Positions 1 through 64,000 of a DNA stretch of 64,000 nucleotides are shown here, piece after piece. Under the pieces are notes generated by a model. That model was given only the letters and a program-made list of their open reading frames with translations, had not been told where the DNA came from and made no database searches. Made by a program: the position numbers and the translations under genes. This DNA is from Alphaproteobacteria bacterium. Its GTDB lineage: Bacteria; Pseudomonadota; Alphaproteobacteria; JAAXGF01. The stretch is taken from assembly GCA_963555825.3 (NCBI GenBank), contig CAUVXB020000002.1:3136001-3200000 (forward strand), given 5' to 3'. Each line of letters starts with the position of its first letter. Within the stretch, counting starts at the first letter, position 1.

Positions 1-1399
1 TGATGCCCTGCGGGTCGAGCGCCTGCTTGAGGCGCTGCATCAGGGCGATCTCGACCGGCGATTTGTAGCGCTTCAGGTCGTCGCGCTTCAAGCGTCCGAT
101 GCCGTGCTCGGCCGAAAAGGAGCCACCCATCGCCATCGTGATGTCATGGACGGCGCGGTTTATTTGACCCCATTCGGCGAGGAAGGTTTCGGTGTCGGCG
201 CCGACCGGTTGGCTCAGGTTGAAATGCACGTTGCCGTCGCCGAGGTGGCCGAAGGCGACGACGCGGATGCCCGGGATGCGCGCCTCGACCAGGGCCGATG
301 CCTCGGCGATGAAATCGGCGAAGCGCGACAGGGGCAGCGCAACGTCGTGCTTGATCGAGCCGCCCTCGGGCTTCTGCGCCTCGACCATGTCCTCGCGGAT
401 GCGCCAGAACGAGCGTGCCTGCTCGGCGTTGGCGGCGATCGTCGCGTCTTGCGCGACACCGTCCTCGATGGCCTCGGCGAGCGCGTCCTCGAGGGTGTCG
501 CGCAGGCGCTCGGGACCGGCCAGCGCCGACAGCTCCAAGAGCACATAGAACGGATGCGGTTCGGCGAGCGGGTCGCGGTGACCGGTCATGTGGCGCAGCG
601 TGAAGTCGATGGCGATGCGCGGGATCAGCTCGCAGCCGGTCAGCGCGCCACCGGCTGCGTCGCGCACGCGGCGGAACAGCTCGACCGCGGCGTGCGGGTC
701 GTCGACGCCGACGAAGGCGCTCTCGACGTGGCGCGGCCGGGGGAACAGCTTCAGCACGGCGCCGGTGATGATGCCCAGCGTGCCCTCGGCGCCGATGAAC
801 ATATGCTTCAGGTCGTAGCCGGTATTGTCTTTGCGCAAGCCGCGCAAGCCGTCCCACAGCTCGCCGTCGGGCAGCACGACCTCGAGGCCGAGCACCAGGT
901 CGCGCGCGTTGCCATAGCGCAGCACCGCCGTGCCGCCGGCGTTGGTCGACAGGTTGCCGCCGATGCGGCAGCTGCCCTCGGCGCCCAGGCTCAGCGGGAA
1001 ATAGCGGTCGGCGGCGGCCGCCGCGGCCTGTACTTCTGCCAGGATGCAGCCGGCGTCGACGGTGATCGTGTCGTTGACCGGGTCGACCGCGCGCACCGCG
1101 GCCATGCGGCCCAGGCTCAGGACGATCTCGTCGCCGTGCTCGTGCGGCACCGAGCCGCCGACCAGACCGGTGTTGCCGCCCTGCGGCACGATGGCGACAC
1201 CCGCCTCGGCGCAGGCCTTGACCACGGCGGAAACCTCCTGGGCGCCGGCGGGTCGGACGACCAGCGCCGCGTTGCCGTGGAACAGGCCGCGCGGCTCGAC
1301 CAGGAAGGGCGCCATGTCGTGCGGGTCCGCCGTCCAGCCGGCCGGCCCGACGATGTCTTTGATGCGCGCCAACGCGGCGTTGGTGGGGGTCGGCGGCAT
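1..1399 (-). CDS. FAD-binding oxidoreductase (D-2-hydroxyacid dehydrogenase/GlcD-like), runs off the left edge
   Basis: Manual minus-strand translation from ATG 1399 (MPPTPTNAALARIKDIVG...). Contains VPQGGNTGLVGG, GNLSTNAGG, FGHLGDGNVH and AEHGIG, and reads ...ALDPQGI at the edge. Absent from the ORF track because no stop lies in the window. Confidence 0.85.
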   Translation of the reverse strand, partial: MPPTPTNAALARIKDIVGPAGWTADPHDMAPFLVEPRGLFHGNAALVVRPAGAQEVSAVVKACAEAGVAIVPQGGNTGLVGGSVPHEHGDEIVLSLGRMAAVRAVDPVNDTITVDAGCILAEVQAAAAAADRYFPLSLGAEGSCRIGGNLSTNAGGTAVLRYGNARDLVLGLEVVLPDGELWDGLRGLRKDNTGYDLKHMFIGAEGTLGIITGAVLKLFPRPRHVESAFVGVDDPHAAVELFRRVRDAAGGALTGCELIPRIAIDFTLRHMTGHRDPLAEPHPFYVLLELSALAGPERLRDTLEDALAEAIEDGVAQDATIAANAEQARSFWRIREDMVEAQKPEGGSIKHDVALPLSRFADFIAEASALVEARIPGIRVVAFGHLGDGNVHFNLSQPVGADTETFLAEWGQINRAVHDITMAMGGSFSAEHGIGRLKRDDLKRYKSPVEIALMQRLKQALDPQGI

Positions 1400-2400
1400 C
1401 AGGCGGCGTCCTCGCCGGCCGCGCGGGCCGCGCCGACCGCGCGGGGCGCCGCGGCGCGCGCCAGCCGGTCGTTGATCGCGACGCCGAGGCCGTCGTTTGG
1501 GATCGGCACGACGGCGATCGCCGTGAATTCGGGCCGGTCGAGCGCGTGGAGCATGGCGAACAGGTTGGCGGCGGCCTCGTCGAGATTTCCCGACGCGCTC
1601 AAGTTCAACGTCTCGGCCGCGCCGTCGGGCGCGGCGGCGCCGAACGCGAGCAGCGCCTCGCCGGCGGCGATGTCGCGGGCCGCGAGGCGCAGCGGCAGCT
1701 GCGGCGCGTAGTGGCTCGCCATCATGCCGGGCGAGCGCGCCGGACCGTCACCGGGGCCGCCGAGCGGGCCGATCTCGGCCTCGATTTCACTATGCGTCAC
1801 GCCGCCCGGACGCAGCAAGCGCACGACATCAGGTTCGCTCGCGTCGACCACCGTCGATTCGATGCCGAGCGGGCAGGGGCCGTCGTCGAGGATCAGCGCG
1901 ACGCGATCGCCGAGGCGCGCGGCGACATGGGCCGCCGTCGTCGGGCTCAGCCCGCCCGACGGGTTGGCGCTGGGTGCTGCGACCGGCCGGCCGGTCTCGG
2001 CGAGCAGGGCCAGCGCGGTCGGGTGCGCCGGCACCCGGATCGCCACCGTGTCGAGCCCGGCGCTGACCAGCGGCGAGAGGCGCGTGTCGGCGCGGCGGCG
2101 CAGCACCAGGGTCAGTGGGCCGGGCCAGAAACGCGCGGCGAGCCGCTCGGCGCGGTCGTCGAGCAGCGCCTCACGGGCGGCGTCGGCGGGCGCCGCGACG
2201 TGGACGATGAGCGGGTTCTCGCGCGCCCGGCCCTTGGCCCGGTAGACCGCGGCGACGGCGGCGTCGCTGGTCGCGTCGGCGCCCAGGCCGTAGACCGTCT
2301 CGGTCGGGAAGGCGACCAGTCGGCCGGCGCGCAGCAGCCCGGCCGCGCGTGCGATGGCGGCGGGTTCGGCGGCGACGATCTCGGCTTGGGCTGGCGCCAC
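1399..2400 (-). CDS. tsaC: L-threonylcarbamoyladenylate synthase (Sua5/TsaC)
   Basis: VAFPTETVYGLGADA, KGR..NPLIVH, AAPSAN and SPGMMASHYAP (Sua5 C-terminal domain). Confidence 0.95.
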   Translation of the reverse strand: MAPAQAEIVAAEPAAIARAAGLLRAGRLVAFPTETVYGLGADATSDAAVAAVYRAKGRARENPLIVHVAAPADAAREALLDDRAERLAARFWPGPLTLVLRRRADTRLSPLVSAGLDTVAIRVPAHPTALALLAETGRPVAAPSANPSGGLSPTTAAHVAARLGDRVALILDDGPCPLGIESTVVDASEPDVVRLLRPGGVTHSEIEAEIGPLGGPGDGPARSPGMMASHYAPQLPLRLAARDIAAGEALLAFGAAAPDGAAETLNLSASGNLDEAAANLFAMLHALDRPEFTAIAVVPIPNDGLGVAINDRLARAAAPRAVGAARAAGEDAA

Positions 2401-2427
2401 GCGGATGCTCCGGTCGGTTCGAACGCG

Positions 2428-3219
2428 TCAGTCTACATCATCGCGACCGCGATCATCGCGCCCGCGCACGACGAACGACGGATTCTCCAGGCCCGGCTTG
2501 CCGTAGCTCAGCTCGGCGCCGTCCAGGGTGCGCACGCTGCCGCCCGCCGCGGCGACCACGGCATGGCCGGCGGCGGTGTCCCATTCCATGGTCCGGTCGA
2601 GCCGCGGATAGATGTCGGCGACGCCCTCGGCGACCAGGCAGAATTTCAGCGAGCTGCCGCCGACGCGCTCATCCACGATCGTGTAACCGGCGAGATAATC
2701 GGTGGTTTCCGCGTTCATATGCGAGCGGCTCACCGCGGCGACCAGCCCGTCGGCGGCGGGCGCGCGCGCCTCGATCGGTTGCGCCGCGCTGGCGCCGCGT
2801 TCGACGAAGGCCCGCTCGCCGTCGCTGGTGTAGCCGACCCCAATGGCCGGCGCGGTGACGATGCCGAGCGTCGGCCGGCCGTCCTCGATCAGCGCGATGT
2901 TGACGGTGAACTCGCCGTTGCGGCTGATGAACTCCTTGGTGCCGTCGAGCGGGTCGACCAGCCAGAAGCGCCTGCCCAGCGCCGGGAGGTCGCCGGCCGC
3001 CGCCATCTCCTCGGCCGCGACCGGGATATCGGGCGCGAACGCCCTGAGCGCCTCGACGATAAGGCGTTCGGCCGCCTCGTCGGCGTCGGTCACGGGCGAG
3101 GCGTCGGCCTTGGCGCGCACGGCGGTCCCGCCGTCGTAGAAGCCCATGATGACGTCGCCGGCGGCATAGGCGATACGGCGCAACTCGGCGATCAACGCGC
3201 GGGTGTCGGTCTGGCTCAT
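2428..3219 (-). CDS. cysQ: 3'(2'),5'-bisphosphate nucleotidase
   Basis: KADASPVTDAD, WLVDPLDGTKEF, GSSLKFCLVAEG and TMEWDTAAG. Start moved to MSQTD at 3219. Confidence 0.93.
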   Translation of the reverse strand: MSQTDTRALIAELRRIAYAAGDVIMGFYDGGTAVRAKADASPVTDADEAAERLIVEALRAFAPDIPVAAEEMAAAGDLPALGRRFWLVDPLDGTKEFISRNGEFTVNIALIEDGRPTLGIVTAPAIGVGYTSDGERAFVERGASAAQPIEARAPAADGLVAAVSRSHMNAETTDYLAGYTIVDERVGGSSLKFCLVAEGVADIYPRLDRTMEWDTAAGHAVVAAAGGSVRTLDGAELSYGKPGLENPSFVVRGRDDRGRDDVD

Positions 3220-3253
3220 CGGGGATCCGTCGTTGGTGGCGGGTCGGCGCCCG

Positions 3254-3658
3254 TCATTCCTGCGAGGGGTACATGTTGTAGACGAAGAAGGCGGTCTCGT
3301 CGCCCGTGTTTTCGAGCTGGTAATGCCAGCCGGGCGCCAGGTAGACCGCATCGTCGGGGCCGAATTCGATGACGCCCTCGTCCCAGGTCAGCGACAGGTT
3401 GCCGCGGATGCAGTAGTAGGTCTCCTCGACCGGGCCGTACCAGTGCTCGCCGGGGCCGGCGTCGTTCTCGGGCCGCGACGACCAGCGGTTGGTGCGCTCG
3501 CCGGGATCGAGCGTCGAGACGCCGAGCGTCAGCTCGGAGCCGTGGCGGCCCCGCGTGATCAGGCGCTGAATGCGCACCTTTGTCGGCGCGTCCTCTGACG
3601 CGCGGCACGGAATGTCGTCGAGGTGGATCTTGGCAGGTCTTGGTTCGGGCTTGGACAT
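3254..3658 (-). CDS. cupin-domain protein
   Basis: EETYYCIRGNL..W...FGPDDAVYLAPGWHYQLENTG cupin barrel pattern. Confidence 0.75.
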   Translation of the reverse strand: MSKPEPRPAKIHLDDIPCRASEDAPTKVRIQRLITRGRHGSELTLGVSTLDPGERTNRWSSRPENDAGPGEHWYGPVEETYYCIRGNLSLTWDEGVIEFGPDDAVYLAPGWHYQLENTGDETAFFVYNMYPSQE

Positions 3659-3791
3659 GGACGGACCTTTCGCGCGGTATCATCGAGTGTGGCAAACTAG
3701 CCCGGATACCCCGTTGCTTCCAAGACGGTTGTGATCCTTGGAATTGTGGGCTTCGCCCGATCGATTCGAGGAACAGATTGCAGAGGACCAC

Positions 3792-4187
3792 ATGATCGAG
3801 ATCGAACGCGTCAACCACATCGGCATCCGTGTCGCCGACGTCGACCGCGCCGTCGCCTTTTACGGCCACTTCGGCTTCGTGAAGACCTACGAAGGCGGCC
3901 CCGAGCCGGTGGCCATCCTCGACAACGGCAACGGCGTCGAGATCAACCTGATCGTCAACGCCAACGACACCAACGACGGCCGCAACGTGCTGATGGACGT
4001 CGACGCCAAATACCCCGGCTACACCCACGTCGCGCTGCAGATCGCCTCGGCCGAGCAAACGGCGGCGGCGCTCGCCGAACTCGGCATCGAGATCACCGAG
4101 GGCCCGGCGCGTTTCGGCGAAGGTATCTCGCTGTTCATCCGCGACCCCGACCGCAACGTCATCGAGCTGCGCCAGGCCACGGCCTGA
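3792..4187 (+). CDS. VOC/glyoxalase family protein
   Basis: VNHIGIRVAD...FY..FGF, HVAL and FIRDPDRNVIEL; GAGGA SD before ATG 3792. Confidence 0.9.
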   Translation: MIEIERVNHIGIRVADVDRAVAFYGHFGFVKTYEGGPEPVAILDNGNGVEINLIVNANDTNDGRNVLMDVDAKYPGYTHVALQIASAEQTAAALAELGIEITEGPARFGEGISLFIRDPDRNVIELRQATA

Positions 4188-4275
4188 GGCGCGCCGGTTT
4201 CGCAATTTCCTCGCGGCCTGTTACAATCATTCGGTTCAGTGATCGACGACCGAAGGGGCGACCACGGCTCACGCC

Positions 4276-4377
4276 ATGGCGAAATGCCCGCATTGCAGTA
4301 CGTGGTATTCGTTTCGCCGTACGGACGACGGCAAGTGCCAAGCCTGCCATGGCTCGGGCGAAATCGACGATCACTAA
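4276..4377 (+). CDS. putative 33-aa zinc-finger small protein (CPHC...CQACHGSG)
   Basis: Manual translation MAKCPHCSTWYSFRRTDDGKCQACHGSGEIDDH*; below the ORF-track length cutoff. Confidence 0.5.
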   Translation: MAKCPHCSTWYSFRRTDDGKCQACHGSGEIDDH

Positions 4378-4408
4378 AATCGTGGGGGGACTAGGGAGGA
4401 CCTAGAGC

Positions 4409-5976
4409 ATGGCGCCGCGTCCGTCCCGGCCGACGCGTACAAGCCGGTTACCGAGTGCTTGGCGTGCCATCTGGGATAGCGCTGGTGGACGCGCTCTTGA
4501 CCGAATTTCCATAGGTTCGGACGTCACCGGCATTATGTCGCCATGGCGGTGGCTGCGGCGTCGGCCCGACGTCGCCGCCCAATCACAGCGGCGATTGCAG
4601 CGGACGATACCGGTTGCCAGTTCAGTTGCATTGTTCTTGATGCTGATCTGCGCGCCCTCGACGGTCGCGGCCCAAGGCCGATCTATCGCGTGCTCCAGTT
4701 CCACGGCTTGGGCAACCAGGAAATCGAGCCGAGAACGGAGAGCGTCGAGAACGGATTGGCCATAGTGGGGCTCGACCAGATCAGCGACGCCGATATCGTC
4801 ACCAGCGAGGCATTCCGCAAGGCGATCCGCAACTACTACGATAGCCTGCTAGTGTATCGCAAATCGGAGACGGTGTATCAGGGATTGGATGCGCATCTCA
4901 GAAGCGAGATGGACCGCATTCACGACATCGAGATCGTCGCGCGCGCCGGCAACCGGGTGAATGTCAGGATCAAGTATCGCTGGAACGTCAGGGAATTTCG
5001 CCTCGAGGGCCGCAACGACCGCGCCGAGGTGCTGGTCGAATTGATCCCGACGTTCACCAACGAGGTCTATGACTTTGAGCGCTACGGCGAGCCGCTGGTG
5101 CCCAACGACTCCTACTTCCCCGACATCGCGCGCGAATTCGCCGAATTCAATCTGGACAAGGCCTACGACGAGCGCGATTGCGTGCACAACTATCATTCGC
5201 CGCAGGTCTGCGTCGAATCGATCCCACTGTTCTTCCAATTCGCCGAGCGTGAAGGCCTGCCGATCAGTGTCGATACGGCGTACATGTTCAATGCCTTCGT
5301 GCGCGGTGAGTACGCCCGCGCCGACCGTCTCTACGCCCGCGCCAAGGGCTACACATTGCCGACGTACGCAGGCGTCGGCACCGAGGTCGCCGAACTCGTC
5401 CAGGTCGCCCTTGGAAAGCACTATGGGGAAAAGGACGTCTGGGAAGACAATTGCAAGTTCAACTACTACCGACCCAATCTGTGCCCCGGGACGATCGAGA
5501 TCTGGCGCGAGTTCACCGAACGCCATGGGCTCGGCCTCTCGCGGGTCAGCGCCAGGATGTTTCAAGCCTACGCGCGCGGCAACTACCGCCGCGGCGACCG
5601 TCTGTTCCGCGCCGCCAAAGGCATCCCCGAGGCCGAATATACCGGTCCTGGATTGGAAGTGATGGCGCTCGGTCTCGACCCGGCCGTGAACTTGCAGCGC
5701 GATTGTCTGCACGACCCGACCGCGCCCAACCCCTGCGTCGTCTCGATCACCGCGTTCGAAGAGTTCGCCGAGACGCATGGCCTGCCGGTCGACCGCCGCA
5801 CCGCGGCGATCTTCGACGCCTATATCCGCCACGACACCGTCCGGGGCGACTTGCTTTACGCACGCGCCAAGAGCATCCCGCTCGAGGCGGTCGGCGATCC
5901 CGACTACGAACCGGCCGAGCCGTCCGAGCTGATCATCGACATCGTCCCGCCAGCCCGCCCGACACCGGCGCCATGA
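4409..5976 (+). CDS. hypothetical exported protein with three Cys-containing repeats; apparent 1-nt frameshift at ~4678
   Basis: GGGAGGA SD precedes ATG 4409. The signal-like segment VALFLMLICAPSTVAAQG is in the 4409 frame, while the body (PIYRVLQFHG...) is in the 4543..5976 frame. Confidence 0.6.
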
Positions 5977-6119
5977 GCCGGGCCGCGCCAACTTCGACGC
6001 GATGTCGATGTGATACGATCCGCGTAAACGTGGTGACGCCCGTGAGAGCACGAACCGCAATTTCCCAACCATGCGTTGGGTACCACGCGGCCGACGCTGG
6101 AGACGAATAGAGACGAGAA

Positions 6120-7868
6120 ATGAGCGATTGCCGATCTTACGCACGAACCGTCGTGGCCGCGATGCTGGGCATCCTGTGCATCGTGCATGCGTCGCGCGAC
6201 GCGTTGGCCGCAATTCAGGCGCCCGGTGAACGACGGGACCATCTGACCGTCGAAGAGCTTGCGCCCGATGCGTGGGAAAACTTTGGACTGGTTCACAATG
6301 CTAACTTCATGCCCGTGGGACCGTCGGCCGACGCACTGCATGCGCTCTCGGGCGTCCTCGAGGTGCCCGAGACGCAGTCTCATTCGGTGAAGGGCCGGTT
6401 TCCGGCATTCTCGGTCGAGTTTTTCAGCCATGGCGGTAATTTGGTGCCGACCAAGCGTGGCTTCATTTCGGGCGGAATCAGCCTTTGGAACCTCGTTCTT
6501 TCACCCGGCCGGGTGTGGTCCGAACCGGGCGACGATGGCTGGTCGCGTGCCTCCTTTCCCTTCACCCTGACGGGCAAGCGCCGCAACGACAGCCACAACG
6601 GCATCGCGAGCTTCCTCTACAACGAGACCGAGGTGTCGGCGCTGCGGATCCAGGTCGTTCAGGAAGCCGCGCCCTGGGGCGAGCTCGACGGCTGGGCGCA
6701 AGTCCCCTTGGCGTACAAGCCCGGCCCGATCGCGAACCGGCGGACCCTCGAAGAGCGATTCGCCCGGGAACGCGCGCAGCACATCCCGATGAGGCCGTGG
6801 TCGGCGCTCGAGGGCGTATCCGATCCAAGTCTGCTGGCCGACTTCGACGGCTACGCGTATCAAGTTACGGTCAGCGGCCTCGTTGTCGATGGTGTTCTCT
6901 ATGCTCAGCCGTGCCGCACGCGCTTCGGCGACTACCCCTACTGCCGCGAGATGCGCCACGGCGTCTATTCAGTGACCAAGAGCCTGGGTGGGGCGCTCAG
7001 CCTGCTCAGGCTCGCTCAGAAGTATGGCGACGCGGTGTTCGATTTCAAGATCGCCGACTATCTCGATGTCACGGCCGACCATGACGGCTGGGACGAGGTG
7101 ACCTTCGCCGACGCCCTGAACATGGCGACGGGGATCGGCGACAAGGCGCTAAACCGGGGGTCGGAGTCGTACGATTTTCACGGCGATAGGGGGAGCATGG
7201 CGCGGCGCCGCTTCTGGTACGCGCGATCGGCCAAGGCCAGATTGAACGCCGTCTTTTCCGCCGGCAACTATTCGTGGGATCCCGGCGAGGTCGGCAGCTA
7301 TAACGGCGGCCATACATTCACGCTCGCGGCCGCGATGGACGCGCTCCTCAAGCGCCGGGAAGGCCCCGACGCGCACCTTTGGGACATGGTCGCGGCCGAG
7401 GTCCTCGAGCCCATCGGCGTGCTCCATGCGCCGATGATGCATACGCGCGAACCCGACGGCGGGCGTGGCATGCCGATCATGGGCTGGGGCTATTTTCCGA
7501 CCGTGGGCGAGATGGCGACAATTGCCGAACTGCTGCACGCCGGCGGCAAACACCAGGGACGGCAACTGTTGAGCGCTACCAAGCTGCGCGAGGTGTTCCC
7601 GAGCCCGGCCGCCCCGGGATTGCCGGTAAACTGGCACAACGACTTCGGCGAATTCCACTATCACATGTCGTTCTGGTACATGCCGTTCCGCGGCAAGGAT
7701 GGATGCTTGGTCTGGATTCCCGAGATGTCGGGCTACGGCGGAAACCAAGTCGTGCTGATGCCCAACGGCATGACGGGTATCCGCCTGGCCGATGGCGGCG
7801 CTTCCAGGCAATACGATACCGAAGGCATGGTCCGCCTCGCCGACGACCTGGCGCCGTTCTGCCAATAG
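6120..7868 (+). CDS. exported serine hydrolase, beta-lactamase class C/NylB-like fold
   Basis: N-terminal signal peptide, SxxK (YSVTKS), LNMATG, YN motif and MSGYGGN. Confidence 0.8.
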   Translation: MSDCRSYARTVVAAMLGILCIVHASRDALAAIQAPGERRDHLTVEELAPDAWENFGLVHNANFMPVGPSADALHALSGVLEVPETQSHSVKGRFPAFSVEFFSHGGNLVPTKRGFISGGISLWNLVLSPGRVWSEPGDDGWSRASFPFTLTGKRRNDSHNGIASFLYNETEVSALRIQVVQEAAPWGELDGWAQVPLAYKPGPIANRRTLEERFARERAQHIPMRPWSALEGVSDPSLLADFDGYAYQVTVSGLVVDGVLYAQPCRTRFGDYPYCREMRHGVYSVTKSLGGALSLLRLAQKYGDAVFDFKIADYLDVTADHDGWDEVTFADALNMATGIGDKALNRGSESYDFHGDRGSMARRRFWYARSAKARLNAVFSAGNYSWDPGEVGSYNGGHTFTLAAAMDALLKRREGPDAHLWDMVAAEVLEPIGVLHAPMMHTREPDGGRGMPIMGWGYFPTVGEMATIAELLHAGGKHQGRQLLSATKLREVFPSPAAPGLPVNWHNDFGEFHYHMSFWYMPFRGKDGCLVWIPEMSGYGGNQVVLMPNGMTGIRLADGGASRQYDTEGMVRLADDLAPFCQ

Positions 7869-7996
7869 ACGAGACCGCCAATCGTCTGCGCCGCCAGGGC
7901 GATTAGACTCCGAGAGGCGCGGTTTGTAGACTTCGAGCGAATATCGAAGGCGCCACGCAGAGGGGGCCCGCGATGTGTCGCGCAGGTGATCGGACG

Positions 7997-10666
7997 ATGT
8001 CGGAGCATGACGCGAGCGCGCTGAAGCATACGGTGCTGCACGACTGGCACGCCGCCAACGGCGGCAAGATGGTCGCGTTCGGCGGCTGGGACATGCCGGT
8101 GCAGTACAAGACCGGCGCGATCCGCGAGCATCTCGCGACACGCCGCCACGCCGGGCTGTTCGACGTCTCGCATATGGGTCGCTATGAGCTGGCCAGCGCC
8201 GGCGCCGAGGACTTCCTGGCGCGCACGCTGACCAACAACCCGCGCGCGCTCGACGCCGGCCAGGCGCAGTACAGCTTCATCGCCAACGAGGCCGGCGGCG
8301 CGGTCGACGACGCCTATCTCTACAAGCTCACCGACGAACGCTTCCTGCTCGTCGTCAACGCCGGCAACCGGGCCAAGGACTGGGACTGGCTCACGAATCA
8401 CGGCGGCGACGCCGCCGGCATGACCGACGTCAGCGAGGCGCTCGGCATGATCGCCCTGCAAGGCCCCGAATCGACGCATATCCTCGAGCAAGTCATCGGG
8501 CCCTCCGCGCTGCCCGAGAACAAGCGCAACGCGCTCGCCACGGCGACGGTCGATGGCCATCCGCTGATCGTCGCGCGCACCGGCTATACCGGCGAATCGG
8601 TCTGCTTCGAGCTGTTCCCCGAGCGCAACCACGCGATCGAGCTGTGGGAGACGCTGATCGCGCTGGGCGCGGCGCCGGCCGGTCTCGGCGCGCGCGATTC
8701 GCTGCGCCTCGAGGCCGGCCTGCCGCTCTATGGCCACGAGCTCGGCCTGGATGCGGACGGCGCGGAGATCCCCATTTTCGCCAATGCCGCGGCGACCATC
8801 GGCGTGCGCGCGCCCGGCGCGGGCGAGTACATCGGCAAGGCCGCGCTCGACCGCCAGCGTTACGAGTTCGCCCTGATCAAGCGCCACGAGATCGACGCGC
8901 CGCCCGCCGAGCGCTTGCTCACGCGCCTGGTTCAGCCGATCGCCGTGTTCGAGGGCAAGCGGCCGCTGCGCGCCGGCTCGAAGGTGGTCCACGACGGCAC
9001 CGAGGTCGGCGCCATCACCTCGGGCACCAGCGTGCCCTACACGCGCTTCGCCGGCGAGGGCCTCACGGCGCGGCCCGCCGACACGCACGAGCTGCGGCCG
9101 ATCGGCCTCGCGCTGATCGCCTCGGACCGCCACTACCGCACCGACCGGCCGGTCGTCGTCCAGGTGGTCGACGAGCGCGGCAATTCGGTCGACGCCGAGC
9201 TGGTCGAGAAGAATCTGTGGCCCGCCGCGCCTTTCGCGCGCGCCTATTCGGGCTTCATCGCGCCCCGCGCGTCGGCGCCGGTCGCCGCCGGCGATGTCGA
9301 GACGCTGGCCACGGCGCTTGTCGCCGAGGCGGCCGACAACACCCGCTGGCGACGCGCCGACTGCGTCAACCTGATCCCCTCGGAGCAGCCCGTCTCGGCC
9401 TATGTCGAGGGGCTCTCGGCGGCCGACCCGGCGGCGCGCTACAACGAGCACAACCGTCTGCTCTCGCTCGGCCCCGACGCGCCCGAGGTGCGCTACTACA
9501 AGGGCACGCGCTTCATCATGGAGAAGGAGGAGGAACTCAAGGCGGCGCTCGCGACCTTCTTCGGCTGCGCGCGGGTCGAGCCGCGCGTCATCTCGGGCCA
9601 GATGGCCAACGACACGGTCTACGACGCGCTCAAGCAGTTCAAGAACCGGCGCCACGGCGGCCGCGAGCTGTTGCGCCTGGGTCCCGTCATGGTGCACGAC
9701 CTCAACAAGGGCGGGCACCTGAGCGCGCAGCCGACCGGCGCGCTCAAGAACTACGTCGAGCTGCACCCCGAGACCGGCAAGCCCAACATCGTCCACTTCC
9801 CGATCGAGCGCGACAATGCGCACCGCATCGACGTCGAGCGCACCAAGCAATTGATCGCCGAGAGCCGGCCCGAGCTGATCGTCTTCGGCCGCAGCGTGAT
9901 CATCCACACCGAGCCGGTCGCCGAGATCGCCCGCTTCGTCCACGATACCTTCGGCGAGGACAACCCCAAGCGCCCGTTCATCATGTACGACGGCGCCCAC
10001 GTCCTTGGCCTCTTGGGGCCGGCCTATCAGGACCCGCTCGCCGAGGGCGCCGACGTGGTCACCGGCTCGACCCACAAGACCTTCTTCGGGCCCCAGCGCG
10101 GCGTGATTTTGAGCAACGTCGCGCATGGCTCGCCGTTCGAGGCGTGGTGGCGCTTCATCGAGCTGCGCGCCTTCCCGGGCCATGTCAGCAACCACCATCT
10201 GGGGACGCTGTTGGGGCTCCTCGGCGCGACCTACGAGATGATCAACTTCAGGGACGACTACCCGCGCCAAGTCGTCGCCAACGCCAAGGCCTTCGCCCGC
10301 GCGCTCGCCGACCAGGGCTTGAGCATCGAGGGCGATCCGGCCTGCGATTTCACCGAGACCCACCAGGTGCTGCTGCGCACCGCGCGCGCCAAGGGCGAGC
10401 ACGCGGCGAGCCTCTTGGAGGCCAACAACGTCATCACCAACCCGCAGGCCTATCACGACGACCCGAGCTTCGCCGCCGCCTCGGGCGTGCGCATGGGCGC
10501 CCAGGAGATGACGCGCTACGGCATGACCGAGGACGATTTCCGCGAGCTCGCCGGCCTCATCGCCGAGATCGTCGCCGAGGGCGACGAACGGCCGGACGGC
10601 CACTGGGCGGAACGCGTGGCGGCCTTCCGCGCCCGCTTCACCGAGATGAAGTATTGCCTAGGGTAA
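7997..10666 (+). CDS. fused glycine-cleavage aminomethyltransferase (GcvT) / serine hydroxymethyltransferase-like protein
   Basis: N-half: [41 protein letters not shown]-half: [29 protein letters not shown]. Confidence 0.9.
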
Positions 10667-10672
10667 GCGCCC

Positions 10673-11065
10673 CTATTTCACCAGCTTGAGGGCGACCGAG
10701 TTGATGCAGTGGCGCTGGCCGGTCGGTTCGGGGCCGTCGTCGAAGACGTGGCCGAGATGCGCGTCGCAGCGCGCGCACATGACCTCGGTGCGGCGCATGC
10801 CGAGGCTCACGTCGTCCTCGGTCTTGACCGCGTCCTCGCTGACCGGTTGGAAGAAGCTCGGCCAGCCCGAGCGCGAATCGAATTTGGTGGTCGAGTGGTA
10901 GAGCGCGTTGCCGCAGCAGACGCAACGGTAGGTGCCGTCTTGCTTGGCGTTGTTGTACTTGCCGGTGAACGGCCGCTCGGTGGCCTTCAGGCGGCAGACG
11001 CGGAACTGCTCGGGCGTCAACTCGTGCATCCACTGCTGGTCGGTCTTTTCGACGCGGTCGGTCAT
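10673..11065 (-). CDS. msrB: peptide-methionine (R)-S-oxide reductase
   Basis: [43 protein letters not shown] and RHCINS. Confidence 0.97.
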
Positions 11066-11141
11066 GTCGGCGCCTCCCTCGATCGCGCTTGGCCCGCGTG
11101 GCCCCCGCGCGCTACTGTGGTCGGGCATTAGGGAGGACATA

Positions 11142-12461
11142 ATGGCCATCACGGCCCTGCGCAACATCGATCTCGATTCGGCGCTCGCCGACGCCGAACG
11201 GCATTACGTCGCCGCCAACCCCGGCAGCAAGGCGCGCATCGAGAAGGCGTGCCGCGTGATGCCCGGCGGCAATACACGCACGGTGCTGTACTGGCCGCCG
11301 TTTCCGCTGACCATCGCGCGCGGCGAGGGCGCGCGGGTGTGGGACGTCGACGGCCACGACTACACTGACTTCCTGGTCGAGTACACCGCTGGCCTTTACG
11401 GTCACTCGAACCCGATCATTACCTCGGCGATCAGCCGCGCGTTGGCCGACGGCATCGTGCTCGGCGGCCACAACGAGCTCGAGGGCCGGCTCGCCGAGGC
11501 GCTGTGCGCGCGCATCCCGTCGCTCGACCTGGTGCGCTTCTGCAATTCGGGCACCGAGGCCAACCTGATGGCGCTGAGCGCGGCGCGCGCCCACACCGGC
11601 CGCGCCAAGGTGATGGCGATCGAGGGCGGCTACCACGGCGGCGTGTTCTATTTCGCCGGCGCCGGCTCGCCGCTCAACGTGCCGTTCCCCATGGTGATGG
11701 CGCAATACAACGACATTGAGGGCACACTCGCCCTGATCGAGCGCAACGCCGACGATCTGGCGGCCATCGTCGTCGAGCCGATGATGGGCGGCGGCGGCAC
11801 CATCCCGGCCGACCGCGACTACCTCGCCGCCCTGCGCGAGGCGAGCACGCGCCACGGTATCGTCTTGGTGTTCGACGAGGTGATGACCTCGCGCCTCGCG
11901 CCCGGCGGGCTGCAGGAAGCGCACGGCATCATTCCCGACATGACGACGCTGGGCAAATATCTCGGCGGCGGTCTCACCTTCGGCGCGTTCGGCGGCCGCG
12001 CCGACATCATGGGCCGTTTCAACCCGACGACGCCGGACGCGTTCCCGCATGCCGGCACCTTCAACAACAACGTCTTGACCATGGCCGCCGGCCTCGCCGG
12101 CATCACCGAGGTCTATACGCCAGAGGCCTGCGCCGCGCTCAACGCCAGGGGCGACGCGCTGCGCGAGCGCCTCAACGGCGTCATGCAGGCGCGCGGCCTG
12201 CCGGTGCAGGTGACCGGGCTCGGCTCGATGATGACGGTGCATTTTCGCGCCGGGCCGATCCGCTCGCCGGCCGATTCGGGCGCCGGAAACGACACCGCGC
12301 GCGGCCTCTTCCACCTCGAGATGCTGGCGTGCGGCCAATACCTCGCGCGCCGCGGCATGATCACGCTGTCGCTGCCGATGACCGACGCCGACGGCGACGG
12401 CCTGGTCGCGGCGGTCGACGACTTTCTCGGCGAATACGCGCCGCTGCTCGCCGACATTTGA
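11142..12461 (+). CDS. class III aminotransferase (GSA-aminomutase / beta-amino acid transaminase-like)
   Basis: [33 protein letters not shown] and HAGTFNNN; GGGAGG SD. Confidence 0.9.
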
Positions 12462-12466
12462 GTGGC

Positions 12467-13249
12467 ATGGCGGCGACCTACGACGCGATCGGCGAGGGCT
12501 ATGACGGCACGCGACGGGCCGATCCGCGCCTCGTCGAACGATTGATCGGCCATCTGGCGCCGGTGCCGGGCGGGCGCTACCTCGACCTCGCCTGCGGCAC
12601 CGGCAACTATACCGCGGCGCTCGCCGCCCGGGGCCTCGACATGACCGGCATCGACACCTCCGACGTCATGCTCGCCGCGGCGCGCGCCAAGGCGCCCGGG
12701 ATCGCCTGGTCGAAAGGCCGGGCCGAGGACCTGCCCTACGCCGACGGTTCGTTCGACGGCGTGATGTGCTCGTTCGCGATCCACCACTTCGGCGATGTTG
12801 GCGCCGCCTTCGCCGAGGTCGCGCGGGTGCTCGGGCGCGGTCGCTTGGTCATCCTCACCGCGACGCCGGCGCAGATGGCGGGCTACTGGCTCAACTGGTA
12901 TTTCCCCGAGGCGATCGTGCGTTCGGCCGCGGACATGCCGACCCTCGACGCCATCCGCGGCGACTTGACGGCGGCCGGTTTCGCGCGCATCGCGAGCGAC
13001 CCCTTCGAGGTGCCCGAGGACCTGACCGATCTGTTCCTCTACGCCGGCAAGCACCGCCCGGCGCTCTATCTCGATCCGGCGGTGCGCGCGGGTATCTCGA
13101 CCTTCGCGCGCGGCCTCTGCCCGCCCGACGAACTCGAGCGCGGCCTCGCGGCACTCGCCGCCGACATCGAGACCGGCGCCATCGACGCGACCGTCGCCTC
13201 CTACGCCCACGACAAGGGCGACTACCTCTTCGTCATCGCCGAGCTTTAG
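12467..13249 (+). CDS. class I SAM-dependent methyltransferase
   Basis: YLDLACGTG, GID.S..ML and AEDLPYADGSFD. Confidence 0.9.
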   Translation: MAATYDAIGEGYDGTRRADPRLVERLIGHLAPVPGGRYLDLACGTGNYTAALAARGLDMTGIDTSDVMLAAARAKAPGIAWSKGRAEDLPYADGSFDGVMCSFAIHHFGDVGAAFAEVARVLGRGRLVILTATPAQMAGYWLNWYFPEAIVRSAADMPTLDAIRGDLTAAGFARIASDPFEVPEDLTDLFLYAGKHRPALYLDPAVRAGISTFARGLCPPDELERGLAALAADIETGAIDATVASYAHDKGDYLFVIAEL

Positions 13250-13312
13250 GGTCGACCGACAATGAAGCGCCACGACCGGAAAGCGCCACAAACAGTCAGG
13301 CCTTTCAATAAT

Positions 13313-13379
13313 GGGGTCAGACACCATTAATAGACAGAGTTATAGAGACAAATCAAATGCTTAAATGGTGTCGGACCCC
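13313..13379. repeat. inverted pair of 13-bp palindromic repeats enclosing an IHF-consensus site
   Basis: GGGGTCAGACACC (13313-25) and GGTGTCGGACCCC (13367-79). AATCAAATGCTTA (13351-63) matches WATCAANNNNTTR. Confidence 0.8.
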
Positions 13380-13411
13380 GTTGTTATCGGGAAGCGATCA
13401 ACGGTTCGAAC

Positions 13412-14839
13412 CTACGCGCCGATCGCCGCGAGGCTTGCGAGCAGCTTGGCGTGTGGCTGCGCGAGGCCGTGGGCGGCCTCGTAGGCGCGGCACGCGCGCA
13501 GCACGACGGCTTCAGCGAAGCGCGAGCCGATCACCTGGAGGCCGACCGGCAGGCCGGCGCCGGTCAGGCCGCAGGGGATCGACGCGGCGGGCTGGCCGGT
13601 CAGGTTGAACGGCACGGTGTAGGGCGTCGCGTGGCTCCAGCGGTCGAAGCCGGCCGAATGATAGATCGTCTCGGCCGGCGGCGCCGGCGTCGGCATGGTC
13701 GGCGTCAGAAGCAGATCGTGGCGCTGGTGGAAGGCGCTCATCGCATCGCCCGGCGCGGTTCGGGCGGCAACCGCCGCCTCATACTCGGCGAGGCCGACCG
13801 AGAGGCCGCGCTCGGCGAGCGCGCGGAAGCCGGCATCGAGCAGCGCGTGCTTCTCGGCCGGGATGCCGCGCAGGATGTGGCCGAAACCGGCGACCCAGTA
13901 TTGTTCGAAGCGCGGGCGGAGCGGCTCGAACACCGGGCCGACCTCCTCGACCGTGGCGCCGAGCTCGGCGAAGCGCGCGGCGGCGGTGTCGACCAGCGCG
14001 CGGATCTCGGGCTGTGGCTGGGCGCCGCCGAGTTCCGGCGCGTAGCCGATACGAAGGCCCCGAATGCCGTCGTCGATGCCGTCGAGCCAGTCGCGCGCGA
14101 CGTATTCGATGGCGTACCAGTCGCGCGTATCGGGCAGCGCCAGGACACCCAGCATCAGCGCCGCGTCGCACACGCTGCGCGCCAGCGGGCCGTTCGACGA
14201 CAGTGTCGTGTAGGGGCTCTCGCGCGGCGCGTGCGGCACGCGGCCGAAGCTCGGCTTGAGGCCGAACAGGCCCGAATAGCTCGCCGGGATGCGGATCGAG
14301 CCGCCGCCGTCGGTGCCGTGCGCCAGATTGCCGATGCCGGCGGCGAGCGCGGCCGCGGCGCCGCCCGACGAGCCACCCGGCGAATGCGCCGGGTTCCAAG
14401 GGCTTCGCGTGACGCCGGCGAGCGGCGAATCGGTGATGCCCTTCCAGCCGAACTCGGGCGTCGTCGTCTTGCCGAGCATGACGGCGCCCGCCTCGCGCAG
14501 CCTTGCGACCGAAGGGCAGTCGACGTCCCAGGCCTGGTCGGGATCGACGGTCAGCGAGCCATTGAGCGTCGGCCAGCCCCGGGTCAGCACGATGTCCTTG
14601 ATGGTCAGCGGCACGCCGTCGAGTGGTCCCGCCGGCGCGCCCTTGGCCCAACGGTCCTCGGAGGCCTGCGCGGCCGCGCGGGCGCCCTCGGCGTCGACCA
14701 GTTGGAAGGCGTTGAGCACGGGTTCGTACCGCTCGAGGCGCGCCAACGCGGTCTCGGTGGCCTCGACCGGCGAGAGATCGCCGGCGCGATAGCACGCGAC
14801 CAGCTCGCTCGCGGTCATGAAGGCGACGGTGTCGTCCAC
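13412..14839 (-). CDS. amidase-signature family enzyme
   Basis: GVPLTIKD, GKTTTPEFG and SPGGSSGG...GTDGGGSIRIPAS. Confidence 0.93.
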   Translation of the reverse strand: MDDTVAFMTASELVACYRAGDLSPVEATETALARLERYEPVLNAFQLVDAEGARAAAQASEDRWAKGAPAGPLDGVPLTIKDIVLTRGWPTLNGSLTVDPDQAWDVDCPSVARLREAGAVMLGKTTTPEFGWKGITDSPLAGVTRSPWNPAHSPGGSSGGAAAALAAGIGNLAHGTDGGGSIRIPASYSGLFGLKPSFGRVPHAPRESPYTTLSSNGPLARSVCDAALMLGVLALPDTRDWYAIEYVARDWLDGIDDGIRGLRIGYAPELGGAQPQPEIRALVDTAAARFAELGATVEEVGPVFEPLRPRFEQYWVAGFGHILRGIPAEKHALLDAGFRALAERGLSVGLAEYEAAVAARTAPGDAMSAFHQRHDLLLTPTMPTPAPPAETIYHSAGFDRWSHATPYTVPFNLTGQPAASIPCGLTGAGLPVGLQVIGSRFAEAVVLRACRAYEAAHGLAQPHAKLLASLAAIGA

Positions 14840-14971
14840 TCGCGGTTCCCCCCTCGGTTCGGACCGAGTATCGGCGAGATTGCCGCGCAGAGCAAAGTTC
14901 GCTTGGTTGATCCGCGGGCATCCTATATTACCGCTCGGCGTCCGCAGTATTTACCAGGGCCTGATCCGCGT

Positions 14972-15739
14972 ATGACGACACACCGCCATTTCACCGACGT
15001 CGAGCTCGCCGCCTGGCGCCGCGACGGCTTCATCGTCGTGCGCGGCCTGTTGGGCGCCGCCGAGATCGCCGAGGTGACCCGCTGGGCCGATGCGCTGCAG
15101 GCGTGGCCCGAGACGCCCGGCAAGCACATGAAATACTTCGACGGTAGCCTCACCCAGCCCGGCGCGCGCCTGTTGAACCGGATCGAGAACTTCTGCCCCT
15201 ACCACGAGGGTTTCGATCGGCTGATCAACGGCGCTGCGCTGCGTGGCCGGACGGCCGAGCTGCTCGGCGGCCCTGCCGTGTTGTTCAAGGAGAAGGTCAA
15301 CTTCAAGCTCCCCGGCGCCGGCGGTTTCGAGGCGCACCAGGACATCCAGGCAGGCTGGCAGACATACGCCGAGATGTTCGTCACCGCGCTGGTCGGCATC
15401 GACGCGGCGACGGTCGAGAACGGCTGCCTCGAGGTCGCCGCGGGCCACCACATGCGCGGCATGTTCGGCGAGATGTGGCAGCCGCTCGGCGACGACCCGC
15501 TGGTCGGCGTCGACTTCCAGCCGGTGCCCACGGAACCGGGCGACGCGGTGTTCTTCGACTGCTTCACGCCGCACCGCTCGGCGGCCAATCTGAGCGATGC
15601 GCCGCGCCGCGTGCTCTACGTCACCTACAACCGCGCCGCCGCCGGCGACCACCGCGCGCAGTACTATGCCGACAAGCGCGCCAGCTATCCGCCCGACTGC
15701 GAACGCGACGCCGACAAGGAGTACGTCTACCGAGTGTGA
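14972..15739 (+). CDS. phytanoyl-CoA dioxygenase family (PhnY-like Fe/2OG dioxygenase)
   Basis: LFKEKVNFKLPGAGGFEAHQD (HxD), ENGCL and PHRS..N....RR. Start at MTTHRHF. Confidence 0.85.
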   Translation: MTTHRHFTDVELAAWRRDGFIVVRGLLGAAEIAEVTRWADALQAWPETPGKHMKYFDGSLTQPGARLLNRIENFCPYHEGFDRLINGAALRGRTAELLGGPAVLFKEKVNFKLPGAGGFEAHQDIQAGWQTYAEMFVTALVGIDAATVENGCLEVAAGHHMRGMFGEMWQPLGDDPLVGVDFQPVPTEPGDAVFFDCFTPHRSAANLSDAPRRVLYVTYNRAAAGDHRAQYYADKRASYPPDCERDADKEYVYRV

Positions 15740-15850
15740 GCGCGCGCCAAGGGTACCTACCCACCGTCGGCCGCCATCCGGCTCGTTAGACTTGGCCGCC
15801 CAGCTCATTTAGAATTAACCCGAAAATTCATCGGTCTCAGGGGGACTGTC

Positions 15851-17635
15851 GTGTCACGGGAGGACGTCGAACGGCGGCTCGCCGCGATCCTTTCGGCCGA
15901 TGTCGTTGGCTATAGCCGACTCATGGCCGACGACGAGGCCGGCACCCATGCTGCGCTCAAGGCGCATCGCGCCGAGTTCGTCGATGCCACGATTGCCGAA
16001 CATCACGGCCGGATCGTCAAGCTGATCGGCGATGGCGCGCTGGTCGAGTTCGCGAGCGTCGTCAATTCCGTCGCCTGCGCCATCGACATTCAGCGCGGCA
16101 TGGCCGAGCGCAATCGCGATGTGCCGAAGGACAGGCGAATCAGATTCCGCATCGGCATCAACCTGGGCGACGTGATCATCGAGGGCGACGACATCTATGG
16201 CGACGGCGTCAACATTGCGTCCCGCATCGAGGCGCTGGCCGAGCCGGGCGGCATCTGCCTGTCGGACGATGCGTATCGCCAGGCGCGGGGCAGGCTCGAC
16301 GTCGCCTTCGAAGACATGGGCGAGCACGCGGTCAAGAATATCCCGGATCCGATACGTGTCTTCCGCGTCGAGCTGGCTCACGCGGCCGGCGAGATCGACT
16401 CGGAGGATGACGTCGTTGCGGCGCCCGCGTTGTCCGCCAAACCGTCGATCGCGGTGCTGCCGTTCGACAACATGTCGGGCGACCCCGAACAGGAGTATTT
16501 CGCCGACGGCATCAGCGAGGATCTGATCACGGCGCTATCGCGGATTCATTGGTTCTTCGTGATCGCGCGCAATTCGACCTTCACCTACAAAGGCCGGGCC
16601 GTGAACGTGACCGAGGTCGCTCGCGACCTCGGCGTGCGCTACGTGCTGGAGGGCAGCCTGCGCAAGGCCGGAAATCGCGTGCGCATCACCGCCCAACTGA
16701 TCGACGCGACGACCGGCAACCACGTTTGGGCCGAGCACTACGACCGCGAGCTCGCCGACATCTTCGCGCTTCAGGACGAGATGACGCAGACCATCGTCGG
16801 CGCCGTCGAACCCGAACTGAGCGCCGCCGAACGCGAGCGGGCGGCGCACAAGCCGCCCGACAACCTGGATGCATGGGAGAGCTATCAACGCGGCTTGTGG
16901 CACATGTGGCGTTTCACCAAGGACGACAATGCCGAGGCCCAGAGCCTGTTGCGGCGGGCGCAGGAACTCGACCCCGGTTTCGCCATTGCCTATGCCTACG
17001 AGTCATACGCTCATTTCCTGGACGTGATCCTCGGCTATGCCGAGGCTCCGGGGGCCTGTCTTGCGTCGGCCCTGGCCGCGGCGAACGAGGCCCTCGCGCT
17101 GGACGACAAGGAACCGGTGGCCCACTTCGCGCAGGGTCGGGTTTACATGGTGCAGGGCAAGCACGACGCGTCGATTGCCGCGCTCGAAACGTCGCTCGAG
17201 TTCAATCCCAGCTTTGCCCAAGCCTGTCACGGACTCGGATTCGCCTTCGCGCTTGCTGGCCGGCTCGAGGATTCCGCCGATATGCTGGACAGAGGCATTC
17301 GCCTCAGCCCGCACGATCCGCTGTTGTTCGCGACCGAAACGATCCGCTCGTTCAGCTGCACCCTCCAGCACCAACACGAGGCGGCCGCCGAGTGGGCGCT
17401 GCGCGCCGTTCGCAGGCCGCAGGCGGTCGGCGGCGGATACTGGCCCTATGCGGCGCTCGCTGCCGCGCTCGGCAATCTCGGCAAGACCGAAGAGGCCGAG
17501 GCCGCCCTTGCGTCGGCATTCAAGCAAAAGCCTGACCTCTCCCTGGCCTACGTGATCAAGACTCTGCCGACCACGCAGCTGGACGGCCTCGGTCCCTATC
17601 TCGACGGATTGCGCGCGGCGGGACTGACCGCGTGA
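15851..17635 (+). CDS. adenylate/guanylate cyclase with TolB-like and TPR domains
   Basis: RRLAAILSADVVGYSRLM, RIGINLGDV, GDGVNIASR, PSIAVLPFDNMSGDPEQEYFADG and TPR helices. Confidence 0.93.
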   Translation: MSREDVERRLAAILSADVVGYSRLMADDEAGTHAALKAHRAEFVDATIAEHHGRIVKLIGDGALVEFASVVNSVACAIDIQRGMAERNRDVPKDRRIRFRIGINLGDVIIEGDDIYGDGVNIASRIEALAEPGGICLSDDAYRQARGRLDVAFEDMGEHAVKNIPDPIRVFRVELAHAAGEIDSEDDVVAAPALSAKPSIAVLPFDNMSGDPEQEYFADGISEDLITALSRIHWFFVIARNSTFTYKGRAVNVTEVARDLGVRYVLEGSLRKAGNRVRITAQLIDATTGNHVWAEHYDRELADIFALQDEMTQTIVGAVEPELSAAERERAAHKPPDNLDAWESYQRGLWHMWRFTKDDNAEAQSLLRRAQELDPGFAIAYAYESYAHFLDVILGYAEAPGACLASALAAANEALALDDKEPVAHFAQGRVYMVQGKHDASIAALETSLEFNPSFAQACHGLGFAFALAGRLEDSADMLDRGIRLSPHDPLLFATETIRSFSCTLQHQHEAAAEWALRAVRRPQAVGGGYWPYAALAAALGNLGKTEEAEAALASAFKQKPDLSLAYVIKTLPTTQLDGLGPYLDGLRAAGLTA

Positions 17636-17736
17636 CCGAGCCGCGACGACGGGGTGGATAGCGGGCAGTCCCGGTTCGCCAACTCTTCCGTGATAGACTG
17701 ACCATGCCTGCCTGCCAGCCGAGCGAGGAAGTGGTC

Positions 17737-18147
17737 ATGGAATGGATCGGAGGATGCCTGTGCGGCGACGTGCGATATCGGGCGAGCGAGGATCCTCGGT
17801 GGGCCGGGGCGTGCCATTGCGGCCGATGCCGCAAGCAGTCCGGCGCGCCGTACACGGTCGGTGTCCTGTTCGCCGAGGACACCTTCGAATGGACAAGCGG
17901 GCAGCCCGCCTATTACCGCTCCTCGGCGAAAGTGCGTCGCGGCTTTTGCGCGCGATGCGGCAGCACACTCACCTGGGAGACGGCGGGTGACGGATTCACG
18001 GTCTTGATCGGAAGCCTCGATCGTCCGGAGGCGGTCCAACCCGACAGTCACTGCTACACCGCGACGAAACTGCCCTGGGTATGCCTCGAAGACGGGACGC
18101 CCCAATACCCCGAAGGCGACGTCACGATGGCGTGGTGCAAATCGTAG
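17737..18147 (+). CDS. GFA (CENP-V) family protein
   Basis: GGCLCGDVRY, CHCGRCRK and RGFCARCGS. Confidence 0.92.
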   Translation: MEWIGGCLCGDVRYRASEDPRWAGACHCGRCRKQSGAPYTVGVLFAEDTFEWTSGQPAYYRSSAKVRRGFCARCGSTLTWETAGDGFTVLIGSLDRPEAVQPDSHCYTATKLPWVCLEDGTPQYPEGDVTMAWCKS

Positions 18148-18361
18148 CGGCGCCGGCTCGCCATCGCGGCGGCCGCCGCCGTCGATACGGCTTCACGACC
18201 GCGGCGATAGTCGATTCGGCCAATAGGAATTTGCTGCAGTGCAGCGCGGCGTGCCGTAAATCGACAAAATGCTAGCTTTTCCGGCGCGGAATCATCTATT
18301 GTTACCGCCGCTGTCGTGAAGTGGCGGCGGCGTATTTTTATCTACCTTCTTTGCGGGCAAG

Positions 18362-18518
18362 ATGACGACGCAGACGACATCGATCCGGGACAACACGAGC
18401 GCGTGGTTCGCCACGTGCCGGGTCTCGTCGTGCACCGCCGTTCTGCCTCGGTGTCACGCGGTCCTTCGACTTATCGGCCCCTGAACGGATGAAAGCCGCA
18501 TACGCGGCCGTTCAGGGG
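18362..18518 (+). promoter_or_regulatory. putative leuA leader: 40-aa leader ORF plus hairpin overlapping its stop
   Basis: ORF 18362-18484 ends ...VLRLIGP*. Stem CCCCTGAACGG (18478-88) pairs with CCGTTCAGGGG (18508-18). Confidence 0.55.
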
Positions 18519-18568
18519 AGTTCGATTTGCGATCTACTTCGGACATCCGCATATGAAGGACCAGTAAA

Positions 18569-21261
<2,693 letters not shown>

Positions 21262-21317
21262 CCGGCGGCGCAGGCCGCCAACGACCGATCAAGGGGGCGC
21301 CTTAAGGCAGACATCGG

Positions 21318-22214
21318 TTGGCGACGACAAGACAAAAGCGCGGCTCGATCCGTGTCAGCAACATCACGGGAACCATCAAGGGATGGCTCCAGCGATTCGC
21401 ATTCGTGCTTCTGGCCGGCACCGCGCTCACCCTGATGATCCTCGGCAAGGCCGACTCGCCGGTCGTCGAGCGGCTGCGCGTCACCATCACCGATGCCGCG
21501 ATGCCGGTGCTCGAGGTGCTGACGCATCCGCTTACCAGCGTCAACACCGTCGTCGACACGGTCAACGACCTGGTCTATCTGCGCAGCGAGAACACCCGTC
21601 TGCGCGCCGAGAACGAGCGTCTGCGCAGCTGGCAAGACGCGGCGCGGCTTCTCGAGCAAGAGAACATCGCGTTTCGCGACCTTCTGGGTTTCGTCGCCGA
21701 TCCGCAGCCGGTCTTCATCTCGGCCCGGGTCATCGGCGATTCGAGTGGCGCCTTCGTGCGCAGCCAACTGCTCAACGCAGGCGCGGCCGATGGCGTGCGC
21801 AACGGTCAGGCCGTCGTCAACGGCGACGGGCTGGTTGGCCGCGTCGTCAGCACGGGCGAGCGATCGAGCCGCGTTCTGCTGCTCACCGACCTCAACTCTC
21901 GGATCCCCGTGGCCGCTGAAACGTCGCGCGTGCGTGGCATCTTGGCGGGCGACAATTCCGACAACCCCAGACTCGACTTTCTGCCGGTCGACGCCGGTCT
22001 CAAGCCGGGCGACCGAATCGTCACGACCGGGCGCGGCGGCATGCTGCCGCCCGGCTTGCCGGTCGGCATCGTCGCGTCGGTCGCGGACGGCGTGATTCTG
22101 GTCGAGCCGTTCATTGATTGGGGCAAGCTCGAATACGTGCGCGTCCTCGATTACGTGCTGCCCGGCATGCTGCCGACGACGCGTGCCGCGGGCCGCGCCG
22201 GGCCGCTGCCATGA
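21318..22214 (+). CDS. mreC: rod shape-determining protein MreC
   Basis: TM helix, coiled coil, GLVGRV and operon position. Confidence 0.95.
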   Translation: MATTRQKRGSIRVSNITGTIKGWLQRFAFVLLAGTALTLMILGKADSPVVERLRVTITDAAMPVLEVLTHPLTSVNTVVDTVNDLVYLRSENTRLRAENERLRSWQDAARLLEQENIAFRDLLGFVADPQPVFISARVIGDSSGAFVRSQLLNAGAADGVRNGQAVVNGDGLVGRVVSTGERSSRVLLLTDLNSRIPVAAETSRVRGILAGDNSDNPRLDFLPVDAGLKPGDRIVTTGRGGMLPPGLPVGIVASVADGVILVEPFIDWGKLEYVRVLDYVLPGMLPTTRAAGRAGPLP

Positions 22215-22726
22215 CGACGGCCGTCTGGGGCTACCTCGACCGCGGGCTGCGGGGCCTGAGCCCCTTCGTGCTGACGATCGGATTGGTGCTGATCAGCGTG
22301 CTGCCGATCCCGGTGCCGGGCAGCGGCCCGATCACCCCGGCTTTAACCCTGATGGCGGTCTATTACTGGTCCGTCTACCGGCCCGACCTGTTGCCGATCG
22401 CGGCGACCTTCATTATCGGCGTCGTGCAGGATACCTTGAGCGGCGCGCCGCTCGGCATGACCTCGCTGGTGCTGTTGTCGGTGCAGGGCTTGGTGATGGC
22501 CCAGTACCGTTTCTTCAGCGGCAGGACCTTCATGGTCGAATGGTGGGGTTTCCTGGTGATCGCGCCCGGCGCGATCACGGCGACGTACCTGCTGGCGACG
22601 ATCTATTCGGGCACATTGCTGTCGGCGCGGCCGTTCGGCTTCCAGCTCATGCTGACCGTCGCGCTGTATCCCTGCATCGCCTGGCTCCTGGCGCGCGCCC
22701 AGAAATTCCTGTTGCGGCCTGTGTGA
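22211..22726 (+). CDS. mreD: rod shape-determining protein MreD
   Basis: Hydrophobic, with YYWSVYRP and QDTLSGAPLG; ATGA overlap with mreC. Confidence 0.92.
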   Translation: MTTAVWGYLDRGLRGLSPFVLTIGLVLISVLPIPVPGSGPITPALTLMAVYYWSVYRPDLLPIAATFIIGVVQDTLSGAPLGMTSLVLLSVQGLVMAQYRFFSGRTFMVEWWGFLVIAPGAITATYLLATIYSGTLLSARPFGFQLMLTVALYPCIAWLLARAQKFLLRPV

Positions 22727-22727
22727 G

Positions 22728-24620
22728 ATGAAACCGAGGGACCACGGTCGGACCAAGGTTCTCAACCGGCGCGCTCTGCTGCTGGCCAGCGGCAAGCTCG
22801 GCCTGATGAGTGCGCTGGTCGGGCGGCTCTACTACCTGCAGGTCGTCCAGGCCGACCGCTATGCGACACTGGCCGAGGACAACCGCATCAATCTGCGCCT
22901 GCTGCCGCCGCCGCGCGGGCGCATCCTCGACCGTAACGGTGTGTTGCTGGCGAGCAACCGGCTCACTTATCGCGTCGTGCTGGTCTCCGAGCAGACGCCG
23001 AGCGTCGAGGCAACGCTCGACCGGCTCGGCAAGCTGATCCCGATCAGCGAACAGGAGTACAGAAAAGTTCTGCGCGAAAGCCACCGCAAGCGGGGCTTCG
23101 TACCGATCACCGTACGCGAGAACCTGAGCTGGGCCGAGGTCGCGCGCGTCGAGGTCAACGCCCCGGACCTGCCCGGCGTGATCATCGACGTTGGACAAAG
23201 CCGATACTATGGGCTGGGCGTGACCGCCGCCCACATCACGGGCTACGTCGCGCCGGTGTCGGAGGACGATCTGACCGGGGAACCACTGCTCGAGCTGCCC
23301 GACTTCCGGATCGGCCGGTCGGGCATCGAGAAGACCTATGATTTGGCGCTGCGCGGTTCGGCCGGCAACAGCCAGGTCGAGGTCAACGCCTATGGCCGAG
23401 TGATTCGCGAGCTGGCGCGCCAGGACGGCGAGCCGGGCGACGACGTTTCCCTGACCATCGATATCGGTTTGCAGAGCTATGTCACCGAGCGGGTCGCCGA
23501 ACAAAGCGCCGCCGTCGCCGTGCTCGATATTCACAATGGCGACGTGCTCGCACTCGCCTCGACGCCCAGTTTCGACCCGAACGCCTTCAACGAAGGCATG
23601 ACCCAGGCGGCTTGGCAGGCGCTGTTGCACAACCCGCGCAAGCCGCTCTCCAACAAGGCCATCGCCGGCCAGTACCCGCCCGGTTCGACCTTCAAGATGG
23701 TCGTCGCGCTGGCGGCGCTCGAGAACGGCGTCGTCGGACCCGATCACAAGGTCACCTGTAGCGGCGAGATGGAGCTGGGCGACCGCGTCTTTCACTGTTG
23801 GAAGCGCTATGGCCACGGCGAACGCCGGATGATCGATGCGATCGAGCAGTCCTGCGACCTCTATTTCTACGATATTGCGCGGCGCATCGGCATCGATCGC
23901 ATCGCCGAGATGGCGCGCCGCCTCGGCCTCGGCCAGGCGACCGGTATCGACCTGCCCGGCGAGGCCGACGGGCTGGTGCCCGATCGAGCCTGGAAGCTCG
24001 CCTACATCGGCAGCTCCTGGCAAAAAGGCGAGACGGTGGTCGTCGGTATCGGCCAGGGGTTCCTGCTCGCGACGCCGCTGCAGCTCGCCACCATGGTGGC
24101 GCGGCTCGCCAACGGCGGCGTGGCGGTGACGCCGCGCCTGTTGCGCCGACAGGGCAAGCCGACGGCCGCGGCGGTCGATGTTGCCGCCCCGGTGTTCGAT
24201 TCCATAGGACTGTCGCCGTCCGCGCTCGCCGTCGTTACGCGAGGCATGGACAGGGTGTCGAACAGCCCCTACGGCACGGCGTTCCGCGCGCGCATCGAAG
24301 AGCCGGGCATGGCGCTCGCCGGCAAGACCGGCACCTCGCAGGTGCGCCGCATTTCCAAGGCCGAGCGCAAGTCGGGCGTGCGCAAGAACGTGGAGAAGCC
24401 GTGGACCGAGCGTGACCACGCGCTGTTCGTCGCCTTCGCGCCGGTCGAGGCGCCGCGCTACGCGATCGCCGTGGTCGTCGAGCACGGTAGCTCGGGTGCA
24501 CGCACCGCCGCGCCGATTGCGCGCGACATTCTGCTCGAGACCCAGCGGCGCGATCCGGCGCGCAGTGACGACATCCCCGGGCGGCTCGTCGGGGACGCGC
24601 CGGGCTCAGGCGACGCGTGA
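22728..24620 (+). CDS. mrdA: penicillin-binding protein 2
   Basis: PRGRILDRNG, YPPGSTFK (SxxK), SCD and AGKTGT. Confidence 0.97.
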   Translation: MKPRDHGRTKVLNRRALLLASGKLGLMSALVGRLYYLQVVQADRYATLAEDNRINLRLLPPPRGRILDRNGVLLASNRLTYRVVLVSEQTPSVEATLDRLGKLIPISEQEYRKVLRESHRKRGFVPITVRENLSWAEVARVEVNAPDLPGVIIDVGQSRYYGLGVTAAHITGYVAPVSEDDLTGEPLLELPDFRIGRSGIEKTYDLALRGSAGNSQVEVNAYGRVIRELARQDGEPGDDVSLTIDIGLQSYVTERVAEQSAAVAVLDIHNGDVLALASTPSFDPNAFNEGMTQAAWQALLHNPRKPLSNKAIAGQYPPGSTFKMVVALAALENGVVGPDHKVTCSGEMELGDRVFHCWKRYGHGERRMIDAIEQSCDLYFYDIARRIGIDRIAEMARRLGLGQATGIDLPGEADGLVPDRAWKLAYIGSSWQKGETVVVGIGQGFLLATPLQLATMVARLANGGVAVTPRLLRRQGKPTAAAVDVAAPVFDSIGLSPSALAVVTRGMDRVSNSPYGTAFRARIEEPGMALAGKTGTSQVRRISKAERKSGVRKNVEKPWTERDHALFVAFAPVEAPRYAIAVVVEHGSSGARTAAPIARDILLETQRRDPARSDDIPGRLVGDAPGSGDA

Positions 24621-24633
24621 GGGCGTCGAACCG

Positions 24634-25779
24634 ATGACGAGCAACGAGACCAGCGCGAACGGCATACCCCTCGGCGTCAAACTCCGGCACATCAGTTGGG
24701 GTCTGATCCTGCTGCTGTCGCTGACCGCCTGTTTCGGGTTCGCCATGCTGTATTCGGCGGCCAACGGCAGTTGGGATCCATGGGCGGCGCGCCAGATGCA
24801 ACGCTTCGGCGCCGGCATCGTGTTGATGATCATCATCGCCTTGGTCGATATCCGCATATGGCTGCGCTACGCGTACGCCTTGTACGCGATCGGCCTGGTC
24901 CTGCTCGGTATGGTCGAGGTCATCGGCGCGGTCGGCGGCGGCGCGACGCGCTGGATCGATCTCGGGTTGTTTCGCCTGCAACCGTCCGAGATCATGAAGG
25001 TCGCGCTCGTGCTTGCGCTGGCGCGCTATTTTCACGGCCTTTCCCTCGAGGAGGTGCGCCGACCGCTGTTGATTCTGCCACCGCTCGTGCTGGTGCTGAT
25101 GCCGGCGGCCCTGATGCTGCGCCAACCCGACCTCGGCACGGCGGTCCTGGTTCTGGTCATCGGCGGCGCGCTGTTTCTGCTCGCCGGCGTGCGCCTGTGG
25201 ATGTTCGTCGCGGCGTTCGGCGCCGGCGTCGCGGTGATACCGCTCGGCTGGCAATTCCTGCGCAGCTACCAGCAGGAACGCATCCTGACCTTCCTCAACC
25301 CCGACCGCGACCCGCTCGGCGCCGGCTATCACATCCTGCAGTCGAAGATCGCGCTCGGCTCGGGCGGGCTGGCCGGCAAGGGCTTCCTGGGCGGCACGCA
25401 GAGCCACCTGAGCTTCTTGCCCGAAATGCAGACCGACTTCATCTTCACCATGCTGGCCGAGGAATTCGGCCTGATCGGCGGGCTCGTGCTTCTGGGCCTC
25501 TATCTGCTGATCCTGATCTACGGCTATGCCATCAGCCTGCGCTCGACGAGCCAGTTCGGCCGCCTGGTCGGGCTCGGCATTACGACGACGTTCTTCGTCT
25601 ATGTGTTCATCAATATCGCCATGGTGACCGGCTTGATCCCGGTGGTCGGCGTGCCGCTGCCGCTGGTCTCCTACGGCGGCACGGCGCTGCTGTCACTGAT
25701 GATCGGCTTCGGCCTGCTGGCCGGCGTCTATGTCCACCGCGACGTCCCGCTGCCGAGGCGCGCCGGCGCCGTGGTCTGA
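24634..25779 (+). CDS. rodA: rod shape-determining protein RodA
   Basis: GATRWI, LQPSE, QPDLGT, FLPEMQTDFIF and GVPLPLVSYGG. Confidence 0.97.
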   Translation: MTSNETSANGIPLGVKLRHISWGLILLLSLTACFGFAMLYSAANGSWDPWAARQMQRFGAGIVLMIIIALVDIRIWLRYAYALYAIGLVLLGMVEVIGAVGGGATRWIDLGLFRLQPSEIMKVALVLALARYFHGLSLEEVRRPLLILPPLVLVLMPAALMLRQPDLGTAVLVLVIGGALFLLAGVRLWMFVAAFGAGVAVIPLGWQFLRSYQQERILTFLNPDRDPLGAGYHILQSKIALGSGGLAGKGFLGGTQSHLSFLPEMQTDFIFTMLAEEFGLIGGLVLLGLYLLILIYGYAISLRSTSQFGRLVGLGITTTFFVYVFINIAMVTGLIPVVGVPLPLVSYGGTALLSLMIGFGLLAGVYVHRDVPLPRRAGAVV

Positions 25780-26134
25780 CGTCGCGCGCGATCGGCTCAA
25801 CCGCGCGCGTTGTAGATGGTATGGGGCGTCAGGTCGGGGACCGGCCATGCCTGGTAGTACGCCTCGACGTGGGGGCGCAGCCGTTCGATCAGCGCGGCGT
25901 CCTCCGAGCGGTAGGCTTGAGCGCCGAGCACCTGAGCGGCCTCGCGTCCGACCGCGTCGATGTCGAAGCGCGTCGGCCGGCCGCCGCTGAGCACGACCTC
26001 GCCGCCGACCAGCACCGTGTCGACATCGCCGGCGTCGGCGCGCATCAAGAGCAGCTCGCGCGGATCGATCTCGGGCGCGATCCAGGGCCAGGTCACGCGC
26101 GCCAAGTCGATCAGCACCAGATCGGCGGCGAAAC

Positions 26135-26681
26135 CGGGCGCGATGGCGCCGAGCGTGTCTGCCTTGCGCAGCAAGCTGGCGCCGCCCGCCGTCGCCATGT
26201 GGAGGATCCGTTCCGGCGTCGGCGCCGGCCCGTCGAAGCGCGGCGTGCGGTGCAGGCGCATGGCGAGGCGCATCTCGTCGAAATAGTCCTCGTCGTCGTT
26301 GATCGTCGTGCCGTCCATGCCCAGCGCCACCGTCGCGCCGCGCGCGAGCAGCGCGTTGAGCGGCGCGATGCCGGCGCGCAGCCGCAAGTTCGAGCTCGGG
26401 TTGTGCGAGACCGCCGCGCCGGTCTCGGCGAGCAGATCGATCTCCGGCTCGGTCAACCAGACGCCGTGTGCGATCGAGAAGCGCGGGCTGAGCACGCCCA
26501 GATCGTGCAGGTGATGGAGCGTCGGCTTGCCGTAGTAGCGCGGCCCATGAAGCATCTCGTAGAGCGATTCGGTGACGTGGGTCTGCACACCGACGTCATA
26601 CGCCTCGGCTTGGGCGGCGATACGCTGCATGAAGGCGTCCGAGACCCATTGCGGGCCGGGCGGCGCGAACCAGACGTCGAT
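26135..26681 (+). repeat. 547-bp direct repeat, copy 1 (abuts IS21 left end)
   Basis: Matches 29252-29798; the only difference I found is T26177 versus G29294. Confidence 0.95.
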
Positions 26682-26799
26682 TGAGAACGGCAGAGCAATA
26701 ATCCCCCACTGAAGCGGCCGGTCGATCCGGCTGCGGCGGACCAAAATGGGACCGCGTATAGCCTTCTGTCAGGGTTGCTCTGACTGGAAGGCGGGGGGG

Positions 26800-28299
26800 A
26801 TGTATCGGGTGGAGTTGTACGCACGGGTTCGGCGGGCGTGTCATGTCGAGGGGATGAGCACCCGCGAGGCCTCGCGGGTGTTTGGTGTAGACCGCAAGAC
26901 GGTCCGTAAGATGCTGTCGTTCTCGGTGCCGCCAGGGTATCGCCGAAGCGCGCCGCCGAGGCGGCCAAAGCTGGGTCCGTTCACGGGAATCATCGATCGG
27001 ATCTTGGAAGACGATCGGACCAGCCACCGCAAGCAACGGCACACTGCGAAGCGCATCTTCGACCGCCTCCGGGACGAGTACGGTTTCACGGGCGGCTACA
27101 CCATCGTGAAGGACTACGTTCGTGAGCAGGGGCTTCGGTCGCGTGAGGTGTTCGTGCCACTCTCCCATTCCCCCGGTCACGCCCAGGCGGACTTCGGCGA
27201 AGCGATGGCGGTGATCGGCGGCGCGTTACGGAAGATCCACTTCCTTGCCTTCGACCTTCCCCACAGTGATGGTTGCTTTGTTGCGGCCTATCCGGCGGAG
27301 ACGACCGAAGCATTCTGCGATGGCCACAACGCGGCGTTTGCCTTCTTCGGCGGCGTCCCCCGATCCATCCTGTACGACAACACCAAGCTGGCGGTTGCCC
27401 GGATCCTGGGCGATGGGAAGCGGCAGCGAACGCGCGTCTTCACGGAGCTTCAGTCCCACTATCTGTTCGAGGACAGGTTCGGCCGGCCGGGCAAGGGCAA
27501 CGACAAGGGCAAGGTCGAGGGACTGGTCGGCTTCATCCGGCGGAACTTCCTGGTCCCCGTCCCGCGTGCCGAGAGCTTCGCGGCCCTCAACGATGCTCTC
27601 GCCGAACAGTGCCGCCGGCGCCAGGCGGCGCGGCTGCGGGGCCACAAGGAGACCATCGGCGAGCGTCTCGAGCGGGATCGTCAAGTTCTCTTGCCATTGC
27701 CGCCTGCTCCCTATGATGCCTGCGATAAGCGCCCTGGACGGGCGAGTTCGCTGTCGCTGGTGCGTTACCGCAGCAACGACTATTCCGTGCCCGTGGCCTA
27801 CGGCCACCGTGAGGTGCTCATCCGGGGCTACGTCGATGAGGTGGTGATCAGCTGCGGGGCCGAGGTGATCGCCCGGCACCGCCGGTCCTACGACAGCGAG
27901 GACCTGATCTTCGACCCGCTGCATTACCTGCCCTTGATCGAGCAGAAGATCGGCGCCCTCGACCAGGCCGCGCCATTGGCGGGCTGGGACCTGCCCGAGG
28001 CCTTCATCACTCTGCGGCGGCTCCTCGAAGCTCGTATGGGCAAGGCAGGCAAGCGCGAGTACGTCCAGGTGCTCCGTCTACTGGAGACCTTCCGGCTCGA
28101 GGAGGTCGAGGGTGCGGTCGGCGACGCCCTGCGGCTCGGCGCAATCGGCTTTGATGCGGTGAAGCACCTGGTACTGTGCCGCATCGAGCGGCGGCCGCCC
28201 AGGCTCAACCTCGACGTCTATCCGTATCTGCCGCGCGCCCGGGTCGCGATGACGTCCGCCAAGTCGTACATGAGCCTGCTGTCGGGGCTCGGCGCATGA
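26800..28299 (+). CDS. istA: IS21 transposase IstA
   Basis: N-terminal HTH, QADFGE, ILYDN, KGKVE (DDE) and NDYSVP. Confidence 0.96.
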   Translation: MYRVELYARVRRACHVEGMSTREASRVFGVDRKTVRKMLSFSVPPGYRRSAPPRRPKLGPFTGIIDRILEDDRTSHRKQRHTAKRIFDRLRDEYGFTGGYTIVKDYVREQGLRSREVFVPLSHSPGHAQADFGEAMAVIGGALRKIHFLAFDLPHSDGCFVAAYPAETTEAFCDGHNAAFAFFGGVPRSILYDNTKLAVARILGDGKRQRTRVFTELQSHYLFEDRFGRPGKGNDKGKVEGLVGFIRRNFLVPVPRAESFAALNDALAEQCRRRQAARLRGHKETIGERLERDRQVLLPLPPAPYDACDKRPGRASSLSLVRYRSNDYSVPVAYGHREVLIRGYVDEVVISCGAEVIARHRRSYDSEDLIFDPLHYLPLIEQKIGALDQAAPLAGWDLPEAFITLRRLLEARMGKAGKREYVQVLRLLETFRLEEVEGAVGDALRLGAIGFDAVKHLVLCRIERRPPRLNLDVYPYLPRARVAMTSAKSYMSLLSGLGA

Positions 28300-29060
28300 C
28301 CGACACACCGCAAGTGCTGCTCGCCCACCACCTCAAGACGCTGAAGCTGCCGACCTTCCTGCGCGAGTACGACAAGATCGCCCGGCAGTGCGCCTCGGAA
28401 GGCGTCGATCACGTCCGCTACCTGTTGAGACTCGCCGAGCTCGAGCTGATCGACCGCGAGCGCCGCATGGTCGAGCGGCGCATCAAGGCGGCGCGCTTCC
28501 CCGTGGTCAAGAGCCTCGACAGCTTCGACTTCAAGGTCATCCCCTCGCTCAACAAGGCGCTGGTCCTGGAGCTGGCCCGCTGCGAGTACATCGAGCGCCG
28601 CGAGAACCTCATCGCGCTCGGCAACAGTGGGACCGGCAAGACCCACATCGCCCTCGGTCTCGGCCTGGCGGCCTGCCAGAAGGGCCTCTCGGTCGGCTTC
28701 ATCACCGCCGCCGCGCTGGTCCACGAACTCATCGAGGCCCGCGATGACAAGCAGCTGCTGAGGTTCCAGAAGAAGCTCGCCACCTACAAGCTTCTGATCG
28801 TCGACGAACTCGGCTTCGTGCCGCTGTCGAAGACCGGCGCCGAGCTGTTGTTCGAGGTGTTCAGCCAACGCTACGAGCGGGGCTCGACCCTGGTCACCAC
28901 CAATCTGCCCTTCGACGAATGGACCGAGGTGTTCGGCTCCGAGCGCCTCACCGGCGCGCTCCTCGATCGCCTCACCCACCACGTCAACATCCTCGAGATG
29001 AACGGTGACAGCTACAGGCTCAACCAGAGCCGCAGGCGTCAAACCCCGACTGCTAACTGA
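28296..29060 (+). CDS. istB: IS21 helper AAA+ ATPase IstB
   Basis: GNSGTGKT, LLIVDELG, TTNLPF.EW and LLDRLTHH; ATGA overlap with istA. Confidence 0.97.
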   Translation: MTDTPQVLLAHHLKTLKLPTFLREYDKIARQCASEGVDHVRYLLRLAELELIDRERRMVERRIKAARFPVVKSLDSFDFKVIPSLNKALVLELARCEYIERRENLIALGNSGTGKTHIALGLGLAACQKGLSVGFITAAALVHELIEARDDKQLLRFQKKLATYKLLIVDELGFVPLSKTGAELLFEVFSQRYERGSTLVTTNLPFDEWTEVFGSERLTGALLDRLTHHVNILEMNGDSYRLNQSRRRQTPTAN

Positions 29061-29251
29061 ACCGACCACCCAGCCCACGCTTGACCCCGTGGGCCCACAG
29101 GTCCCTCCCGCGCGCGCCGCCGCGTCAGCCTGTTGAGGGCACGCCGCGTCGCGCGCGGGGCCCTCCCGTGGACTACGGGGACAAGCCCGCAGCCGCCAAG
29201 CGGTCCCTTCTTACACCGCCGAGGTGGTCCCTTTTTGCTCCGCCATTGACA

Positions 29252-29798
29252 CGGGCGCGATGGCGCCGAGCGTGTCTGCCTTGCGCAGCAAGCGGGCGCC
29301 GCCCGCCGTCGCCATGTGGAGGATCCGTTCCGGCGTCGGCGCCGGCCCGTCGAAGCGCGGCGTGCGGTGCAGGCGCATGGCGAGGCGCATCTCGTCGAAA
29401 TAGTCCTCGTCGTCGTTGATCGTCGTGCCGTCCATGCCCAGCGCCACCGTCGCGCCGCGCGCGAGCAGCGCGTTGAGCGGCGCGATGCCGGCGCGCAGCC
29501 GCAAGTTCGAGCTCGGGTTGTGCGAGACCGCCGCGCCGGTCTCGGCGAGCAGATCGATCTCCGGCTCGGTCAACCAGACGCCGTGTGCGATCGAGAAGCG
29601 CGGGCTGAGCACGCCCAGATCGTGCAGGTGATGGAGCGTCGGCTTGCCGTAGTAGCGCGGCCCATGAAGCATCTCGTAGAGCGATTCGGTGACGTGGGTC
29701 TGCACACCGACGTCATACGCCTCGGCTTGGGCGGCGATACGCTGCATGAAGGCGTCCGAGACCCATTGCGGGCCGGGCGGCGCGAACCAGACGTCGAT
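29252..29798 (+). repeat. 547-bp direct repeat, copy 2 (abuts IS21 right end)
   Basis: Matches 26135-26681. Confidence 0.95.
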
Positions 29799-30590
29799 GC
29801 GGTCATGCGCGTGGTAGGCTTGCCACAGGTCGTCGATGACGCCGAAATAGTCGTCCTCGTCGATGTACTCGGCCGGCGGGATGCGGCGCGCGGCGAAGCC
29901 CCGGACGTCGTCGGGCAGGCTGGCGAGGAATGTCTCGTCCTCGCCGGCGCCCGAGACCAGGAAACACTGTGTCGTAAAGCCGGCCGCGAAGGCGACCCGG
30001 ATGCCGGCGGTGTCGTAAGCCTGGAGTGCTTGGCGCGCGTTCGCGGCGTAGGATTCAACGGTGCCGTGGTCGCTGTGGAAGTCGACCACGCTGGTGACCC
30101 CGGTGCAGAGCAGCCGCGCGGCGCTCAACAGGGTGTCGAGCCGCGGCTCGAGTCCGCGCTTCAGGCTGAGCGACAACAGCCAGGACTCGAGCAGCCGGTC
30201 CTGGACGCCCTGCTGGATCGCCGAGACGCCGTTCGAGTGATGGTGTGCGTTGATCATGCCGGGCATGATCGCGACGCGTTCCGAGCCGACGACCGTCGCG
30301 TCGGGGTGGTTGGCGCGCAGCGTCGCCCAATCGCCGAGCTCGGCGATCGTGCCGCCTTCGACGCGTACCGCCGCGTCGGTCAGCACCGCGTCGGCCTCGC
30401 CACCGCCCGTGACGATCCAGCGTCCACGCACCAGTTTCGTGTCGCCCATCGGTCGTCCCTCCCTGTGCCTGCCGTTGGTGAACGATAGGGGGCTGGCGTC
30501 GTGTCTGGCAATCCCCCGATTGGCCCGCCGAACGGGGCGCGCTATGGTGACGGCGCCACACGCGGCGTTCCTCGAAATGGCGGAGGCGGC

Positions 30591-31361
30591 ATGACTTCAA
30601 TGCAAGACACGGTTTCCATCGGCTCGGCGCGCGCCAACCGCTGGCGCGTCACCGACGATGTCGTCGACACCACGCGCCCGCCGATCGAACCGCGGCCGCT
30701 AAGCGTGGCGGCGCGGCCCAAGCGGGTGATCATCGACTTGGCACGATCGGCGTTCGTCGCGATCGACATGCAGAACGATTTCTGCGCCGAAGGCGGCTGG
30801 GTCGACCAGCAGGGTATCGACATCGCGTCGACCCGCGCGCCGATCGACCGGCTGCGCGTCTTGCTGCCGGCGTTGCGCGGCGCCACGGTGCCGATCGTCT
30901 GGGTCAATTGGGGCAACCGGCCCGACCGGCTCAACCTGAGTCCCTCGCTGCTCTACGGCTTCAACCCGTCGGGGCGCGGCGTCGGCATCGGCGACCCGTT
31001 GCCGGGCAGCGGCGCGCCGGTGCTGCAGAAGGACAGCTGGGCGGCGGCCATCGTCGACGGGCTCGAGGCTGGCCCGACCGACATCTTCGTCGACAAGTAC
31101 CGGGTCAGCGGATTCTGGGACACGCCGCTCGACAGCATCCTGCGCAACATGCAGATCACCACCCTGTTGTTCGGCGGCGTCAACCTCGACCAATGCGTCA
31201 TGTGCACGCTGCAGGACGCGTTGTTCCTGGGCTACGACTGCCTGTTAGTCGAGGATTGCGCGGGCACGACGTCACCCGATTTCTGCCGCGCGGCGACGGT
31301 CTACAATATCGGGACCGACGGCTTTATCACCGATTCGATGGCCGTCATGGCCGAGCTGTGA
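30591..31361 (+). CDS. cysteine hydrolase / isochorismatase family (RutB/BiuH-like)
   Basis: IDMQNDFC, KYRVSGF and GVNLDQCV (D-K-C triad). Confidence 0.9.
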   Translation: MTSMQDTVSIGSARANRWRVTDDVVDTTRPPIEPRPLSVAARPKRVIIDLARSAFVAIDMQNDFCAEGGWVDQQGIDIASTRAPIDRLRVLLPALRGATVPIVWVNWGNRPDRLNLSPSLLYGFNPSGRGVGIGDPLPGSGAPVLQKDSWAAAIVDGLEAGPTDIFVDKYRVSGFWDTPLDSILRNMQITTLLFGGVNLDQCVMCTLQDALFLGYDCLLVEDCAGTTSPDFCRAATVYNIGTDGFITDSMAVMAEL

Positions 31362-31381
31362 ACCAACGGGGCGCGTGAGCC

Positions 31382-32932
31382 ATGAGCGTTGAAACATTCG
31401 AGCTGACACCGGGCCGCTTGACCATCGCGGACGTTCGCCGGCTGTCGGAGCCGGGCGCCAAGATCGTCCTCGATGCGGCCGGACGCGAGGCGGTCGAGGC
31501 CGCGCTGGCCGTCGTCGGCCGGGTGATCGACGACAACCGGCGCGTGTACGGCATCAACACGGGCATGGGCACGCTCTCGGATTCGGTCATCGCCGACGAC
31601 CAGTTGAGCGAACTGCAGCGCCGGCTGGTGCTGTCGAACGCCGCCGGCACCGGCGCGCTTCTCCCCGACCGCGTGGTGCGCCGGATCATGCTGCTCAAGA
31701 TCAATACGCTCGGTCTCGCCAACTCGGGCGTGCGCCTGGCGCTGGTCGATGCGCTGATCGGCCTGTTCAACGGCGGCGCCCAGCCGTGCATTCCGTCCAA
31801 AGGATCGGTCGGCGCATCGGGCGACCTCGCGCCGCTCGCCCATCTCGCGGTCGCGCTGATCGGCGTCGGCGAGGTGCGCATCGACGGCGCGACATTCGCC
31901 GCCGATGCCGCGCTGGCGCGCCTCGGGCTCGAGCCGCTCACGCTCGCGCCCAAGGAAGGGCTCGCCATGGTCAACGGCACGCAGGTCTCGCTCGCGCTGG
32001 CGCTCGAGGGTCTGTTCGCCCTCGAGAACGCCTACGCCGCGGCGATCCTGGCCGGCGCGCTCAGTGTCGAGGCGGCACTCGGCAGCGCCGGGCCGTTCGA
32101 TCCACGGATTCACGCGGTGCGCGGCCAGCGTGGCCAGGCCGACCTCGCGGCGGTCTATCTCGGCCTGCTGGAGGACAGCGAATTTCGCGCCGCCAACGCC
32201 GCCGCGGGACGCGTCCAGGACCCCTACAGCCTGCGCTGCCAGCCGCAGGTCATGGGCGCTTCACTCGACGCCATGCGGTTCGCCGTCGAGACGCTGGGCC
32301 GCGAGGTCAACGCGGTGACCGACAACCCGCTGATCTTCGCCGATACCGGCGACATCCTCTATGGCGGCAATTTCCACGCCCAGCCGGTCGGCATGGCGGC
32401 CGATGTAATGGCGCTCGCGCTCGCCGAGACAGGCTCGATGTCCGAGCGGCGCATCGCGCTGCTGACCGACGCCAACATGAGCGGCTTGCCGCCCTTCCTG
32501 ACCGCCGAAAGCGGGCTCAACTCCGGTTTCATGGTGGCCCATGTCACGGCGGCGGCGCTGGCCAGCGAGAACAAGGCCCTGGCCAACCCACGCAGCACCG
32601 ACAGCCTGCCGACGACGGCCAATTTCGAAGACTATGTCTCGATGGCGACCCACGCGGCGCGGCGGCTCTCCGAGATGGCGGACAATTTGGCGGGCATCGT
32701 CGCGATCGAACTGCTGGCGTCGTGCCAGGGCGTGCACCTGCGGCGTCCGCTGCGCGCGAGCGCGGTGCTCGAAGGCGTTGTCGACAGCGTGCACGGCGTG
32801 GCGCCGCCGTTCGACGAGGACCGATTCTTCGCGCCCAGCATCGAGGCGGTCAAATCACTGATCGTCGGCGGCCATTTCCGGGCACTCGTGCCAGCCGAAA
32901 TCCTACCGACGGGTGATACCAAGGATCAGTGA
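31382..32932 (+). CDS. hutH: histidine ammonia-lyase (aromatic amino acid lyase family)
   Basis: GSVGASGDLAPLAH (MIO), KEGLAMVNGTQ, VQDPYSLRCQPQV and GGNFHAQP. Confidence 0.85.
   Translation: MSVETFELTPGRLTIADVRRLSEPGAKIVLDAAGREAVEAALAVVGRVIDDNRRVYGINTGMGTLSDSVIADDQLSELQRRLVLSNAAGTGALLPDRVVRRIMLLKINTLGLANSGVRLALVDALIGLFNGGAQPCIPSKGSVGASGDLAPLAHLAVALIGVGEVRIDGATFAADAALARLGLEPLTLAPKEGLAMVNGTQVSLALALEGLFALENAYAAAILAGALSVEAALGSAGPFDPRIHAVRGQRGQADLAAVYLGLLEDSEFRAANAAAGRVQDPYSLRCQPQVMGASLDAMRFAVETLGREVNAVTDNPLIFADTGDILYGGNFHAQPVGMAADVMALALAETGSMSERRIALLTDANMSGLPPFLTAESGLNSGFMVAHVTAAALASENKALANPRSTDSLPTTANFEDYVSMATHAARRLSEMADNLAGIVAIELLASCQGVHLRRPLRASAVLEGVVDSVHGVAPPFDEDRFFAPSIEAVKSLIVGGHFRALVPAEILPTGDTKDQ
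32914..32932 (+). repeat. solo MITE terminus TGATACCAAGGATCAGTGA, supplying the last codons and stop of hutH
   Basis: Matches the terminal inverted repeat of the 42316-42578 MITE with one mismatch. Confidence 0.7.
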
Positions 32933-32945
32933 GGCTGTTGCGCGC

Positions 32946-33293
32946 TCAACGCTCGCCGCGCACCCGGGCGAACAGCTCCTGCAGCCCCATCGGCACGACG
33001 ACGACCTGGTCGATCGCCGCCTGGACCTGCTCGGAAGTCATCGACCACTCGTCGCCCTTGAACTCGGCGATCACCGTCTCGGTGAAGACCGGGTAGTTAT
33101 CGAACGCCTGCTGGGCGTCGCCGCAGTGATCGGCCAACAGGGCCAGCGCGAGACGCCGTGGGCCGGCACCCTCGTAACCCCACTCGAAGCCGCCGTCCGA
33201 CGATCGGCCGAGGTCCATCCTGGGATCGAGGGGCTGGTCGTCGACCGTGACGGCGCAGCCCTGTGGCGAGCGAACGCCCTTGTAAATTTTCAT
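32946..33293 (-). CDS. DUF6166-like hypothetical protein
   Basis: GFEWGYEGAGPRRLALALLA motif; GGAGG SD. Confidence 0.75.
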   Translation of the reverse strand: MKIYKGVRSPQGCAVTVDDQPLDPRMDLGRSSDGGFEWGYEGAGPRRLALALLADHCGDAQQAFDNYPVFTETVIAEFKGDEWSMTSEQVQAAIDQVVVVPMGLQELFARVRGER

Positions 33294-33347
33294 GCTGCGC
33301 CTCCTTCGCCGACGCCTGTCTCACCTTGCGCCCGTAGCGTTCCGCGG

Positions 33348-34214
33348 TCAACCGCCTGGTCTGGACGACCTCAGCACCAGCGTATGCCAGCCGGCCAGCG
33401 CGATGCGCTCGACCAATGCGAGGCGCCGGGCGCGATAGGCGGCGAGCACGGCGCGTTCCTGGCGCGCCAGCAGGCCCGACAGCACGACGACGCCACCCGG
33501 TGCGAGACGCGCGGCAAGCCCCGGCGCGAACGCGATCAGCGGGCGGGCCAGGATATTGGCGGCGATCAGGTCGTAGGGCGCGCGCGTGCGCAGCGGCGCG
33601 GCGCGCATGCCGTCGCTCACCGTCACGCGGACGAGACCGGCGACGCGGTTGAGGCGTGCGTTCTCGCGCGCGGTGCGCACCGCGGCGGCGTCGATGTCGG
33701 CGGCGATCACGTCGGCGCCCCAGGTCTTGGCGATGGCGAGCGCCAGGATGCCCGTGCCGCAGCCGAGGTCGAGCGCGCGGCGAACGGTATGGCGCCGCGC
33801 CAGGCGATCGAGCGCCAGAAGACAGCCGCGCGTCGTCTCGTGTTCGCCCGAGCCGAAGGCCGGTCCGGCATCGACCTCGAGGTCGATCGGGCCGCCACGG
33901 GCCGGCGGCAGATGACTGCCGTGAACGTAGTAACGCCCGGCACGGATCGGCGGGAAAGCGGCGCGCGTCGCCGCCAGCCAATCGGTCTCGGGCACGACTT
34001 CGATCGCCACGGCCGGCGGTGCCACCCCGAGCGCCGCCGCCGCGACCATGACGCGCGCCTCGAGCGCCGCGGCGTCGGGCGCGGCGGCGGTCAGCGCTTC
34101 GACCGTCCAGTCGGCGCCTTCCTCGAAATTCGACACCGCGATGGCGCCGTCGGCGAGCGCCGCCTCGAAGCCGGCGACCTGGGCTTCAGACGCGCTCAGT
34201 GCGATGCGCCACAT
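33348..34214 (-). CDS. prmA: ribosomal protein L11 methyltransferase (start uncertain, up to ~34250)
   Basis: AFGSGEHETT, LDLGCGTGILA, ANILA and LSGLL. Confidence 0.92.
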   Translation of the reverse strand: MWRIALSASEAQVAGFEAALADGAIAVSNFEEGADWTVEALTAAAPDAAALEARVMVAAAALGVAPPAVAIEVVPETDWLAATRAAFPPIRAGRYYVHGSHLPPARGGPIDLEVDAGPAFGSGEHETTRGCLLALDRLARRHTVRRALDLGCGTGILALAIAKTWGADVIAADIDAAAVRTARENARLNRVAGLVRVTVSDGMRAAPLRTRAPYDLIAANILARPLIAFAPGLAARLAPGGVVVLSGLLARQERAVLAAYRARRLALVERIALAGWHTLVLRSSRPGG

Positions 34215-34233
34215 GCCGGCGGCGCGGGGCACG

Positions 34234-36486
34234 TCACGCCGGGCGGACAAAGCTGTCGATGACTTTCTTGGCGCCGGCCTTGTCGAAGACGATCTCGAGT
34301 TTGTTGCCGTCGATCGCGCTGATCCGGCCGTAGCCGAATTTTTGGTGGAACACGCGGGCGCCGGGCGCGAAGGTGTCGGGCGCGTGGTCGACCGCGTCGT
34401 AGCTCACCGCGTCGGCCGCCGGTTGCCTGCGTCGCCGCGACCAGCCGCCCAGCGCGCGGGAGAAATTGCCGGGTTCCTCGTTGAGGCCACCGTAGAGGCC
34501 GGGCGCCGCGAGCCGTTCGACATGCTCGTCGGGCAGCTCGTCGACGAAGCGCGACGGGATGCTGCTTTGCCATTGGTTGTAGATGCGCCGGTTGGCGGCG
34601 TGCGAGATCTGCACCCGCTGGCGCGCCCGGGTGATGCCGACATAGGCGAGACGGCGCTCCTCCTCGAGCCCCTTGGCGCCGTTTTCCTGCAGCGCGAGTT
34701 CGTGCGGGAACAGACCCTCCTCCCAGCCGGCCAGGAACACCGTGTCGAACTCGAGGCCCTTGGCGCTGTGCAGCGTCATGATGTTGACCATGTCGCCGTC
34801 GGCCCGATCGTCGATGTCCATAACCAGGCTGACGTGCTCGAGGAAGGCCTCGAGCGTCTCGAACTCGACGATCGCGCGGACCAGTTCGGTCAGGTTCTCG
34901 AGCCGGCCGGGCGCCGCCGGCGACTTGTCGTTCTGCAGCATCGCGGTGTAGCCCGATTCGTCGAGCATGATCTCGATCACCTCGGCGTGCGGCAGGTCGC
35001 CCAACAGGCCGCGCCAGCGGTCGATGCTGTCGATCAGCCTGCCCATCGATGCACGCGCCTGGGGGCGCAGCTCGTCGGTCTCGATCACCGCGCGCGCCGC
35101 CCGGGTCAGCGGCCAGCCGCGCGCCCGGGCGAGCTCGTGGACGACGCGCAGCGAGGCGTCGCCCAGGCCGCGCTTGGGCACATTGACGATGCGCTCGAAG
35201 GCGAGATCGATGTCGGGCTGGACGGTGACGCGCATATAGGCGATCGCGTCGCGGATCTCCTGGCGCTCGTAAAAGCGCAGGCCGCCGATCACCCGGTACG
35301 GCATGCCGATGGTGATGAAGCGCTCCTCGAAGGCGCGCGTCTGGAAGCCGGCGCGCACCAGCACGGCGACTTCGGCGCGCTTGTGGCCCTTGCGCTCGAG
35401 CGACTCGATCTCCTCGCCGACGACGCGCGCCTCCTCGTCGCCGTCCCAGACGCCGCGCACGATGACCTTCTCGCCGCCCGGCGTATCGGTCCACAGCGTC
35501 TTGCCGAGCCGGCCCTCGTTGTGCGCGATCAGGCCCGAGGCGGCGCCGAGGATCGGCTGGGTCGAGCGGTAATTGCGCTCGAGCCGGAGCACCTTGGCGC
35601 CCGGGAAGTCGTGCTCGAAGCGCAGGATGTTGCCGACCTCGGCGCCGCGCCAGCCGTAGATCGACTGGTCGTCGTCGCCGACGCAGCAGATGTTCTTGTG
35701 CGCTTGCGCGAGCAGCCGGAGCCACAGGTATTGGGCGACGTTGGTGTCCTGGTATTCGTCGACCAGGATGTAGTGGAAGCGCCGCTGCCAGTCGCGCAGC
35801 ACCTCGGCGTCGGTGGTGAACAGCGTTAGGCAGTGCAGCAAGAGATCGCCGAAGTCGGCCGCGTTGAGCGCCGCGAGCCGCTCCTGATAGGCGCGGTAGA
35901 GCCGCACGGCGCGGCCGTTGGCGAAGTCGCCGGCGTCGGACGCATCGACCTTGTCGGGCGTCAGGCCGCGGTCCTTCCAGCGCTGGATGATGGCGCCGAG
36001 CGAGCGCGCCGGCCAGCGTTTCTCGTCGATGTCATGGGCGGCGAGGATCTGGCGTATCAGGCGCAGCTGATCGTCGGTGTCGATGATCGTGAAGTTGGGC
36101 TTGAGGCCGACCAGCTCGGCGTGGCGCCTTAAGATGCGCGCGCCGATCGCGTGGAAGGTGCCGAACCACAGCCCCTCGACGTCCTGGCCGATGAGTGACG
36201 CGACGCGGCCGACCATCTCGCGCGCCGCCTTGTTGGTGAAGGTGACGGCGAGCACCTGGCCGGGCCAGGCGCGGCCCGAGATCAGGATATGCGCGATGCG
36301 TGTCGTCAGCACCCGGGTCTTGCCGGTGCCGGCGCCGGCGAGCACCAGAACCGGCCCTTCGGTCGCCTCGACGGCGTCGCGTTGGGCCTCGTTCAACTCG
36401 GCCAAATACGGGGCGGCCGGCGCCGCGCCGGCAGGCGCGGGAGGCTCGTCGTCATCGAAACTCGAAAGGTCGAACGGGTCGGACAT
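34234..36486 (-). CDS. uvrD: UvrD/PcrA superfamily I DNA helicase
   Basis: AGAGTGKT, VDEYQD, GDDDQSIY, NYRS, TLHSAKGLEF and EERRLAYVGITRA. Confidence 0.93.
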   Translation of the reverse strand: MSDPFDLSSFDDDEPPAPAGAAPAAPYLAELNEAQRDAVEATEGPVLVLAGAGTGKTRVLTTRIAHILISGRAWPGQVLAVTFTNKAAREMVGRVASLIGQDVEGLWFGTFHAIGARILRRHAELVGLKPNFTIIDTDDQLRLIRQILAAHDIDEKRWPARSLGAIIQRWKDRGLTPDKVDASDAGDFANGRAVRLYRAYQERLAALNAADFGDLLLHCLTLFTTDAEVLRDWQRRFHYILVDEYQDTNVAQYLWLRLLAQAHKNICCVGDDDQSIYGWRGAEVGNILRFEHDFPGAKVLRLERNYRSTQPILGAASGLIAHNEGRLGKTLWTDTPGGEKVIVRGVWDGDEEARVVGEEIESLERKGHKRAEVAVLVRAGFQTRAFEERFITIGMPYRVIGGLRFYERQEIRDAIAYMRVTVQPDIDLAFERIVNVPKRGLGDASLRVVHELARARGWPLTRAARAVIETDELRPQARASMGRLIDSIDRWRGLLGDLPHAEVIEIMLDESGYTAMLQNDKSPAAPGRLENLTELVRAIVEFETLEAFLEHVSLVMDIDDRADGDMVNIMTLHSAKGLEFDTVFLAGWEEGLFPHELALQENGAKGLEEERRLAYVGITRARQRVQISHAANRRIYNQWQSSIPSRFVDELPDEHVERLAAPGLYGGLNEEPGNFSRALGGWSRRRRQPAADAVSYDAVDHAPDTFAPGARVFHQKFGYGRISAIDGNKLEIVFDKAGAKKVIDSFVRPA

Positions 36487-36689
36487 GGGCAGCAACTATA
36501 TAGCGCCCGACGACGCGGAATGCACGCCTCGGCGACGCCATTAGCCGGAATTTTTCACCATCGACGATTCCGCCGTAATGACCCATCAGCCTGCGACCGC
36601 AGGCCGCCGACCGTTCGGCGGAAGCAAGCGCGGCGACTGAGCGCAGGTCGTCTTTGCAAAGCAAAGATGACCGTACAAAAACGCGCCAA

Positions 36690-38447
36690 TTATTGATGGT
36701 GATCGGCGATCAGCGCGCGGTTGTGGGCGATCAGCACGTCGGTGCGGTGGACGACGCCGATGACGCGCCGCGTCGCGGTGCCGTCGACGACCGGCAGATG
36801 CTCGGTCTGTTCGGCGTCCATCACCTCGAGGAGGTGCTCGAGGCTGTCGTCGGCGAGCGCCGCGGCGCCGTGCTCGCGCGCGATGTGCTCGGCGTTGACG
36901 ATCCCGTCGGCGCCGTCGGCGAAGGCGAATTCACTCAGCTCGTCGAAGGTCAGCGAGCCGCACAGCCGCGCGTCGCCGTCGACGACGAAGAAGACGCCGT
37001 GCGGATCGACGCGCAGCAGTTCGCGGATTTCGTCGATCTTCATCTCGCGCGGCACGCGGCGCACGGTCTCGTTCATCACCTCGCGCACCGACATGGTCTG
37101 TAACAGGCCGGCGGCGCGGTCGCGCGCGACGTCGACGCCGCGGCGGGCGAGCACCCAGTGGAAGTACGACTTGCCCGGAATACGTCGGGTGACCACGGCG
37201 GCGACGGCGCTGGCGATCATCACCGCGATGGTGATGCCGTAGTCGCCGGTGATCTCGAAGACGATCAGGATGGTCGAAATCGGCGCGCCGAGCACGGCGG
37301 AAGCGACCGCGCCCATGCCGATGATCGTATAGGCCCCGGGCGAGGTGGCGAGCTCGGGGAACACCGTGCCGGCCATGCTGCCGAACGCGCCGCCGACCAT
37401 GGCGCCGATGAACAGCGAGGGGCTGAACACCCCGCCGGCGAAGCCCGAGCCGAGCGAGATCGCCGTCGCCGCCACCTTGGCGACGGCGAGCACGATCAGC
37501 AGCGCGAGCGACAGCTCGACCTGCAGCGCGAGGTCGGTCGCCTCGTAGCCGACGCCCAGCACCTGCGGGAAGAAGACCGCGATGACGCCGACCACGAGGC
37601 CGCCCGCCGCGGGCCGCGACCAGGGCGGGATCGGCAGCCGCGCCATGGTGTCCTGGGTGAACATGATCGACCACATGAAGATGCCGGCGACCGCCGCCGA
37701 GACCAGCCCCAGCATGGCGAAGGCGGGAAATTCGAGGAACGAGACGATGCCGAACTCGGGCACCACGAAGGCCGGGAAGTTGCCGAACTGCATGCGGGCG
37801 ATGATGGTGCCGACGACCGACGCGATGACGACCGGCGCGAAGGCGGCCAGCGCATAGTGGCCGATGACCACCTCGAGGGCGAAGAAGACGCCGGCGATCG
37901 GCGCGTTGAACGACGCCGCGATGCCCGCGGCGACGCCGCAGCCGAGTAGCGTCAACGCGGCGTTGCGGTTGAGCCGGAGCCGCTTGGCGATCGATGCCGC
38001 GATCGTCGCGCCGAGATGGATCACCGGACCTTCGCGGCCGACCGAGGCGCCGAAGCCGATCGAGGTGGCGGCCGCCAGCGCCGCGCCGATGCCGGTGCCG
38101 AGCGCCATGCGTCCGGCGCGCAGCGAGCCCGCCTCGATGACGTCGGCGACGCCATGATTGCGCCGGCCCGGCATGACGAAGTGGACGAACAACCCGACCA
38201 GCAGGCCACCGGCGACGGGCGCCAGCAAGAGCTGCCACCAGGGCAAATAGTTCGAGATGCTGAGCAGATAATCGGAATCGGAACCGAAGGCGAAGAGCTG
38301 GATCATGGCGATCAGCTCGCGGAAAACGATCGCGCCATAGCCCGCCAGCGCGCCGATGACGACCGCCAGCAGCGACAGGATGAACTGTTCGTTGCGCAGC
38401 GACTTTCGCCAGCTCGTCAGAACCGACTTGAGTTCCAGGCGTTCCAC
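36690..38447 (-). CDS. ClC chloride channel/antiporter with CBS domains
   Basis: GREGP, FNAPIAG, GGVFSPSL and a C-terminal CBS pair. Confidence 0.93.
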   Translation of the reverse strand: MERLELKSVLTSWRKSLRNEQFILSLLAVVIGALAGYGAIVFRELIAMIQLFAFGSDSDYLLSISNYLPWWQLLLAPVAGGLLVGLFVHFVMPGRRNHGVADVIEAGSLRAGRMALGTGIGAALAAATSIGFGASVGREGPVIHLGATIAASIAKRLRLNRNAALTLLGCGVAAGIAASFNAPIAGVFFALEVVIGHYALAAFAPVVIASVVGTIIARMQFGNFPAFVVPEFGIVSFLEFPAFAMLGLVSAAVAGIFMWSIMFTQDTMARLPIPPWSRPAAGGLVVGVIAVFFPQVLGVGYEATDLALQVELSLALLIVLAVAKVAATAISLGSGFAGGVFSPSLFIGAMVGGAFGSMAGTVFPELATSPGAYTIIGMGAVASAVLGAPISTILIVFEITGDYGITIAVMIASAVAAVVTRRIPGKSYFHWVLARRGVDVARDRAAGLLQTMSVREVMNETVRRVPREMKIDEIRELLRVDPHGVFFVVDGDARLCGSLTFDELSEFAFADGADGIVNAEHIAREHGAAALADDSLEHLLEVMDAEQTEHLPVVDGTATRRVIGVVHRTDVLIAHNRALIADHHQ

Positions 38448-38490
38448 AATGAATCAGTAGCCCGCGCGGCGCGGCGCGGAAAGGCCAAAA

Positions 38491-38513
38491 TTTATCACTG
38501 ATCCTTGGTATCA
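38491..38513 (-). repeat. solo MITE terminus overlapping the thioesterase stop codon
   Basis: TTTATCACTGATCCTTGGTATCA, the reverse complement of TGATACCAAGGATCAGTGATAAA. Confidence 0.75.
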
Positions 38514-39002
38514 GCCCGTCTTCGGCCGTTTGAGCGCGATGACGCTGCCGACCTCGTCGGGGCGTGGCAAATCGGCGTGCGCCGCCCGAATCTCTTCGAG
38601 CCAGCCGGCGATCTTGGCTGGAAACGGCGCCGAGCGGCGCACCGAAAGATCGACATGGATCGACAGCAACTCGGTCGTCGCCGCGAGGAAGCCCTTCTCG
38701 GCATGGTGCATGCGGCTGAAGTAATGCAGTCGCTTGTCGTCGAAGCCGAGCAGGTGCGTGGTGACCCGGAACCGCTCGCCCAAGCGCAGTTCGCCCCGGT
38801 AGTTGACATGCGTCTCGAGCGCGAACATCGAACAGTTTGTCGCCGCCATGTAGTCGGGGCCGACGCCGACGAAGTCGTACAGCCCGTCGGTGCCGTATTC
38901 GAAAGCGAGCACGTAATAGGCCACGTTCATATGGTCGTTGAGGTCGATCCACGCGGGCTCGACGTCGCCTTGGTAGGTCGTGAGCGGCGCATCTATCGTC
39001 AT
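38511..39002 (-). CDS. hotdog-fold thioesterase (4HBT/CdhB-like)
   Basis: WIDLNDHMNVAYY, ETHVNY..E and DDKRLH. Confidence 0.88.
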   Translation of the reverse strand: MTIDAPLTTYQGDVEPAWIDLNDHMNVAYYVLAFEYGTDGLYDFVGVGPDYMAATNCSMFALETHVNYRGELRLGERFRVTTHLLGFDDKRLHYFSRMHHAEKGFLAATTELLSIHVDLSVRRSAPFPAKIAGWLEEIRAAHADLPRPDEVGSVIALKRPKTG

Positions 39003-39136
39003 GGCGCGGGATGATAGCCGATCGCCGCGCGGTAGCGAAAGCGCCGGGAGGGCGCGCGGCGACGGGAATCGCCTTGCACCGGCATCCGCTCCCGCCAATA
39101 CTGGCCGCGCCCAGCCGGCTGCACAGCGAGACCAGG

Positions 39137-40840
39137 ATGAACCGCAAGGAACGGCGCCAGCAGGCGAAGCGTCAGCGCCGCCCGAGACGCGCCGCGGGTG
39201 ACGGCGGCGGCGACGTCGAGGCCATGCTCGGGGTTGCCGTCAAGCACCACCAGGCCGGCCGGTTGGCCGAGGCCGAGGCGCTCTACCGCAGGGTTCTCGC
39301 CGCCCGGCCCGGCCAGCCCGACGCGCTGCATTTCCTCGGCGTTCTGGCCTATCAGTCGGGCCGTCACGAGGCTGCCGCCGAGCTCATCGGCCAGGCCATC
39401 GCGGCCGATTCGACCAATCCCGGCTATCACGCCAACCTGGGCAACGTCCTCAAGGCGCGGGGCGAGTTCGACGCCGCGCTCGCCGCCTACCACCAGGCCA
39501 TCGCGCTGATGCCCGATTTTGGCGACGCCCACTTCAACCTGGGCAACACGCTGCAGGCGACGGGGCGGATGGACGAGGCGGCCGAGGCGTTTCGCCGCGC
39601 CGCCGACATCGACCCGAACGCCGTCGAGGCCCATTACAACCTGGGAAACGCCTTGCTGGCGCTGGAGACGCCGGAGGAGGCGGAAATGGCCTATCGGCGG
39701 GTGCTGGCGCTCCAGCCCGATCACGCCGGCGCCCACAACAACCTGGGCTCGGCGCTGCTCGCCCTGGACCGGCGCGAAGAGGCCCGCGCCGCCTTCGAGC
39801 ATGCCCTCGCCGTCCGTCCCGACTACGCCGAGGCGCATTACAACCTTGGCGTCCTGTTGCGGCGCCAGGCCCAGCCGCGTCCGGCGCTGGGGCATTTCGA
39901 CGCGGCGCTGGAGGCCAGCCCCGAGGCCATGCAATACCACCACGCCCGCGCCGAGGCGCTGGCCCAGGTGGTGCCCGCCTGGCATTTCCCGATGATGAAC
40001 GACGGGCCGCGCAACGCTGTCTTCCAGCAGGCCATCGAGAAGGCGGTAACGCCCGGGTCGCGGGTCTTCGAGGTCGGCACGGGTTCGGGTCTGCTGGCCA
40101 TGATGGCGGCGCGCGCCGGTGCCGCCCGGGTGACCAGTTGCGAGGTGGTGCCGGAGATCGCCGAGCGGGCGCGCGCTGTGGTCGAGGCCAACGGCTTGGC
40201 GGACAGGGTGACCGTGCTGGCCAAGGGCTCGACCGAGGTCGCCGTCGGCGAGGACCTGGACGCGCGCTGCGACCTGCTGATCGCGGAAATCATCAGCGAC
40301 GGGCTGATCGGCGAGGGCGTCGCCGAATCCCTGCACCACGCGCGCCGCGAGCTGCTCGAGCCGGGCGGCCAGGTCATCCCCCGTGGCGGCACGATCATGG
40401 CGGCCCTGGTCGGCGCCGAGGGCCTCGGCAAGTTCGTCACCGTCGACGAGGTGTCGGGGTTCGACCTGAGCGCCTTCAACACGCTGGCGCCGCTCCGTGT
40501 CACTCTGGTCGAGGGCAGTTTCAGCGTCGAATACCTGTCGCGGCCCGAGGCCGTCTTCGCGTACGACTTCACCGCCGACATCGCCTTCGAGCCACCGCGG
40601 ACGATCGCCTTCGAGGCGCTGGACGAGGGAACCTGTGTCGGTCTGGTCCAGTGGATCCGCCTCGCCATCGACGACGAGATCACCATTGAGAACCGCCCGG
40701 GCGGTGCCGGCGGCCATTCGCACTGGCACGCCTCGCTCTACCGCTTCCTCGCGCCCGTCGCGGTGACGGCGGGCCAGCGGGTGCACGTGCGCGCCGAGCA
40801 GAGCGGCGCCGACAGCCTCTTTTTCCAGGTCGTTGAGTGA
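39137..40840 (+). CDS. TPR-repeat protein with a C-terminal protein-arginine-methyltransferase-like domain
   Basis: About 7 TPRs, then WHFPMMND..RN, EVGTGSGLL, EIISDGLIGEG and SHW. Confidence 0.85.
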   Translation: MNRKERRQQAKRQRRPRRAAGDGGGDVEAMLGVAVKHHQAGRLAEAEALYRRVLAARPGQPDALHFLGVLAYQSGRHEAAAELIGQAIAADSTNPGYHANLGNVLKARGEFDAALAAYHQAIALMPDFGDAHFNLGNTLQATGRMDEAAEAFRRAADIDPNAVEAHYNLGNALLALETPEEAEMAYRRVLALQPDHAGAHNNLGSALLALDRREEARAAFEHALAVRPDYAEAHYNLGVLLRRQAQPRPALGHFDAALEASPEAMQYHHARAEALAQVVPAWHFPMMNDGPRNAVFQQAIEKAVTPGSRVFEVGTGSGLLAMMAARAGAARVTSCEVVPEIAERARAVVEANGLADRVTVLAKGSTEVAVGEDLDARCDLLIAEIISDGLIGEGVAESLHHARRELLEPGGQVIPRGGTIMAALVGAEGLGKFVTVDEVSGFDLSAFNTLAPLRVTLVEGSFSVEYLSRPEAVFAYDFTADIAFEPPRTIAFEALDEGTCVGLVQWIRLAIDDEITIENRPGGAGGHSHWHASLYRFLAPVAVTAGQRVHVRAEQSGADSLFFQVVE

Positions 40841-40899
40841 CCGAGCCCGCGTCGCGGCGCGACGTTGCGGTCGCGCGTCGGTCGCCCTAGGTTAAAACC

Positions 40900-42285
40900 A
40901 TGACGACGAACGTGGCCGTGACCGACCGGATTCTCGACGCTCTGCGCCAGCTTTTCGGCGACCGCGTCTCGACGTCGGGCGCGGTGCGCGCGCACCACGG
41001 CAAGGACGTCTCCTATCACGCCGGCCACGACCCCGACGCCGTCGTCTTCCCGCATACCATCGATGAGGTCGTGGAAATCGTCAAGGTCTGCGCGCGTCAC
41101 GGCGTGCCGGTCGTGCCCTACGGCACCGGCACCTCGCTCGAAGGCCATATTGCCGCGCTCCACGGCGGTGTCTGCATCGATCTCGGCCAGATGGACAAAA
41201 TTCTGCGCGTCGACGCCGAGGACATGGACGTCACCGTCGAGGCCGGCGTGACGCGCAAGCAGCTCAACCGGCACCTCCACGATTCAGGTCTGTTCTTCCC
41301 GATCGACCCGGGCGCCGACGCCTCGCTCGGCGGCATGGCGGCGACGCGCGCCTCGGGCACCAACGCGGTGCGCTATGGCACCATGCGCGAGAACGTGCTG
41401 GCGCTGACCGTGGTGCTCGCCGACGGACGCGTCATCCGCACCGCGCGGCGCGCGCGCAAGTCGGCCGCGGGCTACGATCTGACCCGCCTGTTCGTCGGCT
41501 CGGAAGGCACGCTCGGCGTGATCACCGAGGTGACGCTCCGGCTCTACGGCGTCCCCGAGGCGGTCTCGGTGGCGGTGTCGGCCTTCCCGACCATCGACGA
41601 CGCGGTCAACACGGTCATCCTGACGATCCAGTCAGGCGTGCCGGTGGCGCGCATCGAGCTGTTGGACGAGTTGACGGTCGAGGCGGTCAACGCTTATTCG
41701 GGGCTCGACAACGCGGTGGCGCCGACGCTGTTCTTCGAGTTCCACGGCACCGAGGCCGGTGTCGCCGAGCCGGCCGAGACGGTGCAGGCGATCGCCGCCG
41801 ATTTCGGCGCCGGCGACTTCCGCTGGACGACCAAGACCGAGGAGCGCAACAAGCTGTGGCAGGCGCGCCACGACGCCTATTTCGCGACGCTTGCGCTGGC
41901 GCCCGGCAAACAGGGCATCGCCACCGACGTCTGCGTGCCGATTTCACGTCTCGCCGAATGCATCGCCGAGACGCGCAAGGACCTCGAGGCGTCGTCGGTC
42001 GTCGCGCCACTGGTCGGCCACGTCGGCGATGGCAACTTCCACCTGATCTATCTGATCGATCCCGACGACGCCGTCGAGGTCGCCGAGGCCAAACGGCTCA
42101 ACGAACGCATGGTCATGCGCGCGCTCGCCATGGACGGCACCTGTACCGGCGAACACGGCATCGGCTACGGCAAGCTCGACTTCCTGCTGGCCGAGCACGG
42201 CGAGGCGGTCAGCGTCATGCGGCTGCTCAAGCAGGCGCTCGACCCCGACAACATCATGAATCCCGGAAAAGTCATCCGCGTCTGA
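40900..42285 (+). CDS. FAD-linked D-lactate dehydrogenase-like oxidase
   Basis: GTGTSLEGH, PIDPGADASLGGM, GHVGDGNFH, GEHGIG and IMNPGK. Confidence 0.92.
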   Translation: MTTNVAVTDRILDALRQLFGDRVSTSGAVRAHHGKDVSYHAGHDPDAVVFPHTIDEVVEIVKVCARHGVPVVPYGTGTSLEGHIAALHGGVCIDLGQMDKILRVDAEDMDVTVEAGVTRKQLNRHLHDSGLFFPIDPGADASLGGMAATRASGTNAVRYGTMRENVLALTVVLADGRVIRTARRARKSAAGYDLTRLFVGSEGTLGVITEVTLRLYGVPEAVSVAVSAFPTIDDAVNTVILTIQSGVPVARIELLDELTVEAVNAYSGLDNAVAPTLFFEFHGTEAGVAEPAETVQAIAADFGAGDFRWTTKTEERNKLWQARHDAYFATLALAPGKQGIATDVCVPISRLAECIAETRKDLEASSVVAPLVGHVGDGNFHLIYLIDPDDAVEVAEAKRLNERMVMRALAMDGTCTGEHGIGYGKLDFLLAEHGEAVSVMRLLKQALDPDNIMNPGKVIRV

Positions 42286-42315
42286 CGTCGCGCGGCGCGG
42301 CCTGTCGCCCGCCAT

Positions 42316-42578
42316 ATACCAAGGACCAGTGATAAAGACCCATAGAGACGGCTTGCCGTGGTTCTCGGCTAGGCGCGCCCGCCGCGGCGATGCAGCGCAT
42401 CGCAAGGTGGGGGCAACGACGTCCGAGAGCCTCGGCAAGCCGCCCTTCGGGTCGCGTCCGCTTATCGCCGGAGGGCGTCAGGAAGCCTAGCCGATGCGCT
42501 GCATCGCCCGCGGCTCCCTTCCTACCCGGCGAAAAGCGGACACGATCTCTATGGGCCTTTATCACTGGTCCTTGGTAT
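42316..42578. mobile_element. MITE (263 bp) with 33-bp terminal inverted repeats and internal hairpins
   Basis: ATACCAAGGACCAGTGATAAAGACCCATAGAGA (42316-48) versus the reverse complement of 42546-78 (one mismatch). Non-coding, between convergent genes. Confidence 0.85.
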
Positions 42579-42582
42579 CATC

Positions 42583-43962
42583 TCAGACTTGGAAACCGGC
42601 CGGGCGCGGCGCGCCTCGCGCCAGCTCGGCGACGACGGCGAGTCCCCGGGCCAGCGCGTCGTCGTCCTCGGCGGCGCCGAGGCACAACCGGACCGCGGCG
42701 GGGCCGGCGCCCGGCCGTACCGCGAAGTCCTCGGCCGGCGTGACGACGACGCCGTGGGCGGCTGCCGCGGCCGCGAAGTCTCGCCCGGTCCACGGCGCCG
42801 CCAACGACAGCCACAGATGCGGGTTGTCGGCATCGTGCTCCAGGCGCAGCCCGTCAAGCCGATCGCGCGCCAGCGCGTGCAGGCGGTGCGATGCGAGGCG
42901 CCGCCGGTCGGCGATCTCGTCGGCCGTGCCGTCGTCGATCCAGCGGCAGGCGAGCTCGACGACCAACGGCGATACCATCCACGAGATCGTTTGGCTGGTG
43001 GCGACGAGGTCGGCGACCAGCGCGGCCGGGGCGATCATGAAGCCGACCCGCAGGCCCGGCGCCACGGTCTTCGACAGGCTGGTGATGTGGATCGTCTGGT
43101 CGGGCAGCACGGCGCCGAACGGCTCGAAGTTCGACGTCGCGCCGCGCGCGTAGACATCGCCCTCGATAATCAGCACGCGCCGCCGCGCGGCGACCTCGGC
43201 GATGCGGCGCCGGCGCTCGGCCGCCAAGGTGCGTGTCGTCGGGTTATGCGCATGCGGCATGCAGAACAGCAGCCGCGAGCCAGAGGCTTCGCACGCCGCC
43301 TCGAAGGCGTCCGGGTCGAGGCCCTCGTCGTCGATCTCGACGGGCAGCAGCGTGAAGCCGAACAGCCGCGCGAAATTCTTGAGCCCGGGATAGGTCAGCG
43401 ACTCGACCATCACCGCGTCGCCCGGCCGTGTCAGCGTGCCGATCGCCACCGAGAGCGCCTGCTGCGCGCCGGTGGTGACGATGATGCGCTCGGCGTCGGC
43501 GGCGACGCCGCGCCGGCCGGCCCATCGCGCGAAGACCTCGCGGTGATGCGCGCGGCCCTGGGCCGGGCCGTAGTCGAGCAGGCTGTGCGCGTCGGCCTCG
43601 CGTTGGATGTCGGCGAGCACCCGGCGCAACGCGCCGGCGAGCTCGACCGGGGGCGGCCGGTTGAAGCTGAGGTCGACCTCGGAGTCGCCGGCCGCTACCG
43701 CCGTGGGCACGGCAAACGAGCGCGGCGCTTCGGCGACAAAGCTGCCGCGCCCGACATGCATGACGACCGAACCGCGCCGCTCGGCCAGGCGATAGCCACG
43801 GTTGACCGTACCCACGGTGATACCCAGCGTCTGGGCGAGGTCGCGCATCGTCGGCAGCCGCGCGCCGGGCGCCAGACGGTCGGCGCGTCGGTCGGCGTCG
43901 ATGGCGTCGGCGATTTGGCGGTAGACCGGCCCCGCGCCGTTCGCGATGGTGGGATGCCACAT
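42583..43962 (-). CDS. MocR/GabR-type PLP-dependent GntR regulator
   Basis: wHTH (RLPTMRDLA..LG...GTV.RGY, GRGSFV) plus an aminotransferase-like domain (SLSKTVAPGLRVG). Confidence 0.93.
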   Translation of the reverse strand: MWHPTIANGAGPVYRQIADAIDADRRADRLAPGARLPTMRDLAQTLGITVGTVNRGYRLAERRGSVVMHVGRGSFVAEAPRSFAVPTAVAAGDSEVDLSFNRPPPVELAGALRRVLADIQREADAHSLLDYGPAQGRAHHREVFARWAGRRGVAADAERIIVTTGAQQALSVAIGTLTRPGDAVMVESLTYPGLKNFARLFGFTLLPVEIDDEGLDPDAFEAACEASGSRLLFCMPHAHNPTTRTLAAERRRRIAEVAARRRVLIIEGDVYARGATSNFEPFGAVLPDQTIHITSLSKTVAPGLRVGFMIAPAALVADLVATSQTISWMVSPLVVELACRWIDDGTADEIADRRRLASHRLHALARDRLDGLRLEHDADNPHLWLSLAAPWTGRDFAAAAAAHGVVVTPAEDFAVRPGAGPAAVRLCLGAAEDDDALARGLAVVAELARGAPRPAGFQV

Positions 43963-44053
43963 TGTTACGAGAATAATATAGTGATTGACATGATCGTCGC
44001 GCCTTCAGCACAATGATTGTTACACAGTATAGACGAATTGTTACCGTATCAAT
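43961..44053. promoter_or_regulatory. putative MocR operator: three ATTGTTAC direct repeats in the divergent promoter
   Basis: ATTGTTAC at 43961, 44016 and 44037; ACAATGATTGT palindrome at 44010-20. Confidence 0.65.
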
Positions 44054-44106
44054 AGAATCCGTCGTCTCGTCACTTGAACGCGGCGCGCGGACCGAAGGAC
44101 GGCACC

Positions 44107-44859
44107 ATGACGAAGCTGAGCGTCAACCTCAACAAGGTCGCGTTGCTGCGCAACCAGCGCCACACCGGACGGCCCAGCGTGCTCGACGCGGCGCGCGCGG
44201 TGATCCGCGGCGGTGCCCACGGCATCACGGTCCACCCGCGTCCCGACGAGCGCCACATCCGCCGGACCGATGTCACCGAGCTGGCCGCGCTGCTGGCTAC
44301 CGAGTACGGCGGCGCGATCGAGTACAACATCGAGGGCAATCCGGTCGCCGAGCTCATCGAGCTGATCCGGCGCGTCCGCCCGACCCAGGCGACGCTGGTT
44401 CCGGACTCGCCCGACGCCGCCACCTCGGACCAGGGCTGGGACATCGCCGGCAACGCGCGGCGGCTCCGCCCGATCATCGCAGAGCTGCACGATCTCGGCA
44501 TTCGGGTCAGCCTGTTCGTCGAAGCCGACGTCGAGGTGGTGCACCAGGCCAAGGAGGTCGGCGCGGACCGGATCGAGCTTTACACCGGGCCCTATGCCGA
44601 CGCCTTCGGAACGCCCGAGGGCGAGGCGGTGTTCGAGCGCTACGTCTGTGCCGGCCGCGCGGCCCTCGACCTCGGCGTCGGGCTCAACGCCGGGCACGAT
44701 CTCGATCTCAACAACCTGCCCAAGCTGCAACAGGCGATGCCGTGGCTCGCCGAAATCTCGATCGGCCACGCCTTCACCGCCGACGCCTTGGCCTACGGGT
44801 TCGAAACGGCGGTTGGTTTGTATATCAAGGCACTCCACCACGGCTCGATCGCGGCGTAG
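44107..44859 (+). CDS. pdxJ: pyridoxine 5'-phosphate synthase
   Basis: LSVNLNKVALLRN, GITVHPRPDERHI, IELYTGPYA, NAGHDL and SIGHA. Confidence 0.96.
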   Translation: MTKLSVNLNKVALLRNQRHTGRPSVLDAARAVIRGGAHGITVHPRPDERHIRRTDVTELAALLATEYGGAIEYNIEGNPVAELIELIRRVRPTQATLVPDSPDAATSDQGWDIAGNARRLRPIIAELHDLGIRVSLFVEADVEVVHQAKEVGADRIELYTGPYADAFGTPEGEAVFERYVCAGRAALDLGVGLNAGHDLDLNNLPKLQQAMPWLAEISIGHAFTADALAYGFETAVGLYIKALHHGSIAA

Positions 44860-44947
44860 CTAGCGCCTCGTCAGCGCCCATCGGTCAGACAAAATACGCG
44901 GCGTTACCGCGCCGCGCTTCCGTTCTCAGTCGCGAGGGATCGAACGC

Positions 44948-45148
44948 TCAACCGGTCGAGTCGTCACCGGGACCGTGATCGATGCGCTTGCCGTCGTGGT
45001 CGTTTTGGGCGCGGTCGCTCTCCTGCAGCGTGATGTCGCGGTCGACCTTCTTGCGGCCGAATTTGGCGCGTTTCGCGGCGGCTTTCTTGTTCGCGAGCGC
45101 GCGTTCGCGCTGCTTGCGATAGTGGCCGAGATTGACTACATCTCCCAT
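44948..45148 (-). CDS. DUF4169-like small basic protein
   Basis: MGDVVNL..YRKQRER...A...RAKFGR pattern. Confidence 0.75.
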   Translation of the reverse strand: MGDVVNLGHYRKQRERALANKKAAAKRAKFGRKKVDRDITLQESDRAQNDHDGKRIDHGPGDDSTG

Positions 45149-45293
45149 GTTCAGGCCCTGTCCGACATCGCCACAACCACCGACTTGTTGATGGCTCCTT
45201 GCCCGACGGTTAGCTTAACGCATATGGACGGACGCGCAACCGCCCATGTCACGCCGCGCACGGTATTTTGGCGAAATTGACGGACGACTTGTC

Positions 45294-48200
45294 GTGAAAA
45301 AGGCCGCTCTCGCCGTCTTCGGGATTTTCGGGCTCGCCGTCGTGGCGCTGGTCGTCGTCCCCTATCTCATTGATCTCAATAACTACAAACGCGAAATCGC
45401 CGCCGAGGTGATGGCGCTGACCGGTCGTGCGTTGCGTATCGATGGCGCGATCGACCTCGCGATACTTCCGACGCCCACGATCACGGTCAGGGAATTGAGA
45501 CTCGCCAACGTGCCGGGCGGCGTGGCGCCTGACATGCTGCGCGTCAAGGCGGCCCAGGTACGCGTCTCGTTGTGGCCGCTGCTGAGCCGGGAAATCAGGA
45601 TCAAGCGTCTCGTCCTCTTAGAACCGAAACTCGAGCTGGAGCGTCTCGCCGACGGACGGCTGAACTGGGATTTGGCGATCGACACCGCGGTCCGCGATGG
45701 CGTCACAGTGAGCCTCGACAAGATCGTCGTCCAGGGCGCCCAGATCGCCTATCGCGATGGTGCCGATACGCTGGTCGAGCGGTTCGACGACATCAATCTC
45801 ATTGCCTTCGCCGAGGCGCCGGGTGGGCCGTATCGCCTCGAAGGCAAATTGGTCGCGCGCGGCCTGCCGATCGACGTCGCGGCGACGTTCGGCGGGTTCG
45901 CGCGCAGTCCGATTCCGGTGACGGTCGACCTGGCGACCAGCGCCGGGGGGGCGAAGCTCGCCTTCACCGGTTCGCTCGGTCTGGTCACCGCCTATAGCGA
46001 TCTTCGCGGCCGGCTCAAGGTCGAGGTGGACACGCTGGCCCCCGTTATCGCAGCGTTGGCGCCCGAACTCGCGGCCCATCCGGATGCACCGTTGTTCCTG
46101 AACCGTCGCTTCACGCTGGGTGGCACGCTGGAGGCGAGCGCCAGCGACGCGGCGCTCAACGACATCGCTTTCGAGCTTGGCGGCGTGCGTGGCGGCGGCG
46201 CGGTCAATCTGGGTTTCGGCGACGTGCCGCGGATCGACGTCGCGCTCGACTTCAACCGGATCGACGTCGACCGCTTCCTCGCCGACGCGCCGGCCGACGG
46301 GGGCGGCGCGGCGACCGGCATCGCCTCGCTCGCCGCGCTAGCGCTGCCCGCCGACCTCGAGGCGACGCTCGATTTGCGCATCAACGGGCTGGTCTACAAC
46401 GGCTCGGTGGTACGCCAGGCGCAGTTTGTCGCGGCGCTCGAGGACGCCGCGCTGGTAGTTCAGCAGGCGTCCGCGCTGCTTCCGGGCGGCTCCGATTTCA
46501 CGCTGTTCGGCGTGCTCGAAACGGTCGACGGCGCGCCGCGCTTCGATGGCCAGGTCGAAGCATCGGCCGACAATCTGCGTGCCGCGCTCGACTGGCTCGG
46601 CTACCCGACCGATGCCGTACCGGCCGATCGTCTGCGGAAACTCAGCTTCTCGGCCAAGCTGGCGGTCACGCCCAAGCTGGCGCAGTTTTCGGCGATCGAT
46701 CTGCGCATCGATCTGTCGCGGATCAGCGGCGGCGTGAATTTTGGGCTCGGGCGGCGCCCGTCGTTCAACGCCGCCGTGATGATCGATCGAATCAATCTCG
46801 AGGCCTATATGCCGGTCCCCGGCGCCGCGTCATCGGCCGATGGCGCGGCCGGGCCGCTCGAGCCGTTGATGCCGTATGCCGGCGAGTTGAAGGCGCACAT
46901 CGGCAAGCTGGTCTATGGCTCGCTGCCGATGTCGGGGCTCGAGATCGACGCCGGCATGCGCGGCGGCACGCTGACCCTGCGCAGCCTGACGGTCGCCGAT
47001 CTCGCGGGCGTCAGCGGCGTCATCAGCGGCGTCCTCGAAGACGCCGGGCGCAGCTTCGACCTGACCTACAACGCCGAGACGCGCGACGCCGCGCCCTTGT
47101 TGCGCGCACTCGACGTCATGCCCGCTGCGGTGCCGCGCGCGCTCGGGACGGTCATCCTGCGCGGCCGCGTCGAAGGCTCCGCCACGGCGCTGACGCTCGA
47201 CACCAGCGTCGGCCTCGAGGGCGGCGAGGTCAGCTTCGCCGGCACCGTGTCGGGGATCGGCGACGCGCCGGTCGTCGACGCCAGGGTCGGCGTGACGGGC
47301 GACAGCCTCGCGGCGCTCGCCAAACGCTTCGGCTTCGATCTCGCGCCGGGCCGCGCCGGGCCGGTAACGCTCGACGCGCTGGTCAAGGGCGGTCTCGACG
47401 CGCTCGAGATAACGCTCGAGGTCGCTGCCTACGGCGCGACCGGCCACGCCGAGGGCACGATCGGCGGCCTCGCGGAAGCGCCTGCCTACGATCTCGCCGT
47501 GACGCTTGCGCATCCCAGCCTCATGGGATTGATCGCCGCCATCGATGGAACCGACGCGTCCGCCGATGCGGCGCCGCACGCGGTGCAACTGGCCGCCCGC
47601 GTGACCGGCGACAGCGTTGGCGCCCGCGCCACTGAGTTCGACGCCACGATCGGACCCAACCGCTTTACCGGCGCCGTCACGGCGCGCTGGGACGGCCCCC
47701 GCCCGTACCTCGACGCCACGCTCACGGCTGGCGAGGTCGCCGTCGGGCCGCTGTTCGGTGCGTCGAGCGACACCCCGCCGGCCGATGACGACAAGCACTG
47801 GTCGCGCCGGCCAATCGCGCTCGCCGGGCTCGATCTCGTCGACGGCCGGGCCAGCCTCGCCGCCCAGGCCATGGTGCTCGGGCCACTGCGCATCGACGGC
47901 GCGAAGGCCCAGATGACGCTCACCGACGGCGTGCTCGAGGTCGAGGAATTGACCGGCCGGTTGTACGGCGGTCCGGCGCACATCCAGGCGGCGATCGCCA
48001 ACGCCGAACCGCCGAGCGTCGATGTGACCTTTGCTCTCGACGACGCCGATCTGGCGTCACTCGCACGGGATCTCGCCGGGACCGACGCGCTGAGCGGGCG
48101 GGTCGACATCGCGGGCGCCTTCCTGGCCAAGGGGCGTGACGCGTTCGAACTGGTCTCGAGGCTCGCCGGCGAGGCGACGCTGTCGGGCCAGGGCGGCGCG

Positions 48201-48947
48201 TTCGCGGGCATCGACCTCGGACGTCTCGACGCCGGACTCGGCGGCGTCGACAGCCCGGCCGCCTTCGCCGCGCTCGCCCGGGCCGTGATGGCGGGCGGCG
48301 CGACCGCGATCGAAAGCCTCGACGGGCGTTTCACCGCCGACCGCGGCGTCATCCGAACCGACGATCTGCGCGCCGTGCTCGATGGCGCCGTGGTCGATGC
48401 CGAGGCGAGCGTCGACCTGCCGCGATGGCGTCTCGAACTCACCGCGTCGGCGGCGCTGGCGAGCCACGCCGACGCGCCGCCGATGGAACTGTCGCTGAGC
48501 GGTCCGATCGATGACCCGAAGGCCGCATGGCGTTCCGACGCCCTAGAGGCGTACATCGCCGAAAAACTGATCAGCGCCGCGCCGTTGCCCGCGCCTGCCG
48601 AGGAACCGGAGGCGGCCGACGCGCCTGCCGAGGAACCGGTCGTGATCGACGCGCCGGTCGAGGAAGTGCCCGCCGAGACCATCGAAGAGGCTGCCGAAAC
48701 GGCTGAGACCCCGGAGGCGCCACTCGATCCACGCGCCGTCGAGGCGATGGAAGCGGCCGCCACCGATGAAGCTGCCGACGAGACCGCGCCGGCGGTGCTC
48801 GAGGTCGCCGCGCCCGCGCCGCCGCCCGACAAGCCTGCGCTCGCTGAACCGTTGCCTGAACCCGCTCCCGAACCGGCGCCCGAGGAAGACCCGGCGCCAT
48901 CGCTCGACAGCTTCCTTCAGGGCATCATCAGCACGACCGAAAACTAG
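45294..48947 (+). CDS. AsmA-family protein with an acidic Pro/Ala/Glu-rich tail
   Basis: N-terminal TM + PYLIDLNNYK...TGR.L.IDG, beta-rich repeats and an AsmA-like C-terminus. Confidence 0.88.
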   Translation: MKKAALAVFGIFGLAVVALVVVPYLIDLNNYKREIAAEVMALTGRALRIDGAIDLAILPTPTITVRELRLANVPGGVAPDMLRVKAAQVRVSLWPLLSREIRIKRLVLLEPKLELERLADGRLNWDLAIDTAVRDGVTVSLDKIVVQGAQIAYRDGADTLVERFDDINLIAFAEAPGGPYRLEGKLVARGLPIDVAATFGGFARSPIPVTVDLATSAGGAKLAFTGSLGLVTAYSDLRGRLKVEVDTLAPVIAALAPELAAHPDAPLFLNRRFTLGGTLEASASDAALNDIAFELGGVRGGGAVNLGFGDVPRIDVALDFNRIDVDRFLADAPADGGGAATGIASLAALALPADLEATLDLRINGLVYNGSVVRQAQFVAALEDAALVVQQASALLPGGSDFTLFGVLETVDGAPRFDGQVEASADNLRAALDWLGYPTDAVPADRLRKLSFSAKLAVTPKLAQFSAIDLRIDLSRISGGVNFGLGRRPSFNAAVMIDRINLEAYMPVPGAASSADGAAGPLEPLMPYAGELKAHIGKLVYGSLPMSGLEIDAGMRGGTLTLRSLTVADLAGVSGVISGVLEDAGRSFDLTYNAETRDAAPLLRALDVMPAAVPRALGTVILRGRVEGSATALTLDTSVGLEGGEVSFAGTVSGIGDAPVVDARVGVTGDSLAALAKRFGFDLAPGRAGPVTLDALVKGGLDALEITLEVAAYGATGHAEGTIGGLAEAPAYDLAVTLAHPSLMGLIAAIDGTDASADAAPHAVQLAARVTGDSVGARATEFDATIGPNRFTGAVTARWDGPRPYLDATLTAGEVAVGPLFGASSDTPPADDDKHWSRRPIALAGLDLVDGRASLAAQAMVLGPLRIDGAKAQMTLTDGVLEVEELTGRLYGGPAHIQAAIANAEPPSVDVTFALDDADLASLARDLAGTDALSGRVDIAGAFLAKGRDAFELVSRLAGEATLSGQGGAFAGIDLGRLDAGLGGVDSPAAFAALARAVMAGGATAIESLDGRFTADRGVIRTDDLRAVLDGAVVDAEASVDLPRWRLELTASAALASHADAPPMELSLSGPIDDPKAAWRSDALEAYIAEKLISAAPLPAPAEEPEAADAPAEEPVVIDAPVEEVPAETIEEAAETAETPEAPLDPRAVEAMEAAATDEAADETAPAVLEVAAPAPPPDKPALAEPLPEPAPEPAPEEDPAPSLDSFLQGIISTTEN

Positions 48948-48953
48948 CGCGCG

Positions 48954-49178
48954 TTAACGCCGGTCGCATCGGCGGCGCATCCAGTCGAGGACGTGGATGC
49001 GGATCGCGCTCGAGAGGTTGCCGGTGCGCGCGTCGTCGATCTCGGCGACGAGTGTGTTGAGCGAGACGCCGCGCTGGGTCGCGATCTCGCGCAGCGGCTG
49101 CCAGAAGGCGTCCTCGAGCGAGACGCTGGTGCGGTGGCCGGCGATCACGACCGAGCGTTTGCGCAACGTCTGAGGCAT
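48954..49178 (-). CDS. ribbon-helix-helix domain protein
   Basis: KRSVVIAGHRTSVSLE..FW and NLSSAIR. Confidence 0.88.
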   Translation of the reverse strand: MPQTLRKRSVVIAGHRTSVSLEDAFWQPLREIATQRGVSLNTLVAEIDDARTGNLSSAIRIHVLDWMRRRCDRR

Positions 49179-49184
49179 GGCGCG

Positions 49185-50579
<1,395 letters not shown>

Positions 50580-50658
50580 CGGCGGCTCTCTCCCGGCTCG
50601 GGTGGCAGGTCACCGGCCATTTAAGCACAGGGCAGGGCAGCGAGTCCCCAGGCGTCGG

Positions 50659-50988
50659 CTACTTCTTCGCCCGCAACGCCGCTTCGTAGGCGCGCCTCGC
50701 CCAATCGGACAGCGCGTCCGGATCGTCGAACATTTCGGCCGGCGCCTCGTAGTACGACAGCGCGATCTCGCGCCCCTCGCGGGTATAGAGGAAGGGGCCC
50801 GCGCCGGCCGCCTCGTAATTGCCGCGGTTCTCGTCGTCAACCTTGAGGTAGAGCGTGTCGGCGGCGATCAGGCCGAACATCAGGGCGTCGCGGAACAGCC
50901 CGACGCCGCCGAACATGCGCCGCGCGCCAACCCCGCCCAGGGGTTCGAGCTGCTCGAGCACGAAGTCGGCGTAGGCGTCTCGCGCCAT
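50659..50988 (-). CDS. TfoX/Sxy N-terminal domain protein
   Basis: RRMFGGVGL...MFGL...LYLKVD. Confidence 0.88.
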   Translation of the reverse strand: MARDAYADFVLEQLEPLGGVGARRMFGGVGLFRDALMFGLIAADTLYLKVDDENRGNYEAAGAGPFLYTREGREIALSYYEAPAEMFDDPDALSDWARRAYEAALRAKK

Positions 50989-50997
50989 ATTGACTGG

Positions 50998-51480
50998 CTA
51001 TTTCTTGCGGAAGGAATCGAGCGCGACGACGTCGGCGGTCAACTGGCTTGCCGGCGTGTCGGCGGTGTCGTCGTCCGCCGGCGGCTCGGCGGGATCGATG
51101 CGCGCGCCGGCCTCTCCGGCATTGGCGCCGCCCTGGAACTGCAGGCCGAACTTGACGCTCGGGTCGGCGAAGGCGGTGACCGCGTCGTAGGGCACGGTCA
51201 ACTTCTGGCGCATTTGGTTGAAGCTGAGCGCCACCGAGAACGCCCGATCGCCGACCTCGAGGTCCCAGTACTGGTGCTGCAGCACGATGGTCATTTCCTC
51301 GGGGTGGGTCGCCTTGAGTTGGTCGCCGATGTCGACGCCCGGGTCGTCGGTGCGAAACGAGATATAGAAGTGGTGGTCACCCGGCAAACCTTGCTCGGCG
51401 GCTTGCCTGAGCGCGGCGACCATGGCGCCGCGTAGCGCGTCCTCGACGAGCTTGTCGTAGCCCATCAGATCCTTGCTCAT
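50998..51480 (-). CDS. sspB: ClpXP adaptor SspB (alphaproteobacterial type)
   Basis: GLPGDHHFYISF, EMTIVLQHQYW and C-terminal VVALDSFRKK; lies next to ssrA. Confidence 0.93.
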   Translation of the reverse strand: MSKDLMGYDKLVEDALRGAMVAALRQAAEQGLPGDHHFYISFRTDDPGVDIGDQLKATHPEEMTIVLQHQYWDLEVGDRAFSVALSFNQMRQKLTVPYDAVTAFADPSVKFGLQFQGGANAGEAGARIDPAEPPADDDTADTPASQLTADVVALDSFRKK

Positions 51481-51533
51481 CGTCTCCGCGGCCTCCCAGA
51501 CCGGTCCGCGCCCCCGCCGCACGGACAAAAAAA

Positions 51534-51828
51534 GTGGGGGGCTTCTGTTGCCCGGTGCCCCCCGGACCGCGCTTGCCTAGATTAACTAGGCAGCGAGAGC
51601 CAACTTGTCGTTGTCATTGGCATCTGTAGTTTTCGACCCGATAACGGTGGTATCATGCCGGGCGAAAGCATACCCCTTTACTACGCGCGTCGATCCTGTT
51701 TCGCCCCCATGGTGTGCCGCGGAGCGCGCAAGCCCCGCGGCGAAACTGGTGGAGGCGCCGGGTACTGCCCCCGGGTCCGCTACGCTTATTCCGAGCCGCG
51801 TTTATCGCCATAGTCGACCGAAGTCGAC
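51534..51828 (-). ncRNA. ssrA: two-piece (permuted) tmRNA
   Basis: Acceptor piece ends ...CCCGGCGCCTCCACCA at 51747, followed by an intervening hairpin. The coding piece starts GGGGGCGAAA at 51708 and carries tag ANDNDKLALAA* (51621-51586). TATATT -10 near 51835-40. Outer ends are approximate. Confidence 0.95.
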
Positions 51829-51948
51829 ATGACCAATATAGGCGCTGGCGGCCGATTTGAAAAGATGCCCCCAGCGGCCGAGGGATATGGCGTTGGATCG
51901 AGCGACCGGCTAATCTGCCGTCGCTAGTCTAGTAACTTCGAGTCCCGG

Positions 51949-52887
51949 ATGCCCCTGACCCCCGAACAGCAAGCCGAAATCGACGCCGCGCGCGCCGAAA
52001 CCAATACCACGCGCCGCGTCGTCGCGCCGGCGCTCGAAGAGATTCTCTACCAGCCGATCCCGGTGCTCGACCACGGCTTCGTCCGCGTCGTCGACTATAT
52101 GGGTGACGATGCCGCGGTGGTGCAGGCGGCGCGCGTCTCCTATGGCAAGGGCACCAAGCAGGTCTCGACCGACCGCGGCCTGATCCGCTATCTGCTGCGC
52201 CACCGGCACACCACGCCGTTCGAGATGTGCGAGATCAAGTACCACGTCAAGCTGCCGATCTTCGTCGCGCGCCAGTGGATCCGCCACCGCACCGCCAACG
52301 TCAACGAGTACTCGGCGCGCTACTCGATCCTCGACAACGAGTTCTACGTGCCGGCGGTCGAACAGCTGGCCAGCCAGTCGGCGGCCAACCGCCAGGGCCG
52401 CGGCGACGTGCTCGAGGGCGAAGAGGCCGCGCGGGTGCTCGATATCTTGAAGTCCGACGCGGCCGAGGCCTACGCGCACTACATCGAGATGCTCAACGAG
52501 GACGAGGCCGGCACGGTGCAGGATCCGGCGCGCACCGGGCTCGCCCGCGAGCTGGCGCGCGCCAACCTCAACCTCGGCTTCTATACCCAGTGGTACTGGA
52601 AGATCGACCTGTTCAACCTGATGCACTTCCTCAGCCTGCGCGCCGACGACCACGCGCAGTACGAGATCAGGGTCTACGCCGAGGCCATGATCGAAACGCT
52701 GGCGCGCTGGGTGCCGCTGGTCCACGAGGCGTTCATGGACTACCGCGTCGGCGGCGTCGAGATGTCGGCCGCCGGGCTCGTGGTGGTCAAGCGGCTGATC
52801 GCCGGCGAGGACGTCGCGCAGAAGGATTCAGGGCTTCCGCCGCGCGAGTGGCGCGAGCTGATGGCGATCCTGGGGCGGGAAGCGTAG
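51949..52887 (+). CDS. thyX: FAD-dependent thymidylate synthase
   Basis: AARVSY, HTTPFE and [18 protein letters not shown] (RHRx7S). Confidence 0.97.
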
Positions 52888-53049
52888 TTGTTTTGCGCGG
52901 TCAGCCTTTTGTGCGGTCACCTTCGGTGACCTGCGCTCAATCGCCGCGCTTGCTTTCGCCGCAGGGGCGGCGGCCCCCCTCTTGTCCCAATAAGACTGGC
53001 GCAGGCTGGTAGTCCGAACGAATCCAGCCGCCGTCGCGTTGCGACGGGT

Positions 53050-54195
53050 CTATTGGATGACGATGCGGGGCGCGGCGCGGCCGCCGGCGCCGAGCGCCGC
53101 GTCGACCTTCTCGGCGATGCGCGCGGCGATTACGCGGTACGTCTTGGCCAGGGCGCTGTCGGGGTCGGTGACGACGATCGGCCGGCCGGCGTCCGACGTC
53201 TCGCGGATCGCGATGTCGAGCGGCAGTTCGCCGAGAAATTCGGTGCCGAGCCGCTCGGCCTCGGCGCGCGCGCCGCCGTGGCTGAAGATCTCGGCGCGAT
53301 CGCCGCATTTGGGGCAGATGTAATAGCTCATGTTCTCAATGATGCCGAACACCGGCACCTCGACCTTGCGGAACATATTGAGCCCCTTGCGCGCGTCGAG
53401 GAGCGCGATGTCCTGCGGCGTCGAGACGATCACGGCGCCGGTCAGCGGCACGCGCTGGGCCAGCGTCAGTTGGGCGTCACCGGTGCCCGGCGGCAGGTCG
53501 ACGACGAGCACGTCCAACTCGCCCCATTCGACGTCGCGCAGCATCTGCTCGATGGCGCTCATCACCATCGGGCCGCGCCAGATCATCGGCGTGTCTTCCT
53601 CGACCAGGAAGCCCATCGACATGCATTTTACGCCGTAGTTCTCCATCGGGTGCAGGCGGCGGCCGTCGGGCGAGTTGGGCCGGCCGGAGATGCCCAGCAT
53701 GCGCGGCATCGACGGGCCGTAGATGTCGGAATCGAGGATACCGACGCTCTTGCCCGAAGCGGCCAGCGCCAGCGCGAGGTTGACCGTGGTCGTCGACTTG
53801 CCGACGCCGCCCTTGCCCGAGGCGACGGCGACGATCGCGTCGATGCCCGGGATCAGCGGCTTCTCGTCGCCCGCACCGCCGGCCGGCGGCGCCGCGCGCG
53901 GCTGTGGTGGCTGTGGCGGCGCCTGGGGCGCTGGCTCGGGCGCGTCCTGGTGCGCGGTCAGGACGGCGGTCACCGAAGTGACGCCGGGCAGCACCGACAC
54001 GGCTTGTTCGCAGGCCTTGCGCAAGGGCTCCATGTGCTCGCCCTCCTTGGCATCGACCTCGATCGCGAAACCGACGTTGCTGCCCTTGACGACGAGGCCC
54101 GAGACCATGCCGAGGCTGACCACGTCGGCGCCGCGATTGGTGTCGACGATGCGTTTCAGGGCGTCGAGAACTTGTACTTCGGTCACCGCCGACAT
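53050..54195 (-). CDS. mrp: Mrp/ApbC iron-sulfur cluster carrier ATPase
   Basis: SGKGGVGKST, WRGPM, DLPPGTGD and ENMS...CPKC. Confidence 0.94.
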   Translation of the reverse strand: MSAVTEVQVLDALKRIVDTNRGADVVSLGMVSGLVVKGSNVGFAIEVDAKEGEHMEPLRKACEQAVSVLPGVTSVTAVLTAHQDAPEPAPQAPPQPPQPRAAPPAGGAGDEKPLIPGIDAIVAVASGKGGVGKSTTTVNLALALAASGKSVGILDSDIYGPSMPRMLGISGRPNSPDGRRLHPMENYGVKCMSMGFLVEEDTPMIWRGPMVMSAIEQMLRDVEWGELDVLVVDLPPGTGDAQLTLAQRVPLTGAVIVSTPQDIALLDARKGLNMFRKVEVPVFGIIENMSYYICPKCGDRAEIFSHGGARAEAERLGTEFLGELPLDIAIRETSDAGRPIVVTDPDSALAKTYRVIAARIAEKVDAALGAGGRAAPRIVIQ

Positions 54196-54390
54196 ATTTG
54201 TTACTCCATCACTCGGGTATCGGGCGCGCGAGTGTAGACAATTTGTTGCCCCCCGGCGAGCGTCGCGCGCGGCCCGGTCCGGCTGGGGTGGGGCCATGAT
54301 ACGTTGCGCGCCGTGGCCAGCTGTCATATAAGGCGGGGACATACGTCAACAAGCCCATGATCATGAAATCAGAACGATCGGAGCCGGTAG

Positions 54391-55476
54391 ATGCCGTGGA
54401 GTAATCAAGGCGGTGGTGGCGGCGGCCAGGGTCCCTGGGGCGGCGGCCCACAGGGCCCGCGACCGCCCGACCTCGAGGAGCTGCTGCGCAAGGGCCAGGA
54501 CCGGGTCCGCAGGCTGATTCCCGGCGGCGTCGGCGGCGCGCGCGGGATTCTGGTCATCATCGTCGTCGTGCTGCTAGGCTGGCTCGCCACCGGGTTCTAC
54601 CGGGTGCAGCCCGAGGAGCAAGGCGTTGCATTGATCTTCGGCGAATGGGTCGGCACCACCCAGCCGGGCCTCAATTACAACCTGCCGGCGCCGATCGGCG
54701 AAATTTTCAGGCCCAAGGTGACGCGGGTGAACCGCACCGAGGTAGGCTTTACCTCGGGCGGCGAGCAGCGCCAGACCGACATGGTGCGCAGCGTGCCCCG
54801 GGAAAGCCTGATGCTGACCGGCGACGAGAACATCATCGACGTCAACTTCGTCACCTTTTGGCGGATCAAGGACGCCGGGCTGTACCTGTTCAACCTCCGC
54901 AACCCCGACCGAACGGTGAAGGACGCCTCGGAGAGCGCGCTGCGCGAGATCATCGGCAAGTCCGGGTTCGAGTTCGCGCGCACCCAGGGGCGCGTCCGCA
55001 TCGAGGGCGAGGCGCAGGAGCTGGTCCAGCGCATCCTCGACCAATACGGCTCCGGCATCGACGTGACCGACGTGCAGCTCCAGAAGATCGACCCGCCGGG
55101 CATCGTGCTCGACTCCTTCCGCGACGTCCAGGCGGCGCGCGCCGACAAGGAGCGCAAGGTCAACGAGGCGACGGCCTACCTGAACGAGGTGGTGGCGCGC
55201 GCCGAGGGCGAGGCCGAGAAGATCGTCAACGAGGCCGAGGGCTACAAGGAGCAGAAGATCGCCATCGCCACCGGCGAGTCGCAGCGCTTCCTGTCGGTCT
55301 ACGCGGAGTACCTGCAGCAGAAGGACGTCACCAGGCGGCGCATCTACCTGGAGACCATGAAGGTCATCATGCGCGACATGGACAAGGTGCTGATCGACAA
55401 CCAAATGGGCGGCTCGGGCGTCGTGCCCTACCTGCCGCTCGACCAATTAACGCGCTCGCGCCCGTCCGGCGGCTGA
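54391..55476 (+). CDS. hflK: FtsH modulator HflK
   Basis: MPW...GPWG..PPDLEEL, MLTGDENI and VVPYLPL. Confidence 0.96.
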   Translation: MPWSNQGGGGGGQGPWGGGPQGPRPPDLEELLRKGQDRVRRLIPGGVGGARGILVIIVVVLLGWLATGFYRVQPEEQGVALIFGEWVGTTQPGLNYNLPAPIGEIFRPKVTRVNRTEVGFTSGGEQRQTDMVRSVPRESLMLTGDENIIDVNFVTFWRIKDAGLYLFNLRNPDRTVKDASESALREIIGKSGFEFARTQGRVRIEGEAQELVQRILDQYGSGIDVTDVQLQKIDPPGIVLDSFRDVQAARADKERKVNEATAYLNEVVARAEGEAEKIVNEAEGYKEQKIAIATGESQRFLSVYAEYLQQKDVTRRRIYLETMKVIMRDMDKVLIDNQMGGSGVVPYLPLDQLTRSRPSGG

Positions 55477-55492
55477 GCGGAGAGGATCGATC

Positions 55493-56380
55493 ATGCGCCC
55501 AACCCATCTCGCGATCATCATCGCGCTGGTCGTCGCCGGTTTCGCGGCGATGTCGTCGATGTTCACCGTGCATCAGGCGAAACAGGCCCTGGTGCTGCAG
55601 TTCGGCAACGTCAAGCGGCTGGTCAACGAGCCCGGCCTGCACTTCAAGATACCGATGGTGCAGGACGTCGTCTATTTCGACAAGCGCGTGCTCGACTTCG
55701 ACGCGCGCGCCGAAGAGGTGCCGACGCTCGACCAGAAACAGCTCGTCGTCGACTCCTTCGCGCGCTACCGCATCGTCGATCCGCTCAAGTTCTTCCAGAC
55801 CGTCAACAACGAGCTCGGCATGGAAGTGCGGCTCGGCAACGTCATCAACGCGAACCTGCGCGCGACCTTCGGCGAGGTCGGGCTGGCGACGCTGCTGACG
55901 CCCGAGCGCGCCCGCCTGATGCAGATCATCGCCGACCTGGTCAAGGCGCAGAGCGTCGAGTTCGGCATCGACGTCATCGACGTGCGCATCAAGCGCATCG
56001 ACCTGCCCGACGAGAACAGTCAGGCGATTTTCCGCCGCATGCAGACCCAGCGCGAGCAGGAAGCGCGCAAGATCCGCGCCGAGGGCGAGAAGGAATCCAA
56101 GCGCATCCGCGCCGAGGCCGACAAGGCGGTCACGATCATCGAGGCGCATGCCGAGCGCACCGGCCAGATCCTTCGCGGCGAGGGCGAGGCCGAGGCGCAG
56201 GCGACCTACAACGACGCCTACGGCCGCGACCAGGAGTTCTTCGACTTCTGGGTCTCGATGAACGCCATGCGCGAGGGCCTGATCGGCGAATCGACACGTT
56301 ACGTCGGCCCGCCGGAGGGCGACTTCTTCCGCTTCTTCGGCGACGTCGCCGGCGGCGCGGACGCGCTCACCAACGAATAG
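55493..56380 (+). CDS. hflC: FtsH modulator HflC
   Basis: SPFH domain (EPGLHFKIP, DVRIKRIDLP); follows hflK. Confidence 0.96.
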   Translation: MRPTHLAIIIALVVAGFAAMSSMFTVHQAKQALVLQFGNVKRLVNEPGLHFKIPMVQDVVYFDKRVLDFDARAEEVPTLDQKQLVVDSFARYRIVDPLKFFQTVNNELGMEVRLGNVINANLRATFGEVGLATLLTPERARLMQIIADLVKAQSVEFGIDVIDVRIKRIDLPDENSQAIFRRMQTQREQEARKIRAEGEKESKRIRAEADKAVTIIEAHAERTGQILRGEGEAEAQATYNDAYGRDQEFFDFWVSMNAMREGLIGESTRYVGPPEGDFFRFFGDVAGGADALTNE

Positions 56381-56437
56381 CGCCGGCGCCGCGCCCCAAG
56401 CTGCCGACCGGAGGTTACGTAAAAGGCTTATATAAAA

Positions 56438-56661
56438 GGTGTCAGACACCATTTCTATGAAGTCTAGCCAGTTACTTAGCATGGTGTCAGACACTTTTGA
56501 TGGCGGATTGTGGTGGCCGATTCCATGACATCGATCGGGGGCCCGGTCCGCGAGTCGTTATTACAGGTGTCCGACACCTTTAAATAGTATTTCAATCAAA
56601 TGATAAATATGGTGTCTGACCCCGTTTATTCTGTCAATAACTTAGGGCGGTGTCAGACACC
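56438..56661. repeat. array of five 13-bp palindromes GGTGTCnGAC(A/C)C(C/T) with mostly AT-rich spacers
   Basis: Copies start at 56438, 56483, 56566, 56611 and 56649. Confidence 0.88.
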
Positions 56662-56933
56662 GTTTCTAGGGGCCGTTGCGGTGAAACCGTTCGGCGGGGA
56701 CGCGGCGCGCCTTACAATGCCGGGTTCTTGCCCTCGGCGTGCACCGCCTCGATGGCGGCGAGGCAGATGTCGGAAACGAACAGGCCACTGCGGCCCAGGC
56801 GACGGTATCGCATATCGAGGCGGCGCCGAATTTGGACAAAACGGCGTGCAGTATATCGAGCGGTGCTTGACGCCGCGGCAACCGAGGATGAATTATGCGC
56901 GCCCCGGGGCATTGCGAGGGGCGCGCCCGTCCG

Positions 56934-58109
56934 ATGAGTTATTCCGTCAACCCGCTGCTCGGCGCCGTCGCCGCGCCGCCGATCGCCGAGGCCCAGGGCT
57001 GGGTCGAAGGCCGAACCTTCCCGGCCGACAAGCCCTTGCTCGACGTCGCGCAAGCCCTGCCCGGCTACCCGCCCGACGCGGCGCTCACGGCGCATCTGGC
57101 CGAGGTCGTCGGGCGGCCCGAGACGGCGCGCTATACCGAAATCGAGGGCACTCCGGCGTTGCGCGCCGCGCTGGCCGGCCAGACCAGCGCCATCTACGCG
57201 GCGTCGATCGAGCCGGCCCAGGTCTGCATCACGGCGGGCTGCAACCAGGCTTTCTGCCTGGCCACGATGGCGCTCGCCGGCGCCGGTGACGAAGTCATTC
57301 TGCCGGCGCCCTATTACTTCAATCACCAGATGTGGCTCGACATGCTCGGCATCACGGCCGTGCATCTGCCGTTCAACGCCGAGGGCGGCGGCGTGCCCGA
57401 CGCGGCCGACGCCGCGGCGCTGATCGGGCGTAAGACGCGCGCCATCGTGCTGGTGACGCCAAACAACCCGACCGGCGCGGTCTATCCGCCCGCCGCGCTC
57501 GACGCGTTCTTCGAGCTGGCGCGGTCGCGCGGCGTCGCGCTGGTGGTCGACGAGACCTACCGCGATTTCCTGACCGAGGCTGTGCCGCCGCACGGCTTGT
57601 TCGGGCGCGACGGCTGGGACGAGACGCTGGTGCATCTCTACAGCTTCTCGAAGGTCTACAGTTTGACCGGCTATCGTGTCGGCGCGGTGATCTCGGGCGC
57701 GCGGCTGATCGGCGAGATCGCCAAGGCGATGGACTGCGTCTCGATCTGCGCGCCGCGCATCGCCCAGGACGCCGCGCTGTTCGGTATCGAGAACCTGGCC
57801 GATTGGCGCGCCGAGAAGCGCGCGCTGATGGACGCCCGCGCCGAGGCGCTGCGCCGCGCCTTCTCGCGCAACGACCTGGCCTACGAGCTGATCAGCGCCG
57901 GCGCCTTCTTCGCTTATCTGCGCCACCCCTTCGAGGGCGTCCCGGGCGCCGTTATCGCCCGCCGGCTGGCCGACGAGCAGAATGTCCTCAGTCTGCCCGG
58001 CGCCATGTTCGGGCCCGGCCAGGACGAATTCCTGCGTTTCGCCTTCGCCAACCTCGATGCCGAATGGATGCCCGAACTGGCGCGCCGCCTGGTCGCCAGC
58101 CAGCCATGA
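56934..58109 (+). CDS. class I/II aminotransferase
   Basis: VTPNNPTG, VDETY and YSFSKVYSLTGYRVG. Confidence 0.92.
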   Translation: MSYSVNPLLGAVAAPPIAEAQGWVEGRTFPADKPLLDVAQALPGYPPDAALTAHLAEVVGRPETARYTEIEGTPALRAALAGQTSAIYAASIEPAQVCITAGCNQAFCLATMALAGAGDEVILPAPYYFNHQMWLDMLGITAVHLPFNAEGGGVPDAADAAALIGRKTRAIVLVTPNNPTGAVYPPAALDAFFELARSRGVALVVDETYRDFLTEAVPPHGLFGRDGWDETLVHLYSFSKVYSLTGYRVGAVISGARLIGEIAKAMDCVSICAPRIAQDAALFGIENLADWRAEKRALMDARAEALRRAFSRNDLAYELISAGAFFAYLRHPFEGVPGAVIARRLADEQNVLSLPGAMFGPGQDEFLRFAFANLDAEWMPELARRLVASQP

Positions 58110-58146
58110 AGTTAGCCCGGCGCGCGCCCAACCATCGCGAGGAGCC

Positions 58147-58332
58147 ATGCTCGATTTCCTAAGCGCACTCTGTCTGGTCTTCGTCATCGAGGGCGCGCTC
58201 TATGCGCTGTTCCCCGACGGCATGAAACGCATGATCGAGCAGGCGCTCGAACTGCCCGCGTCGTGGCTGCGCTCGGCGGGCCTCGCCTCGACCTGCCTCG
58301 GCGTCGTCGCGCTCTGGCTGATCCGCGGATGA
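58147..58332 (+). CDS. DUF2065 family small membrane protein
   Basis: MLDFLSALCLVFVIEGALYALFP...LRSAGL; GAGGAG SD. Confidence 0.85.
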   Translation: MLDFLSALCLVFVIEGALYALFPDGMKRMIEQALELPASWLRSAGLASTCLGVVALWLIRG

Positions 58333-58976
58333 ACGCGCGTTACCGCGCCGTCCTGTGGGATATCGACGGCGTACTGATCGATAGCGAGCCGCTGCATTTC
58401 GACAACATCGTCGGCGCCTGCGCGCGCTACGGCTACGCCTTCTCCGACGACGATTGCCGTCGTTCCCTGGGCGTCAGCTTCCGCGAGATGTGGCGCATGA
58501 TCCCTGGCCTGCCAGCGATGGGGGTCGCGTTCGACGACCTGCTGGCCGAATTGATCGACGACTACGTCGAGCGCGTGCGCCCCGACATGGCGCGCGCGCC
58601 GGCGCCCGAGTTGATCGCCGCGTTGGCCGGCCGCGGCGTGCCGATGGCCGCCGCCTCGTCGTCGCCGCGGCGCATCGTCGACGCCAACATCGCCGCAATC
58701 GGCGCCGGCGCCCATCTGGCGGCCTGGCTGGCGCGCGAGGATGCGCGCGAGGGCAAGCCGGCGCCCGACCTCTATCTCGAGGCGGCCCGGCGCATCGGCT
58801 GCGCGCCGACCGACTGCCTGGTCGTCGAGGACACGCCGACCGGCGTCGCCGCCGGCAAGGCCGCCGGCATGACGGTGATCGCCTGGCCCCACGCGATGAC
58901 CGCGTCGATGGATTTCTCCCAAGCCGATTGCGTCGTCGACGACCTCGCGGCCTTCGACTGGTCGGCGGTGGGTTAG
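58329..58976 (+). CDS. HAD-family phosphatase
   Basis: WDIDGVLIDSE, GKPAPD and VVEDT..G. Confidence 0.92.
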   Translation: MNARYRAVLWDIDGVLIDSEPLHFDNIVGACARYGYAFSDDDCRRSLGVSFREMWRMIPGLPAMGVAFDDLLAELIDDYVERVRPDMARAPAPELIAALAGRGVPMAAASSSPRRIVDANIAAIGAGAHLAAWLAREDAREGKPAPDLYLEAARRIGCAPTDCLVVEDTPTGVAAGKAAGMTVIAWPHAMTASMDFSQADCVVDDLAAFDWSAVG

Positions 58977-58994
58977 GGAGTGGCGCGAGGCGAC

Positions 58995-59759
58995 ATGAAC
59001 CCGATCATCGCGCTGTGGTGCCATCCGCGTTCCATGTCGACGGTCATCGAGCGCGTCATGCGCGAGCGCGGCGACTGCGCGTGTTTCCACGAGCCGTTCC
59101 TCCACCACTACTACATCGACCGCGCGGTACGCGAACTGCCGCATTACGACATCGATCCCGAGACCCCGACGACCTACGCCGATATCCGCGACATGCTACT
59201 CGCCGCCGCCGACGATGGCGCGGTCTTCATCAAGGACATGAGCTTTTACATCGTGCCGACGCTGTTCGACGACCCGGCGTTCGCCGGGCGCATCACCCAC
59301 AGCTTCCTGATCCGGAACCCGGTCAGTGCGATCGTGTCCCACCACAAGCTCGATCCGGGCGTGACACGCGACGAGATCGGTCTCGAGGCCCTGTGGCGCC
59401 ACGTCGCCTGGCTCATCGAAACGACCGGCGAGACGCCCATCGTGGTCGAGGCCGAGAGCGTCCAGCGCGACCCGCAAGCCATGATCGGTGCCTATTGGCG
59501 GCGCGTCGGCCTGACGCCCGTCGCGGATGCCTTCGAATGGTCGTCGGATGACGTTCCCGACGACTGGCAGCAGGTCGCCGGCTGGCACGAGACGGTCGCG
59601 ACGAGCGGCGCCATTCGCAACTATTCGGCCGAGGACACGGCGGTGCGCCGGGCCGAGTTCGAGGCCGCCGCAGCCGCCGCGCCGCAGCTCAACGCCTATC
59701 TCGCCCATCACCTGCCGTTCTACGAGAAGCTGCGCGAGTTGGCACTGCGACCCGATTGA
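58995..59759 (+). CDS. sulfotransferase-like P-loop-fold protein
   Basis: IALWCHPRSMST, HEPF, FIKDM and FLIRNP. Confidence 0.75.
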   Translation: MNPIIALWCHPRSMSTVIERVMRERGDCACFHEPFLHHYYIDRAVRELPHYDIDPETPTTYADIRDMLLAAADDGAVFIKDMSFYIVPTLFDDPAFAGRITHSFLIRNPVSAIVSHHKLDPGVTRDEIGLEALWRHVAWLIETTGETPIVVEAESVQRDPQAMIGAYWRRVGLTPVADAFEWSSDDVPDDWQQVAGWHETVATSGAIRNYSAEDTAVRRAEFEAAAAAAPQLNAYLAHHLPFYEKLRELALRPD

Positions 59760-59911
59760 CCGGGCCCACGCCGTCGGCGCGTGACCGGGCCGCGAATTTC
59801 GCACGGTGACCGCGTCGGACACCGTGCTAGCATTTCCCGAGACCGGCCCGGATCGATGACCGATGTTGGGGGCGCCGCCTGAACCGGCTTCGATGTCCAA
59901 GGAGGCGCACC

Positions 59912-61340
59912 ATGTCCGACAACGAGCTCTGTTATCTGCCGGCGACCGAGGCGATCACGCGCTTCAAGGCGCGCACGCTGTCGCCGGTCGAGCTGATGGC
60001 CGCGGTGATCGACCGCGCCGAGGCGGTCAATCCGACGATCAACGCCTTCACCTACACGTTCTTCGACCGCGCGCTCGACCAGGCGAAGGCCGCCGAGGCG
60101 CGCTACGCCAAGACCGACGGGCGGACGCGCGCGCTCGAAGGCATCCCGATGGTCAATCAAGGACGAGACCGCGATCAAGGGCGAGCGCACGACCTCGGGC
60201 TCGCTGATCATGAAGGACAACATCGACGAGGCGGACGCGCGCATCGTCGAGCGCATCAAGCGCGCCGGCGCGATCATCCACGGCCGCTCGACCGCGCCCG
60301 AGTTTGGCTGCGCGGCGGTGACGCACTCGAAGCTCTGGGGCGTGACGCGCAACCCGTGGAACCCCGACTTCACACCCGGCGGCTCGTCGGGCGGCGCGGC
60401 GGCCCAGCTCGCCGCCGGCACGACGACGCTCGCCAACGGCTCCGACATCGGCGGCTCGATCCGCATTCCGGCGTCGTGTTGCGGCGTCGTCGGCTTCAAG
60501 CCGCCCTACGGCCGGGTGCCCGAGGACGCCGGTTTCAACCTCGATTTCTACTGCCACGAGGGCCCGCTGGCGCGCAGCGTCGCCGACTGCGCATTGTTCG
60601 AGAACGTCATCGCCGGCCCGCACCCCAGGGACATCGCGACACTGCGGCCGAAACTCAACATCCCGGCCCAGCTCAAAGGCATCGAGGGCTGGAAAATCGC
60701 CTATTCGATCGACCTCGGCTATTGCGAGGTCGACCCGGACGTGCGGCGCAACACCGAGGCCGCGCTCGACGTCTTCCGCGACCTCGGCTGCACCGTCGAG
60801 GCGGTCGACCTCGGCTGGTCGTGGCAGGTTCTCAGCGTCGCGATGACACACTTGGGACACCTGTTCGGCAACTCGATGGTCAAGTATCTGGCGCGCCATC
60901 GCTACGACATGACCAACTATGCCCGCGCCTTCGCCGAGTTCGCCCGCACCACGACCGCCGAGGCGTTCTTCGACGCCATGGTCTTCGCCGACGAGATGTA
61001 CGCGACGCTTGGGCCCGTGCTCGAGCGCTACAATGTCCTGGTCTGCCCGACGACGGCGCTAGCCGCGGTGCCGGCCGACCACGATTCGACCCGAGAGCCG
61101 GTCGAGATCAACGGCCTCGAGGTCGAACCGATGCTCGGCTGGGTGATGACCTATCCGTTCAACGTGATGAGCCGTTACCCGGTGATCAGCGTGCCCTCGG
61201 GCCATGCCGCCAACGGCGTGCCGACCGGCCTGCAAATCGTCGGCCGCACCTACGACGACGTCAGCGTGTTCCGCGCCGCCGCCGCCTTCGAGCGCGCCAA
61301 GCCCTGGCTCGACACGCCCGAGCGGCGACCGACGCTGTAG
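59912..61340 (+). pseudogene. amidase-signature enzyme with a +1 frameshift at ~60155 (pseudogene or sequence error)
   Basis: ATG GTC a ATC AAG GAC: removing one A restores GIPMVIKDE...TPGGSSGG...GSDIGGSIRIPAS, joining ORFs 59912 and 60210. Confidence 0.85.
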
Positions 61341-61449
61341 CCGACCATCCCGTCGGCCGGATGCCGGCGTGACTGCATGGCCGCAAGCCAGCGGCCACTG
61401 ATAGCGAATCTGGTCCCGCTGGATGACCAGTCGCCTCCGCCTGCTGGCT

Positions 61450-61776
61450 CTACACCGCTACTATCTGAAATGCCGCTTGGATCAGTCCGATTACGACCAT
61501 TACTCTGGCCAGAACCGCCCAGATTTCTGATCCTTTGTAATTTCCGGCACTTCGCCATATCGCGACGGATACGAACACCGTGTACGCGAGTACAAAAATG
61601 GCATAGGCCGTCATGCCAAATACAAATGACGCTGACGGCTCTACGTCGGGGGAGTTCGAGATTGCCGGGACAATGAGATAACTGGGTATTTCCAGCAGGC
61701 TGTAGAAGAGAACCCCAAACACCCAATAGGTGCGTACCAAGGGAATTTCGCCACGCCACAGCAAATTGAAAAACAT
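61450..61776 (-). CDS. hypothetical membrane protein in a lower-GC patch
   Basis: Three hydrophobic segments, LWRGE.PL...YW and VAIWRSA..Y; start uncertain. Confidence 0.65.
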   Translation of the reverse strand: MFFNLLWRGEIPLVRTYWVFGVLFYSLLEIPSYLIVPAISNSPDVEPSASFVFGMTAYAIFVLAYTVFVSVAIWRSAGNYKGSEIWAVLARVMVVIGLIQAAFQIVAV

Positions 61777-61911
61777 TATTTTAGGTTCCTGTATCGTATT
61801 CGGTGTCGGTTTTCAGTCGCCCGGTTGTCCGGACTTCGGGCGCCATGCACTTTCAGTTTTGACCTGCCGGAAGCATGGCGCGGACGCCGGCGTGCCTTCG
61901 CCGATAACTTA

Positions 61912-63085
61912 TACCGCATCCGGCTGATCAGTTCGGATAGATGGTTTTGGGCCACCAGTGGAAGTCGATACGCCCCTTGAAGAGTTCGGGATTGGCATCG
62001 AGAGTGAGGCAGCGCCGGGCGACGACGGCGTCGAGTTCCTCGATGGTCTCGAAGTGTCTGTTTGCGACCGGCTCGTCGAGTACGGGCCAGAGACATTCGG
62101 CCGGTTGCAGCTGGGGCGTATAGGGCGGCAAGTAGACGAGGTGGAGGCCTTCCGGCACCGTGAGGTTCGGCGCCGTGTGCCACCCGGCGCCGTCGATCAC
62201 CAGGATGATGATGCGGCTCTGCCCAGCGCCGGCCTCGCGGGCGAAGAGGGCGAGCAGCTTCTCGAAGAATGGCTTGGAGACACAATTGGAGATGTACCAA
62301 AAGGTCTCTCCGCTGGTCGGCGAGACGAGGGCGGTGACGTAGAGCCATTTGAAGCGGTGGTGGCCGAGCGCCACCGGGCGCATCCCGCGCGGCGCCCAGC
62401 AGCGCCGGGCCAATGGCTTCAGACCGAGCCGGTGTTCGTCGCTGGCGAAGACTTCGATCGGCGTGCCGGGGTGGCGCTCGGCTTCTTCCGCGACCAGGCG
62501 GTGAAGTTTTTTTTAAACGCCTGGCGTTCTTCCTCGCTCGCCGCCCCGGGGTTGTTCGGCCTGGGCACCTGCAAACTCCACTCGACTGCCTTCAGCGCCT
62601 CCCAGCCCCGTTGCGGCGCCACCGTCTCCAAGCCCAGTTCGCCCGCCATCCAAGCCGCCACCTTCGGCCCAGACCACAAGCCGCCGTCCGCCGGCGGCTT
62701 TTTCAGGCGCTCTTTCAACACCGCCAGGACTTCCGGCTTCAGGATCGTCGCCTCGGAGCCGTTCGAGCGTCGACGATCGCCCAGCGACGACGGGCCGAGC
62801 TTGTTGTAGCGAGAAAGCAATTGTTCGAGCCAGCGTTGGCCGAAACTCGTCATCTCCGACACTTCGCGAACCGTATGGCCTTTGGCCAAAAGCCAGATCA
62901 CCTGGAAGTGCCGCGCCTCCGTCGCCTCCGACGCCGAGCGATACCGTCCCTCCAACTCAGAAAGCTGCAAATGTTCCTCGACATGCGCCATGTCCCGCCC
63001 CTCCGCGAATCATGACTACGGATCCTAACCCTTTCCGATTCCAACGGGAATCCGTCGCAACCGAATCATTCAGGCGGAGTCGGTA
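61912..63085 (-). mobile_element. IS630-family insertion sequence
   Basis: Imperfect IRs TACCGCATCCGGCTGA / TCAGGCGGAGTCGGTA, flanked on both sides by TTA (61909-11 and 63086-88). Confidence 0.88.
61928..62991 (-). CDS. IS630 transposase, two ORFs joined by a probable programmed -1 frameshift
   Basis: wHTH ORF 62991-62419. Slippery TTTAAAAAAAAC at 62517-62506; the -1 frame reads KLHRLV...SDEHRLG...IDGAGWH...LPPYTPQLQPAE. Confidence 0.88.
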
Positions 63086-63468
63086 TTACTCGGGCAGGCC
63101 GGCCTGGCGCAGGCCGTCGATGTAGTGGTCGCGGTCGGCCGGGCTCCTGAACGGCAGGACGGCGTCGATGAATGACACCGAGACATTCGGGTTGAGGTCG
63201 TGGACGCGCGCGAGCACCGCGCGGGCCTCGTCGACGCGCCCGAGATGGGCCAGCGCCGCGGCTTCGTGGGCGTGCAGCCAAAACACGTGGCCCACGCTCG
63301 GCTGGTGTTGGCTCCGGCGCGCCCATTCCACCGCCTCCTCGTGGCGCCGCAGCAGGGTCAACGCGAGGCTCCGCATCGTCATCATGGCGAAGGCCATCGG
63401 GTCGCGCGGGCTGAGACGGAGCGCCTCGTCATATGCGCCGAGCGCTTCCTCGGCGCGGCCGATCAAGG
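63086..63468 (-). pseudogene. C-terminal TPR fragment of a cyclase/TolB-TPR-like protein, cut by the IS3 element
   Basis: ALRLSPRDP...YIDGLRQAGLPE resembles the C-terminus of 15851-17635; the frame ends at the IS3 terminus. Confidence 0.75.
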
Positions 63469-64000
63469 TGAGGTGGTCCCACTTTGTTGGACAGTTTGGC
63501 AGCGCGGTTAAGGTGTATTCCGTTGTTTGATCATGCTGCCAAAATCCTTTTTATCACATCCTGTTGCTGTTGTTGAGCCTGTGGGGATGTGGGCAAGGCG
63601 CGAGCCTTGTCCATCATATCCACAGGTTGACCGGCCCCGTAGGCCTCGGCCGGCGTTTGACCGTCGAGGGACGAATGGGGCCGCTCGGTGTTGTAGAAGC
63701 CGATCCACTCGCCGATGACCCGTTCGGCGTGGAAGCCGTCGGTGAGCTCGTGTAGGTAGACCGCCTCATACTTGAGAGACCGCCACAGGCGCTCGATGAA
63801 GATGTTGTCCATGCAGCGGCCCCGACCGTCCATGGAGATGCGGATGCTCGCGTTCTTGAGCACGCCGGTGAAGTCGAGGCTGGTGAACTGGCTGCCCTGA
63901 TCCGTATTGAATATCTCCGGCTGGCCGTAGCGGGCCAGCGCGTCGCCCAAGGCCTCGGCGCAGAATCCAGCGTCCATGGTGTTCGACAGCCGCCAGGATA
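63469..64000 (-). mobile_element. IS3-family insertion sequence (partial; transposase 3' end 63531..>64000)
   Basis: FNTDQGSQFTS, SMDGRGRCMDNIFIERLWRSLKYE and YNTERPHSSL; terminus TGAGGTGGTCCCACTTTGTTGGACA. Confidence 0.92.

Follow-up and report, generated by a model that had tools for sequence, protein, structure and literature searches.

We found a single IS21-family insertion sequence (IS) lying between two direct copies of a 547-bp segment of an amidohydrolase gene. The window, that is, the whole stretch of DNA that was analyzed, comprised 64,000 nucleotides, and the coordinates below refer to it. With a probability of roughly 0.85, the structure is a real, one-off duplication made by the transposase. 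The two copies were identical at 546 of the 547 positions, a match that cannot be due to chance. The sole mismatch, T at 26177 in the left copy and G at 29294 in the right copy, corresponds to Ser and Arg, respectively, in the minus-strand gene. Identity ended abruptly at both borders of the copies, and the IS, which runs for 2570 bp from the TG at 26682 to the CA at 29251, adjoins both of them directly; one repeat plus the IS makes a unit of 3117 bp. The order of the locus is flank A, B, IS, B, and flank C, where B denotes the 547-bp segment, and its repeated parts are as follows:

26135-26681, no strand: left 547-bp copy (segment B), adjoining the unique flank A, with T at 26177 (Ser), the derived state judging from orthologues and metagenome contigs
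29252-29798, no strand: right 547-bp copy, adjoining the unique flank C, with the ancestral G at 29294 (Arg)
26135-26140 and again 29252-29257, no strand: hexamer CGGGCG, which a canonical left-site insertion would have duplicated as its 6-bp target
26676-26681 and again 29793-29798, no strand: hexamer GTCGAT, which a canonical right-site insertion would have duplicated as its 6-bp target

A search of the whole 6.04-Mb genome found B at these two sites only. The DNA outside 26135 and 29798 was single-copy, with no IS at the outer borders of the duplication, and the nearest other repeats within the window were at 20224-21221 and 36586-36680. The initial annotation had placed the repeats, the IS termini, the T26177/G29294 (Ser/Arg) mismatch, and the 3117-bp unit correctly, and its assignment of the element to the IS21 family and of the target gene to the amidohydrolases was upheld by Pfam and NCBIfam matches above the curated cut-offs.

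The element between the repeats is made up of the following parts:

26682-29251, plus strand: IS21-family insertion sequence, 2570 bp with TG...CA termini; the genome has 33 further full-length copies that are 100% identical to it
26682-26701, plus strand: left terminal inverted repeat, identical to the reverse-complemented right end at 15 of its first 20 positions
26746-28299, plus strand: istA, encoding a transposase of 517 aa (Pfam rve and Mu-transpos_C_2; NCBIfam transpos_IS21, 284.8 bits against a cut-off of 160)
28296-29060, plus strand: istB, encoding a helper AAA+ ATPase of 254 aa (IS21_help_AAA, 277.8 bits against a cut-off of 200; IstB_IS21, 238.6 bits)
29232-29251, plus strand: right terminal inverted repeat, ending in CA

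It thus combines an IstA DDE transposase, an IstB AAA+ helper directly downstream, inverted repeats with TG and CA termini, and short target duplications, all of them features of the IS21 family. The ATG of istB at 28296 overlaps the stop codon of istA. As judged by eye, the right end has two nearby occurrences of GGTCCCTT and the left end has a similar GGGACC, which may be candidates for the internal binding-site repeats of the family (L1/L2 and R1/R2). IstA was 67-69% identical to the nearest plasmid-borne IS21-family transposases, which were from Sulfitobacter and Paracoccus, and the best DNA match to the IS among 40 related genomes had 74% identity, most matches being fragments.

The genome is heavily IS-laden and carries 54 full-length copies of the element on two replicons, 34 of which are 100% identical over 2570 bp. 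Target duplications in the IS21 family range from 4 to 8 bp, and the initial annotation had taken short duplications as the norm; this held here, with exact flanking repeats of 6 bp in 12 of the 54 copies and of 8 bp in one. Another 40 copies had repeats of 3 bp or less, counted as none, and the focal copy had 547 bp. The element is therefore an ordinary IS21-family IS that normally duplicates 6 bp of its target. Among 15 interrupted copies, no flanking repeat longer than 6 bp was found (12 nt tested). A genome-wide scan for local direct repeats of at least 40 bp returned 552, including 119 two-copy repeats, and the focal locus was the only one in which the gap consisted wholly of multi-copy DNA. 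One suggestion of the initial annotation was that the element habitually makes very long target duplications, as do IS1634 and IS1549, for which direct repeats of 8-514 bp are reported (PMC2266710). That precedent and the focal copy alone speak for it, but the 53 other full-length copies with at most 8 bp, the 15 interrupted copies without a long repeat, and the lack of a second case in the genome-wide scan refute it as regular behavior and make it extremely unlikely. The long repeat is the single exception among 54 copies, a one-off rearrangement and not a routine new transposition chemistry of this element. A single aberrant insertion with widely spaced joints could still have occurred, even though regular long duplications fail.

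The assembly comprises two contigs with no N and resolves the 34 identical 2.57-kb copies of the IS. Further evidence came from the contigs of 4 of the 23 listed sequencing runs (X1, X2, X15, and X16), one per study; such contigs cannot phase across 547 bp and drop variants and short junction pieces, and X15 or X16 may be the source data of the assembly, in which case it is not independent of it. The repeat had a word depth 1.6-1.9 times that of the unique flank in the contigs of both X15 (136.5 and 155.4 in repeat contigs vs 81.5-90.3 in flank contigs) and X16 (119.1 vs 60.9-68.5). An X16 contig holding 325 letters of the repeat and 212 letters beyond it had a depth of 102.9, and the depth calculated for a twofold repeat plus onefold sequence beyond was 100.9. 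In both runs, the flank contig reaches 30 letters into the repeat and stops at 26164, the behavior that a branching 31-mer graph predicts, and the repeat contig begins exactly at 26135.

These depths bear on whether the locus is an assembly artefact in which reads of a left-site strain and a right-site strain were merged through the IS, as the initial annotation had proposed in the form of a two-strain chimera. The samples are mixed, with sponge metagenomes among the run labels, and X2 shows allelic variation. In addition, the single mismatch could represent a strain difference, and T at 26177 appeared in the contigs of none of the four runs, so the sole difference between the copies rests on the assembly; bubble removal could explain this. 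However, mixtures of single-copy alleles would give a repeat depth equal to the flank depth, and the observed excess therefore disfavors a chimera, as does the agreement of the X16 contig with twofold plus onefold depth. The resolution of 54 full-length copies of 2.57 kb in two contigs suggests that the reads were longer than the IS, and the joint predicted for a left-site allele (26140 to 26682) was listed in none of the four runs, a weak observation because contigs drop variants. We regard an artefact as very unlikely. The joints of the IS right end with B and of B with the IS left end were not seen directly in the contigs of the four runs, and no back-joint of 29251 to 26135 was listed among them, which says little as contigs drop junction pieces.

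Two further contig observations concern the borders of the repeat. One X16 contig runs past 26681 into non-IS sequence despite the expected branch into the IS. In X15 and X16, an odd contig connects 25988 with 26179 via 30 foreign letters, and no second locus of the genome accounts for this join.

The insertion splits the amidohydrolase gene into two parts, each with an open reading frame (ORF) that reaches into the IS:

29252-30449, minus strand: N-terminal part of the amidohydrolase; the ORF (29211-30449) extends 13 codons into the IS
25797-26681, minus strand: C-terminal part of the amidohydrolase; the ORF (25797-26744) starts within the IS

An intact allele was present in X1 and X2, the contigs of which pass 26135 unbroken at flank depth; the X2 contig continues 212 letters beyond 26681 into sequence unlike the IS. 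Two metagenome contigs (94-96% identical) contain one B and an uninterrupted gene, and two orthologues were likewise uninterrupted. The ancestral allele A-B-C without the IS thus persists in related samples. The locus varies in nature, some samples having the intact allele and others the duplicated one, which could make it useful as a marker and for testing recombinational reversion.

The initial annotation had described the locus as a reversible knockout. This is structurally sound, and no reversion was observed, though contigs do not separate a restored allele from an ancestral one. In-silico removal of 3117 bp produced an open frame of 1536 nt (511 aa), which aligned without gaps to the orthologue on one of the two metagenome contigs (472 of 511 positions identical). 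Because loss of one repeat and the IS would restore the 511-codon gene in this way and recA is intact in the genome, reversion appears feasible. RecA-dependent exchange between the repeats of the split gene would release a 3117-bp circle consisting of the IS plus one repeat and restore the frame, mostly with the derived Ser codon since the mismatch is located 43 bp in from the left border of the repeat. Most revertants would hence carry T at 26177, where the intact alleles of X1 and X2 carry G.

IS21 integration is regarded as tightly concerted. Because both new joints of the focal locus coincide with the exact IS termini, we infer that they were made by the transposase through IstA strand transfer, and that the target positions hit were about 541 bp from each other where 6 bp would be usual. 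At somewhat less than even odds, we tentatively prefer a single episode of insertion in which end joining was uncoupled to a history of two insertions and subsequent recombination within the IS. In a single insertion into the intact gene, the two IS ends would have been joined separately, either by two single-end integrations into opposite strands of one duplex or by joining to two sister duplexes behind a replication fork, and repair synthesis or replication would then have copied the intervening 547 bp. The outcome would mirror, as a duplication, the 0.5-4.5 kb deletions that accompany insertion of the IS21-family element ISPve1. As reported for IstA, single-end integration occurs in vitro besides concerted integration, and the two IS21 insertion sites lie 5 bp apart within one cryo-EM complex (PMC11208146). 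Because of this 5-bp spacing, a wide stagger would need an off-pathway reaction.

The main rival is that two canonical insertions in the same orientation, to the left and right of B, occurred on two chromosome copies and that RecA exchange inside the 2570-bp IS then joined A-B-IS to IS-B-C. The two chromosomes could have been sisters, copies in a polyploid cell, or those of two lineages after DNA transfer; in a variant, a circle of B and the IS would have been excised from a doubly inserted allele and integrated by homology into an intact allele. Each joint fits a normal 6-bp insertion site, and the 34 copies that are 100% identical, together with an intact recA, provide an ideal substrate for recombination. 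Exchange between IS copies also appears rife: 40 of the 54 full-length copies lack a target duplication, and 6-bp halves match across copies and replicons (left flank at C2:2348562 with right flank at C1:1267971; left flank at C1:11404 with right flank at C2:1523286). Cross-copy matches of flank hexamers numbered 14, with about 1.6 expected by chance, some of them belonging to single interrupted copies. Conversely, this history needs two same-orientation insertions no more than 547 bp apart, on different chromosome copies in one cell, plus an exchange; with both insertions on one chromosome, it predicts two or three IS copies or a deletion instead of the single IS observed. Neither single-insertion allele was seen (the left joint in none of the four runs), whereas the intact allele was found in two of the four runs and two metagenome contigs, with the proviso that contigs cannot prove absence. 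We consider two insertions with exchange somewhat unlikely, and the sister-chromosome or two-insertion origin offered in the initial annotation stays viable. The final sequence is alike for uncoupled joining in one episode and for two canonical insertions plus exchange.

Two other origins were rejected. If the 547-bp tandem duplication had already been in place, landing of the IS precisely on its join would require an exact coincidence and an insertion without target duplication. Mobilization of the IS together with B through a cryptic end is at odds with the sequence at 26135, which is unlike the inverted repeat.

A broader reading of uncoupled end joining is that the IS21-family transpososome of this element can uncouple both strand transfers in vivo and join its ends hundreds of bp apart, and that this is a major, unrecognized mode of the family. 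We find this rather unlikely. If it were true, polarity would decide between a long target duplication, as at the focal locus, and an adjacent deletion, as in ISPve1 and possibly in some of the 40 copies without target duplication, and two-site insertion would be a driver of gene loss in an IS-laden symbiont genome. With the aim of detecting insertion with a small intragenic deletion, five of these 40 copies and one control were picked for flanks that looked coding on the same strand on both sides by third-position GC. Among the resulting 12 flank fragments, the two members of a pair never shared a Pfam family, and several fragments lacked any match.

As a natural case, the locus is a clean one, with an IS21-family element sitting where the two units of a short tandem duplication within a gene meet. 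To our knowledge, the large two-site events reported in the IS21 family are deletions only, as in ISPve1. Uncoupled end joining, if it did take place, would be relevant to how rigorously integration is kept concerted by the IstB-IstA complex, and to the shares of transposase and homologous recombination in gene loss in IS-expanded, host-associated genomes.

Compared with known systems, the focal element resembles IS21 and IS5376 in its istA with an overlapping istB, imperfect TG...CA inverted repeats, and short target duplications without an obvious target consensus (the direct repeats of IS5376 being 5 bp according to PMC10122671 and PMC11208146), and differs from them in the one copy with a 547-bp flanking duplication. 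ISPve1 of Paracoccus versutus is likewise an alphaproteobacterial IS21-family element with ends joined to targets hundreds to thousands of bp apart. In the report on ISPve1, insertion with an adjacent deletion of 0.5-4.5 kb was found in 16% of clones vs simple insertions, which give 8-bp direct repeats, in 7%; the deletion was always beside the 5' end of the IS, and deletions only, with no duplications, were reported (PMC3281130). ISPve1 thus removes the intervening DNA, whereas the focal locus duplicates it. IS1634 and IS1549 share with the focal locus a single IS between direct repeats of up to about 0.5 kb but belong to another transposase family and form long repeats recurrently, whereas the focal IS is IS21-type, with one long repeat in 54 full-length and none in 15 interrupted copies. 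IS-bounded tandem duplications arising by unequal sister-chromosome exchange, such as that of the arn operon with IS1, also carry the IS at their outer borders (IS-B-IS-B-IS); the outer borders here are unique sequence, and the duplicated segment is only 547 bp and lies within one gene. Among the matches listed in the literature searched, none described a long target duplication made by an IS21-family element, and those listed for long or large target site duplications included no bacterial insertion sequence. In eukaryotes, too, a DDE-type integrase or transposase now and then generates duplications hundreds of bp long that have the element at their join, as in sister-chromatid transposition of maize Ac and, reportedly, in HERV-K HML-2 (PMC5488345). 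Both resemble the focal locus in this respect and differ from it in being eukaryotic elements.

We found that, as the initial annotation had observed, an insertion sequence (IS) within an amidohydrolase gene abuts two copies of the same 547-bp segment. The coordinates of repeats and element, the single mismatch (T26177 versus G29294), and its coding effect (Ser on the left, Arg on the right) all proved correct on re-examination. Repeat identity stops sharply at either border, and a whole-genome search placed the segment at two places only, both at this locus.

26135–26681: left copy of the 547-bp direct repeat
26682–29251: 2570-bp element separating the repeats, from TG to CA
26746–28299: istA; NCBIfam transpos_IS21, 284.8 bits (cut-off 160), with rve and Mu-transposase C-terminal domains
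28296–29060: istB; IS21_help_AAA, 277.8 bits (cut-off 200)
29252–29798: right copy of the 547-bp direct repeat

The genes istA and istB overlap at the stop codon of the former and the start codon of the latter, and the element terminates in imperfect inverted repeats that match at 15 of their first 20 positions. The element shows the transposase, helper, and terminal-repeat features that define the IS21 family, and on the IstA and IstB matches, the gene overlap, and the terminal repeats we class it, from sequence, as an IS21-family insertion sequence. IstA shares 67–69% identity with plasmid-borne IS21-family transposases of Rhodobacterales, and with a top DNA match of 74% among 40 related genomes, the element is counted as a family member not described before.

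The interrupted gene (minus strand) is of the TRZ/ATZ-like deaminase/chlorohydrolase kind, with no NCBIfam model at or above cut-off, and lies between a PBP2–RodA pair on one side and isochorismatase-family and aromatic amino-acid lyase genes on the other. It is split into a frame of 412 codons (399 N-terminal residues followed by 13 codons of IS sequence) and one of 315 codons that starts within the IS. The genome comprises two contigs, C1 and C2 (6.04 Mb, 65% G+C, no N), with the window at C2:3136001–3200000, and the labelling of the sequencing runs as sponge metagenomes, together with nearest orthologues from marine MAGs, points to a marine, sponge-associated bacterium.

We placed Logan contigs of four public runs from four studies on positions 24500–29251, which hold one segment copy only. 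In runs X1 and X2, contigs run unbroken across 26135, with 180 and 65 flank-side letters, respectively, at a depth equal to the flank and with G at 26177; the X2 contig extends 212 letters beyond 26681 into sequence unlike the IS. Two metagenome contigs (14.9 and 1.8 kb; 94–96% identical to the window) carry an uninterrupted gene with one segment copy and G at the mismatch site, and two more distant orthologues (77% and 87–90% amino-acid identity) are uninterrupted with Arg there. Since all of these are intact with G or Arg, the ancestral allele is, judging from these sequences, the intact gene with G; the left-copy T (Ser) is derived, or an error, and samples of the lineage differ in whether they carry the insertion-duplication allele.

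X15 and X16, the other two runs, show a flank contig that stops at 26164, 30 letters inside the repeat, and a repeat contig that begins exactly at 26135. Such ends are the signature of a branch in the 31-mer graph, meaning that in both samples 26135 is preceded by a further sequence besides the flank. Word depths, which derive from contigs and are not copy numbers, were 81.5–90.3 for flank contigs and 136.5 and 155.4 for repeat contigs in X15, and 60.9–68.5 and 119.1, respectively, in X16. One X16 contig, made up of 325 letters of repeat and 212 beyond it, had a depth of 102.9, and 100.9 was computed for the repeat counted twice and the remainder once. The possibility, raised in the initial annotation, of an assembly chimera of two strains is disfavored by this excess, because two mixed single-insertion strains would give a repeat depth equal to the flank depth. 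X15 or X16 is possibly the assembly's own source data. Neither IS joint was seen directly in the contigs of the four runs, one X16 contig runs past 26681, an expected branch point, into non-IS sequence, and T at 26177 was absent from the contigs of all four runs, which bubble removal could explain. Since 54 copies of this 2.57-kb repeat are resolved within the two-contig assembly, the assembly reads would be longer than the IS, which lends the structure indirect support. We consider it about 85% probable that the structure is genuine, a one-off duplication made by the transposase around an otherwise ordinary IS21-family element. Separately, a contig in X15 and X16 (depths 10.2 and 45.9) joins 25988 to 26179 via 30 foreign letters, in place of the 190 bp containing the repeat border and the mismatch, and no other genomic locus accounts for it.

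The genome is IS-crowded, and this element by itself accounts for 54 full-length copies (≥93.6% identity), 34 of them 100% identical to the focal copy, besides many truncated or interrupted ones. Target duplications were exactly 6 bp in 12 full-length copies, 8 bp in 1, and ≤3 bp, which is chance level, in 40; the focal copy alone has a long one. Outer duplications of 15 interrupted copies, tested up to 12 nt, were 6 bp in 3, 5 bp in 1, and ≤2 bp in 11. A scan for direct repeats (≥40 bp, within 30 kb) returned 552, of which 119 were two-copy and non-overlapping; 4 of these enclose a gap of ≥70% multi-copy DNA, and only the focal pair encloses solely an IS. Hand inspection of 32 of the 259 repeats of ≥100 bp had the same outcome. 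The idea that this element habitually makes very long target duplications is therefore rejected, with ≤8 bp at the 53 other full-length copies and no second case genome-wide, and the flanking-repeat census proposed in the initial annotation marks the long repeat, in this genome, as a one-off rearrangement. A wide stagger by the canonical transpososome is likewise ruled out, as its two insertion sites lie 5 bp apart within one complex (PMC11208146). Two other two-copy repeats (243 bp, C1:929695–929937 and 933064–933306; 149 bp, C1:542482–542630 and 545803–545951) enclose gaps of approximately 3.1 kb composed of unique DNA and a central multi-copy element, and could represent IS-associated duplications of greater age or complexity.

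Each of the two new joints falls exactly at an IS terminus, which random breakage would not yield; we thus infer that IstA made both, at target positions approximately 541 bp apart given the usual 6-bp stagger at each. One episode and two both fit the final sequence. Our tentative preference is for one insertion episode into the intact gene, for which a single aberrant event would suffice, given an intact target of the kind shown to exist. IstA performs single-end integration in vitro (PMC11208146), and the alphaproteobacterial IS21-family element ISPve1 produced insertions with a 0.5–4.5 kb deletion beside its 5′ end in 16% of clones and simple insertions in 7% (PMC3281130); two-site joining therefore has IS21-family precedent. 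The implied rate would be 1–2% (1 in 54–69 copies). The two-insertion origin suggested in the initial annotation, with subsequent exchange between IS copies, is a viable but less probable route. Such exchange is plainly common here (no target duplication flanks 40 of the 54 copies, and 6-bp halves that match occur on different copies and replicons), and recA is intact, but both single-insertion alleles would have to meet on different chromosome copies within one cell; two insertions on one chromosome give products with a deletion or with additional copies of the IS. We saw neither single-insertion allele, a weak argument against this route.

The proposal of a reversible knockout holds in silico, but reversion as an event was not observed. 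Deleting the IS and one repeat gives a 1536-nt open frame (511 aa) that aligns gap-free with the orthologue on the 14.9-kb metagenome contig (472/511 residues identical). RecA exchange across the repeat should restore the gene and free a 3117-bp circle, and the derived Ser codon would be expected in most revertants because the mismatch is 43 bp from the repeat's left end. The G-bearing intact alleles of X1 and X2 are more simply ancestral than revertant.

Other copies showed further rearrangements. Seven share a 1521–1523-bp insert at IS positions 965–967, within istA (C1:506241..502148, C1:1523671..1519576, C2:520713..516620, C2:579736..583837, C2:2149854..2145762, C2:2298162..2294069, and C2:2840768..2836675), one of which has an outer target duplication of 6 bp. 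Despite its broken transposase gene, the resulting IS-in-IS composite (approximately 4.1 kb) has spread as a whole, presumably mobilized in trans. An insert of approximately 1.17 kb at IS positions 2530–2536, inside the right inverted-repeat region, occurs in at least two copies (C2:3458827..3462574 and C1:736815..740561), and 41-bp fragments of the right end, found on their own elsewhere, hint at further cases. Matching hexamer halves across replicons (left flank C2:2348562 with right flank C1:1267971; left flank C1:11404 with right flank C2:1523286), together with the copies lacking a target duplication, point either to IS-mediated exchange between the two replicons or to deletions linked to insertion. 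IS-contig word depth relative to unique flank was approximately 160–215 in X15 and X16 and 16–18 in X2, and the assembly's own count is approximately 80–91 copies; the X2 strain seems much poorer in this IS, and the X15/X16 excess might come from other carriers, free circles, or depth bias. Window segments 42286–42585, 61907–63095, and 63457–64000 (40, 13, and 31 further genome copies, respectively) are probably other insertion sequences or fragments.

Our literature search, with scant coverage of subscription journals, turned up no published case of an IS21-family element with a long target duplication. In IS1634 and IS1549, direct repeats of 8–514 bp recur among copies (PMC2266710), unlike the long repeat of the focal element, which does not recur. 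The locus also differs from classical IS-bounded duplication via unequal sister exchange (PMC11253626) in that its outer borders are unique sequence. The closest precedent is the insertion-linked deletion of ISPve1, of which the focal locus would be the duplicative counterpart.
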